From Octopus vulgaris (taxonomy: Eukaryota), in NCBI GenBank assembly GCA_951406725.2, contig OX597825.1, positions 73,346,001 to 73,410,000 of the forward strand: a stretch of 64,000 bases of DNA. Direction: 5' to 3'. Of the stretch, positions 1-64,000 are shown in pieces. A program made the translations under genes and the position numbers. Position 1 is the first letter of the stretch. The number at the start of each line of letters is the position of its first letter. Under the pieces are notes generated by a model. The model was not told the origin of the DNA. It made no database searches and worked only from the letters and a program-made list of their open reading frames with translations.

Positions 1-66
1 GCTCACCTTGGATTTGTAGTCAGAATGTAAAGAATGTATATGTCACTGAGCAGTTTGATGCATTAA

Positions 67-286
67 CCCTTTCGTTACCAACCCGGCTGAAACCGGCTCT
101 GGCTCTCAGTACAAATGTCTTGGTTTCAAAAGTTCTGAATTAATATCTTCCACCAAACCTTAGTCACAATTTATGTTCTTAACACTAGCTGAATGATAAT
201 GAAGTTAATTCACTAAATTCTTTGTTATATTTAAAGTAACTGAAAGAAACACAGAGCATCTCAAAATAAATACAGTAACGAAAGGG
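67..286 (+). mobile_element. Non-autonomous MITE with TTAA target duplication (piggyBac-type ends)
   Basis: TTAA at 63-66 and 287-290; TIR CCCTTTCGTTAC...GTAACGAAAGGG; a second copy lies in the opposite orientation at 63637-63857. Confidence 0.85.
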
Positions 287-1758
287 TTAATGATTCTGAC
301 AGCTCACAATCTTTACTACTTATAGACTCAAGGCTTGAAATTTTGATGGGAAGGACTTATAGATTACATTGACCTTAGTGAGCTACTAGTACTTATTTTA
401 TTGATTCTGAAAGGGTAAAAGACAAATGCCCTGCTTGGCAGAACTTGAATTCAGAATGTAAAGACAGATAAAATGCTGCTAAGCATTTTGTCTGGCATGC
501 TAATGGTTCTGACAATTCACTGCCATTTTTTGCAACCTAAATAATAGTGAATGAAATAAGAAATAAAGAGAGCTTCTGACAATGCAGTACGTTTTAAAAA
601 CCTTTATATTTCAGGTGCAAAGGCCTGTCTCATGAAGAATACAGTCAAAGAAATGTGCATTTACATAGATCCTGCCATTTTGGATAGTCTGCTACAAGCA
701 TAAGTACCAAACTATCCAAAATAATAGGATCTGTTTAAATATACATTTCTTTGTATTTTTCTGAAGATGGGCCTTTGCACTCGAAATATAAAAATTATTT
801 AAACTTTGTGTGTGTGTGTGTGTGTAAGTATATACATATGTGTAGAAGCATCAAAATTCAAACACATGCTTGCCTTCACTCTCTCTTTCATACTCAAATA
901 CAGATGTGTTCACACACACACAGACACACACATACATAGACATGTGTGTGTTTGTCTGTGTTTATATGTATGTGTATATATGTGTATCTGTACACACATA
1001 CACACACGCATACACAGAGATATACATACACACATATATGGATACACACACACATACGCATCAAGGATGCACACTTCAATAGGCATGTATATACTGATGA
1101 TGTAATAACAACTTAGAAACTTCAAGAGAACGTGAAATAATTTTTGTTTGGAATAGTGGATCTTGTAGAAGACAGATAAAACTATAAATAACAGCAGTTT
1201 TCTGTCCCCAAAAGGATTTTTCATCTCAGTATCTACATGCTAATATTTCAAGTTTTATGTGTTTGAAGACCCACTATTCTAAAAAGAATTATGTACATGT
1301 ATATATAAATATATATTAAATGTGTGTGTGTGTGTGTGTGTATGTGTGTGTGTATGTGTGTGTGTATGTGTGTGTGTGTATGTATTTGTGTGCAGGTGTG
1401 TGTATACATATGTATTTATATAGTGTGTATTCACTATATGACCTTTTATGACCTTTATGCAGTATCTAAGGCAGTGTTTCTCAACCTTTTTACCCTTGTG
1501 TAACCCTTAAAATAAGTTACATGTCTCAAGGAACCCCTTCACAAAAAAAAAAAAGTTATATACCACATCTTTCTCATATTGTTTTCATTGTTATATTTTT
1601 TTGATAACATAATAGGTTAGATAGGATGATGTCTATATTACAATATTACAATAACCAATAACATGTTGTGCATGTATAGTAATATTACGATCCTGTGTAG
1701 CTAGAGTGTGTGTTGCCTGGGGCAGCCCTTGTTCTTCAGTTTGCTGTACCCAGGCCCC

Positions 1759-2055
1759 TGTCCAGAGGGTGCGCTGATTCGCAATGTCGTCCTCCACCTC
1801 CACTTCCCAGCTGGCACAAATGCACGGGCGGGCAGCTGAAGGCCTGGGCAACGACGATAAAGGAGGACCTCTCCAAACTCTCAGGTCTGCAGGTTGTCGT
1901 CTGCTCAGATGGAACCGCAAATGGCCCGCTATTTCCAGCGACCTCACACAGGACCATCAAGCGTGGGCTGCCATGGCTTGTGATGTCGTCAGGACCAGAG
2001 AAGAAGCTGGCTCAACCCACCCTGGGTGAATGCCATCACAAGTACACGTAAGTAA
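1759..2055 (+). mobile_element. RTE-clade LINE, 5'-truncated 3' end (degenerate ORF2 C-terminus)
   Basis: Frameshifted peptides PEGALIRNVVL / PSWHKCTGGQLKAWATTIKEDL / RWNRKWPAISSDLTQDHQAWAAM resemble the RTE ORF2 C-terminus; short (TAAG)n tail; 13-bp TSD GTACCCAGGCCCC at 1746-1758 and 2056-2068. Confidence 0.85.
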
Positions 2056-2349
2056 GTACCCAGGCCCCCACAATAAATACATATTGCTCAGTGATTATAT
2101 TGATTGTGGCATTTAATGGTGAGTAGTGACCATGTCCCGACATTAAAACCCATTATTATTTGATTTCAATACAGCCTATACAAGCTTATAACCTACAACA
2201 GAGTCCTGTAGAAGTGCCACCTGGGGTGGACCGTCCCCCACTCTAGCAACATTAGTGATGATGAGAGGAGAGAGAATGGCCGAGTAGAGGTGGTATGAGA
2301 GAAGCCAAAGCTGAGCAGCTGACGTCATTGCAGTGGTTGTAGAGTCTGA

Positions 2350-2820
2350 AGATGGTGTGGGGGATGGTGATGATGATGATGATGTGGAAGATGATGATGG
2401 TGATGGTGGTGAGAATGAAGAAGAATAGATTGATTGCGGTGGCAGTGGTTGTACTTGTGATAGTGGTAGTAGAGGTGATAGTGGTGATGATGGCAATGAT
2501 GATAATGACAGTGGTGGCAATAATGAGTAGAAGTAAGAAGATGATGGTGGTGGTAGTGATGATGGTGTTGAGGATAACGAAAATGATGGCAATGATGATG
2601 ATGATAATGATGACAATGATAATGGTGGGGGTGGGGGTGATTAAAGCAATGATGAGAACATGGTCGATTGTGGTGATGATGATGATGATAATGTTGGTGA
2701 TGATTAAGAAGAAGACAATGACAGTGAAGATGACGATGACGGTGGTGTGATGATGATGATGATAGTGATGACATTGGCAATGATGATGATCTTGATGATG
2801 ATGGTGATGATAATGTGGAA
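2350..2820. repeat. Degenerate (GAT/GGT)n trinucleotide low-complexity tract
   Basis: Runs of gatgatgat/ggtggt; source of the spurious poly-M/V/H/S ORFs. Confidence 0.9.
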
Positions 2821-3223
2821 AGTGATACAGATGTACACATAAAAAACCAAAAAAAAACCAAAAGAGGCAACGAGTCATCATGAATTAAACATCGTTAATC
2901 TTATTTCCGAGCAAATAGAGTTAATTAATATACCGAGGACACACATCGTCATACGCATACAAACACTTATATAAACATATGCTCTCATACACATATACAC
3001 ATACACATCATATAGACACTCATAAACACATATGCACGCTGACAGACAATCCCACACAAGAATGTACATATGCACACATAGCTACATGGCGCCACATGTA
3101 TCGATGACAAATATTGCATCACATGTAGATATATATCCATAGAATTACAAACTTACATCATTCATAGAGCTGCATACACCCAGACACAGGGACAACACAC
3201 AAAACACACACACACACACATAA

Positions 3224-3298
<75 letters not shown>

Positions 3299-3331
3299 CT
3301 TTATTTTAAGCAGCAGAAAATTCAACAAAAT

Positions 3332-3369
3332 CTGTTACTCTGAGTTTCTCGTTGCCGTTCATCAGACAG
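3332..3369 (-). ncRNA. Minimal type-I hammerhead ribozyme (mirror copy in left arm)
   Basis: Reverse complement identical to 5519-5556. Confidence 0.75.
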
Positions 3370-4392
3370 TTTTTGCTAGAATGGAACATATATATTAATT
3401 CAATCTATACTCTTACAAACGCTACACCTTTAAAAAGAAATGGACTTGTTTGATTGGCCCTTTAGAAAAAACGGTCAATCTTCGAGCGATAAACAAAAAG
3501 GTCAAAAATATATGTATATATATATAAAAACTTATAAAAATTATAAAATCCGAGGAAAATACCGAGGAAAAACCTGTTGCCGTTAATGAAGACAGTACAA
3601 ATTAATGCATAGAAATTAAACCTGTTATAAATACTGCAATACATATTTATATTAAAATCCACATATATATATCAACATACACAAAAGGATGCGCGTAAAC
3701 GCCATACATACATATACAGACGTATGAATATGAATCTAAATTATACACATAAAAGCATGTGTACATATATTCACGCAAACCGTCTCGCACGCAAGCTAAA
3801 ATTCATCTATGTAGCAATTCTCATATACTGAGCAAGGAGGGGGAACGAAAGAAAGGGAAAGAGAGAAAAAGGAGCGGAGGAGGGGTGGGGAAAAAAGTAG
3901 CGATGTTATTTGGCATCTATAGAGGCCAGTATACATACACAAGTTTGAATTGATACATATACATACCGTCGTGTATATGTGTGCTTAAGCACAAGCATAC
4001 TTTCACTTACACATACACAGATACGCATGCTTACAAATACATATGCTTTGCTATACACAAACTTATATAAACATTCTAAATTTGACAACATTGCTTTTTT
4101 TATAAAAAAAAAAACAAAACAAAAAAACATTGCTTTTAAAAAATGGGTGCATTAATAAAAATATATACGAAAGACCTATAAAATAAAATATAACATCCTA
4201 TTTTGGGTCATTTATAAATAATCAAGGTAATATAAATAATCAAGGTAATCTTATGCAATACAATAACATGAAAACAAAGTTTGTAGGTTTTTCCTAATAT
4301 ATATGTAGAAACAATAAGACTTTGCTATAGGTCCGTTGTAGCGCTCAAGAGTCAAAATCAAAATCAAAAAATCAAAATACAAAATATATACT

Positions 4393-4530
4393 CTATCCAT
4401 ATGGTATATTTATATTCGACATTTTAAATTTAGCCTTGTGCCTACATAAGTTCATTAATTCACTTCTTTGATTCAAAGAATTATTGTCTTTGAATAATAT
4501 GTGCATTTTTTCTAATAAGCAAAGCCTGCA
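4393..4530 (-). pseudogene. C-terminal remnant of a PLE GIY-YIG endonuclease ORF
   Basis: Minus-strand translation CRLCLLEKMHILFKDNNSLNQRSELMNLCRHKAKFKMSNINIPYG*; the CxLCxxEK...LNxRxE...CRH pattern is recognised from the C-terminus of PLE GIY-YIG domains (from memory, not database-checked). Confidence 0.75.
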
Positions 4531-5518
4531 CTTGACTCTTGAGCGCTACAACGGACCTATAGCAAAGTCTTATTGTTTCTACATATATATTAGGAAAAAC
4601 CTACAAACTTTGTTTTCATGTTATTGTATTGCATAAGATTACCTTGATTATTTATATTACCTTGATTATTTATAAATGACCCAAAATAGGATGTTATATT
4701 TTATTTTATAGGTCTTTCGTATATATTTTTATTAATGCACCCATTTTTTAAAAGCAATGTTTTTTTTTTTTTTTTTTTTATAAAAAAAGCAATGTTGTCA
4801 AATTTAGAATGTTTATATAAGTTTGTGTATAGCAAAGCATATGTATTTGTAAGCATGCGTATCTGTGTATGTGTAAGTGAAAGTATGCTTGTGCTTAAGC
4901 ACACATATACACGACGGTATGTATATGTATCAATTCAAACTTGTGTATGTATACTGGCCTCTATAGATGCCAAATAACATCGCTACTTTTTTCCCCACCC
5001 CTCCTCCGCTCCTTTTTTTCTCTCTTTCCCTTTCTTTCGTTCCCCCTCCTTGCTCAGTATATGAGAATTGCTACATAGATGAATTTTAGCTTGCGTGCGA
5101 GACGGTTTGCGTGAATATATGTACACATGCTTTTATGTGTATAATTTAGATTCATATTCATACGTCTGTATATGTATGTATGGCGTTTACGCGCATCCTT
5201 TTGTGTATGTTGATATATATATGTGGATTTTAATATAAATATGTATTGCAGTATTTATAACAGGTTTAATTTCTATGCATTAATTTGTACTGTCTTCATT
5301 AACGGCAACAGGTTTTTTTCCTCGGTATTTTCCTCGGATTTTATAATTTTTATAAGTTTTTATATATATATACATATATTTTTGACCTTTTTGTTTATCG
5401 CTCGAAGATTGACCGTTTTTTTCTAAAGGGCCAATCAAACAAGTCCATTTCTTTTTAAAGGTGTAGCGTTTGTAAGAGTATAGATTGAATTAATATATAT
5501 GTTCCATTCTAGCAAAAA

Positions 5519-5556
5519 CTGTCTGATGAACGGCAACGAGAAACTCAGAGTAACAG
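5519..5556 (+). ncRNA. Minimal type-I hammerhead ribozyme
   Basis: CTGT-CTGATGA-a CG GCAA CG a-GAAA-CTC a GAG-TA|ACAG: stem I CTGT/ACAG, intact core, GNRA-capped stem II, near-loopless stem III, GUA site. Confidence 0.75.
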
Positions 5557-5689
5557 ATTTTGTTGAATTTTCTGCTGCTTAAAATAAAGCATATTACTCT
5601 ACCACTGGTATTTGAGTACTCTTTTTTCCACCTTGTTTCACATTTATGTGTTTACTCCGGTCTATATATTTATATATATATATATATAT

Positions 5690-6070
5690 AACTGGGACCC
5701 ATGGTAGTGACCCGTAAAGAACACCTTTTGAGCGTTGGGCCCCATGGAGGCAATGACCAGGACCTTTGGCATTATGTCATGCTTGAGAAGAAGAACCATC
5801 AAGCTGAACAAAATCACAGTCATGGAAGATACCAGTGTGACGCAAATGGCACCCATTCTAGTGGCACATAAAAATGTCACCTGAGCTGGTGGCATTTAAA
5901 AACACCCATTACACTCTTCGAGTGGTTGGTATTAAGGAAGAGCATGCAGCCATAGAAAACCATGCCAAATCAGATTGGAGTCTGGTGCAGCCTTCCAGCA
6001 TGCCAGCCCGGACAAACCATCCAACCCATGCCTGCATAGACAACAGATGTTAAATGATGATGATGATGAA
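5690..6070 (+). mobile_element. SINE family D (ends in (GAT)n; RTE-like tail)
   Basis: gagtggttggYRttaggaagggcatccagc...aacccatgccagcatg...ttaaatgatgatgat recurs at about 12300-12505, 13790-13965, 15100-15290(-), 17730-17910, 50380-50460 and 56960-57200. Confidence 0.7.
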
Positions 6071-6119
6071 GATATATATATATATGTGTGTGTGTGTGTA
6101 TATATATATACACACACAT

Positions 6120-6156
<37 letters not shown>

Positions 6157-6167
6157 CGCATATACAT

Positions 6168-6238
<71 letters not shown>

Positions 6239-7442
6239 TGGTGCTCCAGCATGGCTGCAGTCTAACAACTGAAACAAGTAAAAGGATATATATATGTATA
6301 TATATATATATATCTGTGCATGTGTGTGCCTCTGCATGTTTATGCATGCATATATGCAAAGACACACACATACATACAAACATGCACTCACACATATATC
6401 TATACATCCACACATATGCATACATATACACACTGGTAATACCTAGCTACATAGATACAAATATACATACCTAGAGTCACATTTACACATACAGACAGAA
6501 AAATACACATAGCCGTACATTCAGACATTTCTTGACACACACTGACAAAGAGAATGAGAGAGAGAGAGAGAGGGGCTAAGAGGGTGGTGGTGATGGTGCC
6601 AATATTACTACGTCTAATAATCTTCATCAAACACTCATAGACTCCAAGAAAGCTGGAGAGACCTATTGTTTATACATGCATGAGGAACTATCTCAAGGAC
6701 ACAAACATTGTGTCAAAGATGTGCTTGTGTGTAGGTCACATGTATATATCTGTATGTGCATGTGTGTGTGTGTGTGTGTATATGTGTGTGCATATATATA
6801 TATGTACACACAAATATATATATATATATGTGTGTATATATGTGCGTGTGTGTGTGTATGTATATATGTATATATGCATATATATAGACATACATACACA
6901 TACATATATATAATAACATATTTACATACATGTATATGTATATAATATATATATATGTGTGTGTGTGTATATAGACATACATACATATACATATATGTAA
7001 CGATATATTTACATAAATGTGTATGTATATAATATATATATATGTGTGTATATATATATCCATCTATACATATGTGTGTGTGTGTGTTTGTGTGCATGTA
7101 TGTATGATTGCATCTATGTGTGTATGCATATATATGTGTGCGTGTGTATGTATGTATGCATGTACGTATGTAGGTACGTATGTATATATGCATATATGCA
7201 TATATGTATGTGTGTATGTTTATATGTATATATATATGCATACAACTGTGGTTAGAAATTACCATAGCAACACAGCAAGAGCCACAACAAAAACAACAAA
7301 AAATCTAAGCTAAACTCTTCTAAAGGCAGAACATTTCATGCTCACAGAACATATTCATTTATTTGTTTTCTCCAAATTTCATTTTAAATTGGAAATGATA
7401 TGCACATACATTAGAAAAATTGCAGAATGTGATATATATATA

Positions 7443-7486
<44 letters not shown>

Positions 7487-7736
7487 AAACGTGTACATTA
7501 TTTATACATGTTTGTATTTCTAGTTTTTCTATAAAAATGTGTGTATAACGTGATTATATATTTGTACTTTTGTAAAATGTGACATAAATATATATGTATT
7601 ACATGTGTGTGTATATATTTGCATATTTCTAGAATGTGATATGTGATATGTATATATTTTGTCTTATTTGTAGGTTTCTGAAATGGAATATATAATATGT
7701 ATATATAACATGTATTTTTATACATATATATGTGTG

Positions 7737-7791
<55 letters not shown>

Positions 7792-7837
7792 CTAAGTACA
7801 CACACAAAATGCATATATATTTATAACACATTTAGAA

Positions 7838-7998
<161 letters not shown>

Positions 7999-8610
7999 TT
8001 CTGAAATGTGTTATAAATATATATGCATTTTGTGTGTGTACTTAGTTTTCTAAAAGGTAATTTAAATCTGTATATATTTTATCTTTGTGTGTAATTGTAA
8101 TTTTCTAAATTGGGTATGTGATATGTAAATGCATTCTGTGCATACATTTGCTGTGTTCACAACGGATCTCATCAATTGGTTTCGCACTAGGGGTCCAATG
8201 GAGTGTTAGGCTACAGTCTGATTATGTAACCCTGAACTCATCAGAGGTAGCTGCTATAGAATGTATGTGTGTGTGTCTGTATGTGAAGGTAGGTGGCTTA
8301 GTTGTTAAGGTATTCAGCTCGTGGTCATTAAGTCAGGAGTTTGGTTCCTGGCAGTGTGTTTTGTCCTTGAGCAAGACTCTCTATTTCACATTACTCCAGT
8401 CTGCTCAGGGAGCAAAATTTGAGCTGTACTTGTATTTCAAAGTGCCAGCCTGTGTCCCTGAGAACTACATTAAGAGTGCATGTGTTTATGAGCAGGTTAT
8501 TCTGTTGATCAGATCAACTGAGACGCTCAACATCATAACTGATGTTGTGCCAGTTCATATATATTTCTATATGTATATATATTATATATGCATGTGTGTA
8601 TATATATATT

Positions 8611-8890
8611 ATAAGGTTTGGAAGTGATGTACAGGTATTATATATTAGAAAAAATGATGTACTCAGAAATCTGGATGGTTTTACATTTACAGATTTTTAT
8701 TAATATGTTACGTGTTTTTATAAATCATATATTAGCGCTTGCATCTAATTTAATTGTCAAAACCTGGAGATTCTACTAGAGTAGATGCAAGCGCTAATAT
8801 ATGATTTATAAAAACATGTGACATATAAATAAAAATCTGTAAATGTAAAACCATCCAGATTTCTGAGTACATCATTTTTTCTAATATATA
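8611..8890 (-). mobile_element. Short inverted PLE-like fragment with degenerate hammerhead
   Basis: Arms 8639-8747 / 8782-8890; tail 8611-8638; (TA)n flanks; CTGGAGA-t TCTAC taga GTAGA t-GCAA-GCGC-TA on + near 8764-8796; homologous to 14864-15100. Confidence 0.7.
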
Positions 8891-8894
8891 TATA

Positions 8895-8980
8895 TAATAA
8901 GATAGGGTAGCAAAAATTTTAGAAATTTCCCTACCAGCGGCCTAGCATGTATAAAAAGTCAATAGACAACATATTTTCTG
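8895..8980 (-). mobile_element. Solo 3' tail of a PLE-like family
   Basis: Reverse complement (gtctattgact...ctaggccgctggtagg...aaatttttgctaccctat) aligns by eye with the tail at 32883-32985; abuts (TA)n. Confidence 0.6.
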
Positions 8981-9724
8981 TATGTATACTAATTTTATAT
9001 ATATATATCATCATCATCATTATCATATATATATTAATTTTATATATACTAATTTTATGTATATATATGTATGTATTTATGTATGTATATATGTGTGTGT
9101 GTGTGTGTGTTTGTGTGTGTGGCTGTATGTGTGAGTGTATGCATGTGTGTGTGTGTGTGTGTGTATGTGTGTGTGTGGTCTGTGTTTATAAATGTAAATT
9201 TTGTCAAGAGAAATTTATATAATGTCTTTATTATATGTTCTTATAAAGTAAACTTTTGATTACAAAGAGAACCAAACGGTTGATCAAGCTATGGCAATTT
9301 CATTTTTGAAATTTTTTCGGGAACAAAGTACTCCAGGACTACATTAATCTACCTTCCCCCATAATTTTTAAGTTGGTTGAGAGTGAATTGAGGGAGTTTT
9401 CATTGCTGTTTCTAGTAGGATGAAGGACGACATGGAGTCCCTGTCTTATTGGCCTGTGTAATTTTTGCATCATATGTGGTTTGTTTATTGCCTGTGAGTC
9501 AAAGTACTTTGGTTAATTTGTTTACTTGTTGATTAAAATATGATCTAGCATATTACAAGTACTCTTTCCATTGATACCCTTACTGAAGGACTATGCAGGA
9601 TCACTCTACTTGCATTTAAAATTTTGATTTGAGATGAGAAATATAAATAAGTAAAAACTAAATTTCTTTAAATGCTAAAATTCAGAATCTAGGGATATTT
9701 ATAATGATTATGTTATCAATTATC

Positions 9725-10212
<488 letters not shown>

Positions 10213-11039
10213 ATAATTATCTATATGAGGATTTGAGAAGAATTTGATTAGTTTAAGTGACATTGAATTCCTTACTCTTTGAGGAAGGATAATAATTTAG
10301 TCTGACTTAAAATTTAGTTTGATTTCTGTTAAAAATAAATATTCTAAAACATCATTTCTTCACCTTTGGTCTGACGGTCTGAAAGGTATTCAGTTAAAAC
10401 ACTGGTTCACTTGCCTGTTTTAGTATGAATAAACATTATTATGAATAAAGGAGCTTGAAGTGTTTTTGGAGGAAAGTCATATCAATAATAATTCTTTGAT
10501 AATTTTGAAAAATATTTTCTTTAAACTGCACAACAATACTGTTTTTAGTCAATGGAGCAGTAACCTTGGTTTATGTTGTATACTCAGACTAATTATATAA
10601 TTCCAACTTTCTATCAATGGTGATAGAAATACCACTTTTACATCACATTTTAATTCATAATTTCATTTGAACAGCCAAATTGATTGGAAATAATTCTTTG
10701 AAAATGTCTCTAACAGCAAATTAAAGCATCTGAAAGCATATAAACATGCACTAGAAACCAATAAATTCTATAGAAATGGATGCATTTAATCATTAATAGC
10801 AAATTTGAAATTTTTGGAAATCTGCGAAAGAAAGTAAAAAATCTCAAAACATAAAAAAAAAAAAATGAGTATTGTAGAGTCCCTTAATGTAGATTTGTAG
10901 AATTTCAAGAAAATTGTTATTTCTTAGAATGCTTTTGGATTCATAGAAATAAAATTACTTTTCCTCAAAGATGTTTTAATGACCAGATTCCTTATTATGT
11001 GTGTATATGTGACTGTGTGTGTCTGTATGCATGTAAGTA

Positions 11040-11085
<46 letters not shown>

Positions 11086-11087
11086 AG

Positions 11088-11120
<33 letters not shown>

Positions 11121-11231
11121 AAATGTATGTGCATGTATGAATTTCTCTTTCTTTCTCTCTCTCTCCCTCTCTCTCCTTCTCTCTCTCTCTCTCTCTCCTT
11201 CTCTCTCTCTCCCTCTCTCTCTTTCTCTCTT

Positions 11232-11263
<32 letters not shown>

Positions 11264-11309
11264 ATACATACACATATATATATATATAGATATATCTATA
11301 TGCATACAC

Positions 11310-11359
<50 letters not shown>

Positions 11360-12915
11360 TCTCTGTTACTAGCTTCAGTTTATTGGACTGTGGTCTAGAT
11401 GAGGGACTGTTTTCAGATGTGTTTTAGTGTATGTGTGTGTATGTGTATACATACATACATACATACATACATTCATACACACATACATACATACATACAT
11501 ACATACATACACACATACACACACACATACATACACACACACATACATACATACATACACACACACATACATACATACATACATACATACAAACATACAT
11601 ACATACACACATAATTACATTACTTACAAGTATACAATATATGCAAATTATATTTTGTCGTAATATCAAAGGATTTGTTTCATTTCTTTGTAAACACTCT
11701 TAAAACTTGATTTCTACTTGATGCAGAAGATATTTTGTTATAAATTTTTTTCACTGCTTCTACCACTATTCCCACATCGTTCGTTTACATCTAGAAATCA
11801 ATAAAACTGACCTAAGATTCAACACAAATAACTTCTTATTTCTAATACCTACGAAGCTTGTTTTTCTTATAATAACGAATACTGAACACTTTTAAAACTT
11901 TCTCCATTTGTTGCTTTTAATGTGATGTTTATAGAGTGGTCTTTATTGTTTTTCATTCATTCAGTTTCTATGTTTCTATTCCTGCTTTTTAAAATAAAAC
12001 TGCTTCATTCAGTCTTTTATATTTTTAATGATTCCAACTGGCTGCTGCCACTATTAAATTTGATATTGCATTATTAAGGGGTTAAAATACAAAAAAAAAA
12101 AAAAACTGAAAAAAACCCCCCAACTATTCATACAGTCTGTTTATTTTTATAAATTGCCATAGTTATAAGGAAGAGTTTCTTAATCCCTTTACAGCAAAAA
12201 TCAGATACATTCCCTCAAAATTTCGTTATGCTTAACCGCAGGGAGTAATCTATCTTTTGTTGAAGATGTCATGTTTGGAACTATTTTTTTTTGTTGAGAT
12301 GCTGGTGGCACATAAAAAGCACCTAACATACACTGTTTATTGGTTAATGTTAAGAAGGATGTCCAGCCATAGAATCCATGCCATAATAGACAATTGGTGC
12401 CTGGACAACCCTCTGATAGCCAACTCCATGTCAAACCATTCAACTCATGCCAGCATGGAAAACAGACATTAAATGATGATTATGATGATGATGAGGACGA
12501 TGATGATATGTCAAGTTTATTGAAGCAATGTCACTTGCAGAAAATACTAGCACTGAGTTTTTTGGTAGATATTTAACAGTTTTACTGGGATAATCATGGA
12601 ATTTGATTTCCCATTTAAAGGGTTAACAGGTCCTTCGTCTAAGGCTCTTTAAAATCCTTAAATGAGCCTTGTTCAATTAAATACTTTGCTACTTGTTATT
12701 GTTGTTCTTGTTTAATCCCCATAGCAACTATGATCCAGTATTTCTATGATCAAAGATCTTATCTGATATTTGTGTTTAGAATATCAAAGACTACTCTATT
12801 TTGTAGATGTCTCGTGTGATTTTAGGGAGACTTGGTTGATATTTAATATAGGTCAATTGATGAGCATGTATATTCCTGAAAGTATGTTCACATATATATA
12901 CATATACACACACAC

Positions 12916-12946
<31 letters not shown>

Positions 12947-13003
12947 GATATATATATATATATACGGGTGTGTGTGATTGTGTATAGAAGAATATATTAA
13001 TAA

Positions 13004-13417
13004 ATTAATAAAAAGAATTCCAACCTTGTCTGATTTTCACGTTTTATTTACAATCTTATAATGATATAATATAAGATAATATAATATAATAAAATAAAAT
13101 AAAATAATAGAATGTTAAATGTTCATTCTGATTGAACTAGTACTTTCATGCATTAAATTCTGCAATCTTCAGGTTCATGTAGTAGTGTTGACAGTCATGC
13201 TTCACAATTTTTGACTGTCAAAAATTGTGAAGCATGACTGTCACCACTACTACATGAACCCGAAGATTGCAGAATTTAATGCATGAAAGTACTAGTTCAA
13301 TCAGAATGAACATTTAACATTCTATTATTTTATTTTATTTTATTATATTATATTATCTTATATCATTATAAGATTGTAAATAAAACGTGAAAATCAGACA
13401 AGGTTGGAATTCCTTTA

Positions 13418-13422
<5 letters not shown>
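13004..13422. mobile_element. Fold-back PLE-like fragment with 1-nt loop and a hammerhead in both arms
   Basis: Arms 13004-13215 / 13217-13422 centred on 13216; flanked by TA-rich sequence. Confidence 0.75.
13134..13176 (-). ncRNA. Minimal type-I hammerhead ribozyme
   Basis: GAAC-CTGAAGA-t TGCA gaatttaa TGCA t-GAAA-GTAC-TA|GTTC; palindromic stem III; the + strand copy at 13256-13298 has a U4C change (CCGAAGA). Confidence 0.8.
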
Positions 13423-13460
<38 letters not shown>

Positions 13461-13465
<5 letters not shown>

Positions 13466-13745
13466 ACAATTATTTGGTAGCCATGATAAAACTCCAAGTT
13501 TCAGATGTTGGGGCGGAAACCCATGCTGCCATCTCTTCAGTTATCCGGCCATCGAAAAAATGCTATGGAAATGATGGCCGGATAACTGAAGAGATGACAG
13601 CGTGGGTTTCTGCCCTGACATCTGAAACTCGGAGTTTTATCATGGCTACCAAATAATTGTCACATATCATATTTACAGATAGATTCCTCTATTTACATAA
13701 TATCAAGGTCTCTTTCATTCTTTTGTTGTCTTACCATTTTCTATC
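13461..13745 (+). mobile_element. Inverted PLE-like fragment with 3' tail
   Basis: Arms 13461-13553 / 13573-13665; tail 13666-13745; (TA)n on both sides; contains a hammerhead. Confidence 0.75.
13581..13641 (+). ncRNA. Type-I hammerhead ribozyme
   Basis: GATAA-CTGAAGA-GATG...CATC t-GAAA-CTC g GAG-TT|TTATC; 5-bp stem I, intact core, GUU site. Confidence 0.75.
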
Positions 13746-13974
13746 ATATATATAGCTTTGTTCAACTAAAGGAGATCTAGGTCTTGTGGGCTGCACGATA
13801 ACTTCACTAATACAGGTGCTACAAAAAAAAAAATGGACTCAATACATTTTGTAAAGTGGTTGGCATTAGGAAGGGCATCCAGCTGTAGAAACCATGCCAA
13901 AGCAGACATTAAAGTATCCAATCCACGTCAGCATGAATGTAGGGATGTAAAATGATGATGATGGTAAAGGATAA

Positions 13975-14300
13975 AGACCCCCCCACCCTTTGGTCATGAA
14001 TGACCATGGGATTGCACCCAGAAAGTTCTCCACTAAGGCACAAGTGTGGGCAAAGTTGTTTATGGAAGACCAGCGGTCACCCATGCATGCCAGCCTCCCC
14101 TCTCTATGCCACCAATGTTATTGAAGGGAAAGGTAAAGGCCATGATACAGCTTGGCATCTGTGACATAGCAATGAATTGGAGAAATGTGAAATAAAGTGT
14201 CTTGCTCAAGAACACAACACACAGTCCGGTCTAGGAATCGGACTCACTACCCCACGATTGTGAGTCTGACACTCTGGCCACTGAGCCATGTGCTTTCACT
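13975..14300 (-). mobile_element. tRNA-derived SINE family F
   Basis: Minus-strand head atggctcagtggccagagtgtcagactcacaatcgtgggg...tccgattcc and body gtgttcttgagcaagacactttatttcac; related pieces at about 30490-30685, 39815-39920 and 40760-41000. Confidence 0.65.
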
Positions 14301-14863
14301 AAAATCATGATGATGATGGTGATGATAATAGAATGGCCAAATGGTTAAGAGGTTTGTAGTGCAATCACAAGGTTCTAGGTTTAATACCACTGTGTGGAAT
14401 TTTGTGAGTGAAATTGAACAGATGGAAACTGTGGAAGCCTTTGGATGAAGAATTGTGCCTGTAATTCAAAGATGCAGGCTTGTCACATGTGTCTTCTTGA
14501 TTCTCAGACATGCAGATTCTCAGAATGCCAGATGTCTTTCAAAACCAAACATCCTTGCTAACCACTGGCAGAAAGGCTTTTCCTCTCTTTCTGATATTTT
14601 TTTTTTTTTAGAATTGTACACATGCACGCACATGCACACACACACACATGCACGCACACACATTTTTTTAACTTGCTTTCCATTGGTGACGAAGGTTGTA
14701 CAGGTAGAATTACCTTCCTCGAAGATGGATTTGAGAACCACATCTTACTTCCATGTTCGATTTCTGGCACTCTCCCTGCCTAGATACCCATCCTAGGATC
14801 AGCCCCTTTCGTAGAGGTCCAGTCTTCAGCTAGATTGTACACATACATACATACATATATATA

Positions 14864-15100
14864 TATTAGAAGAAATCAGGTACTCAGAAATTCGGATGGT
14901 TTTATATTTACAGATATTTATTTGTATGTTACAAATTGAAGACTCCACAAGAATGGACGAAAGCGCTAATATATGATATATGATGTATAAAAGCATGTGA
15001 CATACAAATAAATATCTGTAAATATAAAACCATCTGAATTTCTGAGTACCTCATTTCTTCTAATACAAAATACCTGTACATCATCTCCAAACCTTCTAAT
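14864..15100 (+). mobile_element. Short inverted PLE-like fragment with hammerhead remnant
   Basis: Arms 14864-14933 / 14996-15065; tail 15066-15100; (T)TGAAGA-c TCCA caagaa TGGA c-GAAA-GCGC-TA at 14936-14968; same family as 8611-8890. Confidence 0.72.
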
Positions 15101-15950
15101 ATCATCATCATCATCATCATCATTTAGTGTCCGCCTTCCATGCTAGCATGGGTTGGACGGGTCAACTGGGGTCTGTGAAGCTGGAAGGCTTCGTCAGGCC
15201 CAGTCAGATCTGGCAGTGTTTCTACGGCTGGATGCCCTTCCTAACGCCAACCACTCCGCGAGTGTAGTGGGTGTTTTTTACGTGCCACCTGCACGTATAT
15301 ATATATATATATATATAGTGTTCATGTGTGTGTGTCAATGTATCTGTTTACACAATAATGACAGGAATGATTTCAAGGCCAGCTGGAGCCAGGATTAGCT
15401 TTGTGAGCCTAGTGCTATTCTTCATTTTTGCCCTATTCTGTATATGCCTCTCACAAGACCCCTTGCCCTCATTTGCTCTTCTATCTGTTTGTGCCAACAT
15501 ATGTATATAACCCTCAGTAGTGGCCACATACCACTTTGGTATCTTTAAGCTCAACTCTGACCCTGTGGACAAATCTAATACCTTAGTATTGTGGCATAAA
15601 TCTGACCCTGTGGCAGCTGTGGTTAAATTATCATGGTATGCTGTTAGGTTTTACGTATGGCATTATGGGGTAGGGTGATGGTCACATGGTCTGATATTAG
15701 GTTTAAATATGTGTGGCGAAGGGTTAAGGTAATATGAACAGGTAGTAAGTTTAACACTGGCACTGCATGATGGAAAGGTTAAAGTGGGATAGTCTGAGAC
15801 AGGGTTTAAATCTGACAGTAAGGATTAGAAATAAGATAATACGGTCCGGTATTAGGTTTAAACCTGACATGGAGAAATTTGGTTAACATAGTATGGTGTT
15901 TGTATTATGGTTAAAGTTAATGTTGTAGTAGAGAGTTAATTGAGTTATGC

Positions 15951-17337
15951 TGTAGTAATATGGTTAAATATGACACGGATAATCTGGTTTAAGTTAACAT
16001 TGTGATAATGGGATTAATGTGGTATTGTGTAGTATTATGGTTAAATATGACACGGATAATCTGGTTTAAGTTAACATTGTGATAATGGGATTAACGTGGT
16101 ATTGTGTAGTAATATGGTTAAATATGACACGGATAATCTGGTTTAAGTTAACATTGTGATAATGGGATTAATGTGGTATTGTGTAGTATTATGGTTAAAT
16201 ATGACACGGATAATCTGGTTTAAGTTAACATTGTGATAATGGGATTAACGTGGTATTGTGTAGTAATATGGTTAAATATGACACGGATAATCTGGTTTAA
16301 GTTAACATTGTGATAATGGGATTAATGTGGTATTGTGTAGTATTATGGTTAAATATGACACGGATAATCTGGTTTAAGTTAACATTGTGATAATGGGTTT
16401 AATGTGGTATTGTGTAGTAATATGGTTAAATAGGACACGGATAATCTGGTTTAAGCTAACATTATGGTAAAGGGATTAATGTGGTATTGTGTAGTAATAT
16501 GGTTAAATATGACACGGATAATCTGGTTTAAGTTAACATTGTGGTAAAGGGATTAATGTGGTATTGTGTAGTAATATGGTTAAATATGACACGGATAATC
16601 TGGTTTAAGTTAACATTGTGATAATGGGTTTAATGTGGTATTGTGTAGTAATATGGTTAAATAGGACACGGATAATCTGGTTTAAGCTAACATTATGGTA
16701 AAGTGATTAATGTGGTATTGTGTAGTATTATGGTTAAATATGACACGGATAATCTGGTTTAAGTTATCATTATGGTAAAGGGATTAATGTGGTATTGTGT
16801 AGTAATATGGTTAAATATGACACGGATAATCTGGTTTAAGTTAACATTGTGGTAAAGGGATTAATGTGGTATTGTGTTGTATTATGGTTAAATATGACAC
16901 GGATAATCTGGTTTAAGTTAACATTATGGTAAAGGGATTAATGTGGTATTGTGTAGTAATATGGTTAAATATGACACGGATAATCTGGTTTAAGTTAACA
17001 TTGTGGTAAAGGGATTAATGTGGTATTGTGTAGTAATATGGTTAAAAATGACACGGATAATCTGGTTTAAGTTAACATTGTGATAAAAGGATTAATGTGG
17101 TATCATGTAGTATTATGGTTAAATATGACACGGATAATAAGGTTTAAGTTAACATTGTGATAATGGGATTAATGTGGTATTGTGTGACACAGATAATCTG
17201 GTTTAAGTTAACATTATGGTAAAGGGATTAATGTGGTATTGTGTAGTATTATGGTTAAATATGACACGGATAATCTGGTTTAAGTTAACATTGTGATAAT
17301 GGGATTAACGTGGTATTGTGTAGAATTATGGTTAAAC
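15951..17337. repeat. 77-bp tandem minisatellite, about 18 copies
   Basis: cacggataat recurs at 15974, 16051, 16128, etc. (period 77); one internally deleted unit near 17185; degenerate flanks. Confidence 0.95.
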
Positions 17338-19898
17338 ATCACACAGGGGTATGTAGTTAATGTTTTATGGTAGAATACTGGAGATTAAAGCTGATGCTGT
17401 GGGGAATAGGGTTAAGCATAACACAGTTTTATGCTGTTAAAGTGTGTATGTGGAGGGACATTGTGATGAAATTTCAGGGTAGATACTCAGATGTCTGGTT
17501 ATTTTACCCTTTATCTTTCAGTCAGGAGAGAAGGTAGGTGCCTGCAATTCCTTACAGGCCCTCCAAGACAAGTAAATGTAAAAGAGGCAATTATCCTCAA
17601 ACTTGAGACCTGGCCTGAATGTTTGGAACATTGTGGACTCTGCTAAAAGTTCTCATGCAGCTAGATGGGGTTAAATCAATGGAGAGATTAATTTATGGTA
17701 ATTGGTTAACTTTCTAGCATTCAGGTAAAAGGCACCTGCTACACTCTGTGGAGTGGTTGGTTAGCATTAAAAGGGGCATCCACCCTTAGAAACCAAGCCA
17801 AAACAGATTGGAGACTGGTTCAGCTCTCCAGCTTACCATCTCCAGTCAAACTGCCTAATCCGAAGCCAGTATGGGAAACAGACATTAAATGTTGATGATG
17901 ATGATGATTTTGAATTAATCATGCTTTATCTTGTAGCTTTGAAGTTTTGATGATGATTAAATGCTTACATTCAGAAACAACATTGTAGGGTAGGTATGAG
18001 AGGTTGGATCTGTCTCAAATAAACAGGTAAATTTAGTATAGAGTTAGATAAAAAAAAAAAAAAAAGACAATGCCTTACATGGTCATATTAACCCTTTTGA
18101 CTCTAATCCTCCTCAGATCATCCCTAGTCCTATAATATGAACTTCCTGTTTTAAAGCGATGTAAAAGCCTTCCCTCAAAATTTCTTGTTAACTCTTTTAA
18201 TACCAACAACCATGATTCCATTTCTAGTGCCATGATACAAACTTACTTTTTTTAATTGGACTAAATTAAAGCATTCTATTAAAATTTTATGTTAATTTAT
18301 ATACCATTTCCAATTACTAGTCTAATAATTACTAAGTTATTTTACTAAATTCTTTGATATTTTAAAAATGAATTCAAAGCATGAAAGTCGAGTTTATGCA
18401 ATTTCTTTAACTATTTATTTCACTATATTTTATTGAGAAGCAAAGTTTTCTGGTACAGTTGGTGTTTATATTTCTGTATTAACTGATTTCCAATGATTAG
18501 GGTGTGGGGTGTTGTGTTGGTGGGGGTGTGGATGAGTGGAATTCCTGATGTGTCTGATATGAGAATGGATAGTGTTTATAGAATTTGGTATTTGCTCAAA
18601 GTGTAGTGCATTTGAATCTACTTACAGTTTGATCTTATTCAAATTCAAATTTGAACGTACTTCATTTGTGGTGAAGTACTTTTAATTTTCCCACAGGTCT
18701 GGTAGGTTTTGGATTAAAAGTAGGACATAATTTTGACATATTTCTCTAAAAAAATCACAAGATTGCTTTAATTAAGTTTCTCTTTTTGTTGTTTATTGTC
18801 ATTGTTTTTATGTGAAAGCTGAGTAATAGAGGAACCAAAAAAAAAAAAAAGAAAAAGAAGAAAAAAAAAAGAGAACCAGTTCCCATTCTGTGTTTTAATA
18901 GATTCCAAAACAACAATTGAACTAAAGCTGACTTGAAAATTTCTCTATATGTCATTGAAAAGTTTAAAATAAAATTGGCGTGAATTCAATTTTCCAATCA
19001 ATCGATTTTAGAAGTAGGATGAAGAAACCTTTTATAAAATATTTATCAAAATTGAAACTATTTAATCACAGAAGAATATGACATTTTAACACTTCTTCAA
19101 GTCAGCTTATCATTGGAGATTTCATCAGCTAACTTTTATATGATGTTGCTTAGTTTTCGTTTGTTATTTTATATCATAATAATTCTAGAAGTTTAAAAAA
19201 AAAAAAGAAAGACAACCAAAAATCAACAGACATTGGAGAAAGCTGTCGCCAAAAAAAAAAAGAGAGAGAGAGAGAGAGTGAGTGAGAGAAAAGTAAATTG
19301 AAAAAAAAATGTTACAATAAAGAAAATGCATATCAAAAAGCAGAATAAAAAGATTAGTTTGATTGAAGCATCGGGCAACTAGTTCACAGACCACTTAGAA
19401 CATTGGGAAACTGGGGAAATGGGCAAACCTGCTGGTATTGGGCGTGCGGAATGGATATATAGATGCCACGGGTAAGCGGGTCCAACCCTGCGTTTCCTAT
19501 GCCCTAAAATTGGAAAGGAAATGCGGTCCACAGTAAAAATGAATTGCTTGAACAATAAAGGGTCGACGAAATTTTTTTCTTGCTTTTTTGCATTTTGATT
19601 TTAATCTTTAAAACGTAAATTAAAGATGCTTTTTTTTTTCGGACTTGATTAGATACCTTCATTATCATTATTATTCTTTTTTTTTTGGTTCTTGCTTGAG
19701 GACTAATTTGAAACACTAATTACAAAAAATTAGTAGCAGAATTCATAAATATTCAAAACGACGCAAATATATGTCATAAAGATTTGCAATAATTTAATAA
19801 TATGAATTTGTGTATCAAATGAACTTTCACAATTACGAATACCAGTCAGTATGATTATTTATTATCCATTAACTAATAACAAATGCACATTCTTAATT

Positions 19899-19999
<101 letters not shown>

Positions 20000-20729
20000 T
20001 ACATATATATATATATGTAATAATAAAAGAATATGAATAGAAATATTGTTTATGTTATGAATGTTTCCATAATATGGTTATTTATTTCAGCAATAACATA
20101 TTACATCATATGATTACATAACTAGACCATTTCATCAGACATCTATGTGCAGTTGATAGGTATACTTAATTTTTGAAATTTTTGAAATTTTACATGTGAG
20201 GAATTAGCCTGTAGCTATATCATGAATCTTATTTAATTCCAAACAAATTGCGGTTTTTTTGCAACAAAATCAGCTCAACTGAGTGTAAGGTGAACTTAAA
20301 GACAAAACAAACATAACTAAACAATTTCTACTAATTCAAATATCTAGAACGTTCTTTGATCAACAAAATCATTTACAGTTACAGTAAATCATATATCTAA
20401 ATAACAAATTAAAAAATAAAAATCTATGTATGTTTGTGCGAATGAATATGCATATGCATGTATCTATGTATGTACGTGTGTATGTATGTATGTATGTATG
20501 TATAATATGCTTGTATGCAGATATGTATGCATGTGTGTATGTACGTATGTCAGTTCAATCTTAGTGCTACTGGTGACAATACTATCAGTCGCATGATTGA
20601 GCGGTCAGTACCTAAACTAGTGACCCTGCCAAGCCTGCTTGGTAAAGAGGATGAATTTTGTTGGATATTCTCCAAGACACAAAAACAAATTCTGTCAAAG
20701 GAAGGATGAATTCAGTAGAGTCAATAACC

Positions 20730-21040
20730 ATCCAACAGCTGGGAGTTCCTTCTTGAGCCACACCTGGCTCATAAGGGCCGGCTTCCCGGTTTCCTTGGTG
20801 TATAGGTTCCCCACCTGGACGAGACACCAGTCCGTCGCAGGTGAGCTACATGATGCAGGAGGAAAGAGTGAGAGAAAGTTGTGGCGAAAGAGTCAGCAGA
20901 AGTTCGCCATTACCTTCTGCTGGAGCCGCATGGAGCTTAGGTGTTTCGCTCATAAACATACACATCACCCGGTCTGAGATTCGAACCTGCGATCCCTCGA
21001 CCGAATCTGCTGCTCTAACCACTAGGCCATGTGCATCCAC
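20730..21040 (-). mobile_element. tRNA-derived SINE (family B-related)
   Basis: Minus-strand head gtggatgcacatggcctagtggttagagcagcagattcggtcgagggatcgcaggttcgaatc with A/B boxes; body shared with 21703-22086. Confidence 0.75.
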
Positions 21041-21530
21041 GCAACAGCTGGGAGTGAGAGACTCCTGGTATTTGTTTAAACATCTCTCTGGGAGGAGATT
21101 CTGAAATAGCATCTTCCTCATTCCAAAACAGGAAATTTTTCTTGTGCTTCTATCTGGACTACTTTGGTTTAGAAGTGAAATTCTCAGCAGGGCTGTGCAG
21201 GTTGCTATTGACTTTAAATTAGATCAAAGGCATTGCTGACTGCCACTGTTTTTTAACATCTAGGGTAAGATAGTTTGTCAGTGATAGTGATGCACGTCTA
21301 CAAGTTGACAACCATCGTATATATATATATATATATATTATAAATAAGGATAATATCGATATTATCAAGTGGCCAGCATGGGAAAGAATACCATACAAAG
21401 GTAATAATTTTTTACAACTAAAAATAAGGGTGTCTGAGAGACACCACCATGCCGAAATGGCAGTCAAATCCCTGACTCTAAAAACCACGTTAAATGTTCA
21501 TATTACACCATGAGATAAGAAGAATATATA

Positions 21531-22086
<556 letters not shown>

Positions 22087-22097
22087 AAAAAAAAGAA

Positions 22098-22134
<37 letters not shown>

Positions 22135-22140
22135 ATATAT

Positions 22141-22552
22141 TCTTTTATTCTTTTACTTGTTTCAGTCACTTGACTGTGGCCATGCTGGAGTGTAACCATG
22201 AAAGATTTTAGTCGAAGAAATCGACACCAAGGCTCATTCTTTTTTATAAGCCTAGTACTTATTCTATTGGTCTCTTTTGGTAAACTGTTAGGTTATGGGA
22301 ACACAAACACACCAATACCGGTTGTCAAGTGGTGATGGGGGACAAACATAGACACAAAGGCACAAACACATAGCTATATACATATATATATATACGACAG
22401 GCATCTTCAGTTTCTGTCAACCAAATCCACTCATAATGATTTAGTTGGCCTGAGGCTTTAGTAGAAGATACTTGCCCAAGATGCAACACAGTGTGGGACT
22501 GAACCTGGAAACATATGGCTGGAAATCAAACTACTTACCACACAACCACACA
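22141..22552 (-). mobile_element. SINE family A
   Basis: Reverse complement of the family A consensus seen at 63160-63576. Confidence 0.8.
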
Positions 22553-22566
22553 CACACATTTATGTA

Positions 22567-22653
<87 letters not shown>

Positions 22654-22872
22654 ATATATGTATGTATATATATATATATGCACATGCATACATTACATAT
22701 ATATATATATATATTTATATGAGGATATTATTGTTTATAATTAATATCAGTGGCTTAGTATTTGCAAAAGACCCTAAAGTTAAAAATTATCAATTAATAA
22801 TTAAGGGTACTAACAAGTGCTATGTTAGCATGCTTGTACTTCCTGTTAATACGCTTAATTATTAATTAATTT

Positions 22873-22957
<85 letters not shown>

Positions 22958-23000
22958 CCTACCTACAAACACACACATACACACACAGACACACACACCA

Positions 23001-23350
23001 CACATAAAGGAATTATATATAAGAAAGCCGCATTTCTTAAAAGACACCTGCTTTGCTGAACATAGGAGTTAAGCTGGCGTCCTTTAAAAAAAGCATGCTT
23101 GTTCTATATAATTTGCTCTTTGTATATATCTAATAATTTTGCCTATGTGGCTTTAGCTTGCGGCCACAAACATTAATATCGCTCGTTAGTATTAATGTTT
23201 TTTATTTATTTATATATATATATTATATACTTAGACTTATACTTAAACCTATTATTTTAGGAATATTAATATTCACAAAAAAATAATAGGTAACAAACCA
23301 GTAATTCATTGAAGATTTTTATCCATTAATGAGGCTATTTTAATCTGTTT
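23001..23350 (+). mobile_element. Old diverged fold-back plus tail, possibly PLE-like
   Basis: Imperfect inverted arms about 23001-23052 / 23070-23125 followed by a unique tail, between microsatellites; no hammerhead seen. Confidence 0.35.
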
Positions 23351-23375
23351 CAACTTATATATATATGTATGTATG

Positions 23376-23472
<97 letters not shown>

Positions 23473-23474
<2 letters not shown>

Positions 23475-23985
23475 GAATAAATGAAAGAATGGAGTCGAAC
23501 GAAGATGTTAACAAAATTCCTTTACTCTCGACACATGTTTCGAAGACAGCATGTTTTCATTCCAAAGGAATAAAGGGCGCATTATGCAATCTTCTCATCA
23601 AAAATTCCGATGATTGCCTGCATGGTAAACAAAGTTTTGTTTACCATGTAGGCAATCATCGAAATATTTGTTTGCCTTGTTGTCGAGAGAGGCTCCCTTT
23701 CTTTCCTGATGAGAAGATTGCATAATGCACCCTTTATTCCTTTGGAATGAAAACATGCTGTCTTCGAAACATGTATCGAGAGTAAAGGAATTTTGTTAAC
23801 ATCTTCGTTCGACTCCATTCTTTCATTTATTCATATACAACACACACATTTTTACACATGAACCTGGAGTTTCTACCCTTGACAGGTCGCTTCAACCGTG
23901 TTTCTGACGTGAATTTGCTACCCAGGTTTCGGTTAAACGAATTTTCCATGCTGATGATAAACATAGGATAATTCATTCACCTACT

Positions 23986-23990
<5 letters not shown>
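23473..23990 (+). mobile_element. Inverted PLE-like fragment with 3' tail
   Basis: Arms 23473-23600 / 23707-23834, inner palindrome 23608-23661, tail 23835-23990, (TA)n on both sides; explains the mirrored ORFs 23489-23725(+) and 23582-23818(-). Confidence 0.8.
23701..23782 (+). ncRNA. Type-I hammerhead ribozyme with extended stem II
   Basis: CTTTC-CTGATGA-GAAGA...TCTTC-GAAA-CATGT-ATC|GAGAG; the mirror arm reads GAAACATGTGTC (canonical GUC site). Confidence 0.75.
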
Positions 23991-24036
<46 letters not shown>

Positions 24037-24077
24037 CTATCTATATACATATATATATGTATACACACACGTTTATT

Positions 24078-24117
<40 letters not shown>

Positions 24118-24374
24118 CACACAAACATATATACATACATAAATACATGTATGATATGTATTTGTATTTGTATATGTATTTGTGAGTATATATATATAAA
24201 TATCTATATGCATATGTATAGATCTGATATGATTTTTTATATATATATATATACGTGTGCATTTGTGTGTGTATGTACACATATACATACTCTTACATGC
24301 ATACATTTACATATATGTGGTTGTACACACATACATTTCTGTATACCGACATATATACATATGTGTGTGCATAC

Positions 24375-24411
<37 letters not shown>

Positions 24412-24811
24412 TATATATATATAAATATATATTACATATATGCACACATACACACATATATAGCCATACATGCATACATTCATACATATAATGTTATTCA
24501 GATTTTGGAATAACCAATATGGTTTATATCATGACTGTTAGTTGACCATCTAAAAGAGCATTGTACAATATTAATAATCTACCTTCATTCTGTGAGTACT
24601 GAGATTGATGGTGAAGCTCATAGTTGTAGTGTAACCAGTAGCATATTCACTATCTGAGCAGTGTTAGTAGATTCTACTGTTTTGTACCGAGGCCTGTATC
24701 ATCTAAAAAAAAGTGACTGCAGCATTTATACACCCATTCACACTAGCATGCACATATGTATGTGTGTATATATATATAATAATTAATTTTATTTTATCGC
24801 ATTTTGAATTT

Positions 24812-24865
<54 letters not shown>

Positions 24866-25170
24866 GTGTATGTATGTATGTATGTGTGTGTTTATGTATG
24901 TATGTATATATATGTGTGTGTGTATGTGTGTGTGTGTGTGTACACATAAATATAGAGTAGTGGTACAACAAGGCACCAATATTTACTGGAAATAGCAGTC
25001 GATACTCTATATTTATACTTCTACCTTTTTGGTGCTTTATTTTACTGGAAAGAAACTAATACATTTGCATTGCAATATTTTATATGTACACCTATATGTA
25101 TATGAGTGTTTATCGTTCTACATGTATATCTATATAGCTATGTAGCTGTATATGTAAATTTATATGTATA

Positions 25171-25993
25171 CAAGGTGGTATCAAAAAGTTCCCAGACCAG
25201 TTCTATAGCATGCTAACAGATGGCAGTGAATGGTTGTGTGTGCAGTGGGAGCTAGTAATGACCTTCATGGGACAGTGTGCTGAGTGACATCGGTGTGTTT
25301 ACTTTGCAAGTTGTGAAATTTGTGTTTTTGTGATCATGTATCTGCTGTAGTCTGTGATTTTTGTCGTGGACAGGAACAAAGAGCCATCGTGAAATTTTGT
25401 GTCAAACTTTGCTGTTACAGAACATTGTGCGTGGGTCATATGCAATGTTTTGAGTGGCATGGTTGCTTCAAAAGTGGAAGAATGTCCCTGGATAATGATG
25501 AGCGATCTGGGAGAACTGGAAACGTGGTATTGAGGATCGAGAATTCATACCCCGCAGCCAGACCCAGACCATCAATCGAGAGTTCTATTGTGACGATTTG
25601 AAGTGTTTGGGTGAATCTGAAGAGCATGAAGAATTTGATTCTTCGCGATGATGTCATCGAGCTCTCTTCACTTGTGAGTTTCTCACCACAAACATGGCAT
25701 TGCTTCCGCACCTGATTTTGCACCTTCAGACTTTCATCTCTTCCCCAAGAAGAAAATGCAGCTCAAATGTCACCGTTTTAACACTGTTGAGATCCAGAGC
25801 TACTCGCAGAAGATCCTTGACTCGCTTATGGAAAACAACTTCCAGGCCAGATTCCAAAAGTGGCAAGAACGCTGGGACCAGTGTAATGTTGTGCAAGGTG
25901 ACTATTTCGAAGGAGATAAGGTTAAAACTTAGGTAAATAAGGTATTTTTTTTATTAAACATAACTAGTTCTGGAACTTTTTGATACCGCCTCA
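25171..25993 (+). mobile_element. Internally deleted Tc1/mariner (mariner) transposon
   Basis: TA-flanked TIRs CAAGGTGGTATCAAAAAGTTCC / GGAACTTTTTGATACCGCCTCA; transposase remnants EQRAIVKFCVKL, FEWHGCFKSGRMSLDNDERSGR, PDFAPSDFHLFPK, FQKWQERWDQCNVVQGDYFEG. Confidence 0.92.
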
Positions 25994-26028
25994 TATATAT
26001 ATATATATTGGTGTTTTCATGTTTGGAT

Positions 26029-26087
<59 letters not shown>

Positions 26088-26091
<4 letters not shown>

Positions 26092-27345
26092 ATAATTTCG
26101 AGAAAAACCTCTATTAAACAATTCAATAATGAAAGATGTTCTTCACACCATACCATAGAAAACATATACTATAAAAACCTTATTCTAAAAATCACTAAAG
26201 TACAATAAATATTAAATAGTACTAAAAGACTACGTGCGTTTCGTCGCTATCTTTTCAAATAGATAATGATAATAAAATCAATTTGATTTAAAATTAAATC
26301 GATCTAAAATTAATTAGACGAACGAAAAATTAGATGTAGACATAAATTGAATTACTTATATAATAAGTTTAGCTAATTTGTGTGTGTATATATATAAACC
26401 TTGTTTTAAGTTACTAATTATTGTAGTTATAATTTGTAGTAGTAAAATGTGTATAAATTAGCACAAGATCATATAGTCTATATTACATAATTAGAATAAG
26501 ACGAAAATTAGATGTTTATAAAATAAATAAATTAATTAATGAAAATAGATTAAATTATAGAATTGTAGCTTCATTTACGTTTATTATATTATGTAATTTA
26601 CGTATTTAGTCTTTAAATTATTTAGACTTTACAATTTTTCCAGTAAATGGTATATCAAAGTTAATTTTTTTCTTATTCTCACAGCTAAAATACATTTGTA
26701 ATTTTAATAGCTTAAATACATATTTCTATCTATTTCTTTTATAAATTCTATTTACACCATATTTTCATACGATATATTTCTTATAAACGCTAAGTTCTAC
26801 GTATTACCTTTAAATTTTTAGTTAATGAAAATCCTTCGATAAGACAAGTTTTGTTTTTATTTTAAGAAATATTGTTAAATGTTTTTCGATTATTTATAGT
26901 TAATACACCTATTTTTATATATATTTTGATAATTAGTATAAGTTAAGATAAGTGTCATTTATTCTATTATTATTGTTTCATTATCTATTATTTTAGACCT
27001 GGTGAGTGACTATATTTTAAAGTAGAATTAATTTTAGATCGATTTAATTTTAAATCGAATTGATTTTATTATTGTTATCTATATGAAAATATAGCGACGA
27101 AACGCGTGTAGTCTTTTACTACTATTTAATATTCATTGTACTTTATTGATTTTTAGAATAAGGTTTTTATGGTATATATTTTCTATATGGTGTGAATAAC
27201 ATCTTTCATTAATGAATTGTTTGATAGGGGCTTTTCTCTAAATTATATACCTATATTATATATTGTGAAATTTGATTTAAAATAGTTAAATTGAATTTTT
27301 CCCTATAAGCTTTGGAATTATATTCCCTACTATTATTATTATATT
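26088..27345 (+). mobile_element. Older inverted PLE-like fragment with 3' tail
   Basis: Diverged arms 26088-26315 / 27026-27250, AT-rich spacer, tail 27251-27345, (TA)n flanks, hammerhead remnant. Confidence 0.72.
26995..27114 (+). ncRNA. Degenerate hammerhead with a long stem-II insertion
   Basis: AGAC-CTGGTGA-GTGACTATA...TATAGCGAC-GAAA-CGCGTG-TA|GTCT; A6G change in the core. Confidence 0.6.
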
Positions 27346-27949
27346 ATACATATATATATATATTATATATATATATATATATAAATACACACACACATAT
27401 ATGTACATACATATGCATGTATGTATGTATCTGTGTGTGATTGTGTATGTATGTATGAATGAATGTATGAACGTACATATGTAAGCATGTATGTATTTGT
27501 ATATTCAAATCTCAAGTATATATTTACAACTTGGTATATAAAACATTTCAAATATAGGACTCTTAAAATTCTTTTGATTCACAAATTCAAATTCATTAAT
27601 TTTTAAATTTCTGATTAGAGCAATTTTCATTTATTGATGTTTTTTTCTCTCCAAAAATGTTAATAACAATCTTTAATTATTTTAAGGAAGCCATTGTTAA
27701 TTCCTCAGATGCTAAGCAGTTTTTTAATTAATTACTTTCGAATAATTTTTTATAGTGAATAAATTTTTGAAAAATTGGAATAAATACACAGAAAATTATA
27801 TATATATATTTTTTTCTGTCTGTTATAAATGTGATTCATGCAAATTTTTTTGTTTATTTTTTTCTTTCATTTCATTTTTTTTCTTTAATATTTATGAAGA
27901 CTGTAAGGTATGTAGAAAAAAGCAGGTGTTGGATTGCAGAGGTTTTGCA

Positions 27950-28265
27950 AGAGAGAGAAAGAGGAAGAAAGAAAGAAAGAGAGAAGGAGAGAGAGAGAGA
28001 GAGAGAGAGGTTAACTGAGAGATACAGAGAAAGAGAGAAGGATTGAGAATTGGAGGGAGAATGTGAGAGGGAAAAAGAAAGAAAGAAAAGGAAGACAGAT
28101 AGACAAAGCAAGAGACAGGAGGACAGAGAGGGACAAAGGAGGAGAGAGAGCAAGTGGGAAAAAGAGTGAGGTGGGAGGTAGGAAGAGAGAGATGGTGACA
28201 GAGAGAGTGAAAGAGAGAGAAGAAAACAGACAGAGAAAGCAAGTGACACTGACAAACAGGGTGAC

Positions 28266-28300
<35 letters not shown>

Positions 28301-28370
28301 ATAAGAAAAAGAAGCAGAGGGTGAAGGAAAGACAGGATAAGATAAAATACAGGAAAAATACAGACACAAA
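27950..28370. repeat. GA-rich polypurine low-complexity tract
   Basis: Degenerate (GA)n/(GAAA)n. Confidence 0.85.
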
Positions 28371-28396
28371 AACAAAAACTATAATTATTATTATTA

Positions 28397-28436
<40 letters not shown>

Positions 28437-28625
28437 ATGATCTTTTTTCCGATATTTTAATCCGATGTATGCTTGCCCATCATTGAATCAAATTTATAAC
28501 CGAAAAATTTAAAACAACAAGAGCAACAACAACAAGAGCAACAACTAAAATATGCCATTCCATACAGTTATTTGCAAATAAAATGGTATTTTGCAGTTAA
28601 AAACAACAACAACAGCAACAATTAC

Positions 28626-28672
<47 letters not shown>

Positions 28673-29098
28673 CAATGATAATAATAATAATCCTTTCTAC
28701 TACAGGCACAAGGTCTGAAATTCTAAGGGAAGGGGTTAGTTTATTACATTTAGCCCAGTGCTTGACTGGTGCTTATTTTATCAACCCCAAAAGGATGAAA
28801 GGCAAAACTGACCTTGGTGGAATTTGAACTCAGAATGTAGAGATGCTAACAATTCTGCCAGCTCACCACCTTAATGAGCCTTTCTGCTGTAGGCAGAAGG
28901 CCTGAAATTTGGTGGGAGTGTACTAGTCAATTACATCAACCCCAGAGTTTTATTGGTACCTAATTTATTGACCCCCAAAAGGATGAAAGACAAAGTCACT
29001 CTCAACGGAATCTGAACTCAGAACGTAAAGATGGACAGAATTCCCCAGAGCATTTTGTCCAGTAATAATGATTCTGCCAGGTCACCACCCTTTTATTC

Positions 29099-29158
<60 letters not shown>

Positions 29159-29160
29159 TT

Positions 29161-29560
29161 AGTCATAGGTGCCCTGGGAATGAAAAATGTGGAACCTGAA
29201 GACTAAAGCAATACCTATTGTCATAGGTGCCCTGGGAATGATAGCAAAAAGGACTGATTGTTACCTAGCTCAGATACCAGGAAACCCCAAAATGGCAGAA
29301 ATTCAAAAGGTAGCACTCATGGGAACTGCCCATATCCTACACAAAATACTTTCTATGTAATCTCAAGTTTTAAAACACACACATAATTTTCTTATGTTTT
29401 CTTCAACATTCTCTAAAACAACACTATGTACAAAACCAAATATATGGCACCCTTAGGCATAACACCAACATGAACTTCCAGCTTGTTGTCTCTTGAAGTC
29501 TCTGGGTGAGACTTGGAGCCAACTTGTACAAATGTAAAGCAAAAGTCAAACATAAAAAAA
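29161..29560 (+). mobile_element. RLE-type non-LTR retrotransposon 3' end (R4/Dong-like) inside (TAA)n
   Basis: 29187-29360 translates MWNLKTKAIPIVIGALGMIAKRTDCYLAQIPGNPKMAEIQKVALMGTAHILHKILSM*, homologous to the peptide at 58865-59282; about 200 bp of 3' UTR; (TAA)n on both sides. Confidence 0.85.
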
Positions 29561-29579
29561 TAATAATAATTATAATACT

Positions 29580-29640
<61 letters not shown>

Positions 29641-30714
29641 GTAATAATAACAACAGCAACAACAACAACAATAATAATGACAACCAGTTATTGTTTGTTC
29701 TTACAGAATTAACCAGAGCAAGTGAAATCAAGATCTCTGAGAAGCGAAATGGAAATAATAATAATAATTTGTAATAATAATGATTTCTTAGAGAGATACA
29801 ATGTCTGATATTTTGTGGAAGAGAATGAGAAGAATATAATCCCATTAACAGCTACCCCAGTATATGACTGGTATTTTATCTACCACAGAAAGATGAAAGA
29901 CAAAGTTGATTCGACCGTGGTGAGATTTGAACACAAGACACTAAGAGTTGTAGGTAAATGCAACAAAATATTTTCATCTGACATCCTAATAAATTAGCAT
30001 AATTTATGCTTTATAATGATTAATTATTTCGGTAGAAGGCCAATAGATTTGATGAGAAGTATTAGTTGATTATATTGCCCTTGCTAATTGGTTAGCAGAG
30101 GGATGATAAGCAAACTTCAGCATGGCAGGATTTGAATACAGAATGTTCTCTCTCTCTCCTTCTCACTCACTCCCTCTCTCTTCTCTCTCCTTCTCACTCC
30201 CTCCCTCTCCCTCTCTCTCTCTCACTCTGGCTGGGTTACCATGTACCTCCACTACAGTAAGACACCTGTTTCTGTCTCTCTGTCTCACTATAATCTTTCT
30301 TCATCTGACACAAGATCACCTAATCCAATGTCCCCTCCCTTGGTCGACCCAAGGCTATAGTAGAAGACACTTGCCCAAGGTGCCACGCAGTGGGACTGAA
30401 CCAAGAACCATGTGGCTGGTAAGCAAGCTACTTACCACACAACCTGCATGAATGATTTGTTTATAGTGATCGAATGTATGTGCCGTACATTAGTTCACTC
30501 TCTCCATCAAATCGACGGTGCCTGGAATGGTGCGCGGTGTGCCACGAATCAGGTACCGAAGTGATTGCAAAGCAAAGTGAGATGAAGTGTTTTGCTCAAG
30601 AAGACAATGCACCACCCAGTCCAGGAATTGAAACCATGGTCTTTTGATCATGAGTGCAACACCCTGACCACAAGGCCATGCATCTTCGTCAATGATAATG
30701 ATGATAATAATAAC

Positions 30715-30764
<50 letters not shown>

Positions 30765-30856
30765 TTATAATAATTTCTTTTATTAGCCCCAGGGGCACAG
30801 ATGAGGGGGACATCACAAGGATACACAAATCGTTTGGAGATTTACTTAAAGGATGG

Positions 30857-30919
30857 GAAGAAGAAGAAGAAGGAGAAGAAGAAGAAGAAGGAGAAGAAGA
30901 AGAAGAAGAAGAAGAAGAA

Positions 30920-30951
<32 letters not shown>

Positions 30952-31190
30952 AGAAGATGATGATGAAGAAGAAGAAGAAGAAGATGAAGAAGAAGAAGAA
31001 GAAGAAGAAGAAGAAGAAGAAGAAGAAGAAGAAGAAGAAGAAGGAGAAGAAGAAGAAGAAGAAGATGAAGAAGAAGAAGAAGAAGAAGAAGAAGAAGAAG
31101 AAGAAGAAGAAGAAGAAGAAGAAGAAGAAGAAGAAGAAGAAGAAGAAGAAGAAGAAGAAGAAGAAGAAGAAGAAGAAGAAGAAGAAGAAG
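30857..31190. repeat. (GAA)n microsatellite, about 330 bp
   Basis: Direct reading; source of the poly-E/K/L ORFs. Confidence 0.97.
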
Positions 31191-31752
31191 GTGTGCTGAC
31201 AGAACTGTCAGCATATAGGACAAAATGCTTTGGGGTATTTCATCTGCCACCACATTCTGAGTTCAAATTCTGCCGAGGTTGAATTTTGCCTTTCATCCTT
31301 TTAAGGTCAATGAAATAAGTACCATTGAAACACCGGGGTTAATATAATTGATTCCCTCCACCTCCTCAAACACTGCTGGCCTTGTGCCAAAAATTTGAAA
31401 CCCTCATTATGCTTAATGGCATTTCATCTGTTTTTATGGTCTGAGTTCAAATTCTGGCAAGGTTGACTTTGCCTTTCATCCTCTTGGGGTCAATAAATTC
31501 AGTACCAGTGAAACACTGGGGTCAATGTAATCAACTTGCCTCCTCCTCCCAAATTTCAGGCCTTGTGCCAATAGTAGAAAGGGTTATTATTATTATTTTA
31601 TTATCAGCGCAGTTATGACAGAAGTTATTGAAAGCTCATTTTTTTTACTGTTTTTTAGCCCTAGGTCAACCCTTATCTGGCAGAGTTATAATCAACGCCA
31701 TGCCATCCATGATCATCCAATTCATTACTTGTTAAACATTGTATATATTATA

Positions 31753-31918
31753 AGGGGGATCAGCCATCTGAATGTGGCTAGGGACAGGGCGGGGTAGTGG
31801 ACACCGAGATGGTGTCAGCCCTTCTGGTGACGTTGATGATCGCCTGGGGCTAAATGCATCAGTAACACCCCCACTACCCCGCCCTGTCCCTAGCCACATT
31901 CAGATGGCTGATCCCCCT
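31753..31918. mobile_element. MITE with perfect ~48-bp TIRs and TA target duplication
   Basis: TA|AGGGGGATCAGCCATCTGAATGTGGCTAGGGACAGGGCGGGGTAGTGG ... exact reverse complement|TA. Confidence 0.85.
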
Positions 31919-32212
31919 TATGTTATAGAGCAGTTACTGTTTATATCTCGCTCAGAGATTTATTATTATTGTATATATTGGACTCCATATATTCTTTTAA
32001 TAAACTTGGGTATGATTTGAGGGAGATTTGGCTATAATATCTAACAGGTCAGATTTTCATATTGGGTCATGTAAAGATTAAGAAAAGTGGTTGGTGGGTA
32101 AGATGCTGGACAGTTTACCTTCACGTCATGAGTTCAAAATCAAATGCAGGCACAGGACGTCTTGAAGACAATATTTGAAGAATTCAAACTGTGTACACAC
32201 ACACACACACAT

Positions 32213-32472
32213 TCTTTTAGTCTTTTGCTTGTTTCAGTCATTTTTTACTGCGGCCATGCTGGGGCACTGCCTTTCGTCGAGCAAGTCAACCCCAGGACTT
32301 CTTTTTATATATGCCTAGTACTTATCGGTCTCCTTTTGACGAACTGCTAAGTTACGGAGACGTAAACACACCAGCATAGGTTGTTAAGTGATGTGGGGGG
32401 GGGGAATACAGACACACAAACACACACGCACGCATGCACGCACACACGCATGCTCACACATACATACATACA

Positions 32473-32521
<49 letters not shown>

Positions 32522-32980
32522 ACAATCAAGGAACGGCCATAATAGGCCATTCACCCACTAGAAATAACAGCCAAAGCTTCAACCGCAAATAAAAATTAAT
32601 TCCGTAAACCAGGAGAAAATTTAAAAAACATTTACCCTGTAATTTCTTATACGATATACCGTTTCATCTGCTGATTAATGGTAAACTAACCTGATTAAAT
32701 TAAATCAGGTTAGTTTACCATTAATCAGCAGATGAAACGGTATATCGTATAAGAAATTACAGGGTAAATGTTTTTTAAATTTTCTCCTGGTTTACGGAAT
32801 TAACTTTTATTTGCGGTTGAAGCTTTTGGCTGTTATTTCTAGTGGGTGAATGGCCTATTATGGCCGTTCCTTGATTGTTGATGTTGAACTTAAAAATGGT
32901 CTATGACTATTTAATTTTTTCCCACTAGGCCGCTGGTGGCAAAAGAATTCTACAAAATTTTTTTTGCCACCCTATATTGA

Positions 32981-33022
<42 letters not shown>

Positions 33023-33172
33023 CAGGTTCCTTTCAGTTTCCGTCTACCACATCCACTCACAAGGCTTTGGTCGGCTTGACGCTATAGTAGAGGGGACTGA
33101 CCCAAGGTGCCATGCAGTGGGACCGTACCTGGAACCATGTGGTTGGTAAGCATGCTACTTACCACACAACCA
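32213..33172 (-). mobile_element. SINE family A interrupted at its internal (TA)n
   Basis: 3' half at about 32213-32420 and 5' half at about 33020-33172, separated by the fold-back insertion 32518-32985. Confidence 0.78.
32518..32985 (+). mobile_element. Near-perfect fold-back PLE-like fragment with 3' tail
   Basis: Arms 32518-32696 / 32703-32882, 6-nt loop, tail 32883-32985; only the 3' half of a possible hammerhead (GAAA-CG gtatat CG-TA) remains. Confidence 0.7.
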
Positions 33173-33184
33173 ATAAATAAATAA

Positions 33185-33237
<53 letters not shown>

Positions 33238-33593
33238 TATATATATAAATATATATATGTATGCATGTATATATGGTTTTTGATAAGGAATATAGATTTT
33301 TACAATTATGTAAATAATAATAATAATAATATTTTATACGCTTTATGGACTCATATGTCCCATAATTAGATTATTTTCTTTAGTCATTGTATGGTGAATG
33401 CTTATATGCTCTAAGTTTATAAAATACTATTAATATGTGTGTGTGTGTATGTGTGTGTGTGTGTGTCTGTGTGTGTGTGTATGCTAAAATTTAATATAAA
33501 CAGCCAAGCACATAAAGCGAAAATTCAATCGTCACTAAATGTAACTAAGTATGCCAAAGTACCTACATTGCTAGAAATAAGAGTTAAAATACT

Positions 33594-33629
<36 letters not shown>

Positions 33630-33711
33630 GTCACTAAAGTGACTGGTGGCACTAGGCAGTGCCATCAATATATATATAAATGTATATATAAATATATATA
33701 AATATATATAA

Positions 33712-33783
<72 letters not shown>

Positions 33784-33784
33784 G

Positions 33785-33817
<33 letters not shown>

Positions 33818-34712
33818 ATACGTATATATATATATAAATATACATTTATATATATTTCTGTTGCTATATATACAAATGCGTATGTATATATGTGTGTGTG
33901 TCTGTGTGTGTATGTATATATACACACATATATATATATACAGACATAAATATATGAGAAAGAGAGAAAGAGAGAGAGAGAGATTTAAATGGTGAAAATA
34001 ACAGGCATGGTTCTGTCTTATTAAAGCTCTTCAGTAAACCATTTGTCTTTGTTCAGTTAATTTAGAGAACAAGACCCACTCCTATACTTCAGTATCTATT
34101 ATATTTTACAAAATTTCAATTAATTCATCTTATTAGAGTTATTTCCTTTACAGGGCTTCGCTAGTAAACACGCCATGAAATATTTTTTTTACTAATTGCC
34201 CAGGCAATTATAGTTAATCAAAGTTTTTCCACTCACACAATTCAACATATGATAGCTTAGTGTAAACACACACACACACATGCTCACATATTTATATGTT
34301 TATATATACACATACATAAACTTATGCATCTATATAAATACATGCACATTTATATATCCATCCATACATACATACATTCATACATACATTCATACATACA
34401 CACATACATACATACATACATATATACATATATGCATACATACATATATATGTATACATACACACACACAAATGCACATATATACATATATGTATGTATG
34501 TATGTGTATATATGCCTATAAATACAAACATATACATTTGTATGTATATATATATATATGTGTACACACATATATACGTACATATATATGTGTGTGTATG
34601 CATATATAAATATGTATAAATGTGTATAGTTGCATATATATATGCATATATATGTGTGTGTATATATATATAAGGGGGTCATATATATATATATACATAT
34701 ATACATACATAT

Positions 34713-34749
<37 letters not shown>

Positions 34750-34879
34750 AACAAAATCAAACACTCATATACAAGGTGTGTCTGATTTTGTTCATATACC
34801 GCGAGGTGCTTCTAATTCACAAACACACACACACACAGATTTATATGCATATGTGAGCACGTTCACACACATATCTATA

Positions 34880-34940
<61 letters not shown>

Positions 34941-35929
34941 GTAAATATATATATATGTATACACACACATATATACACACACACACACATAACACATAAC
35001 GTATATATTATAAACGCAGTTAATCTTAAATTAGAACAGTACGCAGCTAAGAAATTACTGAGAAATAATGAAATAAGGATTGGCTCAGCTAAAACTATTC
35101 TTAGCTTCATTTGTGTGTAGGTTATTTAGATAAGCGGACACTTAATTGGTACAAATCTATTGATCAGCCTGCTAGTGAGAAGTGACAGTCTGGTCAGAAA
35201 GATGACGAACACATTACATGTGACCGCACTGAATACAAATGCATTACCTAAACGGTAGCGACTAATTTATGTTGTATATTAATTAGCGCTTATAATTTTG
35301 TATTGTAATGTAAATGAGTTAGTCATGAGTGATGGAGCTGTACTTATGAACTTTGAAGAATTAATCTTTGCATTTTGTTTTTGTTGTTGTTGTTGTTGTG
35401 TTTTTTTTGTTAGGGATGTGAGATTGATGTGACTAACATTCAGCTTGGATATCTCTGATGCTGATGGTTAACAGTCTGCAAGAAATTTCCCGTGGACAAG
35501 TTTGGAACTTGGAAACTGGACTGATAATTTTTCAAGAGAATGAACTCTGAGATTCATCCTGGGGGTGGAGGTGGGAGGGGCTCATATTGTTTAATGTCCA
35601 TGTTCCCACGTTTGCATTGAGTTGGGGGCTAATTTGGTGAGGCAGGTTTTCTACAACTTTGATGCCCTTCATGTTGCCAATCTTCACTGATTTCCAAGCA
35701 AGGTAATATTTTCTCATGGATAGGGACAGACATGATTTTTTTGTGGAAGTGTTGAAACAAGCAACATCACTCATATGACACTCGTATGACACTCATATTA
35801 CTGAAACAAGTAAAGAGATAAAAATAAAAGCTACTATCCCTATCCAAGAATTACTTCTACTTAAATGTTTGTATGAGTTAGTGCCCCTTATGTTAAATTT
35901 TTATGAAAATTACTAAAGAAGAAGAGTTA

Positions 35930-36141
35930 CAGGTGGGTGCTGAAATGTTCCTGACTTCGGGTAAATACAGAAAATACAGTCAATAATGATTTTATCCAAC
36001 ATATTCCCCTCCCAGATTCACACACTTATGGCAGCATTCCTGCAGTGTTTTCTAAGCCCTGTAAAAGAACTTTGAAGTCTTGGTTTTCAACCAGGCCTTT
36101 CGCAATATCCTTAAAGCTAAGAACTTTTCAGCATCCCCTTG
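35930..36141 (-). mobile_element. Mariner-derived MITE
   Basis: TA-flanked imperfect TIRs CAGGTGGGTGCTGAAATGTTCC / GAACTTTTCAGCATCCCCTTG; minus strand retains the mariner C-terminal motif HKCVNLGGEYV. Confidence 0.8.
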
Positions 36142-37722
36142 TATATAATGAAATTGTATCGGACCTTAGCACATCATCAATCATGTTTTCTGCTTACCCT
36201 AAAACATTATACCTGTCTAATACCTTAATTCTGTAAATATATATTTTTGGAAAAGTATTCAAAATATCAATGTGGCACCTGGCTTATCACTTTCAATGGC
36301 AACCCACCTAAGATTGGTCTTGTTCCGTAATTCAAATTCCATTTTAAGGTGACCTAAATTAAAACCTTACATCAACATGCTAAAATATATTCCAAATGCT
36401 AATTTAATAATGACAAAATTATTTCAAAAAATTCGTTATTTCTTTTTTTCTCAAAATTATTTGAAAACAGTGTACTTCAACAGAAACATGATAACAAAAG
36501 GGTTAGATGCTTTATTTATATACTAAAAAAACCCCCAAACAAACAGCAAAAAGTAGAACAAAACATGCCCCATCCCTCTAAACACACAAACCCTCTTTGG
36601 TATTCTCATGACATTCTGATGCCTCTTAATGAATTCACAATACCCAAAAGTGACAAAGGGACAGGGGATTTAACACCACCAGGTGAAGGACCACTGAATT
36701 AAATGACACCAATGATTTTCTTTAAAATATTGTGCAGAAAAATGAGGAAAATATTGAAATAACGCAAAAGTATATGATTTATATATATATATTGCTCTAC
36801 ATTTTAAAACTGATGTAATACTTGCATTGTTTAATGAAATGGAATTGCATGAAACGATCGTACTGCATTACCTCTGGATATGCTTGTTGCTTATTTTGAT
36901 TATAATCACCCTATTTTGAATTATATGGATAATAGCATACTAAATTCTGGTGCCTTTAACTTAAGTACCATATTCAACTGAATCTAAATTTTTACTGAAC
37001 TTATATATATGTATATAAACCGGCTAATCACTTGGCTACACGTCTTCACACACATACACACATGTATGTGTGTTTCTGCATAGAAGCACATAGAAACACA
37101 CACACGCTCACACACATACACACACACACATGTATGCATGTATGTTTCTCTACAGAGGCACATAGACACACACACACACATATAGACAGACATGAATGAA
37201 TGTATGTATGCTTCTGTGTAGAGGCACATAGACACTCACCCCCCCACACACACACATGTATATATGTTTTTATGTATAAGTACACATACACACACACACA
37301 CACACACATACACACATAGTTTACCTTTAAATTAATCTTGCTTACAATCGATTCTCAGCCTCCTTATAAAGCTATTTGTGTAGGATTGTAAATGTGTATG
37401 TGTGTATATATGTGTATATATGTGGGTATTTAATAACATGGTCCTTTAACTGAAGCATAAATCTTCTGTAACATTGAATTTTAGCCATAAATCATTTGTT
37501 TGGTATAATCCATACATATTACTTCCTGTGCATATATGCGTGTGTGCAAATGTGTGTGTGTGTGCATGTGCATATGTGTGCGTGTGCACATGTGTGTGAA
37601 TGTGTGTGTGTGTTTGTGTGTGTGTTTGCTCATTTGTGTATATGTGCATGTATTACTGTTGTCAGATCTGTGTTGCGTACATTTTGTTGTCAGATCCATT
37701 TGTCTCTCGTCCTCTCTCTCCC

Positions 37723-37756
<34 letters not shown>

Positions 37757-37814
37757 TACATACATGTATGTATATGTGTGTGTGTGTGGATGCATGTATA
37801 CATATATAAATATA

Positions 37815-37897
37815 TTTCCTTTCCTGAGCGTCCAATAACACTGCACTTATTCTACGTCCTAATGTTGTTGTTTTTCTTTCTTGTTCAAGTTTGGATT

Positions 37898-37900
<3 letters not shown>
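37815..37900 (+). mobile_element. Solo 3' end of the PLE-like family also seen at 39252-39450
   Basis: ttcctgagcgtccaataacact...gtttggattgac then (TA)n; matches the reverse complement of 39252-39335; a shorter piece occurs at about 26010-26032. Confidence 0.6.
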
Positions 37901-37948
<48 letters not shown>

Positions 37949-37976
37949 TATATGTATGTATACATGCATGTATGTT

Positions 37977-38010
<34 letters not shown>

Positions 38011-38055
38011 ATATTATATATATATGCATAATTGCATATAGTTACACATACATAA

Positions 38056-38089
<34 letters not shown>

Positions 38090-38647
38090 TCTTTGAAGTA
38101 CAATTCATTATATGTTTCTAGTTTTAAAAGAAAGCAATAAATAAACAAAAAATAACATAAGTCAGTAAAAAAAATAAAAAATATGTTTCCAAATTCTGCT
38201 GAGAATTCTGGGAAGTTATTATTTTTTTTGCATCAATCAATACTTAGGACCTTTTGAAAGAGTTTAAAGGTTGAAATTCATTGTTGTAATCAACGAAATT
38301 CCATAAAACTGATTTTGTACTCATTCAGCCTTTCGTGGTTCAGTCCTTTGGGATGTTTTAAAAGCATCGATAAAATCAATGAATATGGTTTGTCGTTTTT
38401 GATTTTTCTGTTTTTAATAAAGTTTTGAAATCTCTAAAACATTACAAATAATAAGCCTCCTCTACCTTTCTTGCAAATGGAAACAAAAAAAAAACCCCAA
38501 ACAAACTCAAAGACATTTTAACGATGCTATTGTAGGTCCAGGTATGGCTGTTTTATGGTTAAAAAGCTTAGTTTTCAAGCCTGTGGCTTCAGGTTCGAAT
38601 CTCACTATGCAACAACTTGTGTAAGTGTCTTCTACTATAATCGCTTT

Positions 38648-38869
38648 GGGCAGAAACGCTAGCGCGCCGGGTGAAATGCTTAGCGGTATTTCGTCTGTCG
38701 TTACGTTCTGGGTTCAAATTCCGCCGAGGTCGACTTTGCCTTTCATCCTTTCCGGGTCGATAAATAAAGTACCAGTTATGCACTGGGGTCGATGTAATTG
38801 ACTTAATCCCTTTGTCTGTCCTTGTTTGTCCCCCTCTATGTTTAGCCCCTTGTGGGCAGTAAAGAAATA
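38648..38869 (+). mobile_element. SINE family C
   Basis: ggcagaaacgctagc...ggttcaaattccgccgaggtcgactttgcctttcatcctttcc.gggtcgataaa; copies at about 325-525(-), 28690-29095(-, two), 31190-31585(+, two), 45352-45588(-), 46410-46620(-), 49550-49730 and 63895-64000(-). Confidence 0.8.
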
Positions 38870-38955
38870 TATAATTGCTTTGGGTCCACCAAAGCCATGT
38901 GAATGGATCTTGTAGACGGCAAATGAAAAACACCCATTGTATATATCAACCAAAG

Positions 38956-39100
38956 CTGTCTGTCGAATGGGAACATGAAACTGAGTAACGGTTTTTGTGA
39001 TGTTTTTGCAGCCTTATTAAATAAACCATATTACTCTACCTCTGGTATTTGAATACTATTTTTTTCCACCTTGTTTTACATTTACGAGCTTACTCTGGTA
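38956..39100 (+). mobile_element. Solo PLE-like 3' end related to 5519-5662, with degenerate hammerhead
   Basis: CTGT-CTGTCGA-ATG ggaa CAT-GAAA-CTGAG-TA|ACGG, then tail catattactctacctctggtatttgaatact...ccaccttgtttt nearly matching 5590-5662; ends in (TA)n. Confidence 0.72.
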
Positions 39101-39160
39101 TATATATATTACTCTTTTACTCTTTTACTTGTTTCAGTCATTTGACTGTGGCCATGCTGG

Positions 39161-39251
<91 letters not shown>

Positions 39252-39252
<1 letters not shown>

Positions 39253-39450
39253 AAGTTAATCCAAACAAGAAAGCACAAAAAAACACAACAACACGAGGAC
39301 GTGAAACAAATATAGTATTATTGGATGCTCAGGAAAGAAGGAAAGAAGGAGGGTTTAACGTTTCGAGCGGAGCTCTTCATCGGAAACATAGGAGAAGGAA
39401 AGATCCAGAGAAGGGAAGACAGAGGAAAAAAACGGTACACACGCGGTCAC
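39252..39450 (-). mobile_element. PLE-like 3' end with minimal hammerhead
   Basis: Minus strand 39387-39353: GTTT-CCGATGA-a GAGC tcc GCTC-GAAA-CG-TT|AAAC (U4C change; AACGTT palindromic stem III); terminates in (TA)n. Confidence 0.7.
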
Positions 39451-39461
39451 GTGTGTGTGTG

Positions 39462-39733
39462 TAATAAGATTGTCATTAAATAAGATTGTCATTAAATCAT
39501 AAAATCACAAATCCGAAAGAGAAGCACAGGACGATGTAAGTTACAGAGCAGCAGAGTAATTGGATAAAGATAGTTATGGCTGGTTTATGGGATTGCCCTC
39601 GGTTTCATGTCTTCAAAGAGGGGTTATCAGCCACTGACCATTAGGGTCTGAAGAGATGTGATAAAGCTAGACACTCTATTGACATGGAACCGGGAGCAAT
39701 CCCATAAACCAGCCATAACTATCTGTATCTAAT
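39462..39733 (-). mobile_element. Inverted PLE-like fragment with tail
   Basis: Arms 39559-39611 / 39681-39733, tail 39462-39558; CTGAAGA in the spacer and GAAA/GGAA-CC in the arms (hammerhead poorly preserved). Confidence 0.55.
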
Positions 39734-39734
39734 G

Positions 39735-39813
<79 letters not shown>

Positions 39814-40663
39814 GCATGGGCGACTGCTGGTCTTCCATAAACAATCTTGCCCGGACTTGTGCCTGGGAGGATAACTTTCTAGGTGTAATCCCATAGTCAT
39901 TCATTACCGAAGGGGGTCACAACACACACATACACACACACATTATAATAAAGATAGCATTATAATGAAGATGCATTATATATGGAGACACAACCTTACT
40001 CATTAAGACAGCATTATAATGAAAACACAACATTATTAAACAGACACAACATTATCATCTAAATACAACATTAATACAAAAGGACACTGTATTATAATTA
40101 AACAAGATTATGATGAAAGCGCATTATACATAAACGCAACATTATCATGAAAACACAGCACTATGATGAAGACATGCCCCCCACACACACACACCTTACA
40201 AACTACCAAATAAAGAATGATGTCTACTGAAATGATGCTCAATTTTCCTATTTTATTTTCAGTTCTGATCTGGAAAATAGTTTTGTTTGCTTTTTTGTCT
40301 ACTTTTTTTTTTTGTCACAATACATTGTTTTTTTTTATAGTTATTTTGTTGTTTTCTTCAAATATCTTCTTCAATTGTTTTATCTTAGTCTCCCTCTCTC
40401 CCTCATCCCTCTGTCTCTTTCTATTCTAATTTTAATCGAAATGGTGACAAATGTCTTGGATTTCTCTTTGAGATTAGCAACCTGACTGGCAGACTTTATT
40501 GCTAAATCTGCAGTTTGTTAACTTGACAGCAAGATTCTGGTAGACATTACTTCAGAAAGAGAGAGCAGTAGAAGCTCCAATAATTTCAGCTCTTTAGAAT
40601 GGTATGGAATCTTTTTGGGGGCTGAAATGCAAAAAAGAATGTAGAAGAAGAGTATATGTGTAT

Positions 40664-40695
<32 letters not shown>

Positions 40696-41019
40696 CTGTA
40701 TGTCTGTATACATATATACATACACACAGACACACACACATATATAAAAAAAATAAATGCGGCCTTTTAAAGCCTAGCCAGGCTCATGAACCCGGTTTCC
40801 CGGTTTCTATGGTGTATATATTCCCCAGCTGGACGGGACACCAGTCCATCGCAGTGTTACTCATTTTTGCCAGCTGAGTGAACTGGAGCAATGTGAAATG
40901 AAGTGTTTTGCTCAAGAACACGTGACGCCTGGTCCAGGAATCGAAACCACAATCTTACAATCATGATGCTGACACCATAACCACTAAGCCACATGCCTCC
41001 ACAAACACACAGACACACA

Positions 41020-41088
<69 letters not shown>

Positions 41089-41089
<1 letters not shown>

Positions 41090-41919
41090 CTAACTGAATT
41101 ACCCAATAATACCCGGAAAAGAAGGGGATTATTTTCAGTTCCTGTGCCCATTACACCGTTCAGTTCCCATTTTAGTTCTGCTCCCATTCCTATCCCCAGT
41201 CCTATGTCGATACATAAATTTTAGAATCAGTTGGGTGTAATTAAGCCAGTAAATATTTTATTAAGCTCTATGGTAATAGTTTAGTGCTAGAAATAGGTAT
41301 TAGAAGCTATTAATACGATTAGTGGAGGAATAAGGAAATCCCCTATATTATTTTAACAAACGAATATGCATCTGAGTAAAATAAATGAGTTGACCAGTAA
41401 TACTGGGAAAACGGGGATTATTCCGAGTTCCCATTTACCATTGCACTGTTCCATGTCCTATCCCATTTCCTGTTCAGTTCTCATCTTTGTGCCCAACCAG
41501 TGACTTATGTTAATAGTTTATTGGTAAAACAGGTATTACAAACTATTAATTTGATTAGTCTGTGAATAAGGAATGTCCCTATCTTATTTTAACAAGTGAA
41601 TATGCCTCTGAGTAAAATAAATTAGATAAATAGATAGATTTACAAATACATTGCCAAATAGATTTACATATATATATTTACAAAAACTCAGTTGTGTGGG
41701 ATACATTTACAGATTTATAAATAGTTTTACAAATACCTGGTGATGTGGGATAGATTTACAAATAGATTTGCAAATAGAATTACAAATAGATTTAAAAATA
41801 CATGGTGTTGTGGGATAGATTTACATTGATTTGTAAACATGTGCTACAGCACCCTCTAGGGGATCCATTAAAGACTTTTATTGAAATCCAGTTAGCCTAT
41901 GGTTCAACTGGATGTTAGT
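41089..41919. mobile_element. Candidate Helitron-like non-autonomous element with internal repeats
   Basis: Starts ACTAA..ttacccaataatacccgg; ends with hairpin ATCCAGTT..AACTGGAT followed by gTTAGT; internal diverged duplication (41107-41390 vs 41398-41625) and 12-bp aaatagatttac repeats. Confidence 0.4.
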
Positions 41920-42319
41920 TTAACATGTATGCAAAGTTTTGTCAACATTAGTTTGCTGGTGTAGGCAGTAAGATGGTAACAGACACACAGACAGAAATTG
42001 CCATTTATGAATATATATAAATATACACATACACTCATACATACACACACACGCACACACAAACACACACATGTAGCTGTGGCTAGTGCTGCCTGACTGG
42101 CTTCTATGCTGTTGGCATGTAAATTGCACTATCCAAATGCTGGGATTGCCACCACCCCCTGCTGGAGGCTCGTGGAGCTTTAGGTGTTTTTGTTCAATAA
42201 ACACTCACAACGGTTGGGAATTGAAACCACGATCCTACGATCGCGGGTCCGCTGTCCTAACCACTGGGCCATTGCGCCTCCACGTATATACATATATACA
42301 TATATATATATATATAAAA

Positions 42320-42385
<66 letters not shown>

Positions 42386-42519
42386 TTGAGTTGTGGGGTA
42401 TCGCACGAGTGGGATTATATAAGAAAAAAGGTTTGAAAATGCAATTTAAACGATGTTTATTTACTTAACCGGTTTCACTCTTTGGTAAAAGATTGTCAAA
42501 AGTTACATTTAAGGAAACA

Positions 42520-42745
42520 TTGAATAATATGGGTTCAAAAAAAGTTTTTTACATAATTGTCACATTGAATATTATGCATTCAAAAAAGTTTTTTACATAA
42601 TTGTCACATTGGATATTATGGGTTCAAAAAAGTTTTTTACATAATTGTCACATTGAATATTATGCATTCAAAAAAGTTTTTTACATAATTGTCACATTGG
42701 ATATTATGAATTCAAAAATGTTTTTTTATACATAATTGTCACATT
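42520..42745. repeat. 44-bp tandem repeat (about 4.5-5 copies) inside the PLE-like arm, mirrored at about 44330-44555
   Basis: gttttttacataattgtcacatt recurs at 42544, 42588, 42632, etc.; alternating A/B variants. Confidence 0.9.
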
Positions 42746-43121
42746 ATTTGGGAAAATTTGGCAGAAAAGGATAAAACAAATATATTATTGGGAATTGGTT
42801 GCGTTAATTATTGGTTGTCGCAAATTGTCACATTACATGTATATATATACAATCTTTGGTATATATATACAGCGTTTTGACAGCAAAAATTAAAATGGAT
42901 TTTTTGTCCATCTCAGAATATTTTAAGTATGTTTTTACTGACCTGTCAGTATTAGCAGAAAGGCTGAACTGAGAGAACAGAAGTAGCCAATGTGGTGTAT
43001 ACTTCCCCTTTATGCATGAATGATTTTGGGGTTATCAGGAGGTTAGTATGCGGGTGTGAATAGATGTGTCCGTGCCTGCTGGTCAGACAGCGTCTGTTTG
43101 TCACACACATATATATACACA

Positions 43122-43158
<37 letters not shown>

Positions 43159-44569
43159 TATACAAACACAAACCACATACAAACAACACACACACACACA
43201 GAACACACACACCCACACACAACGCACCCACATATATCACATATACACACAGCACACAAATATAACATGTATCTATATATAACATACACAGATATATAAC
43301 ACACATACACACACACACACACAACACACGCACACATACATACATAATATAAATATCACACAAATACACCTAGCATATATATATACACACATACAATACA
43401 CACATACAGCATGTAAGTAATATACATACACAATATATGCATGCAATATACATACGCAATACATACATACAATATATATATATATAGACAATGCATATAC
43501 ATATATACACATATACATATAAATAGTGTTTACATACACATACATAGATGTACCACATATACACACAACACACATACATACAATGCATACACATACACGT
43601 ACGCATACATATAATATATATATACACACACACACATAACATACATACACACACAATGCATACATATATACACGCAATGCATATACATGTATTCATGCAC
43701 ATATAGCACACCTACAATATACATATATACAGTGCACACATACACACAAATATATACACTTAATTGTACACGTACATATACAATACACATACATACAATA
43801 TACATATATACAATGCGCATGCAAATAATGTACATGTTTATACATGTGTGTGGGTGTGTGTGTTCTGTGTGTGTGTGTGTTGTTTGTATGTGGTTTGTGT
43901 TTGTATACTATGTGTGTGTGTGTGTGTGTTGTTGTGTGTGTGTGTGTTTGTGTGTATATATATATGTGTGTGACAAACAGACGCTGTCTGACCAGCAGGC
44001 ACGGACACATCTATTCACACCCGCATACTAACCTCCTGATAACCCCAAAATCATTCATGCATAAAGGGGAAGTATACACCACATTGGCTACTTCTGTTCT
44101 CTCAGTTCAGCCTTTCTGCTAATACTGACAGGTCAGTAAAAACATACTTAAAATATTCTGAGATGGACAAAAAATCCATTTTAATTTTTGCTGTCAAAAC
44201 GCTGTATATATATACCAAAGATTGTATATATATACATGTAATGTGACAATTTGCGACAACCAATAATTAACGCAACCAATTCCCAATAATATATTTGTTT
44301 TATCCTTTTCTGCCAAATTTTCCCAAATAATGTGACAATTATGTATAAAAAAACATTTTTGAATTCATAATATCCAATGTGACAATTATGTAAAAAACTT
44401 TTTTGAATGCATAATATTCAATGTGACAATTATGTAAAAAACTTTTTTGAACCCATAATATCCAATGTGACAATTATGTAAAAAACTTTTTTGAATGCAT
44501 AATATTCAATGTGACAATTATGTAAAAAACTTTTTTGAACCCATATTATTCAATGTTTCCTTAAATGTA

Positions 44570-44610
44570 ACTTTTGACAATCTTTTACCAAAGAGTGAAA
44601 CCGGTTAAGT
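44570..44610 (+). ncRNA. Candidate variant hammerhead (U3-A8 core); mirror copy at 42463-42503(-)
   Basis: ACTT-TTGACAA-t CTTTT acca AAGAG t-GAAA-CCGG-TT|AAGT. Confidence 0.6.
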
Positions 44611-44649
44611 AAATAAACATCGTTTAAATTGCATTTTCAAACCTTTTTT

Positions 44650-44716
<67 letters not shown>

Positions 44717-45917
44717 GTGTGTGTGTGTGTATGTATATATTGCTTGACAACTGAAGTTAGTGTATTTCTGTCCCCATAACTTAGCAGTTTGGCAAAAGAG
44801 ACCAATAGAATAAGCACTAGGCTTACAAAGAATAAGTCTCGGGTTCAGTTTATTCGACTATAACTCTCCAGCATGGCCACAGTCAAATGACTGAAACAAG
44901 TAAAAGAATAAAAAAAAAATAAAAGAATAGTGATGAGCGCTTTGAAAGGCTTTTGGCTGCTCCATTTAACAGATCCACCAATGATAGAGAGACCTCATCG
45001 TTAGCTTACACTAACGAATGTTTGATTAGTTATCTATCGTGTGATAAATATGTCTGGTGCTGCTCTAATGTTCTGTGACTAATTACCATATTCTTCTGCT
45101 CTGAGACATCAAAGCAATACGGTTTTGTTAATGTATTACAAGACTGCCATTATTGTATTGGTAGCGTTGCCAAGAAACATCACTGGATTGGCAGAATGAA
45201 TAGAACGAGGGATAATTTCAGTTGTGGCCATTTATTTCTCTACCTTATGTTCTGAGTTCAAATCCTGCCAAGGTTGACTTTGCTTTTTAACGTTCAGGGG
45301 CCAATAGAGAAAAATAATTTGTGAACCACTAGGGTCAGTATAATTGACTGTATTTCTTATTTCTTTATTGCCCACAAGGAGCCAAACATAGAGGGGACAA
45401 ACTAGGACAGACAAAGGGATTAAGTCGATTATATCGACCCCAGTGTGTAATTGGTACTTAATTTGTCGACCCCAAAAGGATGAAAGGCAAAGTTGACCTC
45501 GGTGGAATTCAAACTCAGAATGTAACAGCTGACGAAGTACCACTAAGCATTTCACCCGGCGTGCTAACGTTTCTGCCAGATCGCCACCTTTGTACAATTG
45601 ACTGTACTTCTACCAACACACATATGAGGTAACTGCAAAAAAATGGTTTGTTTCATAAACTTTTAAAATTATATTTACACATATGGGTGCAGGAGTGGCT
45701 GTGTGGTAAGAACCTTGTTTCCCAACCACATGGTTCCGGGTTCAGTCCCACTGCATGGCACTTTGGGCAAGTGTCTTCTACTTTAGCCTTGGGCCAACCA
45801 AAGGTTCGTGAGTGGATTTGGTAGAAAGAAGCCCGTCATATATATGTATGTATATGTGTGTGTGTGTGTATGTGTGTGTATATGTTTGTGTGTCTGTGTA
45901 GATATATATATACATAT

Positions 45918-45957
<40 letters not shown>

Positions 45958-46105
45958 TGAAGTAGATAAATGAATTATCTTATTACGGATAATTCAAATG
46001 ATAACCGATACCTGGGTAGCAAAAATCACAACAGAAAAAGCACGGTTGAAGTTATGACCATGGGGCATAAAAACCGTGCCTTAGTGCGGAAATTTGAAGT
46101 TTTAT
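45958..46105 (-). mobile_element. Solo 3' tail of a PLE-like family between (TA)n runs
   Basis: Reverse complement cttcaaccgtg...tttgctacccaggtatcggtta...gataattcatttatctacttcaa aligns by eye with the tail at 23890-23990. Confidence 0.65.
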
Positions 46106-47352
46106 ATATGTATATATATATATATCTTTGGGTAATTACTACGTCTGTATTGCTGTATGAGTGAATTATCAAAGCAGTCTTAAAGGATGTTTGAAATGTG
46201 GTCTGGCATGGGATGGAGGCATCAGAATAGATTTTCAAATCCTAATGACACAACAACTGTGCTTAGTCCAGTGTAGCACCAAGACAAACACTCATATATA
46301 GGAGAAAGCCTAGCTGTGATGCGTTTGTTGAAGTAGAATTCATTTCAGAGCTCAATGTCCAGGAAAACTGGAATGGTTAAGTGAAAAACATGTGGATAGG
46401 TTAATAATGGTTTCAAAATTTGGTACAAGGCCAGAAATTTTAGAAGAGGAGGTAAGTAAATTACATCGACCCCAGTATTCAACTGGTACTTATTTTATTG
46501 ACCCCGAAAGAATGAAACACAAAGTCAACCTCAGCAGAATTTGAACTTAGAATGTAAAGAAGGACGAAATGCTGCTAAGCATTTTGCATGGTAGCTAATC
46601 ATTCTGCCAGATCACTGCCCTGGGGCCAGGTAATAATGAAGATCAACAGCAATAACACAAAGAACAAGAAAAAAACCCAATTTTAGAATACTCAAGGTAT
46701 ATGGTATCTCTAGTTTAGAGACATATTTTCCAACACCTGATCTCCTAACAGTACCACACTGTCATTATGCAATGATGAAGAAATAAGAATTACTGTTAAG
46801 AATTTACAAATGGTTGGTGAAAATGCAAATGGATAAATGAGAAAAAGAACATTTGAAAGAAGACCTAACATAAAATAATTAAAACAGGTGAAAAGGAGAA
46901 ATAATTTCTTTCTAATTACAATGAAATTCCTCTCCAACAAAAGAAAATGCAGAAGATGAAGATGAATTAAGATTTACCATTCCTCAAAAATCAAACACAC
47001 AGTTAATAGATAAGACTACACATTTGTGGTGCCACAGATTTATAATGATACACAAGGAGTCAAGGTCAGAAAATAAACAATGTACAAAAGATAGATTATT
47101 TATAAAATTAAAACTAAGACATTTTTTATTGAATTGAAGTTTAAAATGACAGACTGAACTGAATTAAAAAATTAATGACCTCAAAATGCTTTTCAAAACC
47201 AAATGTTTTTTAAAATGTTTACTGGTGCATCTGGTTGCACTTGCACACAATTTGAGAAATGATTAAATGAACAGGGTCATAAAGTACTTTAGCACAACCA
47301 CACACACAAAGACACATATCTGCATGTCTGTAACTTTCAAATTCTAAATATA

Positions 47353-47391
<39 letters not shown>

Positions 47392-47415
47392 ATATATATA
47401 TATATATATATATAG

Positions 47416-47697
47416 TGTAGGTATCAGTTACAGGGGTTTAATACCTCTAAGGGATAATTAAATCCAAAGTCGCTCCTGGTTATTACCTGGGTAGGTACAG
47501 TCTTTTGTAAGGTTGTATGGAAGCCGGTGGTTCAGTTGGTAAACCGTAGTTTAGGTTATATAGAAGAAAATGGATATAACAACAATGGAAAACTTGTGGT
47601 TTTCATGGGTATGCTTTGTTATCTAATTAAATTAAAGGCATACCAGAGAAAACCACGAGTTTCCCCTTATTATTACATCCGTTTTTTTCTCCTACAT
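47416..47697 (-). mobile_element. Diverged fold-back plus tail in (TA)n, probably PLE-like
   Basis: Imperfect arms about 47560-47618 / 47633-47697; left tail shares ctacccaggt (minus strand) with the 23.9k and 46.0k tails. Confidence 0.5.
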
Positions 47698-47771
47698 ATA
47701 TATATATATACACGCACATACATAAAGCATCTCTCTCCCCTTTCCTGTGCATTGCTAAATGCATCATTCAT

Positions 47772-48166
47772 ACTCTTTTACTTGTTTCAGTCATTTGACT
47801 ATGGCCATGCTGGAGTACCACCTTGAGTCGAGAAAATTGACCCTATGATTTATTCTTTGTAAGCCTAGTATTTTATTCTATCGGTCTCTTTTGCTGAACT
47901 GCTAAGTTAGGGGATGTAAACACACCACCATCGGTTGTCAAGCAGTGTTGGGGGACAAACACAAACACATAAACACACATACATATATATATATACATAT
48001 AAACGACGGGCTTCTTTCAGTTTCCATCTACCAAATCCACTAACAAGGCTTTGGTCAGCTCGAGGCTATAGTAGAAGACACTTTTCCAAAGTGCCACACA
48101 GTGGGAATGAACCTCGAATGATGTAGTTAGTAAGCAAGCTACTTACCACACAGACACTCCTGTGCC
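47772..48166 (-). mobile_element. SINE family A
   Basis: Full-length reverse complement of the family A consensus. Confidence 0.85.
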
Positions 48167-48169
48167 TAC

Positions 48170-48204
<35 letters not shown>

Positions 48205-49158
48205 TTATATATATATGTATCTATACATATATATATATATATATACACACACATATACATACTTATATATATGTATGTATATACACATGTATATATATCT
48301 ATACATATATATATATCTATACATTCATATCTATATATATCTATACATATACATTTATATATATATATGTGTGTGTGTGTGTGTATGTGATATTTCCTCA
48401 TAATTTGATCCTATACTATCTTACCTGTCATTTCCAATAGTCTCAGGTATTTTGATATCTCTTTCATTCCACGTCTGCGTAAGGTAACTTTCACTACAAA
48501 TTCATATCATTTTACTTTCCTGGTTGTTTTTTTATTTTTTTAATTTTTTTTTTTTACCCTGTACAAGTGTAATTAATTTTCAGACATGACCTAATTGCTA
48601 TGATGTCTCCTAACTTTATGAAATTAATTGCGATTCCACTTTGAAGATGATAAAGATGATGATGATGATGATGATGATAATGGTGATGATGGTGATGTTG
48701 TTATCTAACTTTACAAATTCAATTTTGATCAACTTCTCTCAGAAGCTTATGTTATGATTCCAGTAAATACAAAAATTATTCCTGTCTCATAGCTGACGAT
48801 CTTTTGCTCTCGTTTTCCTAAAAACCACAATCATAAAATATCAGACTAACGAGGAGACGTCTCTATGTCATCTGTCAACATAGTTTATGTTTTAGCTTTT
48901 ACTTGTTTCAGTCATCAGACTGTGGCCATGCTGGGGCACTGCCTTGAAGAGTTTAGTCGAACAAATCAACTCGAGTACCTATTTTTGAGCCTGGTATTTA
49001 CTCTGTCAGTTTCTTATTGCCATATCGCTAAGTCATGGGGTTGTAAACAAATCACCACTAGTTGTCGGGCAGTGGTGGGGTAGAAACACAAAGACACACA
49101 CTTTGATACATACATACATACATGCATATACATATACATACAAACACACATGCACATA

Positions 49159-49430
49159 CCGTAAATCCTCGAGTATAATCCGCATTTTTTCCCCAAAATT
49201 TAAAGGTCAAAATCCCTAGTGCGTATTATACACGAGGTTAAAAATGAAAATTATTTTCCAAGCAATGCCCGAGTCTCTATTTGCTGTCCGGCAATGTTTA
49301 TTCAGACACATTTTGTGATGTTGGGTATGAAAATACCTTAAGCTAAGCCTGAGAGCAATGAAGTCATAAAAGAATCATCCATAACTTGCAGTAAGCAACA
49401 TTTATTAAACGTTATTGCTGTTATTTCTTA
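49159..49430. mobile_element. One end of a Tc1/mariner-superfamily (Tc2/pogo-like) element
   Basis: TA|CCGTAAATCCTCGAGTATAA start; subterminal inverted pair cctcgagtataatccgca / tgcgtattatacacgagg; second end not found. Confidence 0.45.
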
Positions 49431-49727
49431 CATACATATAAGCATTGATCACCGGGGTTGATGTAATTGACTCGCTCACCCCCTTCAAATTGCTGGTCTT
49501 GTGCCAAAATTTGAAAGCATTATTATTATTATTATTATTATTATGAAGCATGCTGGGCTTAGCGACATTTCATCTGCCTTTCTGTTCTGAGTTTAAATGT
49601 CGCTGAGCTGACTTTGCCTTTCATTCTCTCAGGGTCAATAAACTAAGTACCAGTGAAACACTGGGGACGTTGTAATTGACTAGTCCCCTCCCTCCAAATT
49701 TCAGGCTTTGTGCCTATAGCAGAAAGG

Positions 49728-49778
<51 letters not shown>

Positions 49779-50332
49779 GAGTGAGCGAGCAGAGCATGCC
49801 ATCAAAATGACACTGGGGTAAAATATACGAAGCCCAGTATACCCATCATGACTACCCGTCTGATAAGGGTACACCAGGCACATGTATCACAACCATATGT
49901 GCGCGACATGGTGATCTCATATCAAGATAAACGGCACATGACCTTGCAGGTGGGGCCCAGTTAGAATTTTCTTCAGATAGAGTAACCCATCCCACTCAAA
50001 AGATCCCTGAATAAGGGTTGTTTAAGGACGTTGAACGAAACACCCATGTTTCCAGAGGTGAATTATTCAAACCCCAAAGAATCCTTCTCAACACATGGCT
50101 ATGATGCTCCCCCACTACTTCTGCTCATGATCAGAGATGCACATATCGTCAGCCACTAAGGGACATGCTCAACTGGTTAAGGTCAAACAACTGACAAGCA
50201 AATCTGTGGTATTGAGCAGAATATTTGCTGTAGCCCATCTTTTATACCAAGACAAAACAATGTACATAGTAACACTTCCAATCAGTTAAGATCAGAAGCC
50301 ATGAGAGCCACTGCCTGGTACTGCATCAGGGC
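49779..50332 (-). mobile_element. ~550-bp non-coding interspersed repeat (family E) inside (ATT)n
   Basis: Reverse-complement homology to 55157-55686 and 59473-59934; (ATT)n on both sides. Confidence 0.85.
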
Positions 50333-50464
50333 TATTATTATTATTATTATCATCATTATTATTATTATTATTATTATTCTGGTGTAGCCATCTGGTTCGC
50401 CAGATCTCAGTCAAATCATCCAACCCATGCTAGCATTGAAAGCGGATGTTAAACGATGATGAGG

Positions 50465-50670
<206 letters not shown>

Positions 50671-50988
50671 ATAGTATACATCATGTCACCTTAGACATAA
50701 ATGTTCCTACTTTAAATACCAGTCACGGTAATGTGTATAGAACCAGCACAAGACATCAAATGACAAAATAAATCAAACCAATTGAAACGTAACTTTGAGA
50801 TCGAGAAAAAATACTTTCATCTCGAAAGAAGATGTTAATAGTCTAAAAAATTATTATTAACAATAACGTTTACAATTTATAATGTATATTAATGTCTTGT
50901 ATCATGCAGCAACTCTCTTTGTCTGTCTCTCTTTATGTACATATACATACATACATATACATATATATATGTGTGTGTGTATGCATGC

Positions 50989-51033
<45 letters not shown>

Positions 51034-51070
51034 CATATATATATATATATATATACATATAAAAACGATG

Positions 51071-51168
<98 letters not shown>

Positions 51169-53290
51169 GTATATATATATATATGTATATATAAAATATA
51201 AATTAGAGATAAAAAAATATATATATATATATGTATATAAATATATATATATAAAATATAAATTAGAGATAATATATATATATATGTATTGAAAGAAATT
51301 GCATTTTAGCTATATATTTCTATTTGGTTTTGTCATGGTCCTACATGGGGAATATTTTACTGGTGTTTAATATTGTGTCTATGCAGCATATCTTATCATG
51401 TTCGTGTATAATATGCTGCTTGTAATGTAAAAAGTTTTTCTCCAGGTATGAGCTATTAATGAAGGTGAAAACTATCACTGTGCATGCAATTTGCACATTT
51501 ATTTATACAAAAGTGTAAATTGTTAGAATGTTTTCTTCAAGCTATGTATTTATGAGTTTAATGGAAACCTGTAGTTACCTGGCACCACAGGTAATGTAAA
51601 GAAAAATCCCACCACTAAAACAGATCCATAGTTACTCTTTTACTCTTTTATTTGTTTCAGTCATTTGACTGCAGCCATGCTGGAGCACTGCCTTTAGTTG
51701 TTAACAATGTATACATACATACGTGTATATGTACGTATGTACATACATACATACTTAGATACATACATACATATATACATGCATACATGCATATACTGAC
51801 AGACATACATATATACACACATGCATATATACATATGCATATACATACATGCATACATATATATGTACATAATGTATTTACACATACAAATATGTGTGTA
51901 TATAATGCATACACACATACAGACATTTAATATACGCATATGCTATACACACATGAATAGATACAATGAGTGAAATCATCTTCTTCCCTCCAGGAAGAAT
52001 TCTCATAGAACAAATGCAATATATACACACATATATACACAAATACACACATATATATGTTTATATCTACATTCATACATAAATATACAGATACAACACA
52101 CATACACACATATATAGAAAGAATTCAAATAGATATAAAGTTAAGGGACATATATATACACACACGTATAATCAAATACATTGATATCTATGTATGTATC
52201 TGTATACACACACACACACACACACACATACATACATACATACATACATACATACATACATACATACATACATACATACATACATACTTACATACATACA
52301 TAGAGACCAGTTTTTTTGTTTCCAGGAAGAATTCTAATAGTTAAAAACAAAAGGCATACATGCATACATATAAACAGATACATGCATATGTATATATGTA
52401 CATGTATGCATACCTAAATACATACATACAAACACAAATTTTCTGCTAATGTTAAAATAAATTTTGTACTTCTCCATGATTTTTCACTTGGTCTTGTAAT
52501 CCATGGTGTTTTCCTTCAACAATGATTCATATCTGGTCAGGGCAGTGACAGTGTATCTCTCTTTTAGTATTCAGTACTTTTTATTATTTAGTACACTATC
52601 AAATATAATGCTTGTTTGTTCATATCATTTCTTTATTAATCATCCAGTTTCAAAATTTTGATGATGTGATTGCTTATTTCTAGTATGATATTATATGAAA
52701 GGTGCTGGAAACTGGATCTGACTGTTTTGGACATAAAAATGTATAGAATATTTGGACCAGATATGGCTGGTTTAAACACTAATGAATTAATATAATTCTA
52801 ATTCTTAGATAGAATCAGCATAGCAGAGTGCATGACAAGGCCAGGCTTTTTAATTACAAGTAAAATTCATCTTACACATTTCCAAGTATTTTCTCTCCAC
52901 ACAGTTTCATTCAGAAGGTTAGGATTCAACTGAAGTTATAGTAAATGACATTTGCCCAAGATGCTACACTCTGGGATTGGATGTGGAGCCTTGGCATTGT
53001 AAACTTCTTATTCATTCAATTCTGCTGTGTCCACTAATGTATTGTCATTTATTTTGTGCCTTTTACCTGTTTCAATCATTGGATAGCAGCCATATTGTGA
53101 CACAGCTTTGAAAGGTTTAGTCTTATAGATTCACACCAGTATTATTTGGTACTTCTTCCACTGGTATCTTTTGCTGAACTGATAAGACACACGGACATAA
53201 GCAAGAGAACATCATTTGTCAAGTGATGGGGGAGGGGGACAACAAAAACACATACATACATACATGCATACATATATATTAATATATATA

Positions 53291-53362
<72 letters not shown>

Positions 53363-53381
53363 TATATATATATATATATAT

Positions 53382-53730
53382 TCTTTTATTCTTTTATTTG
53401 TTTCAGTCATACGACTGTGGCCATGCTGGAGCAGTGCCTTCAGTGGAACAAATTGACCCCAGGACTTATTGTTTGTAAGCCTAGTACTTATTCCATTTTT
53501 TGCTAAACCGCAGAGTTACTGGGATGTAAGCACTCCAAATTCGGTTGAGAATCGATGGGGGGGGGGGGCAAACACAGACACATATACACGCACACACAAC
53601 GCACACATACGTGCACTCATACTGTCACACACACACATATATACATACGATGGACTTCTTTCAGTTTCAGTGGGACTGAACCTGGGACCATATGGTTGGT
53701 AAGCAAGCTACTTACCAACTTACCACACAG
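53382..53730 (-). mobile_element. SINE family A with internal deletion
   Basis: Matches the family A consensus but lacks the segment between tcagtttc and agtgggactgaa. Confidence 0.75.
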
Positions 53731-53892
53731 CTACATATGCACCTACATGTATATATTAGTCCGAGCGTATCACTCAGGCTTGCGAGGAAGGGATGGCCTC
53801 CCTTTGCAAATACTCCAAAGACACAGATATTGTGTTTAGAGCCAGCTAGAGACGAAGTTTTTCGACATCAGTGGCAGACGCCATTAGAAAAA

Positions 53893-53931
<39 letters not shown>

Positions 53932-54579
53932 ATAATTAACTCAGGACATATTTCAATCTTATTAGACCTCATTAGTAATTGAAAGTCTTCACCATATTAA
54001 CCAAAATTGTGATGCATGCCTACAACATCTGATATATTTTAATTGATTGACTTTGAGATTTTCCCATTAGTGATTCCTCTATTCATTAACTTAACTGTTG
54101 TTTTCATTGCAGATAATGTCTCTGTGTAATCTGCCAGCCAGTCGACTATCACCTCAGCCATACACGAGTGTAATTAGCTCCATTAGTTTCAAAATTACTA
54201 ATTAGTTCACTTGAAGTATTTTCTGTGATAGAAAATACTTTCAAGAAGAAAATTTAAGCCAAAAAGTGAATCTGAAACTAAAAAACCAAATTCATCTTAT
54301 TTAAGTTGGGAAAAAAAAAAAAAATTATAATCTAAAGTATGAAATGGTTTAAATGACTATCTCACCTGATGTGATAAGGACAGTGCTTATGTTTTTTTAT
54401 TACAAATTATGTTTGACATTAGTTAATAGTGATTTAAAATTTTGGCACAAGGCCAGCACTTCTGGGGGAAGGGGATAAGTTGATTACATCAACCCACCTC
54501 TCTGGCGGCCAACTGGTATTTGTTTTTACTGACCTTCAAAGGAGCAAAGGCAAAGTTGACATTGGTGGAATTTGAACTA

Positions 54580-54996
54580 GGCGTAGGAGTAGCTGTGTGG
54601 TAAGTAGCTTGCTTATGAACCACATGGTTCCGGGTTCAGTCCCACTGTGTGACGCCTTGGGCAAGTGTCTTCTACTATAGCCTCGGGCCAACCAAAGCCT
54701 TGTGAGTGGATTTGGTAGACAGAAACTGAAAGAAGCCCGTCGTATATAAGTGTATATATATATATATATGTATGTATGTGTGTGTATATGTTTGTGTGTC
54801 TGTGTTCGTCCCACCAACATCGCTTGACAACTGATGCTGGTGTGTTTATGTCCCCGTCACTTAGCAGTTTGGCAAAAGAGACCGACAGTATAGGTACCAG
54901 GTTTACAAAGAATAAGTCCTGGGGTTGATTTGCTCGACTAAAGGTGGTGCTCCAGCATGGCCACAGTCAAATGACTGAAACAAGTAAGTAAGTAAG
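54580..54996 (+). mobile_element. SINE family A nested in a family C SINE
   Basis: Full-length copy; host family C halves at about 54440-54579 and 55005-55060 (-). Confidence 0.85.
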
Positions 54997-55076
54997 TTGA
55001 TTCATGAAATGCTGTTAAGCATTTCGTCCAGCATGCTAACGATTCTGCCAGCTCAGTGCCTTAATAATGATGATAC

Positions 55077-55132
<56 letters not shown>

Positions 55133-55156
55133 GTAGCAGTGCCAGACAGTGACTTG

Positions 55157-55686
55157 GCCTGATGCAGTACCAGGCAGTGGCTCTCATGACTTCTGATTTT
55201 AACTGATAGGAAGTGCTTTCATCTACATTGTTTTGTCTTGGTATGAAAGATGGGCTACAGCAAATATTCTGCTCAATACCACAGATTTGCTTGTCACTTG
55301 TTTGACCTTAACCAGTTAAGCATTTCCCTTAGTGGCTGACGATATGTGCATCTCTGATCATGAGCAGAAGTAGTGGGGGAGCATCATAGCTATGCGTTGA
55401 GAGGAATTCTTTGGGGTTTGAATAATTCACCTCTGGAAACATAGGTGTTTCATTCAACATCCTTAAACAACTCTTGAGCAGGAGGGGTTACTCGACCAGA
55501 AGAAAATTCTAACTAGGCCCCACCTGCAAGGTCATGTGCTGTTTATCTTGATATGAGATTACTATGTCACGCACATATGGTTGTGATGCATGTACCTAGT
55601 GTACCCTTATCATGTGGGTAGTCATGATGGGTATACTGGGCTTCGTATATTTTACCCGTCTCACTTTGATGGCATGCACTGCTCTC
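55157..55686 (+). mobile_element. Family E repeat inside (TAA)n
   Basis: Homologous to 49779-50332 (rc); (AAT)n on both sides. Confidence 0.85.
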
Positions 55687-55698
55687 CTACACAATAAC

Positions 55699-55745
<47 letters not shown>

Positions 55746-55768
55746 TGATGATGATGATGATGATGATG

Positions 55769-55818
<50 letters not shown>

Positions 55819-58791
55819 CTGTAGCCACCACACTATGGATGAACAACAACTAGGTCCTAGGGCTCATCCGACTGCATGATGTAACCCAGTTTTTTTCTAC
55901 AGCTTCTGATTGATTTATAATTTTTGAGTGAAATTGAGTAAATGGAAACTGTAGAGATGCCTCTCAGGTAGAGTGTACTTGTAATTCAAAGAAATAAACT
56001 TATCATGCACTGTGTTGCTGATTTTAATAGAGACTTACATGTGTTTGTGGAATAGTTGGCTGTTTGCATGTTAAATCAATGAGCAGGTGATTTAGAGGAT
56101 CACACAAGTGAATCTGTATCATCAAAACCATTCTAGGTCCCTCATCCAAATCTCCATTGTATGCATAGAGCTAATTTTAATTAATTAAAATTACAGAGTT
56201 GTCACCCCTTTAGCATCATCTATTTCATTAACATTAGTTACTACATGACGAGAGTAACCTTCATTAATTCCATATTTTTTGTTTTGGTTCACTTCGTTAA
56301 TTTTGTGAACACTTACGCAGTTATAGTTTTTTTTATTGTTTTAGATTTAAATTTAATTGTAGAATGTTTATGAAGAGAGATTTCCTGTAGCTAAAGATCT
56401 GTTTTTTGCCCGAAATCTTGTGTTTTATAATCAGTTTATTTTCAAAACTTTTGTGAACCTAAATAATGTTTGGAATAACTAAACGTTAAATGTTAAAAAC
56501 TTCACTATATTTAATCCTTTCTTTATGATTTTGCATTTGAATTTTTCAGAAATACTGTTATATTTGGGGATGGTCATTTTCTTTTTCTTTTTTTACCAAT
56601 AACCACACACACTATTTATTTGATCTTCACTTTAACTTTATTGTCACAATTCTTTTGTCACACATTCTGTGATCTCTTCAGTGACTTTCTGTTCTTCACG
56701 TCTCTACTCTGGTCTTGTCCTGTCTATTCTATTTCCAGAAATTGTTTTCCTCGAAATAATTTTTTTGTTCCGTTTTTTTTCCTTTTCAGAATGGCAAAAG
56801 CATAGAATAAACTAAGTGTGTCTGTTATTAGCTGTGAAGACACAGCATCTTTCAAAAATTCTCTTTAATGCGCTTTTACTTTTCACATTTGTGTGAAATG
56901 TGGGTGTTGCATACAGGCAAGCCCCTTGTGTCTTTTGTCAGCTGAGCATTCCTAATCTTGTGGGCTTGTGGGTGTTGGCACCATGTAAAAAGCACCTGTT
57001 CTGGTTCAATGTAAAATCCCCTGTCCGGTGCTACTTAAAAGTACCCAGTACACTCTGTGAAGAGGTTGGCATTAGGAAGGGCCATCCAGTCATAAAAACC
57101 CTGCTAAAACAGCTATAGAGCCAGCTCCTGTCAAACCATCTGTCTGATGCCAGTATGGAAAATGGACAGTAAATGATGATCATGATGACGATGATGAAGA
57201 TGTGTCATGTTGCGTTTTATTCTTTGAACAGTACATGTACTTTTAGCTTTTAGCTTTTAGCTTTCATTGCTGTTGATCTTTGATTTTCTGCTGCTTTCTG
57301 TTCCTTCTTCTATCCTTTTCTGATCAGTCGTTGTTTTGCACTAGAACACTATATACAATAAACTCATTATTTTCATTATCATTTGCAAAATTGGTGACAA
57401 AACCAGTGACAGCAATGAAGCCAAAAGTGCACGTACACAGAATAAGACTAAATAAGACAGAAAAGTGAACCATAAAACAGCCATAAAAAGGAAACGGTGC
57501 ATAGGCACTTTGGGCTATCATTGGTGTCTTTCTTAACTTGGCTTATTGCTTTTTTTCTGTGCTGCTCTCTTTTATGATTTCCCAATGTTGTGTCGTGCAT
57601 CTGAGCACCATATGCGCAAGCTCATTATTTTCATTATTATTTACAAAATCGGTGACGAAAACAGTGAAAGTAAATAAGAGAGAAGAAAAATAGCAAAAAT
57701 ATTGTACTTCTGCACAGAAACATAAGAAATATCAGTGAGTGAGTGTGGTGTGTTTACTATAAGCTACAAGTACATACAATAGAGAATTCGGTTGAAGAAG
57801 CTTCACAAGGAGGAAATTTTGTGGAGTAGTGGGGGGATACACATCATGTGGGAGTAAGATTTAGGCCATATTTGAAGCTGAATTTTATCAATGGGAAACA
57901 AATACCAGAAGCCAGAAGTTCGTGAATCATGACAGTTAAATAAACAGGACACATCTACCGAAATTTATCAAGAGAGGTGTTGCTTGGGGAAATATTGTAA
58001 GAAGGGTTGAAAAATAAAGAACTGCATCAGACACAAGGTATGAGTGTGGATGGAACCGGTACTACAAATTAGCTGGAATTGTTGCATGGCTGAGGTGCTG
58101 AGTTTAAATCTTTAAGACATATTCGAAAGGTATGCAGTGGTGGGCAATACGTGAATTGTGGGGTAATTTTTCAGCTGGTTTGGTTCTGAGGGTTTGAATT
58201 AAAATTTGATACTCACATCAATCATCTGTTCTAGGCAAGATCAAAATATTCCTCATTAATGTTTGTCAAACTTTTAATTATTTCGATACAATTAAATGTT
58301 TTTTAAAAAAAATACTTAGAAGAAAAACTTTTATGGACAAATGAACAAAAGTTAAACCAAAATTTAAAGTCATTTAAAAATAGATAAATAAATTTATTTA
58401 ATCAGTTAAGGAAAGCTTATTCCCTACCTGGGACATTTTAGTTTCAGTGGTGAGATTTATGTAAAAACTTTCATCGGAAATCATAATTGGTTCAAGAATT
58501 TAGAATGAAATATTTTTCTTTGTAGGATGATGAAAGATAATGAAAACTTGGTTTTCATTCAATGATCATTGTTGTTGGATAAACCCAGTTAATCCTACTT
58601 GGAACAGACCCAGGGCAAGGATTAAAACAAATTGAATAGAACTTTTAGATTAGATAAATGATTTCTAGCTATGGATAAATGCGATTCATGAAGGATTATG
58701 TTGTTTATGATGGAACTCAATGAACTGGTCCCTCCCCCCCAAATCTGCTGACAAGGTTATGTTATGATAAAAATGCCACAACACATATAGC

Positions 58792-58850
<59 letters not shown>

Positions 58851-58864
58851 CAACAACAAAATAA

Positions 58865-59380
58865 AGATGGTATAGGCACACACCAGAAAAGGTCACAGAA
58901 AACAAGAAAGCAACCATACTCTGGGATATGCCAATACACACAGATAGAGTAATTAAGGCCAACAGACCAGATATAGTTATCAGAGATCATGAAGAAAAAA
59001 AAATGCTTTCTAATTGATGTATCAATACCAGCAGATGACAACGTGTTTCTAAAAGAAATGGAGAAACTTTCAAAATACAAAGGCCTGGAAATAGAGGTAA
59101 CTCGAATGTGGAATCTAAAAACAGAAACAATTCCTATCATAGTAGGTGCATTAGGCATGATAAAAAAATATTCAGACAAATACATAACAAAAACACCAGG
59201 ACTTACAAACACATATAACATACAGAAAATTAAACTGTTAGGCACTGCACACATCCTACGCAGAACACCTTCAATACAGTAACCATCAGAGCATCATAAC
59301 AAACCACAGCACACACCCAAGGCACACAGAGCTGTGCTCGGTAGGGAAGTGAAAGCACGCTATAAAAATAAAACTACTGA
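58865..59380 (+). mobile_element. RLE-type non-LTR retrotransposon 3' end (R4/Dong-like) inside (TAA)n
   Basis: RWYRHTPEKVTENKKATILWDMPIHTDRVIKANRPDIVIRDHEEKK [+1 shift in A-run] CFLIDVSIPADDNVFLKEMEKLSKYKGLEIEVTRMWNLKTETIPIIVGALG...GTAHILRR*: PD..D restriction-like endonuclease motifs; (TAA)n on both sides. Confidence 0.92.
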
Positions 59381-59395
59381 ATGATAATAATAATG

Positions 59396-59457
<62 letters not shown>

Positions 59458-59472
59458 TATAATAATAATAAT

Positions 59473-59929
59473 CTGGTGCAGTACCAGGCACAAGCTCTCA
59501 TGGCTTCTGATCTTAACTGATTGGAAGTGTTGTCATATACATTGTTTTGTCTTGACATGAAAGATGGGCTACAGCAAATATTCTGCTCAGTACCATAGAT
59601 TTGCTTCTCTGTTGTTTGACCTTAACCAGTAGGGAATATCCCTTTGTGGCTGGCAATATGTGCATCTCTAATCATGAGCAGAAGTAGTGGGGGAGCATCA
59701 AAGCCATGTGTTAAGTGGAATTCTTTAGGGTTTGAATAATTCACATCTGGAAACATGGGTGTCTTGTTCATCATCCTTAAACAAACCTTATTCAGGGACC
59801 ATTTGAGCAGGATGGGCTACTCGACCAGAAGAAAATTCTAACTGGGCCCCCATCTGCAAAGTCATGCACTGTTTATCTTGATATGAGATTACTAAGTCGC
59901 ACACATATGGTTGTGATGCATGTGCCTGA

Positions 59930-59934
<5 letters not shown>
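59473..59934 (+). mobile_element. Family E repeat (3' part lost) following (TAA)n
   Basis: Homologous to 55157-55686. Confidence 0.85.
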
Positions 59935-59960
<26 letters not shown>

Positions 59961-60080
59961 GGTGAATTCTCTCATTGAAGACGATGAATGAGGGTTCAGT
60001 AAATAACCTTCAACAATTCCTAAGCCCTATGACACTGCATGTGTACCTTCAATCCAGCAGATGTCTTGCACACTTTCTCG

Positions 60081-60123
<43 letters not shown>

Positions 60124-60594
60124 GACGGCTTCTTTCTGTTTCTGTCTACCAAATCCACTCACAAGGCTTTGGTCGGCCCAAGGCTATAGTAGAAGACACT
60201 TGCCCAAGGTGTCACACAGTGGGAATGAACCCGGAACCATGTGGCTGGTAAGCAAGCTACTTACCACACAGCCACTCTTAGCACAAACACTGGGTGAAGT
60301 CGCTTCAATGATTCTCCACTGTTGCTATTTGCTCACCATAGTTACGTTATCAATGATCTTAATAAAGCTGTGAAGATCACACCTACTGTTTATAACTGCC
60401 GCCTTGCTTCTCTCATCTTTCTCAAAGTCGTTACAGTTACTGATACATTAGCATTAATGCCTGATTAGGAAAGTTCAATCAATTAATTAAATTCTCTTAG
60501 CTGGCATGAAATAAACAAGAATGACAATTTCTTTCAACTTTGCAAAAGGTGAACTTCTGCTGAAAAGCTGGGTTTTAATCCAGAGAGAGTACAT

Positions 60595-60790
60595 CATCAT
60601 CATTATCCTCCTCCTCATCCACTTTATCACTCTCATCCTTCTCTTCATCATCATCCTCATCCTCTTCATCCTCATCCTCCTCATCATCATAATCTTCGTC
60701 TTCATCATCGTCACCACCATCACTATCACCACCATCATAATCATCATCATTATCCTTGTCATTATCATCTTCCTCATCTCCATCATCTCA
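60595..60790. repeat. Degenerate (CAT/CCT)n tract
   Basis: Direct reading. Confidence 0.85.
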
Positions 60791-60794
60791 AACA

Positions 60795-60977
60795 CCCCAG
60801 GACTCATTCTTTGTAAGCCTAGTACTTATTCTTTTGGTCTCTTTTGCTGAACCGCTAAGTTACAGGGACACAAACACACCAACACTGGTTGTCAAGCGAC
60901 GGTGGGGTGACAAACACAGACACACAAATATATACACACATACATACACACACACACTCACACACACACACACACAT

Positions 60978-61018
<41 letters not shown>

Positions 61019-61194
61019 CACACTTATATACGACAGGCTTCTTTCAGTTTCTGCCTACCAAATCCACTCACAAGACTTTGGTCGCCCTAAGGCTTTAGTA
61101 GAAGACACTTGCCCAAGGTGCCATGCAGTGGGACTGAACCTGGAACCATGCAGTTGGTAAGCAAGCTACTTACCACACAGCCACCCCTGTGCCT
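60795..61194 (-). mobile_element. SINE family A
   Basis: Reverse complement of the consensus; further partial copies at about 30345-30447, 44715-44930, 45685-45900, 48895-49100 and 60120-60280. Confidence 0.82.
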
Positions 61195-62361
61195 ATATGA
61201 TACGACTTTTAAGACAATGATCGGTTATTAGGGTTCATTAGAATAAAATAGGAATCAAAAGGGTCCATAGGTGAGAAATGGTTGAGAACCACTGTACTGT
61301 AGAATTGTTAGGCTTGCTAGAAATAGCAATCAAATCCTATCAAATTTCACATCCCAAGGTTTTGATTTCAAACCTGCTGAACTCATATTTTGTCTTTCGT
61401 AGCCCCTTGTGGGCAGTAAAGAGACATGGTACCAATGGTACCAAGACATACTTGTTTGCAAGCAAGGGCTATGGGTCATATTTTTAGTGCCCAGGCAAAC
61501 GTGACAAACTTCTCTGTATCTAAACTAACAAGATGATGTCATGTAGTAATGTAAAAGAATATGAGAATGAAGGCCACATGTGTCCATCTTTGTGTTCTCC
61601 AATAAAAATTCTCTGATAAACACATAGCACTTGACAAGGAAATCAAAAGAGGCTGCCAGTGTCTGATGTCATAAGGACGGAAGGAAATTAACCTTTTTGA
61701 TATCATATTTCTGAAGAACTACGCGGCTTTTGTTTCAATCAATTTTAAAATAATGAAGAATTTAGTAAAATAAGCTGGCGTTTGAAACAAATTAACACGA
61801 AATTTTGATGGAGAGTTTTAATTTGGATCTATTAACCCCTTTTGTTACTGTATTCCTGTTGAAATACACTGGCTTTCGTTCAATTAATTTGGAAAATAAT
61901 GAAGGATTTAATAAAATAATTTTGTCATTAAGAAGCTGGTGTTTGAAACATAATTTGACATAAAATTTTGATGGAATTTTCTAATTTAGGTCTCTTTAAG
62001 CCTTTTTGATATCATATTTCTGTTGAAAACATTTTGGTTTCAACTAATTTTGAAGATAATGAAGTATTTTTAAAAATAATTTTCTCATTATCAAGGTGTT
62101 AGAAAAGGTATCCAACCATAGAAACCACGTGAAAGCCAACAGTGGCATTTGGTGCAGTTCTCTGGTGCACTGGCATAGAAAACATATTAAATGGTGATAA
62201 GATGATATTTGAGACAAAAATAAACTTGAAATTTCGATGGAAAGATTTAATTTTGATAATTTTAAAACATGAGGTTTGTAATATAAAACTAGGGTGGTTC
62301 TCGGGTGGGGGTTAGTATTCAAAGGGTTAACATGAAATTGTGATGGAAAGATTTAATTTTG

Positions 62362-62613
62362 CAGTGTGGAAGGTGTTTATAAGCCATTTAAGAAACACAC
62401 AAAACCGTTAGATTCACTTCAACATTTAAATTTAATTTGTCAAAATATTTTCGTCGCTTTAAGACTGCGACCTGTTCACTGACAAAACTTCAAGATGCAG
62501 CACGAAGTTTTTGTGTGTTTCTTAAATGGCTTATAAACACCTTCCACGCTGCAATTGTTTTCGTTCCAGCACACGATCTAAGATCAAGTCACTCGCTATG
62601 CAAGTACATCTCT
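62362..62613 (+). mobile_element. Inverted PLE-like insertion with 12-bp TSD
   Basis: TSD GATTTAATTTTG at 62350-62361 and 62614-62625; arms about 62362-62404 / 62509-62552; tail to 62613; variant hammerhead on the minus strand. Confidence 0.8.
62436..62486 (-). ncRNA. Candidate variant hammerhead (G3-C8 swapped core)
   Basis: TTTGTCA-GTGAACA-g GTCGC agtcttaaa GCGAC-GAAA-ATAT-TT|TGACAAA: 7-bp stem I, 5-bp stem II, AATATT palindromic stem III. Confidence 0.7.
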
Positions 62614-63159
62614 GATTTAATTTTGATGACTTTAAAACATGAGGTTTGTAATATAAAACTAGGGTGGTTCCCGCGGGGTGGGGGGGTTAATATTCAAAGG
62701 GTTAACATGAAATATTGATGGGAAGTTTTGATTTAGTTGACTCCAAAACAAGGAGTTTACATCATAGAACTAAGGATGGTCTCAGGCAGGTTGGTATCTG
62801 AAGGGTTAAAATGGATTTTGTCATCCTGTGTTTATCAGAAACTTGCCTCAGACAATAGAAACAAATAGAATATCAATTGTTGATTAACTAAAGAAGTTAT
62901 GATGGTGCCAGGAATATTTGCTGAGATATTTCATTTAATCAAAATGAGATTAAATACTTAATTTAGCAGAGTGGAAATGGTGAGAGGAGCTAAAAGAAAG
63001 AAACTTGGAATAAGAATGGTAGAAATTTCTGGAAGTCATTTCGTGTATTTTTGGTGTTTAATTCAGTCTTCATACCAAATTAGGAAGAATTAAATTCTGA
63101 ATAAAGCTTGAAATATTGGTTTCAAATTCTGGGACAATGTTACAATGAAAATATAACAT

Positions 63160-63576
63160 GCGCAGGAGTGGCTGTGTGGTAAGTAGCTTGCTAACCAACC
63201 ACATGGTTCCGGGTTCAGTCCCACTGCGTGGCATCTTGGGCGAGTGTCTTCTGCTATAGCCCTGGGCCGACCAATGCCTTGTGAGTGGATTTGGTAGACG
63301 GAAACTGAAAGAAGCCTGTCGTATATATGTATATATATATATATGTGTGTGTGTTTGTGTGTCTGTGTTTGTCCCCCTAGCATTGCTTGACAACCGATGC
63401 TGGTGTGTTTACGTCCCCGTTACTTAGTGGTTCGGCAAAAAAGAGACCGATAGAATAAGTACTGGGCTTACAAAGAATAAGTCCCGGGGTCGATTTGCTC
63501 GACTAAAGGCGGTGCTCCAGCATGGCCGCAGTCAAATGACTGAAACAAGTAAAAGAGTAAAAGAGTAAAAAAGAGT
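63160..63576 (+). mobile_element. SINE family A, young full-length copy
   Basis: gcgcaggagtggctgtgtggtaag...ggttcagtcccactgcg...ccagcatggccgcagtcaaatgactgaaacaag with (TAAAAGAG)n tail; CpGs retained. Confidence 0.9.
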
Positions 63577-63636
63577 ATGCCTGGCCAGCTTCTACCAAAC
63601 TGTCCAATCCATGCCAGCAAGGAAGGGGGACATTAA

Positions 63637-63857
63637 CCCTTTCGTTACTGCATATATTTTGAGATGTTCTGTGTTTCTTTCAATTACTTTAAATATAACA
63701 AAGAATTTAGTAAATAACTTAGTTATTATTAAAGCTAGTGTTAGGAACATAAATTGTGACTAAGGTTTGATGGAAGATTTTAATTTAGAACTTTTGGAAA
63801 CAAGACATTTGTATTACAGACCCAGAGCTGGTTTCAGCTGGGTTGGTAATGAAAGGG
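63637..63857 (-). mobile_element. TTAA MITE, second copy of 67-286
   Basis: TTAA at 63633-63636 and 63858-63861; TIR CCCTTTCGTTAC / GTAATGAAAGGG; body is the reverse complement of 67-286. Confidence 0.85.
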
Positions 63858-64000
63858 TTAAATGAATAATAATAATAATAATGATAATACTAATGGTTTC
63901 AAATTTTGCCACAAGGGCAGCAATTTTGGTAAGGAGGAGGTAAGTCGATTATATCGACCCCAGTGTTTTACTGGTACTTAATTTATTGACCCTGAAAGGA

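Follow-up and report, generated by a model that had tools for sequence, protein, structure and literature searches.

A likely head-to-head insertion of a Hydra-type Penelope-like element in Octopus vulgaris and the one-tailed ends of its family

Background

To our knowledge, only one protein of a Penelope-like element (PLE) has been studied whole in vitro. According to the parts of Craig et al. (2021, PMC8557442) drawn on here, PLEs of the Hydra clade have a C-terminal endonuclease and the motifs RWK, DKT and CxCx5C, without the CCHH motif and with no fingers insertion; a possible CxxC and a CxH around the E and N residues, a hammerhead and (TA)n targets mark the clade further. The same parts of that paper note a 5'-truncated inverted copy for Penelope-13_HM and name the formation of tandem and inverted PLE structures as an open task.

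The protein of Poseidon_Ac (PAc, green anole), in the sections of Frangieh et al. (2024, PMC11167929) used here, cuts and extends both target strands in vitro, is predicted to dimerise and uses unprocessed RNA as its main template. Its reverse transcription starts at two fixed sites that bound the tail, with no difference of site between the strands in vitro. A term search of the main text of that paper found no discussion of inverted insertions or duplications. Inverted pseudo-LTR (pLTR) insertions of Penelope elements in Adineta vaga, as presented in the portion of Arkhipova et al. (2013, PMC3846280) consulted, are head-to-head, with a tail at one end, a short target duplication and joins at microhomologies. 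The clade, the inverted layout, the one-end tail and the preference for TA are already published. In the parts seen of the literature outside subscription papers, Repbase and Dfam, including the main text of a 2026 retrozyme preprint, we met no count of one-tailed insertions and no description of the family reported here, and the part of PMC9977147 consulted holds nothing on tails. An octopus study lists 31 recently active Penelope-like families, with clades unnamed in the text concerned (PMC13282606), and the present family may be included in a library of that kind.

Results

The fold-back at 3299-5662

The DNA analysed, hereafter the window, is a stretch of 64,000 nt of the O. vulgaris contig OX597825.1 (positions 73,346,001 to 73,410,000, forward strand), and all coordinates below are those of the window. 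The initial annotation had placed the spacer of a 1-kb inverted repeat at 4356-4531, and this was borne out. The features of the fold-back are as follows:

3285..3298, plus strand: left copy of the target-site duplication, 14 nt (TATATATTTATATA), closing a (TA)n run
3299..4535, minus strand: copy A, 5'-truncated, consisting of the last 46 codons, the stop and the 3' UTR; its plain (short) 3' end is at 3299
3299..4392, minus strand: 3' UTR or pseudo-LTR part of copy A, 1,094 nt
3332..3369, minus strand: hammerhead-like motif (type I) of copy A, compared by eye with the published Hydra-2_aMil parse
4356..4531, no strand: fold-back spacer, the 176 nt of extra 5' sequence in copy A relative to copy B
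4393..4533, minus strand: C-terminus of the RT-endonuclease ORF, 46 codons and stop, with CxxC, conserved E and N, and CxH; without a start codon
4532..4535, no strand: inversion junction, a 4-nt microhomology (TTGA) common to copies A and B
4532..5662, plus strand: copy B, 5'-truncated, 3' UTR only, with the tailed 3' end
5519..5556, plus strand: hammerhead-like motif (type I) of copy B, with a cut predicted from sequence after 5552
5590..5662, plus strand: tail of 73 nt, the same sequence with which the next tandem unit begins, on copy B only
5663..5676, plus strand: right copy of the target-site duplication, 14 nt, the same TATATATTTATATA

The two arms pair in 1,057 of 1,058 columns, the sole mismatch (3298) lying in the flank, and gaps between them are confined to A runs or the edges of such runs; the recent insertion that had been suggested from near-identical arms is thereby backed. 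Copy B matches back to 4532, and other copies have TCAA where copy A has the junction. The minus strand had also been described as about 1 kb of UTR ending in a hammerhead. The UTR is indeed of that length (4392-3299), whereas the hammerhead motif is not terminal, 37 nt separating it from the plain end. The ORF remnant is non-coding here and has no function of its own.

A long-read fold-back chimera would also place two inverted arms side by side, and among the contigs listed from four DNA runs (compared with 4356-6050) none spans the junction of the window, the contigs breaking in repeats. Such an artefact is nevertheless extremely unlikely, given the target duplication, the asymmetric tail, the junction microhomology, the different flanks on the two sides of the fold-back and the recurrence of this grammar at 65 further loci. 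We consider it likely that 3299-5662 is a single recent, 5'-truncated, head-to-head insertion of a Hydra-clade PLE, probably made by two RT reactions primed on opposite strands of (TA)n.

The peptide and its parent element

Translation of the minus strand from 4530 to 4393 gave exactly the 45 residues and stop reported by the initial annotation, and the match to the intact ORF begins one codon earlier, at 4533. When this peptide was searched against its own genome (2.8 Gb, AT- and microsatellite-rich), all 150 scored matches, from 3,053 first-look candidates, were 100% identical, and 17 of them lay within a 727-residue open frame. The 150 matches represent 106 loci including the window, and all 105 others, full-length copies among them, were retrieved; the loci were chosen from matches extending into the ORF, those with the best scores and therefore the youngest. 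The peptide constitutes the final codons of a 711-codon ORF that is intact at 18 of the 105 loci. These 18 ORFs differ on average by 6.3 nt (0.29%), and their variant codons are 26 synonymous and 15 non-synonymous. Since neutral change would yield about three times more non-synonymous than synonymous variants, selection acted on the protein of the source copies.

The parent unit, defined by tandem copies, is 3,356 nt long with the ATG at position 139, and is laid out as the 73-nt tail, 65 nt to the ATG, the 711-codon ORF for RT and GIY-YIG, and a 1.1-kb UTR with the hammerhead motif. It shows the hallmarks of endonuclease-bearing (EN+) PLEs, namely 5' truncation, partial tandems (pLTR), an inverted 5' copy and a tail at one end. 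When the unit is divided into 30 bins, 26-29 of them are covered by three runs presumed to be RNA, which come from three studies; A>G differences were rejected as RNA editing, being equally common in a run of uncertain kind.

Pfam returned nothing for either the peptide or the full protein, and PDB sequence searches were equally without a match. These blanks are what would be expected of a fortuitous frame or a host-protein fragment, a reading that is refuted by the 150 identical genome matches out of 150 and that we regard as practically negligible. Of 7,992 scored candidates, 1,938 are full-length relatives of the ORF protein at E<=1e-10 (best 58%), and a profile of 116 homologues run against all six frames of the window picked out this frame alone (E 7e-13; next best E 1.9). 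Pfam applied to 8 of 120 relatives had as its sole useful result a GIY-YIG match on one of them (P0003). Predicted structures speak against chance as well. The model of the 710-aa product (pLDDT 93.9), which has the YRDD motif, gave TERT as its top Foldseek match (E 3.3e-10). A wider fold search with the full model ranked DRT2 (Z 14.6) and a DGR RT (14.0) just above telomerase (12.9), the leading rows spanning Z 14.6-12.5, and the predicted fold therefore indicates an RT and merely leans to TERT. When the last 161 residues were folded separately (pLDDT 91, with the first few residues misaligned in the input), the predicted domain resembled I-TevI (Z 9.8, rmsd 2.3, 89 residues aligned), followed by EndoII (7.3) and UvrC (6.7), and Foldseek gave for this domain a weak match with the UvrC GIY-YIG domain first (E 0.99). 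The conserved set of GIY-YIG enzymes (VVY...YTG, R609, H613, E673 and N686) is unchanged in all 116 of the aligned relatives. The proposed origin of the peptide, at the C-terminal end of the GIY-YIG domain in an autonomous PLE, is supported: the full-length copies have both an RT and an endonuclease.

At L013:4455-6347, a 630-residue frame crosses the inversion junction into the element ORF, and several other junctions have similar frames; these are probably due to chance.

Assignment to the Hydra clade

The clade had been guessed as Naiad/Hydra-like, of which the Hydra half was retained and the Naiad half dropped. We compared motifs and features by eye with the reference PLEs in the supplement of PMC8557442, as far as it was used here, and membership of the parent element in the Hydra clade is supported by this sequence comparison. 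As in that clade, a single ORF runs from RT to a C-terminal GIY-YIG endonuclease, with no N-terminal CxC motif and no fingers insertion, RT3 and RT4 being 59 residues apart as against 60 in Hydra-1_Obim (hand count). RWK, in RLRWKAFF (37-39), replaces GxKF/Y, and DKT, in SDKT (113-115), replaces DKG. The linker CxCx5C is formed by C562, C564 and C570, and there are no Cys between VVY and YTG, so that CCHH is absent. CxxC and CxH (C667, C670, C695 and H697), putatively metal-binding as first proposed, flank E and N and are invariant in 116 of 116 relatives. Further shared features, in the same parts of that paper, are the (TA)n target and a hammerhead near the 3' end.

Naiad and Chlamys were rejected for their N-terminal GIY-YIG, DKA or DK, fingers insertion and lack of a canonical hammerhead, as opposed to the C-terminal endonuclease, DKT and hammerhead motif seen here. 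Neptune, Nematis and Penelope/Poseidon were rejected because they have two Cys in the GIY-YIG core (CCHH) and DKG, both of which are missing from the parent ORF.

With regard to length, the family departs from the Hydra description of 'generally <3 kb'; the unit of 3,356 nt, with its long UTR, compares with consensuses of 1.1-3.0 kb among the Hydra elements listed in the parts of PMC8557442 used. The wording there is 'generally', one Hydra element being listed at 3,045 nt, and the length trait is descriptive rather than defining. The tail of 73 nt also exceeds the 30-40 bp given for PLEs in the same source, and pseudo-LTR tandems are clear here (21 of 106 loci), whereas Hydra-1_Obim is listed without pLTR. 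To this element from Octopus bimaculoides, 38 of 82 residues are identical in the first block of Fig. S7 in that source (hand count), and its hammerhead differs; on these two sequence comparisons the parent family is separate from Hydra-1_Obim.

The hammerhead-like motif

In copy B the motif consists of stem I (CTGT/ACAG), CTGATGA, a stem II of just 2 bp with a GCAA loop and an A.A adjoining the core, GAA, and a palindromic stem III (ACTC-A-GAGT), and it is almost the same as the Hydra-2_aMil parse in the portion of the PMC8557442 supplement consulted. It is identical in 165 of the 171 copies read, the loci partly overlapping. Palindromic stems III of this kind are thought to act as dimers, according to the part of PMC4209133 seen. 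Rfam reported no hammerhead in the window at gathering score or at E<=10, and a single copy folded in silico did not adopt the hammerhead fold. The hammerhead, tail and start-site region folded no better than shuffled sequence (z -0.1 to -1.0), and the idea that both start sites lie at hairpin bases was dropped as unsupported for this reason. A degenerate second hammerhead 5' half (CTGT...ACGGCAAC) is found at 5290-5312 on the plus strand, roughly 230 nt upstream from the intact one, with its mirror at about 3575-3597.

Read depth in DNA runs was about 10 times higher over the hammerhead-tail region than over the UTR, suggesting that related or non-autonomous families share this end of the element. 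At 38952-39102 the window matches the family's hammerhead and tail at 81% and continues into TA; this stretch is the decayed remnant of a tailed end from a related element.

Ends and targets across the family

Two called ends in inverted order were found at 66 of the 106 loci, and in all but one of these insertions (65/66) a plain end is paired with a tailed one (binomial p 2e-18 against 1:1), the exception having two tails. The remaining loci comprise 33 with one called end (17 plain, 16 tailed), 6 with none and 1 with two ends in the same direction. L110/L111 form a duplicate pair within the 66; this pair and L083/L084 are insertions that share their break points over distances of 12.5 kb and 30.6 kb, and represent later segmental duplications or assembly duplicates.

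All 167 called ends are followed by a TA-type repeat. The length of the target duplication could be read at 8 informative sites, where the repeat is interrupted, and was 14 nt in 6, 12 nt in one and 38 nt in one, the last probably by chance.

Comparison of the two arms

Among 47 simple two-arm insertions, the plain arm extends more than 40 nt further 5' in 18 (the window included) and the tailed arm does so in 16, while in 13 the two are within 40 nt of each other. In the group of 18 neither arm is a full copy of the other, because the plain arm is longer 5' and the tail is on the other arm only. This bears on the possibility that the inverted duplication arose without second priming, either by a pure single-primer fold-back or by later rearrangement. 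Near-identical arms with a usually common haplotype would follow from such an event, yet each arm of the window has sequence missing in the other (the 176-nt spacer, the 73-nt tail), exact element ends are present on both outer sides, and there is one 14-nt duplication. The mutually missing sequence in 18 of 47 insertions largely refutes this explanation, which we judge highly unlikely, and priming on both target strands is preferred.

After masking of homopolymer and dinucleotide neighbourhoods (596 positions), the arms of the same insertion differ at 54 of 70,301 sites (0.077%, 54 insertions), as compared with 0.52% between insertions (2,862 pairs); the unmasked values are 0.18% and 0.70%, respectively. 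Minor alleles of the family are common to both arms in 132 of 140 cases within insertions versus 2,106 of 14,706 between them, and 50 of 56 insertions are fully concordant. Insertion-private variants occur on both arms in 32 cases and on one arm in 41. In three-segment insertions most alleles run through every segment.

Both truncation points are at most 100 nt apart at 16 of 68 junctions (shuffle mean 4.9). Junction microhomology, estimated by exact match, is a noisy measure in which 14 of 38 values are negative (that of the window included) owing to homopolymer differences; among the 24 non-negative values, 13 are at least 2 nt, compared with 18% by chance.

The main rival to priming of two independent cDNAs is a mixed reaction in which both nicks are primed and one cDNA stays short, reaching barely beyond the tail, while the other folds back on a 4-nt complement and copies itself; the new sense strand then anneals to the short cDNA, and most of the second arm would be a DNA copy of the first. 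The junctions fit this equally well, the TTGA of the window (4532-4535) being complementary to a TCAA on the same strand (4352-4355). The 32 private variants on both arms and the near-equal truncation points (13 of the 47 insertions) would also fit self-primed copy-back of much of one arm, and self-priming has been proposed for palindromic junctions in the consulted part of PMC3846280. The allele data point the other way: family alleles are discordant in 6 of 56 insertions, the inverted arms of L032 and L023 do not mirror the neighbouring segment (that of L032 lacking the variants of the adjoining segment), and L015 carries a private allele on all three segments, as a source allele would be. 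We therefore regard the mixed reaction as unlikely.

Discussion

A model of paired priming

Taken together, the one-tailed ends (65/66), the arms that differ by 0.08% within as against 0.52% between insertions, and the mutually missing sequence in 18 of 47 cases favour paired priming on both target strands. The mechanism is read from genomic footprints. The element protein, probably as a dimer like that predicted for PAc, would nick the two strands 14 nt apart; priming would begin at the plain site for one nick and 73 nt 3' of that site for the other, on RNA left uncut at the hammerhead. As both start sites lie behind the predicted cut, by 37 and 110 nt, the template would have to be longer than the unit or circular, and it would come mostly from one source copy. 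Both cDNAs would end early, and their 3' ends would pair over a few complementary bases (TTGA/TCAA in the window), whereupon fill-in would produce the inverted repeat. The spacer would then be the extra 176 nt of one cDNA, which reached the last ORF codons by chance.

In more general terms, PLEs would integrate by an asymmetric paired reaction, in which one RNP nicks 14 nt apart and each nick has its own fixed start on single-source RNA, the single tail being a rule of the mechanism rather than optional; in this genome a Neptune-type family follows it as well, in 5 of 5 inverted insertions. We lean towards this proposal with some reserve: the family includes one two-tailed insertion and informative duplications of 12 and 38 nt, and the identity of the arms could alternatively come from homogenisation by gene conversion or from assembly polishing.

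In LINE-1 twin priming both target strands likewise prime and the products join by microhomology, but the second primer is internal and variably placed, and the inverted parts do not overlap. Here both starts are fixed and 73 nt apart, which accounts for the near-full overlap of the arms. With PAc, as described in the sections of PMC11167929 used, the family shares two fixed tail-bounding starts, both downstream of the hammerhead cut, and an AT-rich target. PAc belongs to another clade, however; both starts here are upstream of the ATG, and the tail is about twice as long. Moreover, PAc was studied in vitro, whereas the coupling of site to end was counted here on genomic copies. As PAc shows no strand difference, the coupling of start site to strand is not yet explained biochemically. 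The A. vaga insertions, in the part of PMC3846280 consulted, have duplications of 8-10 bp, a 31-bp tail in few copies and a self-priming account, in contrast to 14 nt, 73 nt and 66 cases here.

Age and significance

At a rate of 0.0036 per site per My, given for one octopus species in the part of PMC13282606 seen and borrowed here, the arm difference corresponds to about 0.1 My, the ORF difference to about 0.4 My, and the window copy, with 0 substitutions in 1,057 sites, to less than about 0.4 My. The arms may look younger than they are through gene conversion or polishing.

The locus itself is ordinary retrotransposon debris, and the family is of modest value. What is added are the counts, namely one tail in 65 of 66 insertions, the 14-nt stagger and the same-source arms, which turn a qualitative published remark into a prediction for biochemical assay; the family provides genomic copies on which an open question of mechanism can be tested cleanly. 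If asymmetric pairing is true, this young Hydra family, with its intact ORFs and 73-nt tail, would be a ready test substrate. Since the Pfam version used misses the Hydra clade, fold-backs of this kind can readily escape annotation or be misread.

Other repeats in the window

The peptide had been put forward as the protein link between the fold-backs of the window and a retroelement. This is correct for 3299-5662, and does not extend to three other repeats. A second fold-back in (TA)n, at 42379-44655, has a tail of about 40 nt at its left end only. It matches another locus (L175) with an upstream ORF followed by 776 residues that include DKG, an RVT_1 match (E 6e-8), a linker with CxxC and a GIY-YIG core containing two Cys; the upstream ORF and the RT-endonuclease ORF are also present in L174. 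By these motifs the family is a different, Neptune-type PLE. Its hammerhead-like motif has TTGACAA where the Hydra-type has CTGATGA, and one tail was seen in all 5 inverted insertions with both ends seen.

For the other two repeats no linked ORF was found in 8 loci each. At 12990-13430 there is a near-perfect palindrome in (TA)n, belonging to a repeat family with 96-98% matches, several of them as inverted pairs, and at 26095-27250 an older inverted pair (about 90% to other copies) flanks a 710-nt AT-rich spacer. The window also contains a tandem array with a 77-nt period and about 20 units at 15826-17416.
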